From: Sphingorhabdus sp.
GTDB taxonomy: Bacteria; Pseudomonadota; Alphaproteobacteria; Sphingomonadales; Sphingomonadaceae
Direction: 5' to 3'
Assembly: GCA_017987825.1 (NCBI GenBank)
Contig: JAGNSY010000001.1
Span: 1-61,879 of the forward strand
Length of the DNA: 61,879 nt
In this document: positions 1 to 61,879 of the stretch, in pieces
Position numbering within the stretch: position 1 is the first letter of the stretch
Layout of the letters: every line of letters starts with the position of its first letter
The notes under the pieces: generated by a model
Databases searched by the model: none
The model's input: only the letters and a program-made list of their open reading frames with translations
What the model was told of the DNA's origin: nothing
Program-made: the position numbers and the translations under genes

Positions 1-314
1 AAGTGCTGACCGCGCTCAAGGTCAATGACCCTATCTTCGAAGTTGCGATGCAGCTTGAGGAAATGGCGCTCAACGACCCCTATTTCATCGAGAAGAAGCT
101 GTTCCCGAATGTCGATTTCTATTCGGGCATCATCCTGTCGGCGATCGGTTTCCCGACCACAATGTTCACTGTTCTCTTTGCCCTCGCCCGTACCGTAGGT
201 TGGGTCGCACAGTGGAATGAAATGATTTCCGATCCCGGCCAGAAAATCGGCCGTCCGCGCCAGTTGTACACTGGCCCGACTGCACGTCCGTACGTGCCGG
301 TCGGCAAGCGCTAG
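1..314 (+). CDS. gltA: Citrate synthase, C-terminal part (5' truncated by window edge)
   Basis: Motifs '[12 protein letters not shown]', '[17 protein letters not shown]', '[11 protein letters not shown]'. Confidence 0.97.
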
Positions 315-331
315 GTTAAAATCCGAAACGA

Positions 332-1699
332 CTATGAGGTTGGCAGGCTGAGCGTAAATCGCGCTCCGCCTGCTGTGCCTTCTTCAACGATCAAGTCGCC
401 GCCCATGGCGCGTGCAAGTTTGCGCGAAATGAACAGCCCAAGTCCGCTGCCACCATCTCCCGAGCGCCCCAGTCGTTCGAACTTGGTGAACACCCGTTCG
501 CGGTCTTCTTCAGGGATGCCCGGCCCGTCATCCTCGACCGAAATCGACGAAGCAGCAGGGTCAATAGTGATCCGTATCTCCGTGCCGCCGGGCGAATAGC
601 GGATGGCGTTGCCGACAAGATTGAGCATTATCTGCAAAACCCGACGAAACTCGCCAACGACTTCGCATTTTGTGTCATCATCCGGGGAAATCAGGGCAAT
701 CTGATGGTCTGCTGCCTTGAGCGCTAGCAAACCGGAAACCCGGCGGGCGATATCGCCCAACTCGACTGGTTCCCGAGCAACTTTGAACTCCGGCCTGTCG
801 ATCGCATCCAGATCTTCCAGATCTCCAACCAGTTCCGAGAGATGTTTCGCCGCCGACGCGATATCTTTCGCATAGCTTGAATATTGTTCGAGGATTGGCC
901 CATTCAGTTCTGAACCAATGGTTTCGGCGTTGGCCAAGATGCGGCCTAATGGCTGGCGCACCGCACTCGCAAAATGCCTCCCCAGCCCCATTCCGCTATT
1001 ATGTTGTCGCGTAACTTCCTTCGAACTATCCTGATCAGCAACACCCACTTCTGGCATCAGGAAAACCAGATGCACACCTACAACTTTGTTCACGCCGGAC
1101 TTGACAACATCTACCAGTGCCTCACGTTCCGTTCCGGTCGAACGTTGCCTGATACTCAGCCTATCCGGTATTCCGTCCGGCGATTTCAATAGATCTGCAA
1201 TTGTGCCTTGCTGATCGACAAGCTCAAAATGGTCATCAAACCCCGCGGCTATAAAGTCATTGCCGAACAGTTCCAACAACGTGCCAGACGCCCGCAATAC
1301 AACCGCGGCATGGTTTATCTGCATCGATAGTGGAAATTTCCGATCCGGCGTTTGGATGAGACTGCTTTTAAACGGCTGCGACGTGGGGTGTGACGAATCC
1401 CGTTCCTGCCAACCAACGACCGACAGTTGCACATTCTGATTCTGTTTTTCGGCCTCTACCCAGAGTTCGATGTCGTGATCCTTGTCTGCAACAAACACAG
1501 ATCGTTCAAACCGCAGCCCGGTCCGCAAGCATAGAAATGCGAGATCGAGCAGGCCGGGAACGGCCAAGATTCCCCCTTCATGCCCACTGTTCGAAATATG
1601 CAGCCTGCGTATCGCTGCGTCTGCAGCAATCAGCCGACCATCCTGATCGACAACACATTTTATCGGAAGTGCAAGGCGCGCTGGTAGAATTTGCATCAC
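332..1699 (-). CDS. Sensor histidine-kinase-like protein (PAS-like regions, HisKA, HATPase) with degenerate H-box
   Basis: N box 'NLVGNAIRYS', G1 'EDDGPGI', G2 'GSGLGL' intact; H-box reads 'HFASAVRQPL' rather than 'SHELRTPL'; ATGA overlap with upstream gene. Confidence 0.85.
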   Translation of the reverse strand: MMQILPARLALPIKCVVDQDGRLIAADAAIRRLHISNSGHEGGILAVPGLLDLAFLCLRTGLRFERSVFVADKDHDIELWVEAEKQNQNVQLSVVGWQERDSSHPTSQPFKSSLIQTPDRKFPLSMQINHAAVVLRASGTLLELFGNDFIAAGFDDHFELVDQQGTIADLLKSPDGIPDRLSIRQRSTGTEREALVDVVKSGVNKVVGVHLVFLMPEVGVADQDSSKEVTRQHNSGMGLGRHFASAVRQPLGRILANAETIGSELNGPILEQYSSYAKDIASAAKHLSELVGDLEDLDAIDRPEFKVAREPVELGDIARRVSGLLALKAADHQIALISPDDDTKCEVVGEFRRVLQIMLNLVGNAIRYSPGGTEIRITIDPAASSISVEDDGPGIPEEDRERVFTKFERLGRSGDGGSGLGLFISRKLARAMGGDLIVEEGTAGGARFTLSLPTS

Positions 1700-2592
1700 C
1701 CATGCCTCGCATTAGTTTCTGCACCAAGCCGCCAACGCAGAATCGCCGACCTCGCTTCTTCTGTTTTGAGTACCGCAAACTGTTCCAGCAACTCGGGCAG
1801 TCGATAATCGTCGGCGCGCGGGCCGCGCAGGTACTGCACAATCGACATTGCCGTTGCCGCATCGCAATCTCTCGCCCGCAATAGGACCAGGAAGGGCGCG
1901 ACTGAATCTTCGTCGATAAAGCGCAATACCCTATCATGGCTAATCCGGAATTCCTGTGCCAAACCGCTTGCATATAATGAGAGACCGGCAAGGACCGGAT
2001 CGGCCAATTTGGCGCGCTTATCATCGGGTAAGAAATAGACGAGTTTTGCGGCAGCTGCATTCAGTGTCCGGGATTCATCATGCCTTGAAAGGAGTACATT
2101 GCCGGCATCGACATAGGCCCGAGCATCTCCGGCAGAAGCGGATTGAAACACTGCCACTACCCGCCACAACAGCAGGTGTAATAGCTCGGCAGGCATCTGG
2201 TCGATCAGACGTTCGGGCGTATGCAGTTCCAAACTATTTTCTGCAACCAACAAATTTCGGGCCGATTGAGCGAGGGAGGAATCCTTGCTGTCAAGCATCT
2301 CCACCGCGATTTGCCGGAATATGTCGGGCCGGCCTTCATTCACCCGGCGCGAAATATGTTCTTCCGCAATGCGTGCCAAAGCAAATTCCAGCAGCGCAGG
2401 TTCGCGCAGCAAACCGGAACGGCACAAAATATCCCAACTGCGCGGGACCGCATCGTTCTGTTCAACGCCGAGTCCGGATTCGATACCGCGTACAAGCATT
2501 TGCAGAACCAACCTGACCGACGCCTGCATCGCCTCACTGGGCGTGTGCTGGACGCGCGGAAACAGCAGCTGCGCGAGATCATCGCACAACAT
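1696..2592 (-). CDS. Helical cytoplasmic protein, DUF2336-like
   Basis: 298-aa ORF coupled to the kinase gene; 'RSGLLRE', 'MPAELLHLLLWRV', 'LLSRHDE' resemble sphingomonad DUF2336-type proteins from memory; start uncertain. Confidence 0.55.
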   Translation of the reverse strand: MLCDDLAQLLFPRVQHTPSEAMQASVRLVLQMLVRGIESGLGVEQNDAVPRSWDILCRSGLLREPALLEFALARIAEEHISRRVNEGRPDIFRQIAVEMLDSKDSSLAQSARNLLVAENSLELHTPERLIDQMPAELLHLLLWRVVAVFQSASAGDARAYVDAGNVLLSRHDESRTLNAAAAKLVYFLPDDKRAKLADPVLAGLSLYASGLAQEFRISHDRVLRFIDEDSVAPFLVLLRARDCDAATAMSIVQYLRGPRADDYRLPELLEQFAVLKTEEARSAILRWRLGAETNARHG

Positions 2593-2706
2593 CTGCGCAT
2601 CTATCGCAGAGGCGGTTGCTGCGTTTAGCAGCTCGGGGCTTTCAGCGTCTCCCAGATTCCTATCCGATGTTACTGGAACTACGCCTTTGATATAGGGTTT
2701 TCGGGG

Positions 2707-2722
2707 TTAATTTGAATTTAAC
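2707..2722. promoter_or_regulatory. CtrA-binding box (TTAA-N7-TTAAC)
   Basis: TTAA tttgaat TTAAC; also reads TTAA-N7-TTAAC on the minus strand; about 115 bp upstream of the DUF2336-like gene. Confidence 0.7.
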
Positions 2723-3915
2723 TGTCCGGCAGTTCGCTGTTGCTGCCAAAGGCTCCAGATATTCAGCGCAAGAATGGCCGCTATGCTGACCTTGGATGCC
2801 AGCGCCAGAGCGCCAAAGGCGAAACCCGCAATGAGCAAGATGGCGACGGTCAAAGGTGATACCAACCGAACCAACCTGGAAGTCGGCGCCATATGAGACA
2901 TCAAGATCAACCCGGATCCGATAGCCGTCAGAAATATCGCATCGGAAAGCGTTTGCCCGCCACGCCACAACGTAGTCGCAACTGTTGCGAGCGCAATGAC
3001 TTGGCCAGCTATTCGCAAATAGTCTTTTGATTTACTGAAATATTCTGTCGATCGAATTTGCTGCCTAAAGACGTCGAGGCATAGTGCCGAAATCAACAAT
3101 GCCAGTGCCCACCCCGGAAAGTTCGCATAAGCCAAACCTGCAGAGGACAGCGATAGTGCAATCGGAGCATAGTTAACCAAGGCAGGCAGCCAAGGGGTCT
3201 TCGATACGGGCGAAATCAACCGGTGGCCCAAAGCTCCAATCGCAGATTCAAGCACTCCAAGCTCATGGCCTGCCAACAAAATGGTCGCAGCAACTTTTTC
3301 ATATTCCGATTCATTTGAAATTTTGAGCAGCGAACCATCTGTTATCCGTTGCTGGCTGATCGTGATTTCCTTGGCCCCCAGTTGCAAAGCATGGCGCAGC
3401 AGAAAGGACGCCAGATTCCAGCCCTCTGGCATAGACGTCGAATATTGGAGGAAATTGGCCTCCAAAACGGCGATCCCTGACCAGCGCCGGTTCAGATCAA
3501 TGCGTTCGAACCGATTATTGGCCGGTTCTTCTTCAACTATGCCAATGCTGTTCGATTTCCAGCGCAAAGCATCCTGCAGCGATAAATCGTCAACCCATAT
3601 GTCCGAAGAAATCAACAGGAACGGATGCTGGAAGCCAATAGCATCTGCGGCGCTGCCGTTTGACCGCATCAGACGCACATTGTTGCCGTCCACACGCAAT
3701 TGCTCGATCAGATGCGGCAATTCAGCAGGAACAGCGTCGACGGATATGATGATGTCACTTACACCGAACCGCTGCAGTTGCTTTACTTGATGAAAAATAG
3801 CGGGTTTTCCAAATATTCTTGGCAAGGCTATCGGCATGCCTGCATCATCGAGCGGTGCTTCAACGCAGATCAACGCGCATTGAATATGGGGAATATTCTG
3901 CAATGGATCGGGCAT
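2707..3915 (-). CDS. Membrane protein with degenerate nucleotidyltransferase-like N-terminal domain and several C-terminal TM helices
   Basis: 'PIALPRIFGKPAIFHQVKQLQRFGVSDIII' resembles the NTP-transferase N-terminus but has no LAAG-G-R loop; hydrophobic C-terminal third. Confidence 0.6.
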   Translation of the reverse strand: MPDPLQNIPHIQCALICVEAPLDDAGMPIALPRIFGKPAIFHQVKQLQRFGVSDIIISVDAVPAELPHLIEQLRVDGNNVRLMRSNGSAADAIGFQHPFLLISSDIWVDDLSLQDALRWKSNSIGIVEEEPANNRFERIDLNRRWSGIAVLEANFLQYSTSMPEGWNLASFLLRHALQLGAKEITISQQRITDGSLLKISNESEYEKVAATILLAGHELGVLESAIGALGHRLISPVSKTPWLPALVNYAPIALSLSSAGLAYANFPGWALALLISALCLDVFRQQIRSTEYFSKSKDYLRIAGQVIALATVATTLWRGGQTLSDAIFLTAIGSGLILMSHMAPTSRLVRLVSPLTVAILLIAGFAFGALALASKVSIAAILALNIWSLWQQQRTAGQLNSN

Positions 3916-3994
3916 CGCACCGCTATGCCGTTCGCAGACAAATTGCCAAGCAGATTCTGACCGACGGAAACGTCAGCAAGTTCGGAACGGAGAC

Positions 3995-4300
3995 TTAGGA
4001 GCCCTGCTCGATCTGGCTGAGGAACTTCACCAGCTTTCGTACAACAACCGGATCACCCGGCGCACCGGCATTAGCCTCATCGGCCAACGACATCATCTCT
4101 GTGGCACCAAAGCTTGCGGCCAGGCCCTTCAGACGAAAACAGCAATATTGCCAATTCGCATCACAACGCGATCGGCCCAGCAAATCAATCTGCCGCTTTG
4201 CGCTATCGATGAATGCATGGCGCAATTCCGCCACCAACGCAGCATCATCGCCCGCCGCGGCACTCAAAGATGTGTCAAATGCGCCATAGTCCATTGCCAT
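3995..4300 (-). CDS. HPt-fold protein lacking the phosphoacceptor His
   Basis: 'CCFRLKGLAASFGA' matches the HPt pattern 'AHxLKGxAxxxGA' with His replaced by Phe; ATG at 4300 chosen because the longer ORF overlaps the divergent gene. Confidence 0.75.
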   Translation of the reverse strand: MAMDYGAFDTSLSAAAGDDAALVAELRHAFIDSAKRQIDLLGRSRCDANWQYCCFRLKGLAASFGATEMMSLADEANAGAPGDPVVVRKLVKFLSQIEQGS

Positions 4301-4310
4301 AATGCTATAT

Positions 4311-4319
4311 TTATCCACA
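4311..4319 (+). promoter_or_regulatory. Consensus DnaA box in a 70-bp divergent promoter
   Basis: TTATCCACA exact match, followed by GTTAAC (4325-4330). Confidence 0.45.
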
Positions 4320-4370
4320 GGCAGGTTAACTTTGCGTTTCAACAGTCCTAAATTGTGGTAAATGTGTCCC

Positions 4371-6665
4371 ATGACGGCACAATCCAAGATAGTCGAAATC
4401 GGCCGCTCGCAGAGCGAAACAGGCCCTTCCGAAATTATTGCTGACGAGCAGATGGAAGTTCAGAACGAACTTTTAAATACACCGTCATCAGAAGAATATC
4501 TGGAAAGCGAATGGCTCGATGCCGTTGAGCCGGCGCGACCTTGGGGCAAAATTCTGCTGATGCTTACACTGTCGGCAGTGGCAATTGGCTGGACAGGGTT
4601 CTTCATTTGGGCACATTTGCCAGAGATACTTGCACTTCCCGCGCCCGACAGAATAAGCGGGCTGATTGTGCAATGGTCGGCCCCCGTCGCCGTTATTGCC
4701 CTATTGTGGCTTCTCTCGCTGCGCATGAGTTCGACCGAGGCCAAGCGTTTCGGTGATGTAGCGGCGCTGTTGCGGGTTGAAAGCGATGCGCTGCAAGAAC
4801 GGATGCGCAACGTGAACGGTGAGATTGCATTGGCGCGATCCTTCCTCGCCGAAAATGCTAAAGAACTTGAATCTATCGGCAGGCTCTCGTCTCAACGGCT
4901 AACCGAAGCTGCGACGCAATTGAGCACTGCATTGACCGATTCCGACGAGCGGGCAAAAATGCTGCAGGTCGCTAGCAACGCGGCGGTGACCAATCTTGAG
5001 CAACTTCGCAATCATTTGCCCGTCGTGACCAGCGCGGCGAAGGATGCGACTAATCAGATCGGCATTGCTGGAAATACCGCGCATAGCCAGATTCAGGCGA
5101 TCATAGGCGTTCTGAAAACGATGGACGAAGGCGCCGCGCGCGCGAATGATACGCTTCAATCTCTCGACACTCAGATCAGCAAAAGCACCGCGTCGCTTGA
5201 CGGGAAACTCTCGGCTACAACCAGCCATCTCACTCAGACCGTGCAACAGTCCGAGGATCAGGCCAAAACCATGCTCGCGGCGCTTGCAACTGGCGTCACC
5301 GAGGCCGAGCAACGTTTGATTGATACTGCAAACCAGCTTGATGAACGGATGGCCACAAGCCACCAGCGACTGGAAGGCAATCTGGGCAGCCTCGGCGAAG
5401 CGATAGCCCATCTCGAGGCCGTAAGCGACGCGCAGGATTCGACCAGCAAAGCGTTACTTGCTCGAGTTAGGGAATCGATCGTTGAATGCCGGGGCGAATT
5501 GTCCAAATTCGGTGATGACGCAAGCGACAGCATTGCCAAGCTGGCGTTTAGTGTGTCGGCGCTCAATGAGCGTGGCGAAGAGCTGGACGGAAAACTGGCT
5601 CGCACTCAGGAGCAAACAGAGTCTTTGATCCAGCAAGCCGGGCAAATGCGGGCAAGCATGGACGGCATTGCAGACGAAACCGCTGAGCGACTTGTTTCCC
5701 AGCTTGATCGGGTCAATGCAATGTTTGCAGAAGTTCAGGCCGCATTTTCGTCAATTAACAGCGGTCTGGCAGAGGCGGATAGCGGGACCGGCTCTTTGGT
5801 AGAATCGGTTTCCTCGCTCGAACAGATGGTGTCGACTCAAAGGAATGCGTTGGCCAATCTGAACGAAAGCTCGGCAGAATATCTAACTGCGCAGCATGAA
5901 CAGGTCGATATATTGTCGGCCGCGATTGTGCATACGCGCACCGCGCTTGAAGAGCTTTCGGGCATAGCCAATGAGCAGCTTGTGGCGTCGCTTCTCCGTG
6001 TGCGCGAGACGACCAAACAAGCGGCCGAAGCAAGCCGTAAGATTGTTGATGAAGAACTGGCAACGGTCGCGGACAAGATGAACGAGCGCAACCGCGTTGC
6101 CATCGAAACTGCAGTGGACGAGCAGGTAAAGGCGCTTGATGCAGCGATGCGCGATGCGTTTGACCGCAACCTGACGCTGGCCGCTGGTGTCGAAGAACGG
6201 ATCGGTTCGCAACTTAAACTGGTGGACGAAATGGCCGCCAACCTCGAACAGCGTGTCAACGAAGCGCATACCGCTTTTGCCGGACTTGACGACGAAGGCT
6301 TTGCCCGTCGCATGGCACTGCTGACCGAATCCTTGAATTCTGCCGCGATCGACGTGGCCAAAATCCTGTCAAATGAAGTGACCGATACGGCATGGGCAGC
6401 GTATCTGAAGGGCGACCGCGGCGTATTTACGCGCCGTGCAGTGCGCCTCCTCGACAGTGGTGAAGCGAAGATTATTGCCGCGCATTATGATGAGGACGCC
6501 GAGTTCCGTGAGCATGTGAACCGCTATATCCACGATTTTGAATCGATGATGCGCGTCCTGCTGAGTACCCGCGATGGCAATGCCATTGGCGTCACCCTAT
6601 TATCCTCGGATGTAGGTAAACTCTATGTCGCGCTCGCCCAGGCGATCGAGCGGTTGCGCAACTAA
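4371..6665 (+). CDS. Membrane-anchored long coiled-coil polar scaffold, TipN/GPR(RgsE)-like
   Basis: Two N-terminal TM helices and roughly 500 aa of Ala/Glu/Leu/Gln-rich helix; C-terminal 'WAAYLKGDRGVFTRR...FREHVNRYIHDFE...LLSSDVGKLYVALAQA' resembles the GPR/RgsE C-terminus. Confidence 0.65.
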   Translation: MTAQSKIVEIGRSQSETGPSEIIADEQMEVQNELLNTPSSEEYLESEWLDAVEPARPWGKILLMLTLSAVAIGWTGFFIWAHLPEILALPAPDRISGLIVQWSAPVAVIALLWLLSLRMSSTEAKRFGDVAALLRVESDALQERMRNVNGEIALARSFLAENAKELESIGRLSSQRLTEAATQLSTALTDSDERAKMLQVASNAAVTNLEQLRNHLPVVTSAAKDATNQIGIAGNTAHSQIQAIIGVLKTMDEGAARANDTLQSLDTQISKSTASLDGKLSATTSHLTQTVQQSEDQAKTMLAALATGVTEAEQRLIDTANQLDERMATSHQRLEGNLGSLGEAIAHLEAVSDAQDSTSKALLARVRESIVECRGELSKFGDDASDSIAKLAFSVSALNERGEELDGKLARTQEQTESLIQQAGQMRASMDGIADETAERLVSQLDRVNAMFAEVQAAFSSINSGLAEADSGTGSLVESVSSLEQMVSTQRNALANLNESSAEYLTAQHEQVDILSAAIVHTRTALEELSGIANEQLVASLLRVRETTKQAAEASRKIVDEELATVADKMNERNRVAIETAVDEQVKALDAAMRDAFDRNLTLAAGVEERIGSQLKLVDEMAANLEQRVNEAHTAFAGLDDEGFARRMALLTESLNSAAIDVAKILSNEVTDTAWAAYLKGDRGVFTRRAVRLLDSGEAKIIAAHYDEDAEFREHVNRYIHDFESMMRVLLSTRDGNAIGVTLLSSDVGKLYVALAQAIERLRN

Positions 6666-6946
6666 TCGCTGGACGCTTGAGGGCCGGCAATCAGGAAATC
6701 AAAGCTATGCCGGTCGACCCAGCCATAGCTGTAATTGGCATAGAATAGCCCAAACGCAGCCGCTGACAGTAATGTCGTCCGCAACAGTATCAGGCCCGGC
6801 CTGAAATTTCCGGGAACACCATCCGCCTGTCCGGGAATCTTTTCAATTCCGAGTTCTTCCTGACTGCGAATGCCGATTGGCAAGATAACGAACGCGCTTA
6901 GCACCCAGAACAGCGCATAAATCGCTATGATGGAGGTCCAGTTCAT
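6662..6946 (-). CDS. DUF1467 family small membrane protein
   Basis: 'IAIYALFWVLSAFVILPIGIRSQEE...IPGQADG'; usual position after rnj. Confidence 0.85.
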   Translation of the reverse strand: MNWTSIIAIYALFWVLSAFVILPIGIRSQEELGIEKIPGQADGVPGNFRPGLILLRTTLLSAAAFGLFYANYSYGWVDRHSFDFLIAGPQASSD

Positions 6947-8586
6947 GCAGTTTCCACAATCAGCACATCGACAATAGGTTTCTTGCCCGTCCAGCTAGTG
7001 GCTACCCGGCGAACGGCAAGACGTAGATTCTCCCGTAGGTCGCTGAGATCGCCACGCCAGTCACGTACGGCTTTTTCGGCTGCGGCATTGGCTTCATCCA
7101 GAAAGTCGTCAATCTCGGCTTCGATCGGAATGCCATGCAATCGTATCACCGGATCGCCAAGCAGGTTATTGTCGCCATCCAGCGCCACGGCGACGTTGAT
7201 GATGCCATACCAGGACAGGCGGCGACGTTGCGTAATCGTGTCGCCGTCGGATGCGATAATCGTGTCGCCATCCAGCACAAGCCGTCCGGTACGTTCATTG
7301 CCGACCTGCTGAGGGCCTTTGGGCGCGAGGCGGATCACATCGCCGTTTGACTGGACGATGGTCTTGCGAACACCCTGCTCGTGCGCAAAGCGGGCCTGTT
7401 CGGCCATGTGACGGCGCTCGCCATGCACAGGCACCAATATTTCGGGCTTCACCCATTCATAGAGCTTGGCAAGTTCGCTGCGACCCGGATGGCCGGAAAC
7501 ATGCACATGCGCCTGCTTTTCGGTGACCATGATGATGTTCCGCCGCGCTAGCTGGTTCATCACATGGCCGATCGCCATTTCATTGCCGGGAATCTGTTTC
7601 GACGAGAAGATGACAGTGTCACCCTCCTCCAGCTTCACAGGATGGTTGCCCTCTGCGATCCGGGCCAAAGCAGCGCGTGCCTCCCCTTGCCCACCGGTCG
7701 CGACCACCATCACCTGATTGCGCGGGAAGGCATCGACAGCCTCCATATCGACCATTTCGGGCAGGTTTTTGAGGTAACCCGTTGCTTGCGAAGCCTCGAC
7801 AATCTTGTGCAGCGACCTACCCGCAAAGCATAGTTTTCGCCCGGCTTCGCGCGCCACATCGGCAAGCGTCTGCAAACGCGCTGAGTTAGAAGCAAAGGTG
7901 GTCACAACCACCCTTCCCCGCGCCTCGGTCACATGTTTGAGCAGATCAGAATGGACACTAGCCTCGCTACCGCTGGCCTTGTCGTTAAAGACATTGGTTG
8001 AATCGCAGACCATCGCAAGGATGCCCTCGTCGCCAATCGCCGTCAGTTGTTCAGCACTAGCAGGCTTACCGATCACGGGGGTTTCGTCCAGTTTCCAATC
8101 GCCGGTGTGGAAGACCTTGCCATAGGGCGTATCGATAACCAGCGCGCTCATTTCAAGGATGGAGTGCGCGAGTGGAACGAAACGGATATCGAACGGGCCA
8201 AGATTGATCTGCCCTTCCATCGGCACAATGTTCAGGTCGACTTCGTTGGCGATGCCCTGCTCATCGAGTTTGCCCTTGATCAGCGCAGCGGTAAAGGGCG
8301 TCGCATAGAGCGGCACACCCAAGTCTGCTGCGAAGAACGGTACGGCACCGATATGGTCTTCATGCCCGTGGGTGAGAATGATGCCCAGCAGCTCAGCCTT
8401 GCGGTCTTCGATAAATTCAAGATCGGGCATGATCAGGTCGATACCCGGATAATCTTCATGGCCGAAGGTCACACCCAGATCGACCATGATCCATTTGCCC
8501 TGACAGCCATAGAGGTTGGCATTCATGCCGATCTCGTCCGACCCGCCAAGCGCGAGGAACAGAAGTTCATTTTTTGGAGTTGTCAT
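6943..8586 (-). CDS. rnj: Ribonuclease J
   Basis: '[10 protein letters not shown]', 'THGHEDHIG', 'HTGDWK', 'HVSGH', 'PVHGE'. Confidence 0.96.
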
Positions 8587-9371
8587 GCCCCGCCTTCGCG
8601 GTTTGCATAGAGCTTGGCAAGCCCGCGCAGTGTCAAATCGGGTTCAACCCTGTCAAATAGATGACTATGTTGCTGGAACAGTGCGGCCAGCCCGCCAGTG
8701 GCGATGACTTTCACCGGCTTGCCAATCTCCGCCTTCATCCGCCCGAGAAGGCCTTCGATCAGCCCGACATAGCCGAAATAGATGCCGATCTGCATTTGCC
8801 CCACGGTATCGCGACCGATGACACTCTGCGACGGCGGCGGCTCGATGGCAATGCGCGGCAGCATTGCGGCGGCATTGTAGAGCGCATCGAGTGACAGGTT
8901 TATCCCCGGGGCAATGCTACCGCCCAGATAAGAGCCGTCGGCACCGATATGATCAAAGGTTGTGGCCGTGCCAAAGCTGATGACAATCTTGTCGGTTTCA
9001 GGCTCGATCGCCTGTGCGGCGATGGCGTTGACTGCCCGGTCAGCGCCCAAGGCACGCGGCTCATCAACCTTCAATGCGATGCCCCAGCCCACCGGCTCAC
9101 GCCCAGCCACAAGCGCATCAATGCCGAAATATTTCTGGCTAAGAACCTGCAGATTGTGCAGCGCGCGCGGAACGACAGTCGCGATAATCACCGCATCGAT
9201 TTCGCTGCGCTTATGCCCTTCCATCTGCAAGAGCTGATCAAGCCAGACAGCGTATTCGTCGGCCGTGCGCCGCGCATCGGTGGCAATCCGCCAACGCTGC
9301 ACGATTTCGCCAGCATCATCGACCAATGCAAATTTGACGTTGGTGTTGCCGTTATCGACTGCGAGAAGCAT
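8583..9371 (-). CDS. coaX: Type III pantothenate kinase
   Basis: 'LAVDNGNTN', 'LGADR', 'FGTATTFD', 'GGSIAPG', 'IATGG'. Confidence 0.95.
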
Positions 9372-9384
9372 GGCGCTGTCCTTA

Positions 9385-10092
9385 TCAAATCAGGAATATA
9401 TCGGCGGCGTGAATGGCACGAATTGCACCGTCCGCCAAGCGCAGGCTGAGCGCGCCGTCGTCACCCAAACCCGCAAACAAGCCATCCACCTGCTCGCCGT
9501 CGGGCAGGTTAACACGCAGAGCCGTACCCTTGGGATGTGCGGCCGCTTCCCAAGCACGTAACAGGTTAGCCAAAGGCTGTTGTCGCCATTTCTGCAACCA
9601 GGACGCGAATTGTTCCGCCAGAACCTCGCAGACCGCTTGCGCTTCGGGAGGGTTGCCTCCCAATGCCCTGAGATCGCTGACGGGGCGTCCGATATTCGCA
9701 GGGTGCCAGACCAGATTGATGCCAAATCCGGCAATGATTGCGTCGCCAGCCCGTTCCAAAAGGATGCCGCACAGTTTCCGTCCGTTGGCTGACAGCACAT
9801 CATTGGGCCATTTCAGCTGGATTGCGATATCAGGTGCTACCAGCTTGATCGTGTCATGGGCGGCAAGCCCGGCGACAAAGGCCAAAGTCGCAGGCGACGG
9901 ATCATTGGGCGAGAGCCGTGCTATCGTGCTCGCATAAAGATTGCCTGCCGGGCTGACCCAGTCGCGACCCATGCGTCCCCGGCCACCGCCCTGTTGATCG
10001 GCACGCAGCCAGAGCCCCTCTGGCGCACCCATAACAGCGCGCGCAAGCAGATCGGCATTGGTGGAACTGGTCAGCGCGACCTGCTCAAACAA
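9385..10092 (-). CDS. birA: Biotin-[acetyl-CoA carboxylase] ligase (no N-terminal HTH)
   Basis: 'SSTN', '[13 protein letters not shown]', 'LKWPNDV', 'KLCGILLE'. Confidence 0.95.
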
Positions 10093-10097
10093 AATGC

Positions 10098-11540
10098 TCA
10101 GAACAAGGCTCCGGCAGCTTGCGCTGTAACCGCGCCGAGAAGCGGGATGGCCAAATAACCCAAGGGCGAAACGACCAAGCCAAGTGCCCCGCCAGTCCAG
10201 CCCAAAACCTTGTCATCGGCGGCATCGATGCTGTCGACAGATTCGTCAAAATACATCGTCTTGACGACCTTCAGATAATAGAAAGCGCCAATAACCGATG
10301 CGGCGATGCCGATTACCGCCAGCGGGAACAACCCTGCCGCGATCGCGGCGTTGAAAACCACCAGCTTGCCATAGAAACCGAAAAGCGGCGGAATACCGGC
10401 GAGGCTGAACATGAAGATGGCGAAGACGGCCGCAAGTGCCGGATGTGTCTTCGACAATCCGGCAATATCAGCCATATTTTCTTTCATTTCGCCGTCACGG
10501 CCCTTCAACTGCATCAGGCAGATGAAGCCACCCAATGTCATCGCGACATAAATGGCGAGATAGACCAGCATTGCTGCCACGCCCTGCTCGGTTCCAGCGG
10601 CCAGACCTATCAGCAGGAAGCCGACATTGTTGATCGAGCTATAGGCCAGCAGGCGTTTCAGATTTTGCTGTCCGATCGCGCCGACAGCGCCGATGATGAT
10701 CGACATCAAGGCTACGACCATGACGATCTGCTGCCATGCCTGAACCTGATTGCCGAATGCCTCAATCACGATACGGATCAGCAGCGCGCTCGCCGCCATC
10801 TTGGGGGCACTGGCGAAGAAGGCAGTCACCGGCGTTGGCGCGCCTTCGTACACGTCCGGCGTCCACATATGGAACGGCGCAGCGCTGATCTTGAAAGCAA
10901 GGCCTGAAAGCACGAAGACCAAGCCAAAGATCAGGCCCATGCTGATCTCACCGGTCATCGCGCTGCCGATGGTTTCAAAGCTGGTCGAACCGGTGAACCC
11001 GTAAAGCAGCGACATGCCGAACAGCAATATGCCGCTGGCGAGCGCGCCAAGGACGAAATATTTGAGGCCTGCCTCTGCCGAACGGCCATCATTGCGCGCA
11101 AAGCTCGCTAGAACATAGGCCGCAAGGCTGTTGAGTTCGAGGCCGATATAGAGCGTCAGCAGGTCGGTTGCCGAGACCATCACGCCCATGCCGACAGCGG
11201 CAAGGATGATGAGCACCGGATATTCCGCGCGCATCGCGCCCATTTTTTCCAGCGCCTTGGGCGCGATTATTAGCGAGACGGCTGCGGCGAAGTAGATCAG
11301 GATCTTCGCAAAGCTGCCAAAGGCATCTGCGCGGTAAAGGCCGTCAAAGGCTGAAGCATCGGTGCCAGCGCACAAATAGTGCACCGCATAGGCACCTGCG
11401 CCAACCAGCGCGGCCACAGACAAGATGCTGACCAGACGACCGGCTTCCTGACGCCAGGCGGCAATAAGCAGAAGGGCAAGGCTAGAGAAACTGAGGATCA
11501 GCTCCGGACGGACCAAATAGAGCGAGGTTGAAAGGTCCAT
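10098..11540 (-). CDS. nuoN: NADH-quinone oxidoreductase subunit N
   Basis: 'EAGLKYFVLG', 'FKISAAPFHMWTPDVYEGAP'. Confidence 0.97.
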   Translation of the reverse strand: MDLSTSLYLVRPELILSFSSLALLLIAAWRQEAGRLVSILSVAALVGAGAYAVHYLCAGTDASAFDGLYRADAFGSFAKILIYFAAAVSLIIAPKALEKMGAMRAEYPVLIILAAVGMGVMVSATDLLTLYIGLELNSLAAYVLASFARNDGRSAEAGLKYFVLGALASGILLFGMSLLYGFTGSTSFETIGSAMTGEISMGLIFGLVFVLSGLAFKISAAPFHMWTPDVYEGAPTPVTAFFASAPKMAASALLIRIVIEAFGNQVQAWQQIVMVVALMSIIIGAVGAIGQQNLKRLLAYSSINNVGFLLIGLAAGTEQGVAAMLVYLAIYVAMTLGGFICLMQLKGRDGEMKENMADIAGLSKTHPALAAVFAIFMFSLAGIPPLFGFYGKLVVFNAAIAAGLFPLAVIGIAASVIGAFYYLKVVKTMYFDESVDSIDAADDKVLGWTGGALGLVVSPLGYLAIPLLGAVTAQAAGALF

Positions 11541-13108
11541 TAGTGCGCGGCCCCCTCGGCCTTTTTGTCATGTTCGCCGTCATGCGCATGCACGCGATAT
11601 TTGGCGGTCGACTTGTCATGTTCCTTTAGCTTGCTGTCACCTGCGGGCGCCGCGCGCTCGATGCGTTCGACAATCGTTGCGACGTCGCGACGGATCGGCG
11701 CAAGGAAGCTTTCAGGGTAAACGCCCATCCACAGCACAGCGGCTGCAATGGGTGCCAGCAGCCACAATTCGCGGCTGTCCAGATCCTGCATCGCTGCTGC
11801 ATCGGCATTCACTTGTTCGCCAAAAGCGACGCGGCGATACAGATAGAGCATATAGCCAGCCCCAAGGATGATACCCGTGGTCGCGATCAGCGTCGCCCAA
11901 GTCGACACCTTGTAGGCGCCTGCCAGCGATAGAAACTCGCCGATAAAGCCGCTGGTTCCGGGCAGGCCAACGCTCGCCATAGTGAACAGCATGAAGAACA
12001 GCGCATATTTGGGCATGTTGATGCTGAGCCCGCCATAACGCCTGATTTCGCGGGTATGCAGCCGATCGTAGATGACACCAACACAGAGGAAGAGCGCGCC
12101 CGAAACAAGCCCGTGACTGAGCATCACGATGATAGCGCCTTCAATACCCTGCTGGTTAAAGGTGAACAGGCCCACCGTCACAATCGCCATATGCGCGACC
12201 GACGAATATGCGATCAGCTTCTTCATGTCGTCCTGCACCAGCGCGACGAGGCTGGTGTAAACCACTGCCACCATCGACAGGCCGAAGATCAGCCAGATAA
12301 ACTGTGCGGACGCTTCAGGAAACATCGGCAGCGAGAAGCGCAGGAAGCCATAACCGCCCATTTTCAGCAATACGCCTGCAAGGATGACCGAGCCCGCCGT
12401 CGGTGCCTGAACGTGCGCATCGGGCAGCCATGTGTGCACCGGCCACATCGGCATCTTCACCGCGAAGGAAGCGAAGAAGGCCAACCAGAGGATCGTCTGC
12501 GCCTCTGGCGGGAAATCATGATTGAGCAGCGTCGGGATGTCCGCCGTGCCCGCCTGCTGGATCATCCACAGCATCGCCAGCAGCATGAAGACCGATCCGA
12601 GCAATGTGTAGAGGAAGAATTTGTACGAGGCGTAGATACGGTCCTTGCCACCCCAGATACCGATAATCAGATACATCGGAATCAGGCCGGCTTCGAACAT
12701 AATGTAGAACAGCATCAGATCCTGCGCCGCAAACACGCCGATCATCAGCGTTTCCATCAGCAGGAAGCTTGCCATGTACAGGCCAACCCGCTCGGTCACC
12801 GCCCGCCAGCTTGCGCCAATGCAGATCGGCATCAGGAAGACCGAGAGCATGATGAGCAGAAGCGAGATACCGTCAATGCCCAGTTTCCAGCCAATCGGCC
12901 CGAACAGCTGTGCGCTTTCGACAAACTGCCACTGCGCACCTGCAGGATCATAGCTGACCCACAGCCAGACGCCGAGCAACAGGTTGAACAAAGTTGCCGT
13001 CAGCGCAATAATGCGCGCCATTTCGGCGCGGGCAAACAGGCATGCCAGCGCGCCGATCATCGGCACTGCGAGCATGATCGAAAGGATGGGGAGTTCGGCG
13101 GCGTTCAT
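11540..13108 (-). CDS. nuoM: NADH-quinone oxidoreductase subunit M
   Basis: '[21 protein letters not shown]', 'LLKMGGYG'. Confidence 0.97.
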
Positions 13109-15147
13109 CGCGCTTGCACCATAAACCAGCTGATCGCGGCGACGAGGCCAAGCAGCATCACCAACGCATATGTGTAGAGATAGCCCGACTGCATGCGGAC
13201 GGCGATACGGCTACCCAGACCAACGGCGGCGGCAGACCCGTTCGGGCCGAAGCGATCGATGATACCGATGTCGCCCCCCTTCCAGAACAGGCGTCCGAAC
13301 CAGAAGGCAGGCTTGACGAAGATCAGGTTGTAGAGCTCGTCAAAATACCATTTGTTGAGAAAGAATTTGTACAGCGGCTCGAAATGCCCGGCCAGCGCAT
13401 GCGCCGAACCCGGTTTGCGGATATACATCATCCACGCGGTGAACAGGCCGGTCAGCATCGCAACCGTCGAGGCAAGCTTCACCCACATCGGCACATTGTG
13501 CATCGCGTGGATCAGATGCTCATTGAAATAGAGCGTCGATGCGGCCCAGAAAGCCGTTCCGCCTTCTTCGGCATAGATGAAATCATATTTGAACAGATAA
13601 CCGGCAGCAATCGCACCCAGCGTCAGTACGCCCAAAGGCACGAGCATCGGCCAAGGGCTTTCGTGCGGGTGATAACCGGCGGTGCCATCGTCATGCACGC
13701 CATGATGGTCATGCGCATGGTCGTCATGGCCATGATGATCGTCATGCACCGCATGCTGGATATGCTCCGACTGTGCCCAGCGCGGCTTTCCGAAGAAGGT
13801 CAGGAAGACCAAGCGCCAGCTATAGAAGCTGGTCAGCAATGCTGCAAAGACACCGATGAAGAAGGCATAACCACCCCAAGGCGCGGTCGAGGCATAGGCT
13901 GCTTCGATAATCGCGTCCTTCGAATGGAATCCCGCAAAACCGCCAATGCCGACAATGCCGACACCGGTGATGGCCAGCGTGCCCGCGGTCATCGCCCAGA
14001 AGGTCAGCGGGATGTGCTTCCGTAATCCGCCATAGTAACGCATGTCCTGTTCGTGATGCATCGCGTGGATAACGCTACCCGCACCGAGGAACAGCAATGC
14101 CTTGAAGAAGGCGTGCGTGAACAGGTGGAACATCGCAGCACTATAGGCACCGACACCAGCGGCGAAGAACATATAGCCGAGCTGCGAGCAGGTCGAATAA
14201 GCGATCACGCGCTTGATATCGGTTTGGACCAAACCGACGGTAGCCGCGAAAAGTGCGGTGGTTGCGCCTACGATGGTCACGACATTCAAAGCGAACTGGC
14301 TTGTCTCGAATAGCGGCGACAGGCGGCAAACCATGAACACGCCTGCGGTCACCATCGTTGCCGCGTGGATCAATGCAGAGACCGGCGTCGGGCCTTCCAT
14401 CGCGTCGGGCAGCCAAGTGTGCAGGCCAAGCTGTGCCGACTTGCCCATCGCGCCGATAAACAGCAGTATACACAGCAGGCTCATCGTGTCGACGCGCAGC
14501 CCGAGGAAGCCAATGCTGGACCCGGCCTTGTCGGGCGCGGCGGCTAGGATGTCGGGGATCGAGACGGTACCGAAAAGCCAGAACACGCCGAAAATGCCGA
14601 GCATGAAGCCAAGGTCCCCAACGCGGTTGACCACGAAGGCCTTGATTGCGGCAGCGTTTGCACTGGGTTTCTTGTACCAGAAACCGATCAGCAAATAGGA
14701 GGCAAGGCCCACGCCTTCCCAGCCAAAGAACATCTGGACGAGGTTGTTGGCGGTCACCAGCATGAGCATCGCGAAGGTGAACAGCGAGAGATAGGCGAAG
14801 AAGCGCGGCTGATCCGGATCTTCCTCCATATAGCTCCAGCTATAGAGGTGGACGAGTGCCGAAACGGTGGTGATCACCACCAGCATCACCGCGGTCAACG
14901 CATCGACGCGAAACTCCCAGTCGAACTTCAACGCACCCGACTGCACCCATTGCATCACGGGCTCGACAAAGGCTTTTTCGTTGCCGGTCATGAAGCCGAG
15001 GAAGATCGGCCAGCTGAGCGCACAAGCCAGGAATAGCCCGCCGGTGGTGATGACCTTGGCCGCCGTCTTGCCGATGAAATTCTGCCCCAGCCCGGCGACT
15101 ATGGCCGCGAGCAATGGCGCGAATACGATGATTATAATGGACGACAT
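13105..15147 (-). CDS. nuoL: NADH-quinone oxidoreductase subunit L
   Basis: '[32 protein letters not shown]'. Confidence 0.97.
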
Positions 15148-15156
15148 AAGACCGGC

Positions 15157-15462
15157 TTACCCCTTCATCCGGTTGACATCGTCAACGGCGATCGTGCCGC
15201 GACCACGGAAGTAAATGACGAGAATGGCAAGCCCGATTGCCGCTTCACCCGCAGCAACGGTCAAAACGAACATCGCGAAAACCTGCCCCACCAGATCGCC
15301 CAAAAAGGCGCTGAAAGCGACAAGGTTGATGTTCACACTCAACAGGATGAGCTCGATCGCCATCAGGATGATGATCACATTCTTCCGGTTGAGGAAGATG
15401 CCCAGCACACCCATCACAAAGAGGATGCTGCTAACGACCAGATAATGTTCGATACCAATCAC
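15157..15462 (-). CDS. nuoK: NADH-quinone oxidoreductase subunit K
   Basis: '[15 protein letters not shown]', '[11 protein letters not shown]'. Confidence 0.97.
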
Positions 15463-16073
15463 AGCTCTACCCCCTGCCCGACGGGCTGGTTCACATTGCG
15501 CACCGCATCTTGCGGCCGGCGCTGGTTCTGGCTCGAGATGTTCTGCACAAAAATGCCCTTGCGCTGGCGGTGGGTCAGCACGATCGCGCCGATCATCGCC
15601 ACCAGCAGGATCAGGCCGGCGGTTTCGAACAGGAAAACATATTTGGTATAGAGCAACGCGCCCATCGCCTCGATATTGGGCTTGTCAGTAGGCGTGGCCG
15701 CTGCGACCGCATTGCCCAGTTCGACCGCCCCCGCGCGGAAGGCACCGATGCCGAGCACCAGTTCGACCACCAGCACAATCGCCAGCAAGATGCCGAGCGG
15801 CAGGTTGCGCGTGAAACCGGCGCGCAGTTCGGCAAAATCGATGTCGAGCATCATCACGACGAACAGGAACAGCACCGCGACCGCGCCGACATAGACGATG
15901 ACGAGCAGCATCGCGATGAATTCAGCCCCCACCAGCACCATCAGCCCGGCGGCGTTGAAAAAGGCAACGATCAGCCACAGCACGCTGTGAACCGGGTTGC
16001 GCGCGAATATCACCATTGCGGCGGACGCCAGAAGCACCGCTGCGAAGATGTAGAAGGAAATGACCTGGATCAT
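15459..16073 (-). CDS. nuoJ: NADH-quinone oxidoreductase subunit J
   Basis: 'NPVHSVLWL', '[17 protein letters not shown]'. Confidence 0.97.
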
Positions 16074-16085
16074 GCTGCGCGCCCC

Positions 16086-16574
16086 CTATCGATACGGCGC
16101 ATCGGCGGCAAGGTTTGCGGCAATAGCGCGCTCCCATTTATCGCCATTGGAGAGAAGCTTAGCCTTGTCATACAGCAGCTCTTCACGGGTTTCGGTGGCA
16201 TATTCGAAATTGGGGCCTTCGACGATGGCATCGACCGGACATGCTTCCTGGCAGAAACCGCAATAGATGCATTTGGTCATGTCGATGTCGTAGCGCGTGG
16301 TGCGGCGCGAACCATCTTCGCGCGGCTCGGCCTCGATGGTGATCGCCTGTGCCGGACACACTGCCTCGCACAGTTTGCACGCGATGCAGCGTTCCTCGCC
16401 ATTGGCATAACGGCGCAACGCATGTTCGCCGCGAAAACGCGGGGACAGCGGATTCTTTTCGAACGGATAATTGACCGTCGCCTTGGGCTTGAAGAAATAT
16501 TGCAAGGTCAGCCAGTGCGCCTTGACAAATTCCCACAGCGTGAAGCTTTTGATGAGATGGGCGATGGTGGTCAT
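16086..16574 (-). CDS. nuoI: NADH-quinone oxidoreductase subunit I
   Basis: Two 4Fe-4S motifs '[12 protein letters not shown]' and '[12 protein letters not shown]'; start placed at the ATGA overlap with nuoH. Confidence 0.97.
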
Positions 16575-17617
16575 GCGAAATGCCCTGTGTACATGAGATA
16601 GCCGGAGACAATGCAGACCCACAGCAATGAAATCGGCAGGAACACTTTCCAGCCCAAGCGCATCAGCTGGTCATAGCGGTAGCGCGGCACGGTGGATTTC
16701 ACCCAGGCGAAGATGAAGAAGAATATCCAGATCTTGGCAAACAGCCAGATGATGCCCGGCACATAATAAAGCGGCGCCCAATCAACGGGCGGCAGGTAAC
16801 CGCCCCAAAACAGCACGGCGTTCAGCGTGCACATCAGCAGCACATTGGCATATTCGCCGAGCCAGTAGAGCGCGAAGGCCATCGAGCTATATTCGGTCTG
16901 ATAACCGGCAACCAGTTCACTTTCCGCCTCGGTCAGGTCAAACGGCGCGCGCGCGGTTTCGGCCATCGCGCTGATCAGGAACATGATCGCAATCGGAAAC
17001 AGCAGCGGGTTGAGGCCAAAGGCATTTACAAAGCCCAGCACATGGCCCTTCTGCGCCTCGACAATGCCGAGCATGTTGAAGGTCTTGGCCCACAGCACCA
17101 CGCAGATCAGGATGAAGCCGATCGAGACTTCATAACTGATCATCTGCGACGCAGCGCGGATCGCGGAGAAGAAGGGATATTTGGAGTTCGACGCCCAACC
17201 CGCGATTATGATGCCGTAAACCCCCAGCGAACTGATCGCGAGGATGTAGAGCAGGCCGACATTGATATTGGCCAGCACCGCGCCCGAATTGAACGGAATC
17301 ACCGCCCAAGCCATCAACGCGACGGTGAAGGTGACGATCGGCGCAATCAGGAACAATCCGCGGTTGGACGCGCTGGGGACGATGGTTTCCTGCAGAAAAA
17401 CCTTCAGGCCATCGGCAAAGCTTTGCAGCACACCCCACGGGCCGACCACATTCGGGCCACGACGCAGCGCAAACGCCGCCCACAGCTTGCGTTCGGCATA
17501 AATGATCATCGCAACGCTGAGCATCAGCAACAGCGAGATCATGAGGATGCCTGCCAGCGTGGCAGCGAACCACGCCCATTCGTAGGACATGCCCAGAGTT
17601 TGGAAGAAGGCCGTCAC
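16571..17617 (-). CDS. nuoH: NADH-quinone oxidoreductase subunit H
   Basis: '[16 protein letters not shown]', '[17 protein letters not shown]'; GTG start with GGGAGA SD. Confidence 0.97.
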
Positions 17618-17633
17618 TTCACGTCTCCCAATT

Positions 17634-17722
17634 CGTCATGCTGAACTTGTTTCAGCATCCATCGCGCAGCACGACCAGAGCTTGAAAGGATAAATGGACC
17701 CTGAAACAAGTTCAGGGTGACG
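17634..17722. repeat. REP/REPIN-like inverted doublet (two 29-bp hairpin arms, 31-bp spacer)
   Basis: Left CGTCATGCTGAACTTGTTTCAGCATCCAT vs reverse complement of right CGTCACCCTGAACTTGTTTCAGGGTCCAT; each arm is its own perfect 8-bp hairpin. Confidence 0.85.
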
Positions 17723-17747
17723 GTGTTTATGTTGGAGAGGTTGCCCA

Positions 17748-19748
17748 TCATTCCGCCGCTTCCAGAAACGCTTCACCGTGCACCAACTCACTTGAGCAAC
17801 GCTGCATCGTGGGCGATGCGCGGCAAATGCTATTGGTGAGGTAAAAATCCTTGATCGGATAGTCGGCGATCTTGCCCGAAACCTTGGTTTCAAGTTTGGG
17901 CTCGGACCAGCCATAATCGGCCAGCCCTTCCTGACCAAGCGCAGGCACAGCCTTTGCCATAGCGGCGCGCAAGGCATCGAGGCTGTCGAACGGCAGGCGC
18001 TTGCCGAGCACATCCGATAGCGCTCGGAAAATCGCCCAATCCTCACGCGCATCACCCGGCGGGAAGACAGCCCGTTCTCCACGCTGGACGCGGCCTTCGA
18101 GGTTCACCCAGGTGCCCGATTTTTCCGAATAAGCGGCACCAGGCAGCACGACATCGGCGTTAGCCGCGCCATTGTCACCATGATGGCCGACATAGACTTT
18201 GAAGGTCTTAGCAAAGAGGCTGTAGTCGACCTCGTCCGCGCCGAGGAAGAAGGCCAGCTTCGGCTTTTTCGCTGCCAGCGTCTTAATACCGCCATCAAAA
18301 GCATAGCCGAGCATCAAACCACCCATGCGCGCAGCCGCGAAATGGAGGACGTTGAAGCCATTCCAGCCATCTTTGAACAGCTTGTACTTTTTGGCAAAAG
18401 CCAGCGCCGCGCCGTGCACGCCTTCATAACGCAGCGCACCGCCACCGACGATAATCGCAGGGCGTTCAGCGGTCTTCAGCGCATCGGCCAGTGCCTTGGG
18501 CGCCTTGCTTAGCGCGCCCAGATCGTCACCCAGCCATTCGACCTTATAGGTCAGGTCGGTTTCGGGGCCGATGGCAAAAACCTTCGCGCCCTTCTTCCGG
18601 ACCGCTTTCTGGATGCGCGTATTCACCAGCGGTGCTTCACGGCGCAGGTCGCTGCCTACCAGCAGGATCACATCGGCATTTTCGATGCCTGCGATGGTGG
18701 TGTTGAAATTGACCGCCGACAGCGAGGAAGTGTCATAGGCCAAACCGGTCTGCCGGCCCTCAAGCATTTTAGAACCAGCCAATTCACGCGCCGCAAACAT
18801 CGTCTCGCAGTCAACCTGATCGCCCGCCAGCACAGCAGCCTCGCCCGACCAGTTGGCCTTGATCGCCTCAAAGGCTTCCTGCCAGCTTGCTGCAACCAGC
18901 TTCCCGTCCTTGCGGACATAGGGCTTGTCGAGGCGGCGATGGGTCAGGCCATCAACCGCATGACGGGTCTTGTCATGCGCCCACTCTTCGTTGACATCTT
19001 CATTGATGCGCGGAACGGCACGCAACACGGCCCTGCCCCGGCTGTCGAGGCGGATATTGGTGCCGACGGCATCCATCACGTCAATCGCGGGGGTCTTCTT
19101 CAGCTCCCACGGGCGCGCGTTGAACGCGTAAGGTTTGCTCGTCAGCGCACCGACCGGGCAGAGGTCGACGACATTACCCGAAAGCTCGCTCGTCACCGCG
19201 CGCTCGAGATAGCTGGTGATCTGCATATTCTCGCCGCGACCGATAGCGCCGATTTCCTCAATGCCAGCCACTTCTTCTGCAAAGCGGACGCAGCGGGTGC
19301 ACTGAATGCAGCGGGTCATCACCGTCTTGACGATGGGGCCCATATATTTCTCGGTCACCGCGCGCTTGTTTTCGTCATAACGCGACGCACCGCGACCATA
19401 AGCGACCGACTGATCCTGCAAATCGCATTCACCACCCTGGTCGCAAATCGGACAATCAAGCGGGTGGTTGATGAGCAGAAACTCCATCACCCCTTCGCGC
19501 GCTTTTTTGACCATTTCGCTATCGGTCTTGATGATCTGCCCTTCGGTCGCGGGCAGAGCACAGCTCGCCTGCGGCTTTGGCGGCCCGGGGGCAACCTCGA
19601 CCAGACACATGCGGCAATTGCCCGCGATGGACAGCCGTTCATGATAGCAAAAACGCGGAATTTCCTTCCCCGCCAGTTCGCACGCCTGCAGGACGGTAGC
19701 GCCTGCGGGGACTTCGATTTCTTGGCCGTCTACGGTGACTTTAGGCAT
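17748..19748 (-). CDS. nuoG: NADH-quinone oxidoreductase subunit G
   Basis: 'IPRFCYHERLSIAGNCRMC', 'HPLDCPICDQGGECDLQD', 'RCIQCTRCVRF'. Confidence 0.97.
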   Translation of the reverse strand: MPKVTVDGQEIEVPAGATVLQACELAGKEIPRFCYHERLSIAGNCRMCLVEVAPGPPKPQASCALPATEGQIIKTDSEMVKKAREGVMEFLLINHPLDCPICDQGGECDLQDQSVAYGRGASRYDENKRAVTEKYMGPIVKTVMTRCIQCTRCVRFAEEVAGIEEIGAIGRGENMQITSYLERAVTSELSGNVVDLCPVGALTSKPYAFNARPWELKKTPAIDVMDAVGTNIRLDSRGRAVLRAVPRINEDVNEEWAHDKTRHAVDGLTHRRLDKPYVRKDGKLVAASWQEAFEAIKANWSGEAAVLAGDQVDCETMFAARELAGSKMLEGRQTGLAYDTSSLSAVNFNTTIAGIENADVILLVGSDLRREAPLVNTRIQKAVRKKGAKVFAIGPETDLTYKVEWLGDDLGALSKAPKALADALKTAERPAIIVGGGALRYEGVHGAALAFAKKYKLFKDGWNGFNVLHFAAARMGGLMLGYAFDGGIKTLAAKKPKLAFFLGADEVDYSLFAKTFKVYVGHHGDNGAANADVVLPGAAYSEKSGTWVNLEGRVQRGERAVFPPGDAREDWAIFRALSDVLGKRLPFDSLDALRAAMAKAVPALGQEGLADYGWSEPKLETKVSGKIADYPIKDFYLTNSICRASPTMQRCSSELVHGEAFLEAAE

Positions 19749-20440
19749 TAGTTGCTACCTCGTGCGGTGGCCGCGCCATTCGCTTTCATAGCCAGTTTGT
19801 AGAGTGCTTCCGCCATCACGCCGCGGAACACCGCTTTGGAAAATTTGAGTTCATTGTCCTTGTTCACGCAGCCGCTGACAAAGGGAAGAATTTCCTGAAT
19901 TGCAGCCTCTTCAGCGCTGGATCCGATTTGGGACCTAACAAGTGTTTGAGCGGCCTTCGGCGCAGCGCGGACGGTACATTCGCCCAACTGCCAAATCGCT
20001 ACAAACTGAAATTGTTCGGCGTTCAGACCCTTGGTCATTGCAACATAGTCTGTTTCCGGAATGGTCGCGATGGTCGTGAGATCATGGTCGTTGAACTCAG
20101 CATTATACAGTTCGTCATATGCAGACCAACGAAAGAGCTTTTCGCTGAAGCGCAGATCTGCGCCGACGAGGCAGTCATCCCTGGAAAGACCATTCGCCAG
20201 TTCAAACGCCTCTTTCGAACTTGGGAATGTGTCCAGATAGTTTATAACGCGCTGGCGCGACACGCCAATCACGCATTTGGAGAACGAACGCATAGTCGCT
20301 CTCGACAAATCCGCTTTGCTCAAATTGTTGTCAGGTATTTTAGCAGGCCTTGGTCCAGTGCGCGTGCCAGTCCATTGCGCGGCGACCGGTGAGGCGGCAA
20401 CGCTCACAGCAATAATGAAGGCAGCAAGTAGCCGTCTCAT
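19748..20440 (-). CDS. Secreted hypothetical protein with two internal Cys-pair repeats, inserted in nuo operon
   Basis: ATGA overlap with nuoF stop; signal peptide '[21 protein letters not shown]|Q'; stop overlaps the nuoG start. Confidence 0.8.
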
Positions 20441-21729
20441 TCCGCCGCCTCCAGCATGCCGCCATGCTCGGCAATCCGGCGCTCGATTTCCGGACGGAAG
20501 TGCCGGATCAGGCCCTGGATCGGCCAAGCCGCTGCGTCACCCAATGCGCAGATGGTGTGGCCTTCGACTTGCTTGGTCACCTGGAACAGGGTGTCGATTT
20601 CCGACACATCGGCATTGCCTTCGCGCAGCCGTTCCATCACACGCCACATCCAGCCTGTGCCTTCACGGCACGGCGTGCATTGGCCGCAGCTTTCATGTTT
20701 GTAGAAATAGGACAGGCGCGAAATGGCGCGGACGATGTCGGTGGATTTGTCCATCACGATAACGGCGGCGGTGCCAAGACCAGAGCCCAGCGCCTTCAGC
20801 CCGTCAAAATCCATCGGCGCGTCCATGATCTGCGCGGCGGGCACCAACGGCACCGAGGAACCGCCGGGGATCACCGCGAGCAGATTGTCCCAACCGCCTC
20901 TTATGCCGCCTGCATGTTTCTCAATCAATTCGCGGAAGGGAATGCTCATCGCCTCCTCAACCACGCATGGCGTGTTAACATGGCCCGAAATCTGGAATAG
21001 TTTGGTGCCTGCATTGCCCGGATTGCCGAAGCCCATAAACCATTCGGGCCCGCGCCGCAGAATGGTCGGCGTAACCGAAATCGATTCCACATTGTTGACC
21101 GTGGTCGGGCAGCCATAAAGGCCAGCGCCCGCCGGGAAAGGCGGTTTCAGGCGTGGCTGACCCTTCTTGCCCTCAAGGCTTTCAATCATCGCGGTTTCTT
21201 CGCCGCAGATGTACGCACCTGCGCCGCGATGGACGAAGACCTCGAAATCATAGCCCGATTTGCAGGCATTCTTGCCAATCAGGCCAGCGGCATAGGCCTC
21301 GGCCACGGCAGCCTCGAGCACCTTGGCTTCATAGATAAATTCGCCGCGGATGTAGATGTAAGCGGCGCGCGCGCGCATTGCGAAACCGGCGACCAGCGCG
21401 CCTTCGATCAGCTTGTGCGGATCGTGGCGAATGATTTCGCGGTCCTTGCACGAGCCGGGCTCGGATTCATCGGCGTTGATGACGAGGAAATTGGGCCGTT
21501 CGGGCGTCGGTGCCTTGGGCATGAAGCTCCACTTCATCCCCGTCGGGAAACCCGCCCCGCCGCGCCCACGCAGGCCGGAGGCCTTGATGCGCTCGATAAT
21601 CTCGTCCTGCCCGATCTTGAGCAGGTTCGCGGTCTTGTCCCAATCACCACGTTTTTGCGCAGCCTTCAGGTTCCAGGGCTGGAAGCCATGAACGTTGGTG
21701 AAGATGCGGTCTTTATCCTGAAGGCTCAT
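20437..21729 (-). CDS. nuoF: NADH-quinone oxidoreductase subunit F
   Basis: '[13 protein letters not shown]', 'NADESEPG', '[12 protein letters not shown]', '[12 protein letters not shown]'. Confidence 0.98.
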
Positions 21730-21896
21730 TGCTCGTCTGAACCCTTCTGCTTCCGGCTGAATACGCTCAGGCCGCCGAACAGCACGCCCAATATGATCCA
21801 GACAATCCAGTCATCGCCATTGATGAATTTGAAGACGCCAAGCAGCAGGAAAATGATTCCAACCAGCGGCAGGCCTTTGGTCTTGGCTTGTTCCAT
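21726..21896 (-). CDS. 56-aa two-TM small membrane protein (not in the ORF track)
   Basis: Hand translation [56 protein letters not shown]; TGATG overlap with nuoE stop and ATGA overlap with nuoF start. Confidence 0.85.
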
Positions 21897-22561
21897 CACC
21901 ATTCCCCCCGATAGTCGTGATTGGCCTTAACCATTTCCTTCAATGTCGTCGGCCCGCCTTCGGGGCAGCTGGTCTGGCGGTCGATCTGCGGGCCGATTTT
22001 CACCGGCTTGTCGTTCGCCAACGCGTCGAGCAGCGCCGACATGCTGTCATAGGTCAGGTCTTCGAAATTATCGTCGTTGATCTGCACCATCGGCGCGTTG
22101 GCACAGGCGCCGAGGCATTCGACCTCGGTCAGGGTGAACAGACCGTCGGGCGTGGTAGCACCCTTGACCAGCCCCCGGTTCTTGCACGCGGCCATAACGT
22201 CGTCTGACCCGCGCAGCATGCAAGGCGTGGTGCCGCAAACCTGCACATGGAAACGACCGACCGGCGCGAGATTGTACATGGTGTAGAAGGTCGCGACTTC
22301 GTAAGCGCGCATATAGGGCATGCCGAGATAGGCGGCGACATATTCGATCACCGGTACCGGCAGCCAGCCCTGCGTCTTGGTTTCCTCACCCACCTGCCGT
22401 TGCGCCAGATCGAGCAGCGCCATCACCGCCGATTGCTGACGGCCAGCGGGGTAGCGCGCGACATACATGTCGGCGGTTTTCTTGTTGGCCTTGGTAAAGG
22501 CAAAACCGCCCCACTTGGCGCGGGTTTCGGTTTCGTCAGGGATGTGGGCAGCGTCGGCCAT
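21896..22561 (-). CDS. nuoE: NADH-quinone oxidoreductase subunit E
   Basis: 'QVCGTTPCMLRG', 'VECLGACANAP'. Confidence 0.97.
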   Translation of the reverse strand: MADAAHIPDETETRAKWGGFAFTKANKKTADMYVARYPAGRQQSAVMALLDLAQRQVGEETKTQGWLPVPVIEYVAAYLGMPYMRAYEVATFYTMYNLAPVGRFHVQVCGTTPCMLRGSDDVMAACKNRGLVKGATTPDGLFTLTEVECLGACANAPMVQINDDNFEDLTYDSMSALLDALANDKPVKIGPQIDRQTSCPEGGPTTLKEMVKANHDYRGEW

Positions 22562-22893
22562 TATCGGACAAACTCCACGCGCGACACCTTGTCGCCTTCA
22601 AAACTGTAGATCGACATAACTTCGAACGGCTCGGCGGTTGCGGAGCGGAATACCCGCTCATGCAGCGCAACAAATTCGCCCAGTTCATAGCCTTTCAGGA
22701 TTTCGGCGCGGTTCTCTGGAAACTCAGCGAACATCGCTTTCAATCCGGCGCGCGTGCCTTCCTTGCCTTCACGGACAACGGCACCGCGATAGCCCGCTTC
22801 ACAGGCATCATCGGTCATCAGCGCGACATAGGCGTCTGCGTCTTGCGCGTTGTAATGCGCGATCATCTGCTCGGCGATGGCCAGTTTGCTCAC
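22561..22893 (-). CDS. SnoaL/NTF2-like protein inserted in nuo operon
   Basis: '[18 protein letters not shown]...EGKEG...VALHERV...[12 protein letters not shown]'; coupled to nuoD and nuoE. Confidence 0.8.
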
Positions 22894-24101
22894 CGGTCAC
22901 ACTCCCCGAAAACGATGTCGAGCGCGCCGATAATCGCGGTGGTGTCGGCGAGCATATGGCCCTTCGACATGAATTCCATTGCCTGCAGATGGCTGAATGC
23001 TGTCGGGCGGATTTTGCAGCGATAGGGTTTGTTGGTGCCGTCCGATACCAGATAGACGCCAAATTCGCCCTTGGGGCTTTCGGTCGCGACATAGACCGCG
23101 CCTTCGGGCACATGGAAGCCTTCGGTGTAGAGCTTGAAATGATGGATCAGCGCCTCCATCGACGCCTTCATCTCGGCGCGCTTTGGCGGAACAATCTTGC
23201 GGTCGTCGCTGCACACCGGGCCCTCTGGCATTTGGGCCAAGCATTGCTTCATGATGCGGATCGACTGACGCACTTCCTCTACACGGACCATGAAGCGATC
23301 ATAGCAATCGCCGCGCGTGCCGACAGGGATGTCGAACTCCATCTTGGCATAGACATCATAAGGCTGCGACTTGCGGATATCCCAAGGGATGCCTGCGCCA
23401 CGGATCATCGGGCCCGAAAAGCCCCATTTGATCGCGTCTTCCTTGCTGACAATCGCGATATCGACATTGCGCTGTTTGAAGATGCGGTTGTCGACGACCA
23501 GCGCCATTCCGTCTTCAAACAGGCGCGGCAGGCGATCGTCGAGCCAGTCGCCAATATCGGTCAGCAGCTTTAGCGGCACATCCTGATGCACGCCGCCGGG
23601 GCGGAACCATGCGGTGTGCATGCGCGCGCCCGATGCGCGTTCAAAGAAGGTCATGCAATCTTCGCGCGCTTCATAGAGCCACAGGCCCGGCGTCATCGCG
23701 CCCACGTCCAGCGCATGGTGCGCCAGATTGAGCAGATGGTTCGATATGCGGGTCAATTCGGCAAACAGCACGCGCAGATATTGTGCGCGCAACGGCACTT
23801 CGAGGTTGAGCAGCTTTTCAATGGCGAGCACATAGCTATGCTCCATCGCCAAGGGCGAGGCATAATCAAGCCGGTCGAAATAGGGCAAGGCTTGCAAATA
23901 GGTTTTATGTTCGATCAACTTTTCGGTGCCGCGGTGCAGCAGGCCGATATGCGGATCGAGCCGCTCGATAATCTCGCCATCGAGTTCCATGACGAGGCGA
24001 AGAACGCCGTGCGCTGCCGGATGCTGAGGGCCGAAATTGATAGTGTAATTCTGGATGACTTCATCGCCGGTGGTCGGCGCGAGATCTTTCTGGAGGCTCA
24101 T
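22890..24101 (-). CDS. nuoD: NADH-quinone oxidoreductase subunit D
   Basis: '[15 protein letters not shown]', '[10 protein letters not shown]', 'DIVFGECDR'. Confidence 0.98.
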
Positions 24102-24715
24102 TTGCTGGCTCCCTTCTCGTCACCGGGCAGCACATAGTCGGCACCTTCCCAAGGGCTCATGAAGTCAAAGCTGCGGAAATCCTGGGCCAGTTCGACAGCC
24201 TCATATTTCACGCGCTTTTCTTCTTCCGAATAGCGCAGTTCGACATAGCCGGTCAGCGGGAAATCCTTGCGCTGCGGATGGCCGACAAAGCCATAGTCGG
24301 TCAGGATGCGCCGCAAATCATCATTGCCCGCAAAGGTCACGCCATACATGTCAAACACTTCGCGTTCGAGCCAGCCCGCAACCGGCCAGATTTCAGTCAC
24401 CGAAGGAACCGGCACATCCTCATTGGTCGCCACATGCACGCGGATGCGGTGGTTCTTGGTCAGGCTGAGCAGGCAATAAACGACTTCGAAGCGCGGGTCG
24501 CGGTCGAGCCAGTCGACACCTGCGATTTCCATCAGCTGCTGATAGTCGCAAGTGTCGCGCAACTGCATCATCACGCCGACCAGCTTGTCGGTTTTGACAT
24601 GACAGGCGATTTCGCCATGCGCTTCTTCGATCGCAAGCAGGTCCTTGCCCAGCGCTTTTTTGAGCGCGGCAACGGTGCCTTTGGGCGTGGCGATAAGGGG
24701 AGCGGGACTGCTCAT
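24098..24715 (-). CDS. nuoC: NADH-quinone oxidoreductase subunit C
   Basis: '[11 protein letters not shown]', '[23 protein letters not shown]'. Confidence 0.97.
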
Positions 24716-25248
24716 CGTTCAATCGTCCCTTCGCGCCGGATTTTGCGCTGCAACTGCATGATGCCATAGAGCAGCGCTTCCGCCGTCGGCGGGCAACCGG
24801 GGACGTAGATATCGACCGGCACGATGCGATCACAACCGCGCACGACGCTATAGCTATAATGATAATAACCGCCGCCATTGGCGCAGCTGCCCATCGAAAT
24901 CACATATTTCGGCTCCGACATCTGGTCGTACACCTTGCGCAGTGCCGGTGCCATTTTATTGCACAGCGTGCCAGCGACAATCATCACGTCCGACTGACGC
25001 GGGCTGGCGCGAGGGGCGATGCCGAAGCGTTCGAAATCATAACGCGGCATATAACCGTGGATCATCTCGACCGCGCAGCAAGCGAGACCAAAGGTCATCG
25101 GCCAGAGCGAGCCGGTGCGCGCCCAGGTGAACAGATCCTCGGTCGAGGTGACGACAAAGCCCTTGTCATTGACCTCTTCAGACAGGTCTTTGACGAAATC
25201 CGTATCGGCGGGAACGCCGCCTGCCGGTGCTGTTTCGATCACTCCCAT
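24712..25248 (-). CDS. nuoB: NADH-quinone oxidoreductase subunit B
   Basis: '[10 protein letters not shown]', '[10 protein letters not shown]', 'VPGCPP'; ATG at 25248 overlaps the end of nuoA. Confidence 0.97.
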
Positions 25249-25613
25249 TCGAGCGCTCCCACTTTCCAGGCATAGATGAAACCGATTACCAGTTCGAACA
25301 GGAACAACATCATCGTGCCCCAGCCTACCCAACCGGTTTCACCAAGGCTAACCGCCCAGGGGAAGAGGAAGGCGGCTTCGAGGTCGAAGATGATGAACAG
25401 GATCGCGACGAGGTAGAAACGGACGTCGAACTGGCTGCGCGAATCCTCAAACGCGGGAAAGCCGCATTCATATTCGGCAAGCTTCGCCTCGGTCGGCTGG
25501 TGCGCGCCAGTAAGGCGCGAAACCGCCATCGGCAGAAACACGAAAAGGCTCGATAATCCCAGTGCGACGACCAGGAAAAGGAGTATCGGCAGATATTGCG
25601 ACAGATCGGTCAA
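25239..25613 (-). CDS. nuoA: NADH-quinone oxidoreductase subunit A
   Basis: 'YECGF', '[22 protein letters not shown]'. Confidence 0.97.
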
Positions 25614-25708
25614 AACGGACTCGCTTCAGGCCTGAATTGGCGCGCTTTTAGGGGCGATTGTGCACCGCCGCAAGGGGCGGACACGGCTTTTTTCCACCGT
25701 TTTTTGTA

Positions 25709-26527
25709 TTATTTGAGCGCGCCGACCAGAAGCTTGTGCAAGCGGCTGTGTAACTGGTCGTTTCCGGCCAGCAATTGGGCATCGGCAATAGCAGGCGAAC
25801 GGCCGCGATAGTCGGTCACAAAACCACCAGCTTCACGCACGATCAGGCAGCCTGCAGCCGTATCCCAAGGAGACAATCCGCTTTCCCAGAAACCGTCATA
25901 GCGCCCCGCTGCGAGCCATGCCAGATCAAGGCTAGCGGCACCAAAACGTCGGATGCCGGCGACTTCGGGGGCGATGGCGGCGTAGATTTTGCCCCATTCC
26001 TCAATGTCGCCATGCCCTTTGAACGGAACGCCGGTCGCAACGAGCGCCTCACTCAACTTGCGACGTGCCGAAACGCGAAGTCGCTTGTGGCCTAGGAAAG
26101 CACCCTTCCCTCTTTCGGCCCAAAAGCTTTCATCGGTAATCGGATTGTAGACCAGCCCCATATACAGATCGCCCCAGCCCGAACCATCGGGTTTGGGATC
26201 CTGCACAGCAATCGAAATCGCGAAATGCGGAATGCCATGCAAAAAGTTGCTGGTGCCATCGAGCGGATCGACGATGAAGCGCGGTTTGCCTTCTTTGCCG
26301 GCAATCTCACCGGTTTCTTCCATCAGGAAGCCCCAGTCGGGCCGTGCATTTTCGAGTTCGCGGAAGATGGTGTCTTCGGCCTTTTGGTCCGCTTTGGTCA
26401 CAAAATCGGCAGGCCCCTTCATCGAGACCTGTAATTGTTCGATTTCGCTGAAGTCACGGCGCAACTTGCTACCCGCCTTGCGGGCAGCTTTTTCTATGAC
26501 GGACATCAGTCCAGATAATGCAGGCAT
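25709..26527 (-). CDS. suhB: Inositol monophosphatase family protein SuhB
   Basis: 'DFVTKAD', 'VDPLDGTSNF', 'RRFGAASLDL', 'WDTAAG'. Confidence 0.92.
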   Translation of the reverse strand: MPALSGLMSVIEKAARKAGSKLRRDFSEIEQLQVSMKGPADFVTKADQKAEDTIFRELENARPDWGFLMEETGEIAGKEGKPRFIVDPLDGTSNFLHGIPHFAISIAVQDPKPDGSGWGDLYMGLVYNPITDESFWAERGKGAFLGHKRLRVSARRKLSEALVATGVPFKGHGDIEEWGKIYAAIAPEVAGIRRFGAASLDLAWLAAGRYDGFWESGLSPWDTAAGCLIVREAGGFVTDYRGRSPAIADAQLLAGNDQLHSRLHKLLVGALK

Positions 26528-27090
26528 TAGTCAGCCTTCCGGACATATTCCCGTTCGTAAACGTCAACGACGATGCGCGTGCCCGAACTGATGAACGGCG
26601 GCACCATCACGCGCACGCCATTATCGAGAATAGCAGGCTTGTAGCTGGAAGAAGCGGTCTGGCCTTTGACGACAGCGTCGGCCTCTACAATTGTCGCTTC
26701 GATCGTGTCGGGCAAGGCGACAGAAAGTGCCTCATCCTCATACATTTCCATGACGACATCCATGCCGTCCTGAAGGAAGGCCGCTGCATCGCCGAGCAAA
26801 TCGGTCGGCAAAGTCACCTGATCATAGGTTTCCTTGTCCATGAAAACCAGATTGTCGCCTTCGGCATACAGATATTGAAAATCTTTCTGATCAAGGCGAA
26901 CGCGTTCAACAGTTTCGGCCGAGCGGAAGCGGACGTTGTTCTTGCGGCCATCGCGGAGGTTCTTGAGTTCAACCTGCATATAGGCTCCACCCTTGCCGGG
27001 CTGGGTATGCTGAATCTTGACTGCACGCCAGATGCCGCCTTCATATTCGATGATGTTGCCCGGACGAATTTCGACGCCGCTGATTTTCAT
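26527..27090 (-). CDS. efp: Elongation factor P
   Basis: 'HTQPGKGGA', '[12 protein letters not shown]', 'VPPFI'. Confidence 0.97.
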
Positions 27091-27171
27091 GAGAACACTC
27101 GCTTGACAGTTGGAAAGAGCAAGGGGCGCTATGCACCCCGTTGGCCGCGGCCTTTAGCGGGGCGAGGCTGA

Positions 27172-27795
27172 TTAGGCAAGAAGAGCGTTGAATGCCTTTA
27201 CCGCCGCTGCCGGTCCGTCCGGATGGTTCCAGACGGCACCACTGACCGCGATGAAATCAGCACCCGCATCGACAACGGCTTTGGCGTTATCCGGTGTGAT
27301 ACCGCCAATCGCCACACAGGGGACTTCGGTAAATTGCGACCACATCTCGAGCGTCTCCAGCTCGGCCTGATGCTTCACCTCTTTGGTCGTCGTCGGGAAA
27401 AATGCGCCAAAGGCCACATAGTCGGCCCCGCCTTCCGCAGCCTCCATCGCTAGGTGGCGGCTGTTGTGGCAAGTGACCCCTATCTGCGCATCGCGGCCCA
27501 GTTCCTCGCGCGCTTCCGCCGGATCGCCATCTTCCTGCCCCAGATGGACACCGTCCGCCTTGATCCGCTTGGCAAGCGATACGCTGTCATTGACGATGAA
27601 GGCTACATCATGCCGCGCGCAGATTTCCTGCAACGGCACCGCCAGGCGAGCGGCTTCATGCTGGTCAATATCCTTCACCCGAAACTGAAAGGCAGCGACA
27701 GGTCCGGCAGATAAAGCCGCTTCGAGTTGCGACGGAAAGTCACCGTCAACATTCAATGGAGAAATCAGATAAAGTTGGCAGGCAGGTCTGGTCAT
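27172..27795 (-). CDS. thiE: Thiamine-phosphate synthase
   Basis: 'QFRVK', 'IVND', 'GVHLGQED', 'FFPTTTK', 'VAIGGI'. Confidence 0.94.
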   Translation of the reverse strand: MTRPACQLYLISPLNVDGDFPSQLEAALSAGPVAAFQFRVKDIDQHEAARLAVPLQEICARHDVAFIVNDSVSLAKRIKADGVHLGQEDGDPAEAREELGRDAQIGVTCHNSRHLAMEAAEGGADYVAFGAFFPTTTKEVKHQAELETLEMWSQFTEVPCVAIGGITPDNAKAVVDAGADFIAVSGAVWNHPDGPAAAVKAFNALLA

Positions 27796-27830
27796 ATTCG
27801 GTTCATAGCGGTGTCGGCAATTCGCTGTAA

Positions 27831-28217
27831 ATGCAAATGCGTACCTTCACCGCTCTCCTGTCATTTCCGATCCTTGCGGGCTGCATCTCCATACCCATCG
27901 CACATTCCCAAGACCCGTCGAACGCCCGTATCGGGCAGGCAGTCTATGTCGACGGCCCAGTTATAAAGCCTGTTGCGGTAATCGAAGATAGTCGCTGTCC
28001 CGCCGAGGTTCAATGCGTCTGGCCCGGACGCGTCAGGATCAAAGCGCTTTGGATGCGGGCAGACGGACCAAGGGAGTTATTACTCTCGAGCGACCAGCCG
28101 ATGGCAGTCGCTGACGGCATGATGACTCTGACCAATGTCCGTCCTGCCCGCCCCAAAGATGGAAAGATCGATCTAGGCGAATACCGGTTTAGCCTGAGCT
28201 TTGCAGGCGGTTTGTAA
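27831..28217 (+). CDS. Hypothetical lipoprotein
   Basis: Lipobox 'ILAG|C'; Cys motif 'EDSRCPAEVQCVWPG'. Confidence 0.75.
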   Translation: MQMRTFTALLSFPILAGCISIPIAHSQDPSNARIGQAVYVDGPVIKPVAVIEDSRCPAEVQCVWPGRVRIKALWMRADGPRELLLSSDQPMAVADGMMTLTNVRPARPKDGKIDLGEYRFSLSFAGGL

Positions 28218-28239
28218 CGCGGTAGCTAGGCCAAATGGC

Positions 28240-29139
28240 TCAGGTTATAGAGGTTCTGTAGATAGCCTCGATGGCTTCATCGAGCGAGGCGTCAAATTCA
28301 TCATCGCTCATCCGATGCCGCAAGTCTTCGAGCAGCGCGCGGCTGAAGGACGCGATGATGCCACTATTTTTGGCAAGCTCAACGCATGCTTCGGGACGCT
28401 TATAGCCTCCAGACAATGCGACGACGCGCAACACTTTAGGGTGCTGCACCAGTGAATCAAATTTGCCTGCTTCAACCGGTAGTGAGAGTTTGAGCATCAC
28501 CTGCTGATCCGCACCTAGCGCGTCGAGCTGCTTCAGTGTTTCTTCGAGCAGGATCGCGTCGCATTCGGCGCGGGTTTCGCTCTTGATGTTAATTTCGGGT
28601 TCGATCATCGGCATCATGCCGTGCGACAGCACCTGTTGACCAACTTCGAACTGCTGCGCGACGATGGCAGCAATGCCTTCGCGGTTGGCCGAATTGATGA
28701 CCGAGCGTTCCTTCGTGCCGAACACACCCAGCGCCTTTGAACGCGCGAGCAGATCATCCAGTTCCGGCATCGGCTTCATCATCTGCACGCCCCCGAACCC
28801 ACCAAATCCTTCGTCTTCGAGTCCCTTGTCGATCTTGATGAAGGGCACCACGCCCTTTTCGATCAGCGCGGCGGGGGTCGGCTTGCCGTTTACGGTGCCT
28901 TCCATAGTGCGTTCAAACAGGATTGCACCGATCACGCGGTCACCAGTAAACGCCTTCGACCGGATGATCCGTGACCGCATGTCATGAATCAGGCCGAACA
29001 TTTCCTCGTCATTGCTCCACGCGCCTTCCTCGATGCCATAGCCTTTGAGCGCCTTGGGCGTCGAACCACCGCTCTGGTCGAGTGCGGCGATAAAGCCCTG
29101 TCCGGCGGCAATCTTGGCGGTCATGTCAGCGGTGTTCAT
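28240..29139 (-). CDS. fba: Fructose-bisphosphate aldolase, class I
   Basis: 'GFIAALDQSGGSTPKAL', 'GTKERSVI', 'VVALSGGY', 'ASFSRAL'. Confidence 0.94.
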   Translation of the reverse strand: MNTADMTAKIAAGQGFIAALDQSGGSTPKALKGYGIEEGAWSNDEEMFGLIHDMRSRIIRSKAFTGDRVIGAILFERTMEGTVNGKPTPAALIEKGVVPFIKIDKGLEDEGFGGFGGVQMMKPMPELDDLLARSKALGVFGTKERSVINSANREGIAAIVAQQFEVGQQVLSHGMMPMIEPEINIKSETRAECDAILLEETLKQLDALGADQQVMLKLSLPVEAGKFDSLVQHPKVLRVVALSGGYKRPEACVELAKNSGIIASFSRALLEDLRHRMSDDEFDASLDEAIEAIYRTSIT

Positions 29140-29155
29140 GGGAGCTCCCTATGTG

Positions 29156-29169
29156 TGCATACGTATGTC
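29156..29169. promoter_or_regulatory. Palindromic LacI-type operator candidate upstream of fba
   Basis: tgCATACGTATGtc, perfect 10-bp palindrome with central CG; same core at 61796-61805. Confidence 0.5.
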
Positions 29170-29223
29170 GCGGCGGCCATTAGCGTTCCATCGCGCAAGT
29201 CGCAACCGCTCTATTGGTAAATT

Positions 29224-30423
29224 TCAGGCCGTGGTTTCGAGCGCTTTGACGCCGGGCAATATCTTGCCTTCCATCCATTCAAGGAAGGCACCGCCTGCAG
29301 TCGAAATGAAGGTGAAGTCTTGTGTGACGCCAGCATGCGCCAGTGCCGCAACGGTATCTCCGCCGCCAGCGACTGACACCAGCGAATCTTCTTTGGTCAG
29401 CGCCGCGGCTGTGCGCGCCAGCGAAACCGTGGCGGCGTCAAAGGGTTCAATTTCGAATGCACCCATAGGGCCGTTCCAGACCAAGGTGCGGCAATTCTTC
29501 AAAACATCGGCCAAAGCCTCAATCGCAGCGGGGCCAACGTCGAGGATCATCTCATCCTCTGCCACTTCATGGACATTGACGGTGCGCACGGGCGGATTGG
29601 CGCGGAATTCCTTTGCTACGACAACGTCATAAGGCAAATGCACCGTGCAACCGGCAACGTCGGCTGCATCCAAAATGGCATTGGCGGTGTCAGCCAGATC
29701 ATGCTCGCATAGCGATTTGCCGACATTGACGCCGCGCGCCGCGAGGAAGGTGTTGGCCATGCCGCCACCGATGATCAAATGATCGACCTTGGTGACCAGA
29801 TTGTTGAGGACATCGAGCTTGGAAGACACCTTTGCTCCACCAACCACCGCGGCCACCGGATGCTCGGGCGCGCCCAATGCTGCTTCCAGCGCCTTGAGTT
29901 CGGCCTCCATCGAACGACCGGCATAAGAAGGTAGCAGATGCGCCAGACCTTCAGTGGTCACATGCGCACGGTGGGCGGCCGAAAAGGCATCGTTGACATA
30001 GAGATCGCCATTGGCGGCAATTGCCTTCGCCAGTTCGGGATCGTTCTTTTCCTCACCCGCCCAGAAACGGCTGTTTTCCAACAGCGCCACATCGCCATTC
30101 GACAGGATCGACAGCGATTGCGCAACAACATCGCCATAGATTTCAGGGACGAACATGATTTCGCGCCCCAAAACTTCCTGCAATGCATCAAGCGTCATCG
30201 ACACCGACATTTCGCTATGCTTCTGACCCTTGGGACGACCGAAATGCGCCAGCAACAGAACCTTGGCACCCTTGGCCGACAATTCGTTTACCGTCGGCGC
30301 GAGCGCGTGCATGCGTGTCAGATCGGTGACGCGGCCTTCCGCCATCGGTACGTTCAGATCAACCCGAACCAGTGCACGTTTGCCGGTGAGGTCGCCGAGG
30401 TCGTCGAGGGTGCGAAAGGCCAT
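29224..30423 (-). CDS. pgk: Phosphoglycerate kinase
   Basis: 'RVDLNVP', 'HFGRPKG', '[11 protein letters not shown]', 'GGAKVSSK', '[10 protein letters not shown]'. Confidence 0.97.
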
Positions 30424-30436
30424 GACGTTGTCTTCC

Positions 30437-31444
30437 TTAGAGCAGACCGGCCATCACGCCAGCGGTGTCGACCATGCGGTTGGAGAAGCCCCATTCATTG
30501 TCATACCAGCTGACAACGCGGACCAGCTTGCCCTCCATAACCACGGTTGAGAGGCTGTCGATGGTCGAACTTGCCGGGCAATGGTTGTAATCGATCGAAA
30601 CCAGCGGCTCGTCCGAATAAGCCAAAACGCCCTTCAGCGCGCCTTCCGATGCAGCTTTCAGCGCTGCGTTGATTTCCTCAACGCTGGTGTCGCGCGATGG
30701 TGTGAAGGTCAGGTCAACAAGGCTGACATTGGGCGTCGGCACGCGGATGGCCGCACCGTCGAGCTTGCCCTTCAATTCTGGCAGCACTTCGGCAACGGCA
30801 CGGGCGGCACCGGTTGTGGTCGGGATCATCGACATGCCCGCAGCACGCGCGCGCCGCATATCCTCGTGGATCTGATCGAGGATTTTTTGGTCGTTGGTAT
30901 AGGCGTGCACCGTTGTCATCAGGCCGCGCTCGATACCGACGGTTTCGTGAACAACCTTGGCGAGCGGTGCCAGGCAGTTGGTGGTGCAACTGGCGTTCGA
31001 GACAATCTTGTCATCTGACGTCAAGACACCGTGGTTGACGCCATAAACGATTGTTTTATCGACATTCTTTGCAGGAGCAGAGATCAAAACGCGCTTGGCG
31101 CCAGCGGCCAGATGCTTGCCCGCGCTGTCCCGATCGGTGAAGAAACCGGTGCATTCGAGAGCGATGTCGACGCCATTCGCACCGTGCGGCAGGTTTGCCG
31201 GATCGCGCTCAGCCGTTACATGGATACGCTTGCCGTTGACGATGATGTCGTTTCCATCGGCCTCTACAGTGCCCGGAAAAGCGCCGTGCACGCTGTCGCG
31301 TTTGAACAGCAGCGCGTTCGACTTGGCGTCGGCCAGATCGTTGATCGCGACCAGTTCAAGATCATGGTCATTCCGTTCAAGGATTGCGCGCGCAACGAGG
31401 CGGCCGATGCGGCCGAAACCATTGATCGCAACTTTGGTAGCCAT
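30437..31444 (-). CDS. gap: Glyceraldehyde-3-phosphate dehydrogenase, type I
   Basis: 'INGFGRIGR', '[12 protein letters not shown]', 'WYDNEWGFS'. Confidence 0.98.
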
Positions 31445-31458
31445 ATTAAATACTCCCT

Positions 31459-33426
31459 TTAAGCTTTTAACTTAGCTTGAATTTTACTCAATACTGCATC
31501 GACCGAGAAGCCAAAATGGTCATAAAGTGCTTCTGCCGGAGCCGAAGCGCCGAAACTGTCAATACCAATGTTGAGGCCATCATTGCCGGTATAACGCTGC
31601 CAGCCCAAGGTAACGCCCGCTTCGATCGAAACCTTGAGCCCATCATCGGGCAGGGTATTGGCGCGATAGGCGGCGTCCTGCATGTCGAAAAGCTCCCAGC
31701 TGGGCATGGAAACGACATCAGCGCCCTGCCCTGCGGCCTCAAGTGCATCAGCAACCGTCATTGCCAGTTCGACTTCCGACCCGGTCGCGACCAGCACCAC
31801 CTTGCGCGGTGCGGCGGCGGCACGCAGACGATAACCGCCCTTGGCCGACATATTCTCGCTGATGTCCGTGCGCAGCTGTGGCAGGTTTTGGCGCGACAGT
31901 GCGAGCAACGCTGGGCCCTTGCGGTTCTTCAGCGCCAGTTCCCAGCATTCTGCGGTTTCAATCGTATCGCAAGGGCGGAAAACCGTCAGATTGGGCATCG
32001 CCCGCAGGCTGACAAGATGCTCGACCGGCTGATGGGTCGGGCCATCTTCGCCCAGGCCAATGCTATCGTGCGTCATCACATAGACTACGCGCTGCTGCTG
32101 AATCGCCGAAAGCCGGATAGCGTTGCGACAATAGTCCGAAAACACAAGGAAAGTGCCACCATAGGGAATGATACCGCCGTGCAGCGCCATACCGTTCATC
32201 GCGGCCGCCATGCCGAATTCGCGGATGCCATAATAAATGTAGCGGCCCGCATAATCGTCACGCGTCAGCGGGCCGGTCGACTTTGTCTTGGTGTTGTTTG
32301 ATCCGGTGAGGTCCGCCGAACCGCCGACCAGTTCCGGAACAGCCGCCGTCAACGCTTCCAGCGCCATTTCCGATGCCTTGCGCGTCGCCACCTTCGCTGG
32401 GTTGGCAATCAACGACGCCAGATAGTCCTGCATAGCGCTGCTTTGCGGCAGGTCACCATTCATACGGCGCATAAACTCTGCGCCATTAGAATTTGTAGAT
32501 AAACGGTTATTCCATTCCGCATGTTCATTTCCACCACGGCTGCCTGCGGCGCGCCATGCGTCCAGAATATCGGCGGGAACCTCGAACGGTGGATAGTTCC
32601 AACCCAGTTCTGCCCGGGCAGCGGCAATCTCGTCGGCGCCCAGCGGCGATCCGTGTGTCGCGGACGTCCCCTGCTTGTTCGGCGCGCCCTTGCCGATCAG
32701 TGTTTTGCACGCGATCAGCGACGGACGTCCATCCCCAAGTGCAGCGTCTATTGCCTTTGAAATATCAGCAAAATCATGCCCATCGCAGCTTTCGACATGC
32801 CATCCGGTCGCGACATAGCGCGCCTTGATGTCTTCGCTGGTCGAAAGGTCGGTGCTGCCGTCGATGGTGATGCGGTTATCGTCCCATAGCACGATCAGGC
32901 GACCAAGTCCCAAATGCCCTGCCAGACCAATGGCCTCGTGGTTGATGCCTTCCATCAAACAGCCATCGCCTGCGATCACCCAGGTGCGGTGATCGACTAG
33001 ATCATCGCCAAAAACCGCATTCAAATGGCGTTCGGCGAGCGCCATGCCCACCGCCATCGCCAAACCCTGCCCCAACGGACCGGTGGTGCTTTCGACGCCT
33101 TCAAGCTCGATATTTTCAGGATGTCCCGCACATGGGCTATGCAACTTACGGAAATTACGTATGTTTTCAATGGTCGGGCTAGCATAGCCGCTAAGATACA
33201 GCGTCGAATAGGCCAGCATCGATCCATGCCCTGCCGATAGCACAAAACGATCCCGATCGGGCCATTTCGGTGCAGAAGCATCATATTTCAGATATTTGGC
33301 GTAAAGCACGGTTGCAACATCGGCCATGCCCATCGGCATGCCCGGATGGCCGCTATTGGCCGCCTGAACGGCATCCATCGAAAGCGCCCGGATCGCGTTG
33401 GCCATCATCTGAAGATCGGCGGACAT
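31459..33426 (-). CDS. tkt: Transketolase
   Basis: 'SGHPGMPMG', 'DRFVLSAGH', 'GDGCLMEG', '[16 protein letters not shown]'; start at 'MSADLQ'. Confidence 0.97.
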
Positions 33427-33630
33427 GCAAATTACCCCTTTTGCCGCCCTGTAGAGCGGCCCCAGCACAAGATTTTCATGATGACTGCACGAGTCGGCTC
33501 GCGCCTCCTTTGGGGAGCGAGGCGGCACGGGTCAAGCCAAAGTCACCAAGATTTGCGGCGATTGCCAATAGATCGCGCGTTGCCAATCACGCCGATTTTG
33601 CTAGTTTGTGCAAAGAACAGGGAACAAGCC

Positions 33631-33828
33631 ATGGCACAACAACAAATGATCGAGGCAATCGGTAGACTGGAGAGGGCCGTTTCACGGCTGGAACTGGCCA
33701 AATTGCCACAAACATCATCGACAAGCCCTGAACTGGAACAACGCTATTCTGCGCTGAAAGCCGCAACCGAACAGGCCGTCGCCGAAATCGATCGGCTGTT
33801 GGCGCAAGAGGGGGCAGCACATGGCTGA
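33631..33828 (+). CDS. Small coiled-coil protein upstream of zapA (ZauP-like)
   Basis: 'MAQQQMIEAIGRLERAVSRLE...LEQRYSALKAATEQAVAEIDRLL'; overlaps zapA start; same position as Caulobacter zauP. Confidence 0.7.
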   Translation: MAQQQMIEAIGRLERAVSRLELAKLPQTSSTSPELEQRYSALKAATEQAVAEIDRLLAQEGAAHG

Positions 33829-34159
33829 AGTCAGACTGAATATCGTCGGGCGCGAATATATCGTAACCTGCCGCGACGGCGAGGAGCAACGCTTGCTCGA
33901 TTTGGGCGCAATGGTTGACAGCAAGGCGCGCGAAGCGGGCGGCAGCGCAGGCGGTTTGAACGAGAGCCGCCAGCTCCTTTTTGCAGCGCTTTTACTCGCC
34001 GATCAGTTGAACGAAGCCAATGGTGGTGTGGCGATGGTGCCCGCCAACAAGGCGATTGACGAGCAAACGGCGGTGAAAATGGTCCAATCGCTCGAAAAAC
34101 TGGCCGAACGCGTAGAATCTTTTGCTTCCGGGCTTGAGCAGGCATCGCAGGACGCCTAG
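33821..34159 (+). CDS. zapA: Cell division protein ZapA
   Basis: 'LNIVGREYIVTCRDGEEQRL', 'RQLLFAALLLADQL'; precedes 6S RNA and ygfA. Confidence 0.92.
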   Translation: MAEVRLNIVGREYIVTCRDGEEQRLLDLGAMVDSKAREAGGSAGGLNESRQLLFAALLLADQLNEANGGVAMVPANKAIDEQTAVKMVQSLEKLAERVESFASGLEQASQDA

Positions 34160-34166
34160 ATTGATG

Positions 34167-34342
34167 ATGGCGGGACTGCCCGGCACGAGCTGAAGAGAAC
34201 ATCCCTGAGGCGATAATATCATCCAAGGGAGCTATCCCTGCCCGGGCCACTCTGGTTACAGTGGGGTCCGAAGCATATGGTGCCCACCTGACGTAATGGC
34301 GTCAGAGGATATTCCGGAAAACGACCCATGGTGGTTCCGCTA
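34167..34342 (+). ncRNA. ssrS: 6S RNA
   Basis: Conserved zapA-ssrS-ygfA synteny; terminal pairing GGCGGGACTGCC/GGTGGTTCCGCT; inner stems ATCCCTGA/TCAGAGGAT and GGGAGCTAT/ATGGTGCCC; ends approximate. Confidence 0.85.
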
Positions 34343-34356
34343 CGTTTTTCAAAGGG

Positions 34357-34932
34357 TTGCAAGTGCCGCCGAGTGACGTCAAATCTGAACTGCGACGCGA
34401 ATTCAGGGCCAGGCGGGACAGCTTCATTGCCAGCCTGAATCGCGGCGAAGCGGAAATCGCTTTCAGCTGCCTCCCCTCCCCACTGGCGCAGTTATGTAAA
34501 CCCGGAAAAGTCGTCGCAGGCTATGTCGCGATAGGCTCAGAGGCAGATCCTTCCAAGCTTTTGGTCGCCTCTGTCGAACGCGGATGCACGCTCGCTTTGC
34601 CCCATGTCACCAGCAAGCTTTCGCCGATGCGATTTCTGCGATGGCAGGCAGGCGACCCGCTGGAAAGCGGACCATTTGGATTGTCGCAACCCAAGGCAGA
34701 TGCGCCGGAAGTGACGCCGGATGTCGTGCTCGTGCCGCTTGTTGCATTCGATGCCAATCTGATGCGGCTCGGCCAAGGTGCGGGACATTACGACCGTGCA
34801 TTGAGCTTGCTGGGTAACAGCATCGCTGTCGGCATAGCTTGGTCAATTCAACAGGCCGACAGCCTGCCCTTAGACCCTTGGGACATGCCTTTGGACGCCG
34901 TTCTTACCGAAAGAAGCTGGATCAGCAGATGA
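34357..34932 (+). CDS. ygfA: 5-formyltetrahydrofolate cyclo-ligase
   Basis: 'KSELRREFRARR', 'PDVVLVPLVAFD...RLGQGAGHYDR', 'DPWDMPLDAVLTE'. Confidence 0.93.
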   Translation: MQVPPSDVKSELRREFRARRDSFIASLNRGEAEIAFSCLPSPLAQLCKPGKVVAGYVAIGSEADPSKLLVASVERGCTLALPHVTSKLSPMRFLRWQAGDPLESGPFGLSQPKADAPEVTPDVVLVPLVAFDANLMRLGQGAGHYDRALSLLGNSIAVGIAWSIQQADSLPLDPWDMPLDAVLTERSWISR

Positions 34933-35147
34933 ACCATCCCAATCCTCCGCCCAAGCCCAGTTGGCGCAAGCCTATGGGCATGTTCATCATTTTGGGCATA
35001 ATCGCGCTGCTGGCGTGGATTATTGGAAGCCAATCCGACGTCATCGGCGGCTGGCCAATTTGGCTGCAAGCGATTGTATATCTGATATTGGGCACGATCT
35101 GGATCGCGCCCTTGCGGCCATTGCTGATCTGGATGGAAACAGGAAAA

Positions 35148-35159
<12 letters not shown>
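34929..35159 (+). CDS. DUF2842 family small membrane protein
   Basis: 'PSWRKPMG...WPIWLQAIVYLILGTIWIAPLRPLLIWMETG'; ATGA overlap with ygfA. Confidence 0.82.
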
Positions 35160-35224
<65 letters not shown>

Positions 35225-35451
35225 TTGATGCGGTGACGGCGCTCCTAGAAGCGGGCGCTCTGGCTGTCAACAGAGAGAATGGAAGAAACGAAATTTTCTT
35301 GCGCATCCGCACCAGGCGCATTTGCTCGTCATCTCTAAATCTTTTGGCGTAGTTTACCATTTCCGTTTGATTTTACAAGATTCGACATCATTGCGGTCCA
35401 TATTATCATTATATATCAATATTATATCTGATTAACAGCCCCTATCTGGGC

Positions 35452-35466
35452 TTAACCATTTCTTGA
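35452..35466 (+). promoter_or_regulatory. CtrA-like box upstream of the DUF11-like operon
   Basis: TTAA CCATTTC TTGA; 14/15 identical to 48099-48113. Confidence 0.55.
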
Positions 35467-35489
35467 CCCCCTTTTGCGATAAGGGCGTC

Positions 35490-36509
35490 ATGTTGAAGAC
35501 CAATTCTTCCTGCAAACGTTTCCGCAACGCATTTCTGCGTCCTGCGGCAGTGTCTGCAATCGCACTCACAAGTACTCTGCTTGCGCCTGGCCAAGCGGCA
35601 TGGGCTGCAGGCACGCTGGCCGGCACCAATATCGAAAATATTGCGACTGCCAGTTACGACACGGGTTCGGGCACGATTGATATCCAGTCGAACACCTCGG
35701 TGATCCTTGTCGACGAACTGCTCGACGTCACAGTGTCAAGCAGCACCCCCGGCGACGTTCCGACAACACCGGGCGCTACCAATGCCGTGATCACTTACCG
35801 GGTGACCAACAACGGCAATGGTCCTGAAACATTTGGACTGACGCCCAATGTTGCGAACAGCGGTGACGATTTTGATCCCACGCTGGCTCAGATTGTCATC
35901 GATACGAACAACAACGGCGTTTACGATCCCGGCGTCGATACCGTCTATGTAGCGGGCACCAACGATCCGCTACTGTCGCCCGACCAGAGCATCACCATTT
36001 TCGTCCTGACGAATATCGCGCCAACTCAAGCCAATGGCGAACGCGCAAATGTAAGCCTGGTTGCTGCTGCAACGACGGGCACGGGTGCACCCGGCACGAC
36101 ATTCGCAGGTGCTGGCGAAGGTGGTGGCAATGCCGTGGTCGGATCGAGCGGCGCAGATGGCGAAGCCAGCGGTTTTCTCCGCGTTGACGCTGCGTCGGTA
36201 GCTCTGGCTAAATCGGCAACCGTCGCAGATCCTTTTGGCGGTACGAATGCAGTACCCGGGGCCACAATCACTTACACAATTTTGGCGACGGTGAGCGGCG
36301 CCGGAACGTTGAACAATCTGGTCATCAATGACCCAGTCCCTGTTGGCACAACTTATGTTGCAGGCAGCATCACCCTACAGGCCGCCAGCCTGACTGACGC
36401 AGCAGACGTCGATGCAGCCAATTTCAATGGCACACGTGTGAGTGTTCAATTGGGCAACGTTCCCGCCGGTCAAACCCGCACCGTCACCTTCCAGACAGTT
36501 ATACAGTGA
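35490..36509 (+). CDS. Secreted DUF11-like filament subunit candidate A (N-terminal donor hairpin, C-terminal incomplete DUF11 domain)
   Basis: Signal peptide ending 'QAAWA|'; mature 'AGTLAGTNIENIATASY'; Ca-loop-like 'DTNNNGVYDPGVD'; 'VALAKS..PGATITYTI..INDPVPVGTTYVAGS..GQTRTVTFQTVIQ*'. Confidence 0.8.
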   Translation: MLKTNSSCKRFRNAFLRPAAVSAIALTSTLLAPGQAAWAAGTLAGTNIENIATASYDTGSGTIDIQSNTSVILVDELLDVTVSSSTPGDVPTTPGATNAVITYRVTNNGNGPETFGLTPNVANSGDDFDPTLAQIVIDTNNNGVYDPGVDTVYVAGTNDPLLSPDQSITIFVLTNIAPTQANGERANVSLVAAATTGTGAPGTTFAGAGEGGGNAVVGSSGADGEASGFLRVDAASVALAKSATVADPFGGTNAVPGATITYTILATVSGAGTLNNLVINDPVPVGTTYVAGSITLQAASLTDAADVDAANFNGTRVSVQLGNVPAGQTRTVTFQTVIQ

Positions 36510-36976
36510 GCATCGATATGAAAAAGACCATTTTTGCTTTGCTTTCCCTAGTTGCCGCACCCTCGGTAGCTGCGCCGCTAGAATTGGCCAGCGACGTGTT
36601 TGTTGAACGCGAACATAAGCGTCCTGACGGTTCGGTTGCTACGATATTGGAGGAACCCAAACTGGTTCTTCCTGGTGATCAATTGGTGTTCGTCGTGCGT
36701 TACAAGAATGTCGGCGCACAACCCGCATCCAAATTCACCGTCACAAACCCCATCCCGCGCGCGGTTGCCTTTTCGGGCACCGCCGATGGCACTGAAATCG
36801 TGTCGATCGATGGCGGAAAGAACTGGGGTCTTCTGACACAGCTTAAAGTCAGCAAAGCCGACGGCACCTTCCGTCCGGCTCTTCCCGGTGACGTCACGCA
36901 CGTCAAATGGAATTTGAATCAAACGCTTGCGGCCGGATCGGCCGGCAAGCTCGTCTTTCGCGGGGTTGTACGATGA
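36506..36976 (+). CDS. Small secreted DUF11-like protein B (acceptor-only; cap or chaperone candidate)
   Basis: Signal peptide 'MKKTIFALLSLVAAPSVA|'; 'PGDQLVFVVRYKNVG..TNPIP..SIDGGKNW..VTHVKW..AGKLVFRGVVR*'; GTGA overlap with A (alternative ATG at 36518). Confidence 0.78.
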   Translation: MSIDMKKTIFALLSLVAAPSVAAPLELASDVFVEREHKRPDGSVATILEEPKLVLPGDQLVFVVRYKNVGAQPASKFTVTNPIPRAVAFSGTADGTEIVSIDGGKNWGLLTQLKVSKADGTFRPALPGDVTHVKWNLNQTLAAGSAGKLVFRGVVR

Positions 36977-37044
36977 CCTCCACCGAAAACCGTAAGGATT
37001 GCTGCGGCAAAAGCAATCAAACCCTCAGTAACAGGAGCATAAGC

Positions 37045-38094
37045 ATGACCAGTAAGCTTAAATTCCTCGTTGCCGCGAGCACCCTTCCGGCTGTCATAAT
37101 GAACGCGAGTTCCGCTTATGCCGCCGGAACCCTTGTCGGCACCGATATTACCAACAATGTTTCCGTCGCCTATCAGGTAGGCGGCGTCAGCCAAACTGCG
37201 GCTACGGATTCGAACATGTTCGAAGTTGACCGCAAAATTTTGTTTACCGTGCAGGAAGATGCCAATGTCACGACCTCGGTCGTGCCAGGTGAGCAAAATG
37301 CCTATACGACATTTGTTGTCAGCAATACGTCGAACGATACTCTGGATTTCTCGCTTAACCCGACGCAATTGGGTGGTGGCACGGCGACCCACGGTGGTAC
37401 CGACGTTTTTGATGTCAGCAATCTGGAAGTTTTTGTCGATAGCAATGGCAACAACCAATATGATTTTGGCGTCGACACAGCGACCACAATCAACGATCTG
37501 GCTCCCGACACGTCGGTTCGTGTCTTTATTGTTGGAGACGTTGCGCTGACCCAGACCAATGGTCAGGTTGCAGGCGTCACGCTTTCGGCAACCGCTCTGA
37601 ATAGCAACAACACGGCAATCACCGCTGCAACCGACGCAACGGCCAATACTGATGGCGTTGAAACCATCTTTGCCGACACGGGCCGTGACGGCATTGAATC
37701 GGATGAGGACGATTTCACAGTCAGCACTGCAAGCCTGACTGTCACCAAATTGAGCCGTGTCGTTCGCGATAACCTCAATGGTGCGGGAACCAGTGCAGAT
37801 GCAACCAATCCGAAGGCCGTGCCTGGCGCGACCGTCGAATATTGCATCGTTGTTGCAAACACGGGTTCACAGACGGCGACCAATGTTGCCGTATCGGACG
37901 ATCTTTCGCTCGTTCCCGACGTTACTTTTGATGCAAGCTTCACGCCCGCGACCGACGGCACTGTCGTTAGTGGTAATACCTGCACGGCAGGCGGTGGAAC
38001 AGGCTCATTCGCCAGTAACATCGTGTCAGGCACGCTGACCAACATTGGTGCGGGTCAAACCCGTACGCTGGTTTTCCGCGTAACCATCGACTGA
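37045..38094 (+). CDS. Secreted DUF11-like filament subunit candidate C (paralog of A)
   Basis: AGGAG SD; signal peptide ending 'SAYA|'; 'AGTLVGTDITNNVSVAY'; 'DSNGNNQYDFGVD'; 'LTVTKLS..PGATVEYCI..VSDDL..GQTRTLVFRVTID*'. Confidence 0.8.
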   Translation: MTSKLKFLVAASTLPAVIMNASSAYAAGTLVGTDITNNVSVAYQVGGVSQTAATDSNMFEVDRKILFTVQEDANVTTSVVPGEQNAYTTFVVSNTSNDTLDFSLNPTQLGGGTATHGGTDVFDVSNLEVFVDSNGNNQYDFGVDTATTINDLAPDTSVRVFIVGDVALTQTNGQVAGVTLSATALNSNNTAITAATDATANTDGVETIFADTGRDGIESDEDDFTVSTASLTVTKLSRVVRDNLNGAGTSADATNPKAVPGATVEYCIVVANTGSQTATNVAVSDDLSLVPDVTFDASFTPATDGTVVSGNTCTAGGGTGSFASNIVSGTLTNIGAGQTRTLVFRVTID

Positions 38095-38103
38095 GGAAAA
38101 AGG

Positions 38104-38143
38104 GGGCGGCGGGCAGCTGTACTGCCTGTCGCCCTCACTTCTT
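38104..38143 (+). terminator. Intra-operon stem-loop (attenuating terminator or mRNA stabiliser) between C and D
   Basis: GGGCGGCGGGCAG-ctgta-CTGCCTGTCGCCC, 13-bp stem with 2 G-U pairs, then TCACTTCTT. Confidence 0.65.
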
Positions 38144-41100
38144 ATGAGCACATTAACCACATCCGTTATCTTCCGCGCCGGAACGCTGGCGGCAGCTACC
38201 CACTTGGCTGCCGCCTGCCTTCCCGCGCATGCGCAAAGCTTGCCGAATATCATCAGCAACACCGCGCAGGCCGAATGGACATCGGGCGGGCAAACCCTAT
38301 CGCGGCCTTCGAACAGTGTAGACATCGTTGTGGATCGATCCAATCCGCAACCAGCCACGCTCGAAGTCTTACATTTTACGAATTCCGGCTCTTCTAGCTC
38401 GGTTCCTCTTCCACAAACCATGTGCCGAGGAACAAACGGGCTTCAACCGGTCAATCTACAGGGCGTTTTTGCTGGATATTCGACAAATCCGGCCTCAATA
38501 ATGCCCGCAACGGCCATTCGGGCGGGCGAACCACTTGTCTTGAAGGTCATCGCACCGGGCCAGAACACAAATCCAGGTGCGATCGACAGTTTTGAAGCGC
38601 AGATTGTAACCGATAGCGGCGATAGCGAGCGCATCACGCTGACCGAGTCAGCGGCGAACAGCTCAACTTTCTACGCATTAATCAACACCAAGGCCGCACC
38701 GCCGGCAGCTGTGCAGGGCGATTGCGTTTTGTCGGTCCGTCCGGGCGATCAGCTGCATTTCGACCTTGGAAACGCGCAAAATGGCACTCCGATTGCCGGC
38801 GCTGATGTCGACATCTTGGTTGATCCCTTTGGCTTGACCTTTGATAGTGCTGACGGAACGGCCGTTACCGGCACCCAAGTTACAATTGTCGATGCCAATA
38901 CAGGCCTTCCGGCGCAGGTTTTCGGTGACGATGGGGTTTCGTCGTTCCCGAGCTCGATTGTCGCGGGCAGCACTATTACCGACAGTAGCGGCGCAACCTA
39001 TGCCTTTTCGCCGGGATTCTACCGTTTTCCGTTCCTGAGCCCGGGCGATTATCGTCTCGTCATCGGCCCACCGGCGCCCTACACCCATCCCTCGGTGGCA
39101 ACACCTGCCGAAATCGCTCTGCTAACGCGGCCAGATGGCGGCCAGTTTGTGATCGCACCGGGATCTTACGGCGGTATCATCACATTGAGTGACCCGGCGC
39201 CGGTGCGCATAGACGTCCCTATGGATCGCCCGGGCGGTAGCCTGCAATTGCGCAAAACGACCTCCGCGGTAACCGCAATGCCAGGCGACGTGGTGCAATA
39301 TCGTATCGAGGTGCGGAATCCCGATCGCTCGCGAAATAGCGGACCGGTTACGGTTACCGATATATTACCTAATTCCATGCGGTTACGCCTCGAAAGTGTG
39401 CGCTACAACGGCGTGCAGGTAACTGCAACGGCTGCTGCCGATGGGTCCCAATTTTCGGTCGCTCTGCCACCACTTGCGGGCGGCGGTTCGGGGCTTTTGA
39501 CCTATTTGGCGGAAGTTCGGGTCGATGCCCGTCCCGGTGATGCAATAAACCGTGCCTCTGCGCGCGATAACCGTGGCGCAGTCAGCGAAACCGTTGATGC
39601 GGCCATCCGTATCGTTCGCGACGGAATTTCTGAGCGATTCACGCTTATCGGACGCATTACCGAAGGCGGCTGTTCGGTTGACCCACGTCAGGCGAAGGGA
39701 ATCGCAGGCGTCCGTGTGATGCTGCAGGATGGCAGCTACACCGTTACCGATCAGGATGGCCGTTATCATTTCGAAGGCCTCGTGCCCGGCCTGCACGTGG
39801 TTCAGGTCGACCCGACCACATTCCCGCTCGATCAGGCTCCGGTTGATTGCGCCAAGAACACGCGCAGCGCCGGAAATGCTATCTCGCGTTTCGTTGAAGG
39901 ACGTGGTGGCAGCCTGAAACGCGCCGATTTCCGGGCCAAACAGGTTGCGCCGCGTGAAAATGCCGCACAAATGGCTGTTCCGCTCCCGGATGCAGCTACC
40001 GATCAGGAGGCCGCTGGTGCGGAGCGCGACTGGTTCGCCGGGCAACAGCCGGGCGTCGGTTTCCTCTTCCCCGAAACCGGGCATAATCCGCGCGTTAAAA
40101 CAATCCGCGTCGCTTTCAAGCATCTCCCACGCCAAAAAGTTGAACTGTCGATCAATGGCAAAGCCGTAGATTCACTCAGCTATGATGGCACCAAAAAGAG
40201 CGCTGACGGCAAGATGCGTGTGGCAATCTGGCGCGGTATCGGCATCGAACAGGGCAACAACCGCCTGGTCGCGAAGGTTACCGACAATGACGGCAACCTC
40301 ATCGAAACAGTCGAGCACAATGTCTATTACGCCAATGCGCCCATCAATGCGCAATTTGTAAAGGAAAAGTCGGTTCTCCTCGCCGATGGCGTCACGCGTC
40401 CGCGTATTGCGGTTCGCTTGACCGACCGCAACGGCAAACCGATCCCGCATGGCGCTGTTGGCGATTTTCAGGTCACCGACCCTTATCGCGCTGCGGTCGA
40501 AATTGACGCCCAGCAGGCCCAACAGCTGTCGGGCCTCGAACGCGCCGCGCCGGTATGGCGCGTGCATGGCGACGAAGGCATCGCTTATATCGAACTCGAA
40601 CCGACCACAGCTTCAGGAACCGTCGCGATCACTCTTCCGTTCCAGGATGGAGAAGTAAAGCGCACACAGCGCGTCGAAACTTGGCTCGATCCGGGCGGCC
40701 GCCCCTGGACCGTAGTTGGCTTTGCTGCCGGAACCCTTGGCTTTAACAAGCTTTCAGAAGGCCTTGAGGATCTGGTTGGCGAAGACGACCAGCTGAACGT
40801 CGACGGTCGTATCGCGCTCTATGCCAAGGGCCGGGTGAGCGGCAAATGGCTGATGACGCTGGCTTATGACAGCGACAAGAAGGCTGATGACGCCCGCTTC
40901 GCAGGCACCATCGATCCGCGCCGCTATTACACTGTTTATGCCGACCGCAGCGAGCAGCGTTACGACGCCGCATCGATCCGTCGCCTGTATCTGAAGCTCG
41001 AACGCCCGCAATTCTATGCACTGTTCGGTGACTATCAAACCGGCATCGATGAACCGGAACTCGCCCGTTATCAGCGCAGCTTCAACGGCATCAAGGCCGA

Positions 41101-43231
41101 ATATCGCAGCGACGAAGTGCATGCGCAGGCCTTTGCCGCCGACACGCCCTATCGCTATCGTCGCGAGGAAATCCAGGGAACCGGCCTGACCGGCCCCTAT
41201 GCGCTCGCCGCGCGCGATATCCTGGCCAACAGCGAACGCATCACCATCGAAACGCGCGATCGCCTGCAGTCGAACATCATCATCGACCGCAAAAACCTTG
41301 TGCGCCATATCGATTACGACATCGACTATCTCGCCGGAACGCTGCGTTTCCGTGAACCCATTTTGTCGCGCTCGAGCGGCCTCAACCCGCAATTCATCAT
41401 CGCCGAATATGAAGTCGATGGTATTGGCAAGCGTGTCAACAATGCAGGTGGTCGCGTCAAATGGCAGTCGCCCGATCAGAAGCTGCAGATTGCCGCCACC
41501 GCGATCCACGACGAAACCGATACCGACAAGACCAACCTCGTCGGCGCCGATGTCCGCTATCGCCCGACCGCCAACACCGAATTGCGCGCCGAATTTGCAG
41601 CTACCGACGGCAAGGCCAATGCAGGCAGTGCAACCGCCGATGCCGGCGGCGCCTCGGCCATGCTGCTCGAAGCCGAGCATCATGGCTCGAAGCTTGACGT
41701 GCTGGCTTATTATCGTCGCCAGTCGGCCCGCTTCGGTGTCGGCCAGACCAACCGTAGCGAAGTCGGTACGGAGAAGTTTGGCCTTGATGGCCGCTATCGC
41801 CTGACCGACAAGCTGTCGATCTCGGCAATCGGTTATCAGGAAGACTATATCGATACCGGTGCGCGTCGCATCGCGGGCTCGACCGAACTCGAATATCGCG
41901 ACGACAAAGCTTCGCTGCGCGCTGGTATTACCCATGCCGATGACAAGCTGGCTGACGGTTCGACCAACAAATCGACACTTGCGCGTATCGCCGGTTCTTA
42001 CAAAGTTACCAGCAAGCTCGAACTTGACGCGCAGACCGAATTCGCACTCGGCGGCGAAGACGAAAGCATCGACTTCCCTGCCCGCCACCGTCTCGGTGCG
42101 CGCTATGCGATCCGCAATGATATCGCGCTGGTCGGCAGCTACGAAATTGCCAAGGGTGAGAATATCGACGCACGCACCGCGCGTCTCGGATTTGACATCG
42201 CCCCTTGGGCAGGCGGCCGCATCGTGGCGAGCGCCAACCAGCAGGATATCGGCGAATTCGGTGCACGCAGTTTTGCCTCTTATGGCCTCGCCCAATCATT
42301 CAAGATCAACGACAAATGGTCGGTCGACTTCACCCTTGATGGCAACCAAACCATCGGCGGCTTTGATCGCAGCGATGTGATCAACCCGCTTCAGCCCGTT
42401 GCATCGGGTGGCTTCCTGGGTAGCGATGGCACGCTGACCGAAGACTTTGTCGCTATCACCAGCGGCGCCAGCTATCATGGCGAACGCTGGAGCTGGACGG
42501 GTCGTGCCGAATGGCGCGATGGTGACTCCACCCAGCGTTATGGTCTGACGACCGCAATCCTGCGCCAGATTGGCGAAGGCAAGGCTGTCGGTGGAGCGCT
42601 CAACTGGTTCAAGGCAAAGCAGAACGGCGGCGCATCGACGACAACTGCACAGGCCGAAGTCAGCTGGGCCAACCGCCCCTCGGGCAGCCAGTGGTCGTTC
42701 CTCAACAAGACCGAATATCGCTATGATGCAGTCAAGAACGCAACCGCAGGCCTTCCCGGCCCGGTCGGTGGCGCGCCGTTGCTGGTGAGTGGAGACGTAA
42801 AGTCGACCCGCATCATCAACAGCCTGTCGGTCAACTACACCCCGATCGACGAACGCGATGGCAACTTCATCGAACGCGGCGAATACGCGCTTTTCTGGGG
42901 CACCCGCTACAACACCGACCGCTTTGGCGCGGACGATGTGAAGGGCTGGAGCAATGTTGTCGGCGCGGATCTGAAGTTCGACCTGTCGGATGTCGCCGAT
43001 ATCGGTGCCTCTGGCACGGTGCGTATCGGCACCGGTGGGCAGAATATCGCCTGGTCGGGTGGACCGACGCTGACTGTGACGCCATTCAAAAACGCCAATG
43101 TAACGCTCGGCTTTAACTTTGTCGGCTTCGAAGATCGCGATTTCGAAGAGGCGCGCTACACCCGCAGCGGCCCCTTCCTGACCTTCAAGCTGAAGTTCGA
43201 CCAGACCAGCTTTCAGGGCCTGGGGCTGTAA
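38144..43231 (+). CDS. Large outer-membrane protein D: N-terminal donor hairpin, Ig/CnaB-like domains, one complete DUF11-like domain, C-terminal beta-barrel
   Basis: Signal peptide ending 'PAHA|'; 'IISNTAQAEW..SNSVDIVV'; DUF11 'LQLRKT..PGDVVQYRIEVRN..TDILP..AINRASA'; SdrD-B-like 'GVRVMLQDGSYTVTDQDGRYHF'; alternating amphipathic strands in the C-terminal half ending 'FLTFKLKFDQ'. Confidence 0.8.
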   Translation: MSTLTTSVIFRAGTLAAATHLAAACLPAHAQSLPNIISNTAQAEWTSGGQTLSRPSNSVDIVVDRSNPQPATLEVLHFTNSGSSSSVPLPQTMCRGTNGLQPVNLQGVFAGYSTNPASIMPATAIRAGEPLVLKVIAPGQNTNPGAIDSFEAQIVTDSGDSERITLTESAANSSTFYALINTKAAPPAAVQGDCVLSVRPGDQLHFDLGNAQNGTPIAGADVDILVDPFGLTFDSADGTAVTGTQVTIVDANTGLPAQVFGDDGVSSFPSSIVAGSTITDSSGATYAFSPGFYRFPFLSPGDYRLVIGPPAPYTHPSVATPAEIALLTRPDGGQFVIAPGSYGGIITLSDPAPVRIDVPMDRPGGSLQLRKTTSAVTAMPGDVVQYRIEVRNPDRSRNSGPVTVTDILPNSMRLRLESVRYNGVQVTATAAADGSQFSVALPPLAGGGSGLLTYLAEVRVDARPGDAINRASARDNRGAVSETVDAAIRIVRDGISERFTLIGRITEGGCSVDPRQAKGIAGVRVMLQDGSYTVTDQDGRYHFEGLVPGLHVVQVDPTTFPLDQAPVDCAKNTRSAGNAISRFVEGRGGSLKRADFRAKQVAPRENAAQMAVPLPDAATDQEAAGAERDWFAGQQPGVGFLFPETGHNPRVKTIRVAFKHLPRQKVELSINGKAVDSLSYDGTKKSADGKMRVAIWRGIGIEQGNNRLVAKVTDNDGNLIETVEHNVYYANAPINAQFVKEKSVLLADGVTRPRIAVRLTDRNGKPIPHGAVGDFQVTDPYRAAVEIDAQQAQQLSGLERAAPVWRVHGDEGIAYIELEPTTASGTVAITLPFQDGEVKRTQRVETWLDPGGRPWTVVGFAAGTLGFNKLSEGLEDLVGEDDQLNVDGRIALYAKGRVSGKWLMTLAYDSDKKADDARFAGTIDPRRYYTVYADRSEQRYDAASIRRLYLKLERPQFYALFGDYQTGIDEPELARYQRSFNGIKAEYRSDEVHAQAFAADTPYRYRREEIQGTGLTGPYALAARDILANSERITIETRDRLQSNIIIDRKNLVRHIDYDIDYLAGTLRFREPILSRSSGLNPQFIIAEYEVDGIGKRVNNAGGRVKWQSPDQKLQIAATAIHDETDTDKTNLVGADVRYRPTANTELRAEFAATDGKANAGSATADAGGASAMLLEAEHHGSKLDVLAYYRRQSARFGVGQTNRSEVGTEKFGLDGRYRLTDKLSISAIGYQEDYIDTGARRIAGSTELEYRDDKASLRAGITHADDKLADGSTNKSTLARIAGSYKVTSKLELDAQTEFALGGEDESIDFPARHRLGARYAIRNDIALVGSYEIAKGENIDARTARLGFDIAPWAGGRIVASANQQDIGEFGARSFASYGLAQSFKINDKWSVDFTLDGNQTIGGFDRSDVINPLQPVASGGFLGSDGTLTEDFVAITSGASYHGERWSWTGRAEWRDGDSTQRYGLTTAILRQIGEGKAVGGALNWFKAKQNGGASTTTAQAEVSWANRPSGSQWSFLNKTEYRYDAVKNATAGLPGPVGGAPLLVSGDVKSTRIINSLSVNYTPIDERDGNFIERGEYALFWGTRYNTDRFGADDVKGWSNVVGADLKFDLSDVADIGASGTVRIGTGGQNIAWSGGPTLTVTPFKNANVTLGFNFVGFEDRDFEEARYTRSGPFLTFKLKFDQTSFQGLGL

Positions 43232-43234
43232 GCC

Positions 43235-44491
43235 CTAGTCTGCAAACAGCAGAACGGGCGTTTCGACCAGTTTTTTGAGCGCTTGCACATAGCTGGCTGC
43301 ATCCCAACCATCGACAACACGGTGATCGCAGCTGATGGACAGGTTCATCAGTTTGCGTGCCTCTATCGCATCACCTACGAAAACCGGGCGTTCGACGATC
43401 TTGTTCGGGCCGATAATCGCCACTTCGGGGCGGTTGATGACGGGCGTGGTCGCAATACCACCCAGCGGTCCAAGTGACGTAACCGTCAAAGTTGACCCGG
43501 ATAGCTCTTCGCTCTTTGCAGAACCATTGCGAGCTTCGTTGGCTAGTCTATTGATTTCAATTGATAACTGCCAGACATTCTTGTCTTGGGCGTCACGAAT
43601 AACCGGTACCATCAAGCCTGCGTCGGTTTGCGTCGCCATACCGAGATGCACCGAGCCATAGCGCGTAACGACGCCTGCTTCGTCATCATAACGGGCATTG
43701 ATCATCGGAAAATCGGGCAATGTCTTGCAGATCGCGACGATCAAGAAGGGCAACATGGTCAGCTTGGGCCGGTTGCCGCGATTGGCATTCAGATCCGCAC
43801 GCATCGCTTCCAATGCGGTGACGTCAAATTCCTCGACATAGCTGAAATGCGGGATGTTGCGCTTTGACGCTGCCATATTTTCGGCAATGCGGCGACGCAT
43901 GCCGATGACTTTGACCACTTCATCGGCACGCTTGGCCGACGCGCCGGGCGCGCGGTAGCCCTGCCCCGATCCATAGTTCAGATAGGCATCCAGATCAGCG
44001 TGTCGGACATGCCCGCCCGACGTCTTGACGTCACTTAGTTCAACACCAAGCTCTTTAGCGCGCGTCCTAACTGCTGGAGATGCAGTGATTTTCTCTTGCA
44101 ACGCTGCAGTCTGTACTTCGACGGGCTCAGGTTCGGGAGTTTCGGCAGGTGCCTTGGCCGGTGCGGCTGGCGGCGGCGGCGGAGCGGGTTCCGTTACTAC
44201 TATGGGCGCCTCAGCAACAGGTTTAGGTGCGGCTTCTTCATTGCCCGCACCTTCGGTTTCGATCTCTACGAGCATCGAGCCAATGGCGATTACGTCACCA
44301 GCCTCGCCTGCTACCGCAGTGACGATACCCGCTACCGGACTTTCCATTTCCACGGTCGCCTTGTCGGTCATCATGTCCGCCAGCGGCTGATCTTCCTCGA
44401 TCCGATCGCCTACCGCAACATGCCAGGCGACGATTTCGGCCTCGGCAATGCCTTCGCCAATGTCAGGCAGCTTGAATGTGAACTTACCCAT
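43235..44491 (-). CDS. bkdB: Branched-chain 2-oxoacid dehydrogenase E2 (dihydrolipoamide acyltransferase)
   Basis: Lipoyl domain 'LPDIGEGIAE..MTDKAT', 'ASPAVR', 'SCDHRVVDG'. Confidence 0.92.
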   Translation of the reverse strand: MGKFTFKLPDIGEGIAEAEIVAWHVAVGDRIEEDQPLADMMTDKATVEMESPVAGIVTAVAGEAGDVIAIGSMLVEIETEGAGNEEAAPKPVAEAPIVVTEPAPPPPPAAPAKAPAETPEPEPVEVQTAALQEKITASPAVRTRAKELGVELSDVKTSGGHVRHADLDAYLNYGSGQGYRAPGASAKRADEVVKVIGMRRRIAENMAASKRNIPHFSYVEEFDVTALEAMRADLNANRGNRPKLTMLPFLIVAICKTLPDFPMINARYDDEAGVVTRYGSVHLGMATQTDAGLMVPVIRDAQDKNVWQLSIEINRLANEARNGSAKSEELSGSTLTVTSLGPLGGIATTPVINRPEVAIIGPNKIVERPVFVGDAIEARKLMNLSISCDHRVVDGWDAASYVQALKKLVETPVLLFAD

Positions 44492-44495
44492 GACG

Positions 44496-45521
44496 TCAGT
44501 CCTTCATGATCTTTTCAATGGCACTGGCAATGCGAACCGGGCCGGGGAAATAGGCCCATTCGAGGCTGTGCGGATAAGGGGTATCAAAGCCGGTGACGCG
44601 CTCAACCGGCGCTTCAAGGTGGTAGAAGCAGCGTTCCTGCACCTGTGCGGCCAGTTCAGCACCAAAGCCGCTAGTGCGGGTGGCCTCGTGAACCACCAGA
44701 CAGCGACCGGTTTTTTTCACTGAACTTTCAATTGCTTCTACATCCAATGGAAGAAGCGTTCTTAAGTCAAGGATGTCGGCATCAATGCCCATTTCGGCGA
44801 CCACCATCTGCACCACATGCACCATCGTACCATAGGTTAGGATAGTCAGCGCTTCGCCCTCGCGTGCAATCCCGGCCTTGCCGAGTTCGATGCGGTAATA
44901 GCCTTTGGGAACCGCGCTTGCGGCATGTTTTGACCAAGGTTCGACCGGGCGGTCGTAATAGCCGCTGAACGGGCCGTTATAGATGCGCTTGGGCTCAAAG
45001 AAGATGACAGGGTCATTATCTTCAATCGCCGCAATCAACAGGCCCTTGGCGTCATAGGGGTTCGACGGAACCACTGTCTTGATGCCGCAGACATGGGTGA
45101 ACAGGCTTTCCGGCGATTGGCTGTGCGTTTGCCCACCGAAAATCCCGCCGCCAAAGGGCGAGCGCACCGTCATCGGGCAGATGAAATCGCCTGCAGACCG
45201 ATAACGCAGGCGCGCGGCTTCACTGACCAGTTGGTCGAGGCCGGGGTAGATATAATCGGCAAACTGGATTTCGGGGACGGGACGCAAACCATAAGCCGCC
45301 ATGCCGACACCCGCGCCGATGATGCCGCATTCGCTGATCGGGGTGTCGAAGACACGGGTCTTGCCGTGCTTGGCCTGCAATCCCGCAGTTGCGCGGAAAA
45401 CACCGCCAAAATAGCCGATATCCTCACCCATCAGGACGACGTCAGGATCGCGCTCCAACATGATGTCGAGCGCGCTGTTGATCGCTTCGATCATGTTCAT
45501 GGTTTTGGTGTCGCCCATCAT
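44496..45521 (-). CDS. bkdA2: Branched-chain 2-oxoacid dehydrogenase E1 beta
   Basis: 'GEDIGYFGGVFRAT', 'DTPISE', 'EIQFADY', 'GGQTHSQSPE'. Confidence 0.93.
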   Translation of the reverse strand: MMGDTKTMNMIEAINSALDIMLERDPDVVLMGEDIGYFGGVFRATAGLQAKHGKTRVFDTPISECGIIGAGVGMAAYGLRPVPEIQFADYIYPGLDQLVSEAARLRYRSAGDFICPMTVRSPFGGGIFGGQTHSQSPESLFTHVCGIKTVVPSNPYDAKGLLIAAIEDNDPVIFFEPKRIYNGPFSGYYDRPVEPWSKHAASAVPKGYYRIELGKAGIAREGEALTILTYGTMVHVVQMVVAEMGIDADILDLRTLLPLDVEAIESSVKKTGRCLVVHEATRTSGFGAELAAQVQERCFYHLEAPVERVTGFDTPYPHSLEWAYFPGPVRIASAIEKIMKD

Positions 45522-46801
45522 TTCGGCTCCCACTCGGGGCCGAATTTGCGGTGCTGCTCGGCAATCATCTGTTCGCACTGTTCTTTGAGGTGCCAGGGCA
45601 TTTCCTCGAATACATCCTCGAACATCGTCTCGAACGGCTGGTGCATGCCATGCCCCAATATGCCGTTTGCCTCGGCCTCTTTCTGGGTCTTCTTTACTAG
45701 ATCGGCCAGTTCGTCATGCTGCACCTGATGCTGCGCATCGCTCCATTCGCCAAGCAGGATGAGGTGCTTTTTCAACCGGTCGACAGGATCGCCTAGAGGC
45801 CATTTTTCAAACTCTTGCGCCGCGCGGTAAGCACCCGGATCATCCGAGGTCGAATGGCCTTCGGCGCGATAGGTGAAATATTCGATGAAGGTCGGGCCGT
45901 TATTGGTCCGCGCCCGGTCCGCCGCCCAGCGCATTGCGGCATAGACTGCCAACGGATCGTTACCGTCGACACGCAGCGAGGCGATACCATAGCCTAGTCC
46001 TCGTGCCGCAAAGGTCGTCCGTTCGCCGCCCGCAATTCCGGAGAAGGACGAGATCGCCCACTGATTGTTCACCACCTGCAGGATCACCGGCGCGTTGTAG
46101 ACTGCCGCAAAAGTCATCGCGCTGTGAAAGTCTCCCTCAGCGGTCGAACCTTCACCGCACCAGACGGCTGAAATGCGAGTATCTCCGCGCGACGCGCTTG
46201 CCATCGCCCAGCCCACAGCCTGCGGATATTGCGTCGCTAGATTGCCCGAAATGGTGAAAAAGCTGCACTCAGGTGCCGAATACATGATCGGCAACTGGCG
46301 ACCCTTCAGATGGTCCTGACTGTTCGAATAGATCTGGTTCATCATCCGCACGATCGGATAACCGCGCGTCAGCAGAATGCCCTGCTGGCGATAGCTGGGA
46401 AAGCACATGTCATCGCTGGCGAGCGCCATGGCGGTCGCGACCGAAGTCGCCTCTTCGCCCGTCGATTTCATGTAAAAGCTGGTCTTGCCCTGCCGCTGCG
46501 CGCGGAACATGCGGTCATCGAACGCGCGGGTAAGCATCATGTTGCGAAGCATGAGGCGCAACTGGTCGGCATCGAGGTTCGGGTTCCAGCTGCCTTTCGC
46601 CTGATGATCGTCGTCAAGCACACGGACCAGTCCGAATGCCAGTGACTGGATGTCCGCTGGCAAGGATGCCTCATCCGGACGCGCTATGGCGTCAACCGGA
46701 GGCACCGCAACATCACTGAAATCAGCTTCGTCGCCGGGACGGAATTTGGGTTCCGGAATATGCAGCCGCAACGGCGCAAGATTGGACTTTTTGCCTGTCA
46801 T
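45518..46801 (-). CDS. bkdA1: Branched-chain 2-oxoacid dehydrogenase E1 alpha
   Basis: 'QRQGKTSFY', TPP motif 'GEGSTAEGDF...NNQWAIS', 'YRAEGHSTSDDP'. Confidence 0.93.
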   Translation of the reverse strand: MTGKKSNLAPLRLHIPEPKFRPGDEADFSDVAVPPVDAIARPDEASLPADIQSLAFGLVRVLDDDHQAKGSWNPNLDADQLRLMLRNMMLTRAFDDRMFRAQRQGKTSFYMKSTGEEATSVATAMALASDDMCFPSYRQQGILLTRGYPIVRMMNQIYSNSQDHLKGRQLPIMYSAPECSFFTISGNLATQYPQAVGWAMASASRGDTRISAVWCGEGSTAEGDFHSAMTFAAVYNAPVILQVVNNQWAISSFSGIAGGERTTFAARGLGYGIASLRVDGNDPLAVYAAMRWAADRARTNNGPTFIEYFTYRAEGHSTSDDPGAYRAAQEFEKWPLGDPVDRLKKHLILLGEWSDAQHQVQHDELADLVKKTQKEAEANGILGHGMHQPFETMFEDVFEEMPWHLKEQCEQMIAEQHRKFGPEWEPK

Positions 46802-46905
46802 CGCTTCCTCTCGCTCCCCTCGCGGGGCTCCACGCGAATCACATTTGTTTGTTGTCCGCTCCTGTTAGAATATTTCAAACTCCTTTTTAGGTCAATATAG
46901 CTGAC

Positions 46906-47829
46906 CTAAACGGCGACAGGCGCGGAAATATGGGCTTGCGGCTGATAATCCAGCACCTCGAAATCCTCGATCTCATAGCCGAAGATGCTATCGGGTTTGC
47001 GCAATAGATGCAGTTTGGGATCGCCCGCCGGGGTCCGCGACAATTGCTCTTCAACCAGTTCGGCATGGTTCTGGTACAAATGCACATCACCACCCTGCCA
47101 GATCAGTTCACCCGGCTCATATCCACATTGCTGCGCCAGCATGCGGATCAGCATGGAGGCCGCAAAAACATTGAAACCAAAACCCAGCCCCAGATCGCAC
47201 GACCGCTGGAAAAGCAATCCGCTCAACACGCCGTCGGCGACATGAAACTGATAGGTTTTGTGGCAAGGCGGCAAAGCCATCTGATCCAACTCAGCGACAT
47301 TCCAGCCTTCGAATATATGCCGACGCGAGCCCGGATTGGTCTTCAGGCTTTGAACAAGCAATTCGATCTGGTTGATGCCCTTTTCAGCACGGCGATAAAG
47401 CCCCTGCCCTGCATCCTCATATTTGGGCCAGTTAACCCATTGCGCCCCATAGACTGGGCCCAGATCACCCCATTGCTCAGCAAAATTGATATCATCGACG
47501 ATCCGCTGCTCAAAATCCTCTTGGGAAATAGCATCTCCAGTTTCACGCCGATAACGTTCGAGCGGCCAATCGGTCCAGATCCGCACCTTTTGCTTCAATA
47601 GATTGCGGATATTGGTGTCACCTGTGAGGAACCACAACATCTCACGCGCTGCGGTTTTCCAGAAGATGCGCTTGGTGGTCAGCAAGGGAATGGCATTATC
47701 GGCGAGCGAAAAGCGCATCGTTGCCCCAAATAGCGAGCGCGTGCCCACACCGGTACGGTCTTCCTGCACTGCGCCTTCGGTCCAGATGCGGCGCATCAGG
47801 TCCAGATATTGGTCTTCATAGTGGCTCAT
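46906..47829 (-). CDS. thyA: Thymidylate synthase
   Basis: 'DRTGVGT', 'PLLTTKR', 'DLGPVYG', 'MALPPCH', 'QRSCD'. Confidence 0.97.
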   Translation of the reverse strand: MSHYEDQYLDLMRRIWTEGAVQEDRTGVGTRSLFGATMRFSLADNAIPLLTTKRIFWKTAAREMLWFLTGDTNIRNLLKQKVRIWTDWPLERYRRETGDAISQEDFEQRIVDDINFAEQWGDLGPVYGAQWVNWPKYEDAGQGLYRRAEKGINQIELLVQSLKTNPGSRRHIFEGWNVAELDQMALPPCHKTYQFHVADGVLSGLLFQRSCDLGLGFGFNVFAASMLIRMLAQQCGYEPGELIWQGGDVHLYQNHAELVEEQLSRTPAGDPKLHLLRKPDSIFGYEIEDFEVLDYQPQAHISAPVAV

Positions 47830-47989
47830 TCAGAGCGCCTTCCCCGTCGAGTCTGTATGCGCAGAAGCTATTCTCAGAACGGCCAATCGGCAATGGCCAG
47901 ATTATTGTATCTTTACGCTTGAAAGGCGGGAACCGCCCTTCTATAGGCACCGCCTGCCTTGCCGGTCCTGTACCGGCTTCCGCATCGGT

Positions 47990-48066
47990 CGGGGAATAGC
48001 TCAGCCTGGTAGAGCACTGTCTTCGGGAGGCAGGGGCCGGAGGTTCGAATCCTCTTTCCCCGACCA
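47990..48066 (+). tRNA. tRNA-Pro(CGG)
   Basis: CGGGGAATAGCTCAGCCTGGTAGAGCACTGTCTTCGGGAGGCAGGGGCCGGAGGTTCGAATCCTCTTTCCCCGACCA; 77 nt. Confidence 0.98.
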
Positions 48067-48098
48067 TTTGCTCCATTTTGGTACATTCGTTACCGCAG

Positions 48099-48113
48099 TT
48101 AACCATTCCTTGA
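48099..48113 (+). promoter_or_regulatory. CtrA-like box upstream of the REC-PAS-GGDEF-EAL/rpfC operon
   Basis: TTAA CCATTCC TTGA. Confidence 0.55.
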
Positions 48114-48131
48114 GGTTGCCCCTCTATCGCG

Positions 48132-50267
48132 ATGCTCATGCATGCGCGCATAGTCATAGTGGACGACAGATCAACGAATCTGCGCATTTACGCACAGTTC
48201 GTGTCCATGATGGGCGCGGGCTTCACATCTGTTTGTTTTCAAAGCGCAAAAGAAGCACTTGCCTGGCTGGAAAATGAAACGGCCGACCTGCTGATTGTCG
48301 ACTACCGCATGCCGGAAATGACCGGTGCAGACTTTATCCGGCAGATCCGCAACCGCCCCGACAGCCATAACATTCCCGCTATTGTCATTACTGCCCGTCA
48401 GGATCGCGAATGCCGCATCTCTGCGCTCGACGCAGGTGCCACCGATTTCCTGCAAAGTCCGGTAACCCATGCCGAATTCAAGGAACGGGCCGAGTTGCTG
48501 ATTGGCCAGCATCGCAAACGTCGCGAGATTGAAAGTCGCACCGCATCGAACTCGGCAACGAGCGATGAGCGCAACGAGCAAGTCGGCGGCAAGTCGATGC
48601 TGGAACAGATCATCGACACCACACCTGTGATGATCATCGCGACCGACCGCAACGGGAAGATACTGTTCATCAACAGCTATCAATCCGCAATGTTGGGGCA
48701 GGATACCGAGCAACTCGTCGGTCATTCGATAAATGACATATTCGAGGCCCATCTTGCCGAGCGCGAACAACGGCGTAATGCGCTCATTATCGACGGTGCC
48801 CAATCGATCCCCAATTATGAGGAAGTGTTCGTCAGCGACGGCGTACAACTGACCTTCCACTGCAACAAATCACCTCTGCTCAACAAGGATGGCCAGGTGA
48901 TCGGGGTGCTAACCTCTGCAGTCGATATTACCGCGCGCAAATTTGCAGAAGAGCACCGCGCGCATCTGGCGCTGCATGATTTGCTGACCGGGCTGCCGAA
49001 CCGCGCGCTTCTGGCCGAACATATGCGCCAGACGATCGAGGAATGTAGCGCCACGGGAAACAAAGCTGCCCTCCTGCTGGTTGATCTCGATCGGTTCAAG
49101 GTGATCAACGATACCCGCGGCCATCAGGCAGGCGACACATTGCTTAGGCAGGTTGCAGAACGGATTAATAGCGCGCTCGACGCCAACGAACTCGCAGCGC
49201 GTATCGGCGGTGACGAATTTGCGATCATTCTCCGAAATGTCGAGAGCGTTGAGGATGTGAGCAGTAAATGCCACCATCTACTAGCCCAGATCGGCAAGCA
49301 TTATGCCATCGGCGATTCTGACCAACGGATAGGGGCCAGCATCGGTGTGGCGATGATCCCTGACGACAGCAATTCGCCCGATGAACTGCTGCGTCTGGCC
49401 GATCTTGCCATGTACGAAGCCAAGTCGAGCGGACGAAACTGCCACTGTTTCTTCTCACCCAAGCTGAACCAGATCGCCCAGTTCAATGCCGGCGTCGAAG
49501 CGGATCTTCGCCGGGCGATCGAGAATGACGAGCTCTTCCTGGAATATCAGCCCATCGTTGAAGCGCAGAGCAGTGCCTATGCAGGGCTGGAGGCGCTATT
49601 GCGGTGGCAGCACCCGACACGCGGGCGATTAATGCCAAGCGAGTTCATGCGCGTTGCGAATGACTCAGGCCTGATCGACCGGATCGGTCAATGGGTGATC
49701 GACGCAGTCTGTCGCCAGATTTCCGAATTTGATAGTGAGGGCATTGTTGTTCCACATATCGCGATCAACGTTTCTCCGCGCCAATTTCAAGCAGGCAGGC
49801 TGTGCGAGGAAATCCTCGGGAAAATTGCGCAATATAATATTGAGCCAGGTCAACTCGTCGTCGAGATCACAGAAGAGCTGCTCCTTGATCAGAGCAGCCA
49901 GTTGATGGACCAGCTGCGCAGTCTGCGCAAAAATGGCATTGAATTGTCTATCGACGATTTCGGCACAGGCTATTCGTCACTGCAATATCTGCGCGATTTG
50001 CCCGCCAATCGTTTGAAAATTGACCAGACTTTCGTTTCGCGGATCGAACATTCGGCGACCGACAGGGCAATCATTTCGACCATTGCCCATCTGGCCCATG
50101 CTCTGAATATGCGGGTGGTCGCCGAAGGCGTGGAAACCGAGGCTCAACGCATGCTGCTGCGCGCATCAGGGTGTGACGAATTGCAAGGCTATCTATTCGG
50201 ACGTTCCCTTTCCGTCGATCGACTGAAAGAGATTTTCGGACCGTCGATTGCGGTGGTGCAACCATGA
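48132..50267 (+). CDS. Response regulator REC-PAS-GGDEF-EAL (c-di-GMP cyclase/phosphodiesterase)
   Basis: REC 'IVIVDD..LLIVDYRMP'; PAS 'IIATDRNGKILFIN'; 'HDLLTGLPNR', 'RIGGDEF'; EAL 'GLEALLRW', 'IDDFGTGYSSL', 'VAEGVE'. Confidence 0.93.
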   Translation: MLMHARIVIVDDRSTNLRIYAQFVSMMGAGFTSVCFQSAKEALAWLENETADLLIVDYRMPEMTGADFIRQIRNRPDSHNIPAIVITARQDRECRISALDAGATDFLQSPVTHAEFKERAELLIGQHRKRREIESRTASNSATSDERNEQVGGKSMLEQIIDTTPVMIIATDRNGKILFINSYQSAMLGQDTEQLVGHSINDIFEAHLAEREQRRNALIIDGAQSIPNYEEVFVSDGVQLTFHCNKSPLLNKDGQVIGVLTSAVDITARKFAEEHRAHLALHDLLTGLPNRALLAEHMRQTIEECSATGNKAALLLVDLDRFKVINDTRGHQAGDTLLRQVAERINSALDANELAARIGGDEFAIILRNVESVEDVSSKCHHLLAQIGKHYAIGDSDQRIGASIGVAMIPDDSNSPDELLRLADLAMYEAKSSGRNCHCFFSPKLNQIAQFNAGVEADLRRAIENDELFLEYQPIVEAQSSAYAGLEALLRWQHPTRGRLMPSEFMRVANDSGLIDRIGQWVIDAVCRQISEFDSEGIVVPHIAINVSPRQFQAGRLCEEILGKIAQYNIEPGQLVVEITEELLLDQSSQLMDQLRSLRKNGIELSIDDFGTGYSSLQYLRDLPANRLKIDQTFVSRIEHSATDRAIISTIAHLAHALNMRVVAEGVETEAQRMLLRASGCDELQGYLFGRSLSVDRLKEIFGPSIAVVQP

Positions 50268-52771
50268 AGCGCTTCCTCCCCAAAAAAGGCAGTCTGGCCC
50301 CCGAACAGGAAATCCTGTTGAACCGCATGGTTATGGGCAGCACTGCCGGAACTGCAGTATATTTCCTCGCCTACAACGCTTTCCTTCTGGAAGCGTTTCT
50401 TGTTTACCTGTCGCTGAACGCAGCGCTTTTCCTGATGTGGCGTTCAGATGTCTGGAAACAGGAGCGGCGTTGGGTTTCGGCAATCGTGATGGATGTCGGC
50501 ATGGCTTTTGCCGTGATGATGCATTCTGCAGAGTCTATGTCTTTCTTCTATCCCCTGTTCCTGTGGGTCATATTGGGCAACGGCTTCCGGTTTGGCGTCC
50601 GCTTTCTGGTGATCGGATCTGCATTGGCGGTCGCCGCATTCAGTACGGTTGTTTTCACGACAGATTATTGGCAACCAAACCAGACGCTCGGTATCAGCCT
50701 GATACTGGCGCTGATTGTCATTCCTGCATATTGTTCCACGCTCATCAAAAAACTGTCGCTGGCAAAGGAAGCCGCCGAAGCGGCAAATCGGGCCAAGGGC
50801 TATTTCCTCGCGAGCGTCAGCCACGAGTTGCGTACGCCGCTGAATGCCATCATTGGATATGGCAACCATCTGCGCCAGATGGCGATGCCCAAAAACCAGC
50901 ATGATATGGTTGAAGCCAGCGTTTTGGCAGGCGAGCATCTGCTGCACCTCATCGACCAGCTGATCCAGATTGCGCGTAGCGATAGCAATACCGCTCAAAT
51001 TGTCATGCGACCGTTGCGGATAACCGAATTGCTTACCGAGATGCGCGACATCATGCTCGTTAGGGCAGACGATAAGTCGATTGGGCTGCAGATCGCCGCC
51101 GAACCCATGAGCGACCGGATTGTCGACGGCCCGGCTGATATTATCCGCAATATTCTGCTAAACTTGGCGGGCAATGCCATAAAGTTTACCGAAGCCGGGG
51201 CGGTTTCGGTTAATGCCGGGCTGCGCGAAGCTGACGGCAACACGACCTTGTGGTTTAGCGTCAGTGACACCGGAATCGGTATTGCAGAAGACGCGATGGG
51301 CAAGATTTTCGAGCCGTTCCAGCAAGCTGACGATACGGTGATGAATCGTTTTGGGGGCACCGGCCTGGGCCTAGCGATATGCAAACAGCTTTTGACGCAA
51401 GTAGGCGGACAAATCAGGGTCGATAGCGTCATCGGCAAGGGCAGCACATTCACTGTGGAACTGCCCGTGTCTTTGGCCGACGCCGAAAACGGGGCCTATG
51501 ACAATGAATATGGAGCCCCGGTAAAAATAGTCGCGCTCGGAATGTTTGAGCATGAACTGCTCGCAAAAGCGCAAAATGCAGGCAATTATCTGGTAAAGAA
51601 TATCAGCTGCCACGGCCCTGATGATCTCGAAAAGGCGGTTGCATCGCTGGAACTGGCCAGCTTTGACATTGCCATGATCGACGATCGTGTAGCCAATGAA
51701 CTGGACGCGGAATCGACGGTTTGGAATCTGTTCACAGAGGCCGAAGTCGCCGCCGTCCTGATCTCTCACGATGTCGAGCCTGACCTTGGAGAGATTGAAT
51801 TGCGGGCTGCTTTTGCGACCGTTATACCGGCAGATGCCAGCTTTAACGAGCTTAGGAGCGCGATCAGGATTGGTTGCTCTTTTGCCCACAAGCCGCATTT
51901 CGATGAACGTTCATCATCAAATCAGCCTGCTGAACCAGCAGTTTATAGTCCACGATCGGTGCTGGTCGCTGATGACAATCGGACGAACCGGAACATATTA
52001 ACAGCCATTCTCGAAGCAGCGGGACATAAGGTAACGCAAGTTTGCGATGGCGATGAAGTTCTCGAAATCCTGGAGAAGGAAAAGTTCGATATCCTTCTGC
52101 TCGACGTCAACATGCCGCGCCTGAACGGCATCGATGCTTGCCGGATGTGGCGTCAGATCGAAGGCAATCGCGCGCATCTTCCCATCGTCGGTGTAACAGC
52201 AGATGCAACAACCGAAACCGAAACCCGTTGCCTTGGCGCCGGTATGGATCTGCGCCTGACCAAGCCGATCAATGCGGCACTCTTGCTTGCTACGATCGAG
52301 AAATGCTGCGGAAATACGCCGTCCGCGCACATCCTTCCCGACAGCAAACAGGATCCCCTTAAAGTCGTCGTTCCGTTGGAACGGGGCAAAGAAGCTGTTT
52401 CGGACGACCGCGCAATCGATAGCGGCCACATGGATTATTTGGCCTCAATCGGAGATGCAGAATTTGTCGAGAGCATGATCGAAGGTTTTATCGAGGACTC
52501 GATGGAAAGCAGTGCCACGATGCTTCAGGCGATCACCGAAAAAGATCCTGCCCTGTTCCGTTTTGCCGCCCATGCATTCAAAAGTGCTTCAAATAATATC
52601 GGCGCGACACAACTCGCCGCTTTGTGCAGCAGGCTGGAGAAAATCACCGAAGCAGAGTTCGGAGAAATGGGTCGATCCTATTTTGCTCAAGTCGAAAAGG
52701 AATTGGACCGCGCGAAAAGCGAACTCGGATCGGCCAAAGCGCAACAACCGCCCAGAGCAAAATCGAACTAG
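50264..52771 (+). CDS. rpfC: Hybrid sensor kinase, RpfC-like (about 5 TM, HisKA, HATPase, REC, HPt)
   Basis: TM region 'LWVILGNGFRFG'; 'SVSHELRTPLN'; 'GGTGLGL'; REC 'DILLLDVNMP'; HPt 'AAHAFKSAS'; convergent with rpfF-like gene. Confidence 0.8.
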   Translation: MKRFLPKKGSLAPEQEILLNRMVMGSTAGTAVYFLAYNAFLLEAFLVYLSLNAALFLMWRSDVWKQERRWVSAIVMDVGMAFAVMMHSAESMSFFYPLFLWVILGNGFRFGVRFLVIGSALAVAAFSTVVFTTDYWQPNQTLGISLILALIVIPAYCSTLIKKLSLAKEAAEAANRAKGYFLASVSHELRTPLNAIIGYGNHLRQMAMPKNQHDMVEASVLAGEHLLHLIDQLIQIARSDSNTAQIVMRPLRITELLTEMRDIMLVRADDKSIGLQIAAEPMSDRIVDGPADIIRNILLNLAGNAIKFTEAGAVSVNAGLREADGNTTLWFSVSDTGIGIAEDAMGKIFEPFQQADDTVMNRFGGTGLGLAICKQLLTQVGGQIRVDSVIGKGSTFTVELPVSLADAENGAYDNEYGAPVKIVALGMFEHELLAKAQNAGNYLVKNISCHGPDDLEKAVASLELASFDIAMIDDRVANELDAESTVWNLFTEAEVAAVLISHDVEPDLGEIELRAAFATVIPADASFNELRSAIRIGCSFAHKPHFDERSSSNQPAEPAVYSPRSVLVADDNRTNRNILTAILEAAGHKVTQVCDGDEVLEILEKEKFDILLLDVNMPRLNGIDACRMWRQIEGNRAHLPIVGVTADATTETETRCLGAGMDLRLTKPINAALLLATIEKCCGNTPSAHILPDSKQDPLKVVVPLERGKEAVSDDRAIDSGHMDYLASIGDAEFVESMIEGFIEDSMESSATMLQAITEKDPALFRFAAHAFKSASNNIGATQLAALCSRLEKITEAEFGEMGRSYFAQVEKELDRAKSELGSAKAQQPPRAKSN

Positions 52772-53718
52772 ATCGGCGATAAAGATCGCCGGATACGCCG
52801 TTCTTGCGCATCCGCCAAACGCTCCATCTTGCGGACATCGGCGTCGGTCAATGTCATAGCCGTTTCGGCCCAAACCGTCGTTATCCGCATCAGTTCGTCC
52901 AGCTCCACCGGATCTGCAGCCCGGCGCGCACGATATACTGCGCGTTCAGCCGCGAAGCGATTGCGATTGCGTTGGCAATATTCGACAATAGCAGCCTCAC
53001 CCTGACCGTCTTCGGCAAGGATATCGACGATGCCAAGGTCGTACAACTCTTCAGCGGTGTAGATTTTGCCTTCCAGAATGAACTGCTCCGCCAATTTGCG
53101 GCCTACGCGACGCAGAAGAAAACTATATGCACCCATTCCCGGAAAGAGATTGAATACAATCTCCGGCAGACCGAGCCGTGCGCTGCGTTCGGCGACCAAT
53201 ATGTCAAAGGCAAGCGCATGCTCAAACCCGCCACCCAAGGCATCACCTTGCACAAGCGCCATCGTAATGATCGGTGCGCCAAAAGCATTGGCGTTGGCAA
53301 ATTGCATGCGCACACAGGTTTCCGCATATTTGCGCATTGCGCCAAGGTCGCGCGTTCGGATGCATTCGGCAAAATGCCGCAAGTCACCGCCTAAATTATA
53401 GATTCCGGGAGTCTTTGATCCACAGATGAAATAGCGCAGATCGTCCGGCCCGCCATTGGCAGGGCGCGCATAATTATCGGCGATCCAGTCCTGCACCTCC
53501 TGCACTTCTGCTCCCAAGCTGTAGGTATAGCTTGGCCTGCCGCGCTGGTTCATGAAGCACCAGAACATTTGATCGGCCTTGTCGTGCCGCACGATGATTT
53601 CATCAAATTGCCGCCCCACAATCGAAGAACCGAACTGTTCTCCGGTGCCGAATTGCGGCCGTGAAAAATCAACAGCCATGCGGGGTGTGCCCTCGGACAT
53701 AGGGTTATAGGTAGCCAT
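52768..53718 (-). CDS. rpfF: Crotonase-family DSF synthase, RpfF-like
   Basis: 'YNLGGDL', 'ALVQGDALGGGFE', 'LPEIVFNLFPGMGAYSFL' (both catalytic Glu); AAGGAG SD before ATG 53718. Confidence 0.85.
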   Translation of the reverse strand: MATYNPMSEGTPRMAVDFSRPQFGTGEQFGSSIVGRQFDEIIVRHDKADQMFWCFMNQRGRPSYTYSLGAEVQEVQDWIADNYARPANGGPDDLRYFICGSKTPGIYNLGGDLRHFAECIRTRDLGAMRKYAETCVRMQFANANAFGAPIITMALVQGDALGGGFEHALAFDILVAERSARLGLPEIVFNLFPGMGAYSFLLRRVGRKLAEQFILEGKIYTAEELYDLGIVDILAEDGQGEAAIVEYCQRNRNRFAAERAVYRARRAADPVELDELMRITTVWAETAMTLTDADVRKMERLADAQERRIRRSLSPI

Positions 53719-53795
53719 TTCGCTCCTTTTGCGACCTTGTGCCTGGCCACCCCAACCGGCACTTTGTTCATAGCACAAAATGCATAGGGGCAAGG

Positions 53796-53810
53796 GTAAA
53801 AAGTGGTTAA
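53796..53810 (-). promoter_or_regulatory. CtrA-like box upstream of rpfF
   Basis: Minus strand TTAA CCACTTT TTAC. Confidence 0.45.
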
Positions 53811-53955
53811 CTGTCCAAATAGGTCAAATATAGCAAGATTCTGCCTGCAAGAACGCAAGATAAACCACATACCCAATGCCATATATTTAGGCTGGGACGT
53901 CCTCGCGATACGGCCTATGTGCCGCCAAACTGAATAACCAAATTGCGCGAACAGT

Positions 53956-55584
53956 TCAAATCATGCGCTCAGCAACCAATGCGCCGTAGGAACCAATTTT
54001 CCAGTCCCTTGCTGCGTTCAACTGCTCAATTGTCCGCCATTGCTCCGAATTATCGGGCGTCCAATTCACGCTTTGCCCTCCCATGTTAAACAGGCACAAT
54101 ATCGTCTGATGCTCGCTCTTTCGTTCAAAGGCCAATATTGGGCCTTGCGCATCTACGATGTGGATGTCGCCGCTGCGCAGAGCTTCGTTCGCCTGCCGCA
54201 GGGCAATGAAGCGCCGTGTGGCTTGCAACATCGAGTGCTCTGACTCCTCCTGCTTGTCGACGGCCAGTGCAACATGATCACCTCCCAGCGGCAGCCAGGG
54301 CGTTTGCGAGGAGAACCCGCAATTCGGTGCCTCTGCCTTCCAAGGCATCGGCGTGCGGGTGCCATCGCGTGACAGCGTGAGTGGCCAATTGGCGATGGCT
54401 TCGGGATCCTGCAGGCGATCAAAAGGAATTTCCACTTGAGTGAGGCCGAGCTCCTCCCCTTGCCAGATGATCGCATTCCCGCGCAGGCATAGAAACAAGA
54501 GCATCGCCATCCGCGCATAGGAATCGCGCGCATCATCAGGAGCCCAGCGGTTGATCCATCGCGGCGCATCATGATTGGAAAAGGCCCAGCTGGGCCAGCC
54601 AATCCCCTCCTCTGCTGGCCAGTTTTCCAGTGCCTCCCGTGCAAGTGCCGGGGTCAACTTGTCCGCGTAAAGAAAGTCGAAACCATAGGCACTGTTGAAA
54701 TGACTTTCGCCAGCGGTGAAGGCCTTCATCTCGCGATCCGGGTCTGCTCCCCCGACTTCTGCCACCGTGAAGCGATCGGGATATTGATCGGTCAGGGCAC
54801 GAATTCGCTCGACGAATTTCGGGATATCGGGGTGCGATTGGTTGTGGACCTTTAGCTGGAAATCAAAGGGCCTTGTGCGAATGCCATTGCCTGCAGGCGC
54901 CGGCGGATTGTCACGCAGATCCAGATCGTGCATCGCAAAATTGATAGCGTCGACCCGGAAGCCGTCGACACCACGGTCGAGCCAGAATTTGGCCACGCCC
55001 AGCAGCGCGTCCTGAACCTCTGGATTATGCACATTTAACTGCGGCTGCTGCGCCAGGAAATTGTGCATATAATATTGGCCGCGACGGGCATCCCATGTCC
55101 AGGCAGGACCGCCAAACACCGACTGCCAATTGTTGGGCGGCGTTCCGTCGACTTTTGGATCAGCCCAAACAAACCAATCGGCCTTTGGATTGTCGCGCGA
55201 ACTGCGGCTTTCGGCAAACCATGCGTGTTGGTCCGACGTATGTGAATAGACCTGATCGATCAAAATTTTCAGACCAAGCGCGTGCGCCCGGGTAACCAGT
55301 GCGTCGAAATCGGCCAGCGTCCCGAAAATGGGATCAACGTCGCAATAGTCTGCAACATCATAGCCGAAATCTTTCATCGGTGAGGTGAAAAAGGGCGACA
55401 GCCAAACGGCATCCACGCCCAATGCGGCTATATAGTCGAGTTTTCCGGTTATCCCCGGCAAGTCTCCCACGCCATCGCCATTGGTATCGGCAAAGCTGCG
55501 CGGATAGACCTGATAAATGGTCGCCCCCCGCCACCATGTAACGGTAACATCTTCTTTGATGATGCTTTGCACCTGTATGTTCAT
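53956..55584 (-). CDS. GH13 alpha-glucosidase
   Basis: 'WWRGATIYQVYPRSFAD', 'DFGYDVADY', 'GVDGFRVDA', 'FSNHD'; ATGA-coupled start. Confidence 0.92.
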   Translation of the reverse strand: MNIQVQSIIKEDVTVTWWRGATIYQVYPRSFADTNGDGVGDLPGITGKLDYIAALGVDAVWLSPFFTSPMKDFGYDVADYCDVDPIFGTLADFDALVTRAHALGLKILIDQVYSHTSDQHAWFAESRSSRDNPKADWFVWADPKVDGTPPNNWQSVFGGPAWTWDARRGQYYMHNFLAQQPQLNVHNPEVQDALLGVAKFWLDRGVDGFRVDAINFAMHDLDLRDNPPAPAGNGIRTRPFDFQLKVHNQSHPDIPKFVERIRALTDQYPDRFTVAEVGGADPDREMKAFTAGESHFNSAYGFDFLYADKLTPALAREALENWPAEEGIGWPSWAFSNHDAPRWINRWAPDDARDSYARMAMLLFLCLRGNAIIWQGEELGLTQVEIPFDRLQDPEAIANWPLTLSRDGTRTPMPWKAEAPNCGFSSQTPWLPLGGDHVALAVDKQEESEHSMLQATRRFIALRQANEALRSGDIHIVDAQGPILAFERKSEHQTILCLFNMGGQSVNWTPDNSEQWRTIEQLNAARDWKIGSYGALVAERMI

Positions 55585-57386
55585 TCCTTGGCACCCGCTT
55601 CGCAGACAGCGAAATCCAACGGCGCCAGCGTCAGCTTGATCCGCCCGGGCGTATCGGCGCTTTCCGGGCATTGCCCATAGAGCGCGCCAAATTTAGTGCT
55701 TTGCGTTGCCACCTCGACATTCACCGTCATGGCTTTGTCAGACGTATTGAACGCGACAACAATTTCGTGGCCATCGTCTGGATCGATCCGCGACACAGCA
55801 AACAACCCCGGCGTATCGGCATAGTTTCTGACTATCTGCTTGCCCCGTCGCAGTGCCGCATGGCGTTGACGCATGCCGGAAAGTTGCGCCATCTTTGTAT
55901 ACAGAGGATGCGCCGTATCGAAATTGCTTTGCGCCGTCGTCGCTTTTGTACCGATCAGCACATTATCGTTGTACACCGCAGTCTTCGATGGGAACATGTC
56001 TTCGCGCGAGTCCTGATCCCAACCGTCACCTGCAAAACCCTGTTCATCGCCCGAATAGATCGTCGGCACCCCGCGCAAGGTCAACAGCATCGCATGTGCC
56101 AATGTTACCCGCTTCAATTGCTCTTCATCAGAAGCCTGCGGGAATGCTTTACGGACAAAATATCCAAATCGGCCATTGTCGTGATTGCTCACAAAGGTCG
56201 GCTGAATCCGGGCCTTGTCCGCGCCGCCTTCATAGAGCGGGTCCTGAAAGAATAGTTCCCATAATTTGTTCGTAGCCCCCGTTCCGGCAACCGTATCCAC
56301 GGCCGCCTGACGAAAGGCAAAGTCGATTACTGCGGGATATTTGTCGACGCGCGTGTGCACCGCCAGCTTTCCGGGTTCGAGCCCGATCCCGCCAATTTCA
56401 CCGAAAATGTGGAAATTTGGGATATTGTTCGCCTTGGCCCGCTCTAGCATCGCAGGAACAAATGCCTGCCAGAATTCAGGGTTCACATGGCGCGCCGTAT
56501 CAACCCGAAAGCCGTCAACACCATATTTATCGATCCAGCTGCCATAAATATCGATCATCCCCTGCACCACGCGCGGATGCTCGGTCATGATGTCATCAAG
56601 ACCCACAAAATCGCCCATTGTCGCGGATTCGTTCCAGAATGTCGTGTTGCCGCGATTGTGGTAATATTTTGGATCGTTCAGCCAGTCGGGCACTTTCACC
56701 TTGGCTTCGGCCTTGGGAACGACAACGTCATAGGCGAAATCCATGTCGGTCAGCTTTGCGAAGTTCTCGTTCGACTGATCGCTATCGCCTGTAAAACCGG
56801 CGTTGATCGGGGCTCCATCGCGGTTGCGTCGCTGGTAGGGATAGTCCGCTCTGCTGCGATATTCGCAACCGCCGGTTGGGCATTCGCGGTAGCTGATCAC
56901 ATCGGCAGTGTGGTTGGCAATGATGTCCATATAGACCTTCATGCCCCGCGCGTGGGCGGCATCCACCAACGCCTTGAAATCGGCTTCGGTGCCGAAATGC
57001 GGGTCGACGGTGGTGAAATCCGTCACCCAATATCCGTGATAGCCAGCACTTTCGTCACCGGGCTTGCCCTGAACCGCCTTGTTCTTGAACACAGGCGCGA
57101 GCCAAATCGCTGTCGCACCCAAGCCTTGAATATAGTCGATCCGTTTCAGCAACCCCTTCAGATCGCCGCCGTGGTAGAAGCCCTTGTGGGTCGGATCATA
57201 CCCGGTCTTCAGCCGATCACCCTTGATCCCACCGGTATCGTTTTTCGGATCACCGTTGGCGAAGCGGTCGGGGAGAACGAAATAGATTACTTCATCCTCC
57301 GGCAAGCGATCGCGGAAAGATTGGGCCGAAAGCGGTGATGCAGTCATAGCAGCCAACGCCGCAGAAAATAGCAACTGGCGCATCAT
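55581..57386 (-). CDS. Secreted GH13 alpha-amylase/maltodextrin hydrolase
   Basis: Signal peptide 'MMRQLLFSAALAAMTASPLSA|Q'; 'YFVLPDRFANGD', 'YHGYW', 'DIIANH', 'DGFRVDTARH', 'FVSNHD'. Confidence 0.92.
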   Translation of the reverse strand: MMRQLLFSAALAAMTASPLSAQSFRDRLPEDEVIYFVLPDRFANGDPKNDTGGIKGDRLKTGYDPTHKGFYHGGDLKGLLKRIDYIQGLGATAIWLAPVFKNKAVQGKPGDESAGYHGYWVTDFTTVDPHFGTEADFKALVDAAHARGMKVYMDIIANHTADVISYRECPTGGCEYRSRADYPYQRRNRDGAPINAGFTGDSDQSNENFAKLTDMDFAYDVVVPKAEAKVKVPDWLNDPKYYHNRGNTTFWNESATMGDFVGLDDIMTEHPRVVQGMIDIYGSWIDKYGVDGFRVDTARHVNPEFWQAFVPAMLERAKANNIPNFHIFGEIGGIGLEPGKLAVHTRVDKYPAVIDFAFRQAAVDTVAGTGATNKLWELFFQDPLYEGGADKARIQPTFVSNHDNGRFGYFVRKAFPQASDEEQLKRVTLAHAMLLTLRGVPTIYSGDEQGFAGDGWDQDSREDMFPSKTAVYNDNVLIGTKATTAQSNFDTAHPLYTKMAQLSGMRQRHAALRRGKQIVRNYADTPGLFAVSRIDPDDGHEIVVAFNTSDKAMTVNVEVATQSTKFGALYGQCPESADTPGRIKLTLAPLDFAVCEAGAKE

Positions 57387-58870
57387 AATTCTCCGGTCGG
57401 ACAATTTTGGCGAATATAATCCGCGTGATCAGGCATACGGACGACCTTGGCGGCAATAACCTCTTCGATCGATGCCAAATATTTATCTACCGCCTCGTCG
57501 CCCGGTGCGTTGGCGAGCGGATGAAATCCTTTGGGTTCAATCCCCTGCCCGATCAGGACTTGCAGCCATCCAGTTTCGGTAAACAGTTCCTCATTGTATC
57601 GGAACAAACGACCATTGGCGCGAAAGAGCTCCAACTTGTGCTGCAAGCTGTCGGTCAGTTCGAGTTCGCGGCACGCCTTCCAGAATGGCTCATCGCGGCC
57701 ATTGGCCCAGTAATGTAACACCAAGAAATCTCGGATTGTTTCGAACTCAAAAGTCATCTGGCGATTAAATCGATCTACGTCCGCATCGGAAATGTCGCCA
57801 TATGGGAGCAAATCAATCAGATGTTTGATACCCGATTGAACAAGATGCAGGCTGGTCGATTCCAGCGGCTCTAAAAACCCGCAGGAAAGCCCAAGCGAAA
57901 CGACGTTTTTCTTCCAGAAATCCCTTCTGTGACCCGTCGTGAAGCTGATTGGCCGAGGGTCCGCCAATGGCTTTCCATCCAGATTGGATAAGAGAATGTC
58001 TGTCGCCCGATCATCATCCATGAAGGCGCTGCAATACACATGACCGTTTCCGATCCGGTGTTGCAATGGAATGCGCCATTGCCATCCGGCCTCGCGAGCG
58101 GTGGCACGGGTGTAGGGAAACAACTTTTCTGAAGATTCGCAGGGCACAGCTAACGCGCGATTGCACGGAAGCCATTTAGACCAGTCGACATATTGCGAGC
58201 CCACAGCATCGCCGATCAGCAAGCCCCTGAAGCCAGAGCAATCTATGAAAAGATCGCCCTCGATCAATACCCCATTTTCCAGTTTGACTGAAGTAACATG
58301 CCCCTTGTTTCCATCCAGCGGAGTCTCAACAATCCTGCCTTCGTGCCGGACCACCCCGCGCGCCTCCGCATAGTCGCGCAGCATTGCAGCATAAAGAACA
58401 GCATCAAAATGATAGGAATAGGTCGCAGCGCCCATAGGCGCCTGCGGCAAAGGATCTGTTCGAGAAAAGCGGTTGGCGCGTGCGGCACATTCGGACAAAC
58501 TGTAGTGTCCGATCGGCTTCGCTGCACCACGTGCTCGGGCCTGCAACCAATAATGGTGAAAAGGAATTAAGCCAAGATCACGACCGACCAAACCAAAGGC
58601 GTGCATGTAACGTTCGCCGGGAGCACGCCAACCATCGAATTCGATGCCCAGCTTAATTGTCCCGTTGGTTGCTTTCAAAAACGCATTTTCGTCTATTCCC
58701 AAAAATGCATTAAACAGAAGTATCTGGGGAATTGTTGCTTCGCCGACACCGACCGTACCAATCTGGTCGGATTCAACCAGATCAATCTTCCAATCGGATG
58801 TGAGGAGGCGGGAAAGTGCCGCCGCTGCCATCCACCCTGCAGAGCCGCCTCCTACAATGACTATACGCAT
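57383..58870 (-). CDS. Flavin-dependent (tryptophan-halogenase family) halogenase
   Basis: 'IVGGGSAGWM', 'GVGEAT', catalytic Lys region 'GTIKLGI', 'WQWRIPL', 'FLEPLESTS'; start could be a few codons further upstream. Confidence 0.9.
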   Translation of the reverse strand: MRIVIVGGGSAGWMAAAALSRLLTSDWKIDLVESDQIGTVGVGEATIPQILLFNAFLGIDENAFLKATNGTIKLGIEFDGWRAPGERYMHAFGLVGRDLGLIPFHHYWLQARARGAAKPIGHYSLSECAARANRFSRTDPLPQAPMGAATYSYHFDAVLYAAMLRDYAEARGVVRHEGRIVETPLDGNKGHVTSVKLENGVLIEGDLFIDCSGFRGLLIGDAVGSQYVDWSKWLPCNRALAVPCESSEKLFPYTRATAREAGWQWRIPLQHRIGNGHVYCSAFMDDDRATDILLSNLDGKPLADPRPISFTTGHRRDFWKKNVVSLGLSCGFLEPLESTSLHLVQSGIKHLIDLLPYGDISDADVDRFNRQMTFEFETIRDFLVLHYWANGRDEPFWKACRELELTDSLQHKLELFRANGRLFRYNEELFTETGWLQVLIGQGIEPKGFHPLANAPGDEAVDKYLASIEEVIAAKVVRMPDHADYIRQNCPTGEL

Positions 58871-58909
58871 CGATTCTGCCTGTCGTTTTTGCGGAGCCTC
58901 AACGATCCG

Positions 58910-58943
58910 AAAATCAAGGGACGCCGCTTTAGGCAGCGCCCCC
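58910..58943 (-). terminator. Stem-loop after the TonB-dependent receptor gene
   Basis: Minus strand GGGGCGCTGC-ctaaa-GCGGCGTCCC followed by TTGATTTT. Confidence 0.6.
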
Positions 58944-58954
58944 AAACTTAGCTA

Positions 58955-61669
58955 TCAGAACTTATATGTAATGCCAGCCTGATAGCGACGGCCATAGGTC
59001 TGATAATCAACCACTTCGAGCTGCTGGCCCGGATTGATCGTCGAGAAGGGCTCGTTGGTCAAATTCTGCCCCTGAATAAACAGCGACAACCCTTCAAGGC
59101 TGCTGCCATCCTGGAATTCATAGCCCAGCTGTGCATCGACAATCATTTCGCCGCGCGCACGACGACGGGCACGGTTGCCTCCAAAGCCGGCCAGTTCACC
59201 TTGGAAGGTTGAACGATAGCGAACGCTACCACGAGCGCTGAAACCGCCACGTTCAAAATAGGCGGTACCGTTCGCCACCCAGCGCGAATAGCCATCAATA
59301 TCGCCAAAATTGATACCGGGTGCCGGACGCAGACGGCTTTTGGTGTAAGCTACACCACCGGTCACGCCAAAGCCTTCCAATGCGGAGGTAAACGTTTCGA
59401 GTGGCAAAGTTCCCGCCAGTTCGATCCCGTACAGCTTTCCGCCATCTCCGTTTATCGGAAGCTCAACGAAGCCGTTGCGCGACGGTACGACTTCGCTGCC
59501 CAGCGGGAAACCGGTAAAGTCATAAGGCACATCGACTTTGTAGATCCAGTTGAGCAGTTTTTTGTAGTAGAGTTGAACCGAAACATAACCCTTGTTGCCG
59601 AAATATTTTTCCAGCGTCAGGTCGAGAGCATTCGCACGCATCGGTTCGAGAAAGGGATTTCCACCCTTGCCACGAATAATCGGCACCGCTCCGCCGCGAT
59701 CAACGCCATAACCGATTGCTACGCGCATATCATCCATGCGTGGACGCTGGATTTGGCGTGACAGACCGACGCGGAAGACAAAATCGCTCGGCGTGCGGAG
59801 TGCGAGGTTTAGGCTCGGCAACACGTCGGTATATTTTGTTCCGTTAGTCAGCGGAGTTGGCGTATTTCCGAAATAGATCGCGCCGCTGCTGCTTTGATCG
59901 GCACGGATGATCTGGACGCCGACATTACCAGTGAGGTTGCTCGAACCGACTTCGGTATCGATTGCCGCTTGCAGATAACCAGTAAGCAGTTGCTCATCGA
60001 TAACATAGGCCTTGGTGCCAACATCGGAAACGGTATTTGGAACTAGGCGGTAGATGCCAGCGTCGAGCAATTCTTGCGGATTGTAACTGATGACCGGACC
60101 CAGCCCAAGATAATCCAGATTGGTCGGACGTAGGAGATACTGATCAGGGATACGAAGGTCAGCCGCACCGCTTGCCAGAACCACAAATGATTCGTCGGGG
60201 ACGAGCGACTTGGAACGGTCAGTATATCCGATCCCGGCGCGGATCGCCGAGAAGAAGCCGTCGAGTTCCTTTTCAAGATCAAAACGAAGCGTTGACAGTT
60301 CATCCTCTACAACGCGATCATTGTAATAGCCGTCCTGACCGCCAGCGACGCCACCCCAACCCATTGGTGAAGTAAGACGAATCAGGTTAGGATCCGAATA
60401 GTTGAGCGTCGGCCTGAAAGTCGTTCCTGAAGTAGACTGCGTAAATCCGATTGTGTCACGTGCACCAACGCCCTGTCCACGACCGGTACCGGCGTTCGAT
60501 TCGAATACCAATTCGTTCCGGTCGGTACGCGACGTGCCCCAGTCAAAGGTCGCGTTCCAGCCATTGCCAATATCCCAATCGACATTCAGGCCGGTCGAAA
60601 GCAGATCCGCCGAACGCACGAGTTTATGGTTGTTTACAACAGCTTCGATGTCAGTGAACGTCCCGTTGACGATATGTCCATCCTGTACGGTGTAGCCAGG
60701 ATTAATCCCGGCGGCAGTCCAGCCAAAGGCGCTCGAAAGCGGAAGTTCGATGCCGCGCTTGATTATGTCATCGTCGAATTTCGAATAAAAGATATCGGCG
60801 GTCAGGCGCACATTGTCGGACAAATCGCCCTGCAGCGTGCCGCCAAGGCCTACACGCTTTAAATTGGTCGACGTAACAAATGATTTGTTGCCGCCAATCA
60901 GACGCGCACCGGCAAAATCGTTATAGCCCCAGGCATTATATTCCTGAACCTGGTAGCTTTCATCTACATAGCTGGCGGTCAATGCTACGCCGACCGTGTC
61001 ACCACCGAAAGTATCGATATAGGTGGCGTTGACGCGGAAGCCTTTGTCATCAGAACCAGCGTTGAGTTTACCGAGATCGGTGAGGCTTCCCTTCACGCCG
61101 ACTGCCAGAACGCGCTTACCGATTTCAAGTGGCCGGGCAGTACGGATATCGACAGTGCCGACAAGGCCTTGACCGACTATGTTAGCCGAAGGTGTTTTAT
61201 ACACATTGACTTGGCTGACCATTTCTGAGGGATACTGATCGAACTCCACAGCACGATTGTCGCCTGTTGAAGTCTGCTCGCGTCCGTTGAGAAGCGTTTG
61301 CGACAGATCCGGTCCAAACCCACGGATGGAAATAAACGCCGAACGGCCATTCAACCGCTGCGAAGTGAGCCCTGGAAGACGCGCAATGGATTCAGCGATA
61401 GATGCGTCGGGCAATTTACCGATGTCTTCCGCGGATACTGACTCAACAATTTGTTCTGCGTTTTTCTTTTCAGCAACCGCACTTTCCAGCGCCGCGCGGA
61501 AACCGGTGACTACGATTGCTTCGCCCTCATCGGCAGCTTCTTCCGCGGCCGCATCCTGTGCAAATGCTGCACCGGGCAGCGCAGCAAAAACTGCAAAGGC
61601 CAGCGCGGTTGCGCTGGTTGTATGCGCAAGCCGCGCACGTACTTCATTCGTGTTCCACGAAGCAGACAT
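58955..61669 (-). CDS. TonB-dependent receptor, probable maltose/maltodextrin importer
   Basis: Signal peptide ending 'AAFA|Q'; TonB box 'AIVVTGFR'; plug 'EDIGKLPDASIAESIARLPG'; C-terminal 'GRRYQAGITYKF'; co-oriented with two GH13 genes. Confidence 0.93.
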   Translation of the reverse strand: MSASWNTNEVRARLAHTTSATALAFAVFAALPGAAFAQDAAAEEAADEGEAIVVTGFRAALESAVAEKKNAEQIVESVSAEDIGKLPDASIAESIARLPGLTSQRLNGRSAFISIRGFGPDLSQTLLNGREQTSTGDNRAVEFDQYPSEMVSQVNVYKTPSANIVGQGLVGTVDIRTARPLEIGKRVLAVGVKGSLTDLGKLNAGSDDKGFRVNATYIDTFGGDTVGVALTASYVDESYQVQEYNAWGYNDFAGARLIGGNKSFVTSTNLKRVGLGGTLQGDLSDNVRLTADIFYSKFDDDIIKRGIELPLSSAFGWTAAGINPGYTVQDGHIVNGTFTDIEAVVNNHKLVRSADLLSTGLNVDWDIGNGWNATFDWGTSRTDRNELVFESNAGTGRGQGVGARDTIGFTQSTSGTTFRPTLNYSDPNLIRLTSPMGWGGVAGGQDGYYNDRVVEDELSTLRFDLEKELDGFFSAIRAGIGYTDRSKSLVPDESFVVLASGAADLRIPDQYLLRPTNLDYLGLGPVISYNPQELLDAGIYRLVPNTVSDVGTKAYVIDEQLLTGYLQAAIDTEVGSSNLTGNVGVQIIRADQSSSGAIYFGNTPTPLTNGTKYTDVLPSLNLALRTPSDFVFRVGLSRQIQRPRMDDMRVAIGYGVDRGGAVPIIRGKGGNPFLEPMRANALDLTLEKYFGNKGYVSVQLYYKKLLNWIYKVDVPYDFTGFPLGSEVVPSRNGFVELPINGDGGKLYGIELAGTLPLETFTSALEGFGVTGGVAYTKSRLRPAPGINFGDIDGYSRWVANGTAYFERGGFSARGSVRYRSTFQGELAGFGGNRARRRARGEMIVDAQLGYEFQDGSSLEGLSLFIQGQNLTNEPFSTINPGQQLEVVDYQTYGRRYQAGITYKF

Positions 61670-61793
61670 CCTGTATCCCCTCTTTTGCGGTCCAGTCGTT
61701 GCTGCACCGCTTGTTGCAACCTAAAGTGCATGGCCACCCAGTTTGGCCATCGCTGTTTAAATACTACGCGGACCCCGCCAAATGACAGTTATT

Positions 61794-61807
61794 CACATAC
61801 GTATTCA
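61794..61807. promoter_or_regulatory. LacI-type operator candidate upstream of the TonB receptor
   Basis: caCATACGTATTca, core palindrome ATACGTAT. Confidence 0.55.
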
Positions 61808-61879
61808 GAATTATGCGGTAACGTCGTTGCACGAATGCCGGTCCGCGCTTATGGATTGTTGCAGGAGAGCCGGTCGCAC

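Follow-up and report, generated by a model that had tools for sequence, protein, structure and literature searches.

A four-gene sphingomonad locus predicted to encode a pilus-like fibre of split CLIPPER (DUF11) subunits

Four adjacent genes of a Sphingorhabdus sp., here called A to D, encode proteins in which a CLIPPER (DUF11) domain appears to be divided between subunits, an N-terminal hairpin (the plug) being separated from a truncated C-terminal domain (the socket). We put at roughly 70% the probability that the plug completes the socket of the next subunit and, likely locked there by a Lys-Asn isopeptide bond, builds up a covalent fibre that reaches the cell surface through the barrel of D. 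The features lie as follows in the window (the whole stretch of DNA analysed, 61,879 nucleotides):

35490-36509, + strand: A, open reading frame of 339 aa, plug-middle-socket subunit
36518-36976, + strand: B, open reading frame of 152 aa, socket-only protein
37045-38094, + strand: C, open reading frame of 349 aa, plug-middle-socket subunit
38102..38136, + strand: GC-rich stem-loop of 15 pairs between C and D
38144-43231, + strand: D, open reading frame of 1695 aa, base and predicted pore
38246..38338, + strand: lone N-terminal plug of D (aa 35-65), with Asn39
39239..39616, + strand: complete CLIPPER domain of D (aa 366-491), with Lys371/Asp406/Asn469
40691..43228, + strand: outer-membrane beta-barrel of D (aa 850-1695), from a model

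The motifs quoted in the initial annotation are all present in the open reading frames of A, B, C and D on the + strand; the 16 other reading frames of the window that were scanned are housekeeping genes or have no assignment. In the survey of gene neighbourhoods that had been proposed there, the genes follow one another as A-B-C-D at 20 of 20 loci and, in a larger set, at 79 of 100, where 15 loci are partial or incomplete and 7 lack an adjacent B. By eye, all four N-termini look like Sec-type signal peptides, with no lipobox seen in A, B or C. A scan for promoters gave no more matches than shuffled sequence. In RNA libraries from two studies, some contigs are identical to stretches of B and C (4/4 runs), and pieces of A and D were matched in some of the runs; such libraries may contain DNA and their depth cannot rank the genes, and we do not count them as evidence of expression.

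The domain catalogued as DUF11 is the isopeptide-forming CLIPPER domain (PMC12617251), and the identity of the Lys/Asp/Asn triad is taken here from that source and from PDB entry 9IFR. The curated cut-off of PF01345 (24.6 bits) is passed by C (26.6) and D (30.0), with A (22.1) and B (17.2) below it, while that of TIGR01451 is passed by A, C and D and not by B; the Pfam profile is covered over columns 11-82 of 114 in A, 7-83 of 114 in C, 13-56 in B and 2-98 in D. Profile-profile comparison places the C-terminal domain of A and C on columns 2-95 of the 140 of a complete domain (probability 98%) and B on columns 12-96 (97%), each chain then ending, so that none of A, B and C contains a complete contiguous CLIPPER domain (all stop at column 95-96). 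The description of B as holding a truncated acceptor only is borne out by this, as is that of D as carrying a complete domain, whose internal triad Lys371/Asp406/Asn469 is kept in 20/20 relatives and which is the only place where the triad lies within a single domain. That domain aligns to 9IFR (E 0.014), with Lys371 on Lys715, Asn469 on Asn806 and Asp406 on an Asp which by our count is one residue from the Asp748 given in PMC12617251.

The stop after the last strand of A and C, already seen in the initial annotation, is a property of their families. All 118 close relatives of A terminate exactly after strand 7, and the chain ends 0-2 residues past that strand in 130 of 134 C-like cluster representatives (300-420 aa; 16 of 150 hits were excluded for length). 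Since these chain ends are conserved in both sets, the truncation of the socket domains is, judged from sequence, not due to chance. The ESM Atlas returned unnamed or DUF11 clusters only, and A and C gave nothing meaningful when searched against the sequences of the PDB. The fold matches listed for the C model are generic Ig-like ones only (best Z 8.9, TM <0.4), with 9IFR absent among them, and the end-to-end alignment of the monomer to integrin leg domains (rmsd ~10.5) is too loose to bear on whether the monomer completes itself.

In A, a signal (~aa 1-39, by eye) is followed by the plug (aa 40-75, with Asn50), an Ig-like middle domain and the socket (aa 234-339, with Lys241 and Asp281); in C, the plug (aa 27-63) carries Asn37 and the socket (aa 229-349) Lys235 and Asp285. 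The split, as placed by these alignments, separates the presumed isopeptide triad of A and C, with Lys and Asp in the socket and Asn in the plug. The triad of A is kept in 118/118 close relatives and in 20/20 relatives' loci, and among the 134 C-like representatives Asn is kept in 132, Lys in 126 and Asp in 131. Asn39 of the D plug is present in 19 of 20 relatives, the twentieth being without that N-terminal part, and the D chain contains no free socket for this plug. The split architecture, the triad distribution, the gene order and their conservation can thus all be read from the sequences.

That the triad is parted by the split had been overlooked in the initial annotation, which rested on a likeness between the plugs and the terminal hairpin of the complete domain of D. 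In both A and C, Asn aligns on Asn, but by sequence alone the similarity is not above chance, 65 of 100 column shuffles being as good for C and 11 of 100 for A (neither significant) and windows of the middle domains matching the hairpin as highly as the plugs do. The match of the lone hairpin at the start of D to the D terminal hairpin, with 0/100 shuffles as good, is out of register and not significant. Plug homology at a class II locus (L170) was also not significant, with 612 of 2000 shuffles as good.

Insertion in trans, like the barrel fold, is predicted from models. When full mature C was modelled with a free socket, its own socket being also available, plug residues 1-38 were placed on the free socket in 3/3 runs, with a score of 0.86 against 0.00 for the best control; of the reference pairs, 116 of 157 solved complexes attain the mark used, as do 2 of 215 mismatches. 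At least 95% of the contacts are common to the runs, the pLDDT of the partner is at least 90, and the interface includes Asn11, Lys209 and Asp259 (mature numbers). The modelling covers C-on-C only, with the same alignment for both chains, and the pass may stem from likeness to solved CnaA-type domains. Two natural joins point the same way. One sequence, P0153, fuses two C-like units such that socket 1 continues straight into plug 2. On contig C209 of the Sphingorhabdus genome, the second of two neighbouring genes encodes a complete domain; its residues 1-93 are matched by the last 97 aa of the upstream protein, and its residues 101-128 by the N-terminus of the second protein itself, with 0/500 and 0/2000 shuffles as good. 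Head-to-tail complementation in trans from a barrel-bearing base, as initially proposed, is thereby supported.

A and C could instead be circularly permuted, self-completed monomers, secreted as soluble or surface-bound adhesins in which the middle domain is an insertion and the bond forms within one chain. The C monomer model has high confidence along its whole length, the plug too (pLDDT 96, pTM 0.86), CnaA/CnaB folds tolerate inserted domains (PMC12617251), and co-evolution cannot separate cis from trans. We nevertheless regard permuted monomers as improbable, as the C plug chose the free socket over its own in every run, the P0153 fusion exists, and such monomers would leave unexplained the D plug, with no socket in cis, and 30 plug-less sockets of tip type, both of which need trans partners.

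Joining in trans could also yield a short, fixed stalk, with tip, A, C and D in one or few copies each and each plug specific to one socket, as in the two-gene adhesin of contig C209. Single-joint systems are found in this genome and a relative (L181, L175), distant class I loci have two or three different shaft genes, and the codon usage of C is unlike that of highly expressed genes of this genome. Against this, the C plug accepts a socket of C type in trans in the model, the tandem C-like fusion exists, and the stem-loop is specific to the position after C, so that we consider a fixed stalk unlikely, if less so than permuted monomers. The stem-loop has a z of -6.3, and z <= -2 is found after C in 14/20 relatives as against 0, 0 and 2/20 after A, B and D, a control made uneven by coding sequence that begins almost immediately after A and B. 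It likely reduces read-through into D or shields the upstream mRNA, and its conservation hints that C is the more abundant, major subunit. C is likely the major shaft subunit and A a minor or adaptor one; the two are probably not interchangeable, in contrast to the (A/C)n repeat first suggested. Codon usage was set aside as a sign of the major subunit (C at the 19th percentile, highest in 10 of 20 relatives, with a failed pgk control).

B had been placed at the end of the filament as its acceptor-only subunit, and this is not supported. The socket Lys and Asp are missing from B in 20/20 relatives (Ser25 and Asn77 here) and there is no plug; where B is absent from the operon it is retained elsewhere in the genome (5/5 tested), and a paralog stands on another contig (C66). 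The 30 socket-only adhesins of tip type, also without a plug, keep both Lys and Asp in 29 cases, and because the socket of B lacks them B is likely a non-reactive chaperone or assembly factor rather than a tip. The socket-only adhesins are variable, and their passenger domains resemble those of adhesins (P-domain, Calx-beta, GEVED, extra DUF11); in relatives their genes adjoin the operon, and others occupy a second locus; two candidates for the tip, here called E, are on a separate contig of this genome (C218).

The large beta-barrel first seen at the end of D is upheld by the model, which predicts it over aa 850-1695 with ~38 long strands (our own count of the model's strand list) and a small domain inserted at aa ~1005-1090. 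Its profile found no PDB chain at E <0.25, and its fold matches are to barrels in general only: FimD at Z 16.1 (304 residues aligned at rmsd 6.4; TM 0.21), with porins near-tied at Z 15.6. The SprA barrel of the type IX translocon, also a very large single chain, has 36 strands; homology of D to SprA, suggested by a motif, found no support, with no sequence match and a generic fold likeness only (Foldseek TM 0.16-0.18). The preceding module of D (aa ~200-570, CLIPPER plus SdrD_B) also occurs at the C-terminal end of giant CLIPPER adhesins, and at 13 of 20 distant loci a homologous barrel has a gene of its own next to that of a long CLIPPER protein. An OmpA peptidoglycan-binding domain follows the shared module in 3 of 10 tested C-termini of long CLIPPER proteins and in 2 of 3 distant D proteins. 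The barrel family is matched in 49 of 401 sampled Pseudomonadota genomes and also in cyanobacterial replicons, and the three predicted 38-stranded barrels of D. radiodurans (PMC9388160) may belong to it.

These features also bear on a reading in which the trans chains remain periplasmic or form a surface mesh that braces the envelope, D being an anchor or solute pore. Deinococcus envelopes are braced by large barrels with periplasmic stalks (PMC9388160), and the OmpA domains of some D relatives and the likeness of the D barrel to barrels in general would suit such a role. The variable adhesin-like domains of the tips and the position of the barrel family next to giant fibrillar-adhesin genes speak against it, and we rate it the least probable of the readings considered.

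In the preferred reading, that of a covalent fibre, A, B, C and D would all be exported by Sec, and B, as an unreactive socket, might hold plugs reversibly in the periplasm and prevent premature welding, the weakest step of the scheme. A socket-only adhesin E would form the tip, A would likely connect tip and shaft, and C would repeat, as suggested by the modelled C-on-C join and the hint from the stem-loop that C is more abundant than D. The lone plug of D would fill the last open socket, halting growth and tethering the fibre to a barrel fused to the anchoring module found C-terminally in giant one-chain CLIPPER adhesins. The wider proposal we see as evenly balanced: a new Gram-negative pilus class and export route, with autocatalytic welding of donated hairpins independent of sortase and usher, a decoy-socket chaperone that shields the donor, interchangeable tips from other loci, and a family of ~38-strand barrels that exports polymers as well as giant one-chain adhesins and, when fused, carries its own terminator.

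As initially noted, A to D have no usher, PapD or sortase family match in Pfam or NCBIfam. PF00577 was not found in the genome (73% complete), no PapD-type two-domain chaperone is among the four proteins (B being a single truncated CLIPPER), the operon has no sortase and no LPxTG, the chains of A and C having no tail beyond their final beta-strand, and no type IX C-terminal sorting domain was matched in A-D. The type V pili of Bacteroidales are assembled from lipoprotein precursors by protease-triggered strand exchange. Chaperone-usher pili (FimH-FimG-FimF-FimA, FimC, FimD; PMC13721041) share incomplete Ig-like subunits filled by a neighbour's N-terminus, which here is seen in a model only, and a similar logic of tip, adaptor, shaft and outer-membrane barrel. 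They differ in donating one strand, non-covalently, rather than two with a predicted covalent lock, in a PapD chaperone that donates a strand rather than a candidate chaperone of socket type, and in an usher of 24 strands rather than ~38 in the model with a terminator fused to the barrel.

In BsaA of Clostridium perfringens (PMC11580942) and an archaeal thread (PMC9715654), donor-strand exchange is locked by an intermolecular isopeptide bond, as is predicted here; these have TasA-like or archaeal folds, occur in cells that lack an outer membrane, and have no barrel. Neither was matched by sequence or family in Pfam/NCBIfam scans of A-D or PDB searches with A and C, and a TasA-like fold is absent among the matches listed for C. 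The CLIPPER fibrillar adhesins (PF01345, TIGR01451, 9IFR) have the domain and triad in common with the present proteins, but their bonds, as described, are intramolecular and belong to repeats arranged in tandem along a single chain; the available text of PMC12617251 makes no mention of split domains, a polymer or a partner barrel. The DUF11 grappling hooks (Aureispira GhpA, Litorilinea GhlA) are also surface filaments, though bundles of giant single chains (bioRxiv 2025.08.19.671072), and TLP-1 pond-water fibrils (PMC11494351), CPR Pam pili (PMC13278184) and haloarchaeal tafi (PMC11821415) are donor-strand Ig-like filaments with no classic usher, built with a single donated strand from other subunits and absent among the PDB sequence and fold matches listed for A or C. 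No comparable pilus was found in the literature searched, whose coverage leaves out most subscription journals.

Sortase systems of Gram-positive bacteria are known to build covalent pili, and Clostridium and archaea to have donor-strand fibres locked by isopeptide bonds. A natural, polymerising plug-and-socket pair that crosslinks itself would be usable in protein engineering, and the four-gene sphingomonad form is compact and present in cultured strains that are not pathogens, among them Parasphingorhabdus marina DSM 22363 (locus L105) and Sphingorhabdus arenilitoris (L066), which makes it directly testable. If the reading is true, it would add a new class of pilus, and probably an export pathway, to the two-membrane bacteria, and would assign a role to the barrel family matched in those 49 of 401 Pseudomonadota genomes.

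Four genes, A to D, lie between a tRNA-Asp gene and a 2-oxoacid dehydrogenase operon and show a split-domain design that is real and conserved: A and C combine a truncated C-terminal CLIPPER (DUF11) domain with a Lys and an Asp (a socket) and an N-terminal two-strand hairpin with an Asn (a plug), B has a truncated domain only, and D has a plug and a complete domain ahead of a predicted barrel. We favor, at roughly 70%, the reading that these proteins build a surface fibre from split CLIPPER domains, probably joined covalently, with a barrel of its own.

35490-36509, + strand: A, 339 aa, shaft protein (plug, middle, socket)
36518-36976, + strand: B, 152 aa
37045-38094, + strand: C, 349 aa, shaft protein
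38144-43231, + strand: D, 1695 aa, barrel protein

A is a paralog of C (30% identity). The operon and the window have similar GC, so there is no sign of a recent island. The closest related loci are from Sphingorhabdus, and the D barrel shares 95% identity with a protein of Sphingorhabdus pulchriflava. The order A-B-C-D occurs in 20 of 20 loci picked by C; among 100 loci surveyed, 79 have shaft-B-shaft-D, 12 end inside D, 2 stop at a contig end with a single shaft gene, and in 7 (one on a short contig) no B is adjacent. The tRNA-Asp gene (minus strand, 35148-35224) lies 265 bases upstream of A, and a response regulator-PAS-GGDEF-EAL protein and a hybrid histidine kinase are encoded about 5 kb downstream (48132-52771). 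The window's ORFs at 4362-6665 (767 aa) and 2707-3915 (402 aa) had no Pfam match at E 1e-8.

The DUF11 profile matches only the first 82-83 of its 114 positions in A and C, is shorter in B and goes further in D. Against a complete-domain profile, the C-terminal domains of A and C, and B, align to column 95-96 of 140 and then stop; the chain ends within 2 residues of that strand in 130 of 134 C-like representatives (clusters below 50% identity, 16 of 150 hits being left out for length) and in 118 of 118 close relatives of A, bearing out the initial annotation's claim that these domains end early. Its further claim, that the part these domains lack is the N-terminal hairpin, was not proven by profile and shuffle tests on the window's own genes, and stands instead on the complex model and on three other observations. 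The hairpin Asn is near-invariant (132/134 in C, 20/20 in A, 19/20 in D). In P0153, a natural 696-aa protein of two C-like units joined head to tail, the first socket runs directly into the second hairpin as an ordinary complete domain. Finally, contig C209, from the same genome, encodes an upstream protein that ends in a copy of residues 1-93 of a complete domain in the next gene, whose own N-terminus is a copy of residues 101-128 of that domain (500 and 2000 shuffles, none of which reached the end-match scores). This locus (C209, 13084-22887), with a GEVED protein bearing the terminal socket, a long plug-first CLIPPER protein containing assembly gaps and a separate barrel gene, is a single-joint form of the split-domain design. 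P0164 (734 aa), with N-terminal plug and middle domain, complete DUF11, passenger domain and tip-type socket, is a mixed subunit.

The middle domains (C aa 64-228, A aa 77-234) have conserved Asp/Asn-rich loops that we take to resemble calcium sites. PMC12617251 renames DUF11 as CLIPPER and shows in PDB 9IFR a bond within the chain between Lys715 and Asn806, with Asp748 as the presumed catalyst. The complete domain of D aligns to 9IFR (E 0.014), placing D Lys371 on Lys715 and Asn469 on Asn806, with D Asp406 on a neighbouring-strand Asp that is, by count, one off the paper's Asp748. A and C keep Lys and Asp within the socket and Asn within the plug in 20 of 20 operons, so any plug-socket join would, judging by these residues, restore a complete triad. 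B, across 20 operons, has Ser, Asn, Gly or Thr where the socket Lys would align, and its Asp position is filled by Asn in 19 and by Thr in 1; B should therefore not weld.

B had been proposed as the acceptor-only filament end, but it is constant and lacks the Lys and Asp; better tip candidates are socket-only proteins with varied passenger domains, found beside the operon in 15 of 100 loci and in other cases at a separate locus, as on contig C218 of the same genome. Lys and Asp are kept in 29 of 30 of these, and none of the 30 (one cut at its N-terminus) gave a plug score. B is encoded elsewhere in 5 of 5 genomes tested among those without an adjacent copy, and a constant, non-reactive, retained protein would fit an assembly factor. 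The C218 locus (1-768 and 860-1768) holds two tip candidates, one truncated where the contig begins, the other 302 aa long and bearing a proprotein-convertase P-domain; both lie upstream of what is presumably a glutamate-cysteine ligase gene, and relatives (L184-L189, L192) carry one or two such variable genes at the equivalent place. The sole tip-type socket without Lys and Asp (L120, 11626-13560) adjoins a normal one. A second B-like gene, 40% identical, stands alone at the end of contig C66 (172-723), beside a penicillin-binding-protein-like gene.

The AlphaFold2 model of the mature C monomer is confident throughout (pLDDT 96, pTM 0.86); the plug's position is not readable from this output, and a competition model was therefore set up, in which full mature C, its own socket included, met a second, free socket (three runs, three controls). 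In all three runs the free socket was bound by the plug (residues 1-38) together with the upper end of the middle domain, scoring 0.86 against 0.00 for the best control; the mark applied is one that 116 of 157 solved complexes reach, as do 2 of 215 mismatched pairs; the runs shared at least 95% of contacts, with partner pLDDT at least 90. The interface includes Asn11, Lys209 and Asp259 (mature C numbering), and the conserved IPG motif packs against Asp36. The model supports, short of showing, the plug binding in trans that was initially proposed, though the resemblance of split-domain halves to solved folds may be enough for a pass. Independently of models, the gene products as read would require joins between chains, since D's plug has no socket within its chain and tip proteins have a socket and no plug. 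Self-completed monomers, with each plug in its own socket, are very improbable. Invariant C Asn97 sits at the modelled junction.

Directly 3' of C is a 15-pair stem-loop (z -6.3). One of differing sequence follows C in 14 of 20 relatives, the same type following A in 0, B in 0 and D in 2 of the 20; this recurrence suggests that A-B-C message exceeds D message and that C is likely the major subunit, to which codon usage gave no backing. A short stalk of fixed length in place of a fibre is unlikely.

Residues 850-1695 of D model (mean pLDDT 80) as a predicted barrel of about 38 long strands, counted from the strand list, plus an inserted domain. Likeness to solved barrels is generic only (TM at most 0.24), the Z of 16.1 with FimD is tied with porins, and PDB sequences gave no match. 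Sampling of 401 Pseudomonadota genomes found the family in 49, and it also turned up in 26 plasmid-collection records, two of them cyanobacterial. Twenty distant loci fall into two kinds: in 7 the fused D accompanies shaft genes, and in 13 the barrel is a gene of its own next to a long CLIPPER protein. The C-terminal module of that protein shares homology with D residues about 200-570 and in some cases precedes an OmpA domain. Most simply, the barrel would be a pore through which the CLIPPER stalk extends, its C-terminal end staying anchored; D would then be pore and anchor fused, offering its plug to catch the polymer, and we infer export via its barrel. An envelope mesh, as opposed to this surface fibre, is a very slim prospect. 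A related cluster on an Acinetobacter plasmid (CP085288.1, 6240-18605), annotated as several short DUF11 pieces, also carries a long DUF11 protein with a barrel match, an OmpA-family gene and a transposase. The predicted 38-stranded barrels that a supplement of PMC9388160 lists for Deinococcus may be relatives.

The assembly logic resembles that of chaperone-usher pili, and the chemistry that of BsaA and the archaeal thread. By sequence, A-D belong to none of usher, PapD, sortase or type IX cargo, in agreement with the initial annotation on the first three, and no description of the system was found in the literature searched, which mostly omits subscription journals. What the window adds is the cis-versus-trans competition model, unlinked interchangeable tips, a B retained in trans, and a stem-loop that is conserved downstream of C.

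What the first reader, a model, noticed from the sequence alone, without database searches (positions are those of the whole stretch)
35637..39550. Isopeptide triad split between subunits predicts covalent Lys-Asn crosslinking without sortase
Known: CnaB-like Ig folds form autocatalytic Lys-Asn isopeptide bonds using a nearby acidic residue, and this has been proposed for DUF11-type domains. Seen: the intact domain in D has Lys (codon 39254), Asp (39359) and Asn (39548). In A, Lys (36210) and Asp (36330) are in the acceptor and Asn (35637) is in the donor. In C they are Lys 37747, Asp 37897 and Asn 37153. The D donor has Asn 38258. Complementation in trans would give intermolecular bonds, like a natural SpyTag/SpyCatcher polymer, which could also be useful as a protein-ligation tool.
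Basis: partly seen in the sequence, partly recalled or inferred. Interest (0 to 1): 0.85.

Follow-up and report, generated by a model that had tools for sequence, protein, structure and literature searches.

The report
Self-locking split-domain Gram-negative pilus
Four neighbouring genes of a Gram-negative bacterium encode surface proteins in which one bond-forming stalk domain is split, with its lysine and aspartate at the tail of a subunit and its asparagine at the head; the subunits are predicted to plug together head to tail and would likely lock with a self-made covalent bond, a kind of fibre I found described only in Gram-positive bacteria and archaea.

Summary
Observation confirmed: all ten codons are right. 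The fold is DUF11/CLIPPER, which is CnaA-like, not CnaB-like. D's intact domain aligns Lys/Asp/Asn on the crystallographic isopeptide triad of 9IFR. A and C end two strands early and carry those strands, with the Asn, as an N-terminal hairpin. The triad is kept in 128 of 136 C relatives at 34-67% identity. Evidence for pairing between subunits: D has a donor but no open acceptor; 9 relatives have a Lys/Asp acceptor but no donor; a natural tandem fusion joins acceptor and next donor into a normal domain; a C dimer model is head-to-tail (ipSAE 0.57, best control 0.00). B is an acceptor that has lost the Lys and Asp. The bond itself is inferred: no Lys-Asn distance could be read and nothing was assayed. 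The mechanism has precedents (BsaA, archaeal thread, engineered DogTag/DogCatcher); I found no paper on this Gram-negative system. This scan already noted the same idea in other genomes. Verdict: new variant of a known kind, strongly supported in silico.

The parts
35490..36509 (+). Gene A, minor pilin/adaptor candidate (339 aa from the ATG at 35490): signal peptide, donor hairpin, Ig-like middle domain, truncated CLIPPER acceptor
35607..35720 (+). A donor hairpin (last two strands of a CLIPPER domain); Asn59 codon at 35637
   Evidence: 53/53; strands 8-19 and 22-34; aligns to positions 99-133 of D's intact domain, E 0.016, weak
36189..36506 (+). A acceptor: CLIPPER domain lacking its last two strands; Lys250 (36210), Asp290 (36330)
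   Evidence: covers positions 3-98 of D's intact domain and stops there, E 2.5e-12
36518..36976 (+). Gene B: secreted acceptor-only domain with a dead triad: Ser29 (codon 36590) at the Lys place, Asn81 (codon 36746) at the Asp place; likely a reversible cap or chaperone for donor hairpins
   Evidence: Asn at the Asp place in 52/56, Ser or Gly at the Lys place in 54/56; no donor hit
37045..38094 (+). Gene C, major pilin candidate (349 aa from the ATG at 37045, AGGAG upstream); same three-part plan as A, more variable between species
37123..37236 (+). C donor hairpin; Asn83 codon at 37153
   Evidence: 133/136; interface of copy 2; 50/50
37726..38091 (+). C acceptor; Lys281 (37747), Asp331 (37897)
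   Evidence: 132/136, 135/136; interface of copy 1
38102..38136 (+). 15-pair stem-loop between C and D, likely a terminator/attenuator or RNA stabiliser that favours C over D
   Evidence: z -5.2, 0 of 200 shuffles
38144..43231 (+). Gene D, 1695 aa: signal peptide, donor hairpin, Ig-like stalk with one intact CLIPPER domain, large C-terminal outer-membrane beta-barrel (anchor and likely export pore)
38234..38335 (+). D donor hairpin with no open acceptor in the same chain; Asn39 codon at 38258
   Evidence: 45/45; E 0.054, weak
39227..39625 (+). Intact CLIPPER domain of D: Lys371 (39254), Asp406 (39359), Asn469 (39548); predicted ordinary intramolecular isopeptide bond
   Evidence: 9IFR, E 1.9e-8
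41435..43192 (+). Run of long amphipathic strands of D's predicted barrel
   Evidence: mean pLDDT 73 for residues 736-1695; searches match only outer-membrane barrels in general

Best explanation
A, C and D carry the Asn-bearing last two strands of a CLIPPER/DUF11 domain at their N-termini, and A and C end in the matching Lys/Asp-bearing truncated domain; the subunits are predicted to plug together head to tail into a surface fibre and would likely lock each joint with an autocatalytic Lys-Asn isopeptide bond, without sortase. Shown from sequence: the split, its boundaries, the triad and its conservation, the orphan donor and orphan acceptors. Modelled: the head-to-tail C-C joint. Inferred: after Sec export and signal-peptide cleavage, the hairpin of an incoming subunit completes the acceptor of the previous one, burying Lys, Asp and Asn in one hydrophobic core; the Asp catalyses loss of ammonia as in 9IFR. 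Likely order, from tip to cell: an acceptor-only adhesin with intact Lys/Asp (two candidates on contig C218 of this genome), A, many C, then D, whose hairpin would lock into the last C and tie the fibre to its outer-membrane barrel. B cannot react (Lys and Asp lost) and most likely caps donor hairpins reversibly in the periplasm; a non-covalent tip cap is the alternative. The order of subunits, B's role and export through D are inference only.
For: (1) Triad mapping to the solved CLIPPER bond (PMC12617251 section 2.4). (2) Acceptors of A, B and C cover positions up to 98 of D's 133-residue intact domain and stop there; donors of A and D align to 99-133. 126 of 136 C relatives end exactly at that column, 134 within 2 residues. 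(3) Triad kept in 128 of 136 relatives at 34-67% identity and in phase with the buried strand face. (4) D has a donor but no open acceptor (45/45 keep the Asn); 9 distinct proteins have a C-terminal Lys/Asp acceptor and no donor: two on C218 and those of L041, L046, L048, L049, L050, L051, L058. (5) P0122 is a natural tandem of two subunits 54% identical; acceptor 1 runs straight into donor 2 with the Asn 11 residues on, against 10 in D's intact domain and 11 from C's mature N-terminus. Longer relatives (P0304, P0305, P0314, P0340, P0353) keep an N-terminal donor-type segment and a C-terminal acceptor around an internal intact domain. (6) ESMFold2 C dimer: ipSAE 0.57, best of 3 controls 0.00; the mark was reached by 20 of 30 solved homodimers and 1 of 23 single chains (rough here, own alignment); runs agree in at least 96% of contacts, pLDDT at least 88. 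The interface is one-way: acceptor of copy 1 (with Lys and Asp) on the hairpin of copy 2 (with Asn), register 253:19, 255:17, 257:15, 259:13; the C-terminal residues 322-323 of copy 1 and the N-terminal 1-3 of copy 2 are both in it. A split domain can pass by likeness to solved CLIPPER/Ig folds. (7) The A monomer model aligns in order, loosely (rmsd about 10 A, Z 9-10), on three tandem integrin leg domains, a hint that it is open, not self-closed. (8) Lys and Asp are lost together in B and in the A of L056. (9) Precedent: BsaA N35/E56/K74 mutants lose oligomers (10.1101/2024.11.04.621531, passages).
Against: No bond was observed. The C donor did not align to D's intact domain in the profile test (E 0.43), and the A and D donor alignments are weak. 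Coupling analysis on 187 C sequences showed no excess of donor-acceptor pairs (11 of the top 150, 9% expected). 8 of 136 relatives lack one triad residue, and some CLIPPER domains lack the bond (PMC12617251). Many other residues are as conserved as the triad. P0122 is one unnamed record on 2 contigs. The barrel of D matches no usher better than other barrels. No fibre has been seen.
Confidence: 0.72

Rival explanations
1. Donor-hairpin fibre without covalent locking: subunits pair in trans, but the triad is kept only as a buried polar network, or reacts rarely.
For: No distance or bond shown; 8 of 136 relatives lack a triad residue; B does without Lys and Asp; in BsaA the Asn mutant still forms oligomers stable until boiled (10.1101/2024.11.04.621531, passages).
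Against: A buried Lys, Asp and Asn kept in 128 of 136 distant relatives, at the exact places of the solved bond in 9IFR, is hard to explain without reaction; B's joint loss of Lys and Asp suggests the two states are selected apart.
Confidence: 0.12
2. Covalent joints but no long fibre: a short fixed stalk (tip-A-C-D) or a cell-envelope scaffold rather than a C polymer.
For: Nothing here measures length; orphan donor and acceptors need only a few joints; which side of the membrane D's N-terminal part lies on is unknown.
Against: C-C pairing passes the complex test; tandem fusion of two C-type units exists; C has its own strong ribosome site and a stem-loop after it; contigs from RNA libraries cover C end to end in 2 runs of one study (no measure of level).
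Confidence: 0.09
3. Circularly permuted domain: each hairpin folds back onto its own C-terminal domain, giving monomers with an intramolecular bond and an inserted middle domain.
For: Monomer A is modelled with high confidence including the hairpin (pLDDT 90-96); CnaA-like folds tolerate insertions (PMC12617251, passages); conservation alone cannot tell cis from trans.
Against: Linkers of about 2 residues at both ends of the middle domain; one-way intermolecular interface; it leaves D's donor, B and the acceptor-only proteins without partners; fusion order in P0122.
Confidence: 0.05

Closest known systems
CLIPPER/DUF11 (PF01345) intramolecular isopeptide domain, PDB 9IFR (PMC12617251; abstract, passages and section 2.4 read)
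   Same: Same family; same Lys-Asp-Asn triad; D holds one intact copy.
   Different: There the bond is inside one chain of a fibrillar adhesin; here the domain is cut before its last two strands and the halves sit at opposite ends of pilin-like subunits. The passages I read treat intramolecular bonds only ('donor strand': 0 hits).
BsaA fibres of Clostridium perfringens, TasA family, 'donor-strand exchange and lock' (10.1101/2024.11.04.621531; abstract and passages)
   Same: Donor Asn plus acceptor Lys and acid form an enzyme-free intermolecular bond; supported there by mutants.
   Different: TasA fold, one donor strand, Glu catalyst, SipW peptidase, Gram-positive; no DUF11 mention. Here CLIPPER fold, two-strand hairpin, Asp catalyst, outer-membrane barrel partner, dead acceptor B.
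Archaeal thread, Saci_0406 (PMC9715654; passages)
   Same: Head-to-tail donor-strand filament with an intermolecular isopeptide bond and a donor-only partner.
   Different: Bond between the N-terminal amine and an Asn two subunits away; archaeal; different fold.
DogTag/DogCatcher, engineered split of RrgA domain 4 (PMC8878318; passages)
   Same: Same logic of split: Asn-bearing beta-hairpin plus a partner with the Lys and the acid.
   Different: Man-made, Glu catalyst, from a streptococcal adhesin domain; the window holds a natural split of a CnaA-like domain, so likely orthogonal.
Chaperone-usher pili (type 1, P pili; from passages of PMC11821415, PMC13721041 and my own knowledge)
   Same: Gram-negative, N-terminal donor completes a truncated Ig fold, tip adhesin first, large outer-membrane barrel in the operon.
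   Different: Non-covalent, single donor strand, PapD-type chaperone and PF00577 usher; no usher match in this 73% complete genome, and D's barrel ties between PapC/FimD and unrelated barrels.
A-ENA sporesilk of Bacillus thuringiensis (PMC13111695; passages)
   Same: Autocatalytic intermolecular isopeptide polymer.
   Different: Helical hairpin subunits, up to ten bonds, spores; no Ig fold.

Membership tests
CLIPPER/DUF11 isopeptide domain | Match to PF01345 / TIGR01451 | tested here: met
   C and D above both cut-offs; A above TIGR01451 only; B below both
CLIPPER/DUF11 isopeptide domain | Lys on first strand, catalytic Asp, Asn on penultimate strand | tested here: met
   D intact domain aligns residue for residue with 9IFR; A and C acceptors align Lys and Asp on D's
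CLIPPER/DUF11 isopeptide domain | All three residues inside one continuous domain (intramolecular bond) | tested here: not met
   Met for D's own domain; in A and C the domain ends before the Asn strand
CLIPPER/DUF11 isopeptide domain | Bond actually forms | not testable with these tools
   Needs MS or a structure
   Catalyst is Asp and the Asn strand is followed by one more strand; definitions from PMC12617251
TasA/BsaA fibres | TasA-family sequence or fold | tested here: inconclusive
   No TasA-family Pfam hit; TasA not listed in fold searches, which does not exclude it
TasA/BsaA fibres | Donor Asn with acceptor Lys and acid on the neighbouring subunit | tested here: met
   All three in the modelled intermolecular interface; distances not read
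Chaperone-usher pili | PF00577 usher | tested here: not met
   D has no PF00577 hit; none in the genome, 73% complete
Chaperone-usher pili | Structural likeness of D's barrel to PapC/FimD | tested here: inconclusive
   PapC Z 11.0 (rmsd 6.3, 296 aligned), tied with porins
Chaperone-usher pili | PapD-type chaperone in the operon | tested here: not met
   The four genes match DUF11-type families only; the rest of the genome was not searched for PapD
Sortase-assembled pili | Sortase and C-terminal LPXTG sorting signal | tested here: not met
   No PF04203 match in the genome, 73% complete; A and C end on the last acceptor strand

The most novel reading that the evidence does not exclude
An undescribed, widespread class of Gram-negative pili: a naturally split CLIPPER domain makes every joint, from tip adhesin to outer-membrane anchor, an enzyme-free covalent bond; a triad-dead acceptor (B) serves as a reversible chaperone that hides donor hairpins until assembly at D's own barrel; and the family is a natural library of Tag/Catcher pairs of a new fold.
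Probability: 0.45. Interest if true: 0.88.

Novelty: new variant of a known kind. Interest (0 to 1): 0.72.

Why it matters
Covalently linked pili are textbook property of Gram-positive, sortase-using bacteria; Gram-negative pili are held non-covalently. A fibre that cross-links itself outside a two-membrane cell would add a pilus class and an assembly route, and give a function to a large set of 'conserved repeat' DUF11 operons (1612 representatives at E up to 1e-30, a count that includes long repeat proteins; 7 of 301 sampled genomes of the phylum). It is cheap to test with one gel and one MS run. The natural hairpin/acceptor pairs, with a ready-made non-reacting version (B), are candidates for protein ligation orthogonal to Spy, Snoop and Dog systems.

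Tried and rejected
Single-sequence PDB searches with A and with P0122 found nothing real. Fold searches of the A model found only general Ig-like folds, no solved pilin; the middle domain resembles 9IFR at Z 8.1, rmsd 3.4, 113 aligned, without a triad. TLP-1 fibrils (PMC11494351), GhlA/GhpA grappling hooks (10.1101/2025.08.19.671072), tafi (PMC11821415; its 'DUF11' hits were DUF1102), F-ENA (PMC12357932) and Pam pili (PMC13278184) were checked by passages and are different systems; the Azospirillum hit was DUF1127. Mean-field coupling on 187 C sequences (effective 165) was underpowered: three in-register donor-acceptor pairs (19-252, 18-254, 12-262) appear at ranks 51-123, with no overall excess; not used as support. 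The Lys column of B is ambiguous: hhalign and strand phase give Ser29, hmmalign gives Phe32, where 9 of 56 have Lys on the outward face. D's barrel could not be assigned to a family. RNA-library contigs cannot rank genes; patchy cover of A, B and D means nothing. The search 'TIGR01451 or fimbri' was swamped and uninformative. The promoter scan gave no more than chance. No look-alike earlier notes by place. Supplements of the papers were not read; only the first 300,000 of 525,587 characters of PMC13721041 are held.
Full report
Setting. The stretch lies in a four-gene run A-B-C-D on the + strand (35490-43231), after a tRNA-Asp and before unrelated dehydrogenase genes. The closest named records are Sphingorhabdus. 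The order A-B-C-D recurs in most of the 59 loci fetched, including Deltaproteobacteria, Gallionella and Rhodanobacter records. All four proteins begin with what reads as a Sec signal peptide (my reading of the sequence; no predictor was run). All match DUF11/TIGR01451 models, B below the cut-offs.

Checking the observation. All ten codons are as stated. DUF11 has been renamed CLIPPER; its structure 9IFR shows a CnaA-like fold with a Lys715-Asn806 bond and a nearby Asp (PMC12617251, section 2.4). A profile of D's intact domain (41 sequences) hits 9IFR at E 1.9e-8 and places Lys371, Asp406 and Asn469 on those residues.

The split. Against D's 133-residue domain, the C-terminal domains of A, C and B align up to position 98 (E 2.5e-12, 2.9e-13, 4.6e-9) and end there; the N-terminal segments of A and D align weakly to 99-133 with Asn on Asn (E 0.016, 0.054); C's did not align in this test. 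The AlphaFold2 model of mature A (pLDDT 93.7) shows that segment as two strands, 8-19 and 22-34. Of 150 listed representatives, I kept the 136 of 300-420 aa; 126 end exactly on the last acceptor strand and 128 keep Asn, Lys and Asp together, at 34-67% identity to C. In the loci, after length filters and leaving out L057 and L059, counts are 53/53, 52/53, 52/53 for A, 50/50 for C (2 of 52 rows dropped as acceptor-only paralogues) and 45/45 for D. Each triad residue is the one polar residue on the hydrophobic face of its strand. Conservation is not unique to the triad: A has 15 invariant columns.

Cis or trans. Four lines point to pairing between chains. First, D has a donor hairpin but its only CLIPPER domain is complete; B and nine longer proteins have an acceptor but no donor. 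The nine keep Lys and Asp; two lie on contig C218 of this genome, one with a P-domain passenger, and in L041, L046, L048 and L051 such a gene sits just upstream of A. Second, P0122 is a natural tandem of two C-type units (54% identical) in which acceptor 1 continues into donor 2 at the spacing of an intact domain; it is a single record. Third, the C dimer model is one-way head to tail: ipSAE 0.57 in three runs, best control 0.00, contacts agreeing at 96% or more, pLDDT 88 or more; the mark was reached by 20 of 30 solved homodimers and 1 of 23 single chains, roughly, since my alignment was used. The interface lists hold Lys and Asp of copy 1 and Asn of copy 2, but the Lys-Asn pair is not among the 25 best pairs, and a split domain may pass by likeness to known folds. 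Fourth, linkers around the middle domain are about two residues and the A monomer aligns loosely, in order, on three tandem integrin domains, which fits an open rod. Coupling analysis gave no support.

B and D. B has Asn at the catalytic Asp place in 52 of 56 and Ser or Gly at the Lys place in 54 of 56, so it should bind a hairpin without reacting. The A of L056 shows the same double change. Since reactive tip candidates exist, I think B more likely a reversible cap than a tip; this is inference. A second B-like gene stands alone on contig C66. Residues 736-1695 of D model as an Ig-like domain and a large barrel (pLDDT 73) that matches porins, PapC, FimD and SlpA at tied scores. No usher or sortase family match was found in the genome, which is 73% complete. 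A 15-pair stem-loop follows C (z -5.2). Contigs from RNA libraries, identical to the window, cover C end to end in two runs of one study and in pieces in two runs of another; this shows presence, not level.

Mechanism. Most likely: secreted subunits add at the cell surface, each inserting its hairpin into the open domain of the previous one; burial of Lys, Asp and Asn triggers the CLIPPER reaction across chains; a tip adhesin starts and D's own hairpin ends and anchors the chain. Trans pairing I put near 0.9, the bond given pairing near 0.8.

What is known. Enzyme-free intermolecular isopeptide fibres exist: BsaA (abstract and passages), archaeal thread (passages), A-ENA (passages). The same hairpin-versus-catcher split was engineered as DogTag/DogCatcher (passages). 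I found no paper on a split-DUF11 or covalently locked donor-strand pilus in Gram-negative bacteria in searches; the library lacks most subscription journals. This scan's own notes report the same reading in other genomes; I had reached it, with CLIPPER and BsaA, before looking, and did not check their DNA.

Verdict. New variant of a known kind, interest 0.72. Only the bench can show the bond.

Noticed in passing
G000 contig C218:1-765 and 857-1765 (L072, L075): Two tandem acceptor-only proteins with intact Lys and Asp, far from the operon; one has a proprotein-convertase P-domain passenger. Tip adhesin candidates for this fibre.
   Followed up: partly
G000 contig C66:175-795 (-): A second B-like, triad-dead acceptor (40% identical to B) standing alone after a penicillin-binding-protein-like gene.
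   Followed up: partly
G000 contig C209:13048-22884 (+): A related locus: DUF11-repeat adhesin-like genes followed by two ORFs similar to the N-terminal stalk and the barrel of D, so D-like barrels also serve other DUF11 proteins; its first gene may end in a truncated domain too.
   Followed up: partly
window about 35900-35940 (A) and 37430-37470 (C): Conserved Asp/Asn-rich loop in the middle domain with the strongest internal couplings; looks like a calcium-binding loop (motif recalled, not tested).
   Followed up: no
window, C acceptor, Cys313 and Cys359 (ORF numbering): Two conserved cysteines that co-vary; likely a disulfide, as in many CLIPPER domains.
   Followed up: no
L056:7187-8308: The A homologue of this Rhodanobacter record has Ser and Asn in place of the acceptor Lys and Asp, the same dead pattern as B.
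   Followed up: partly
G188:C1:274483-280060 and 463075-468657: One genome of the same family carries two complete A-B-C-D-type operons.
   Followed up: no
P0304, P0305, P0314, P0340, P0353: About 900-aa relatives (one named Deinococcus) with the same donor-first, acceptor-last ends around extra internal domains: long-subunit versions of the fibre.
   Followed up: partly
window 34160-34356: Gap between a zapA-like gene and a formyltetrahydrofolate cyclo-ligase-like gene, the usual place of 6S RNA (recalled); RNA-library contigs fall here, but Rfam gave no match at its threshold.
   Followed up: partly
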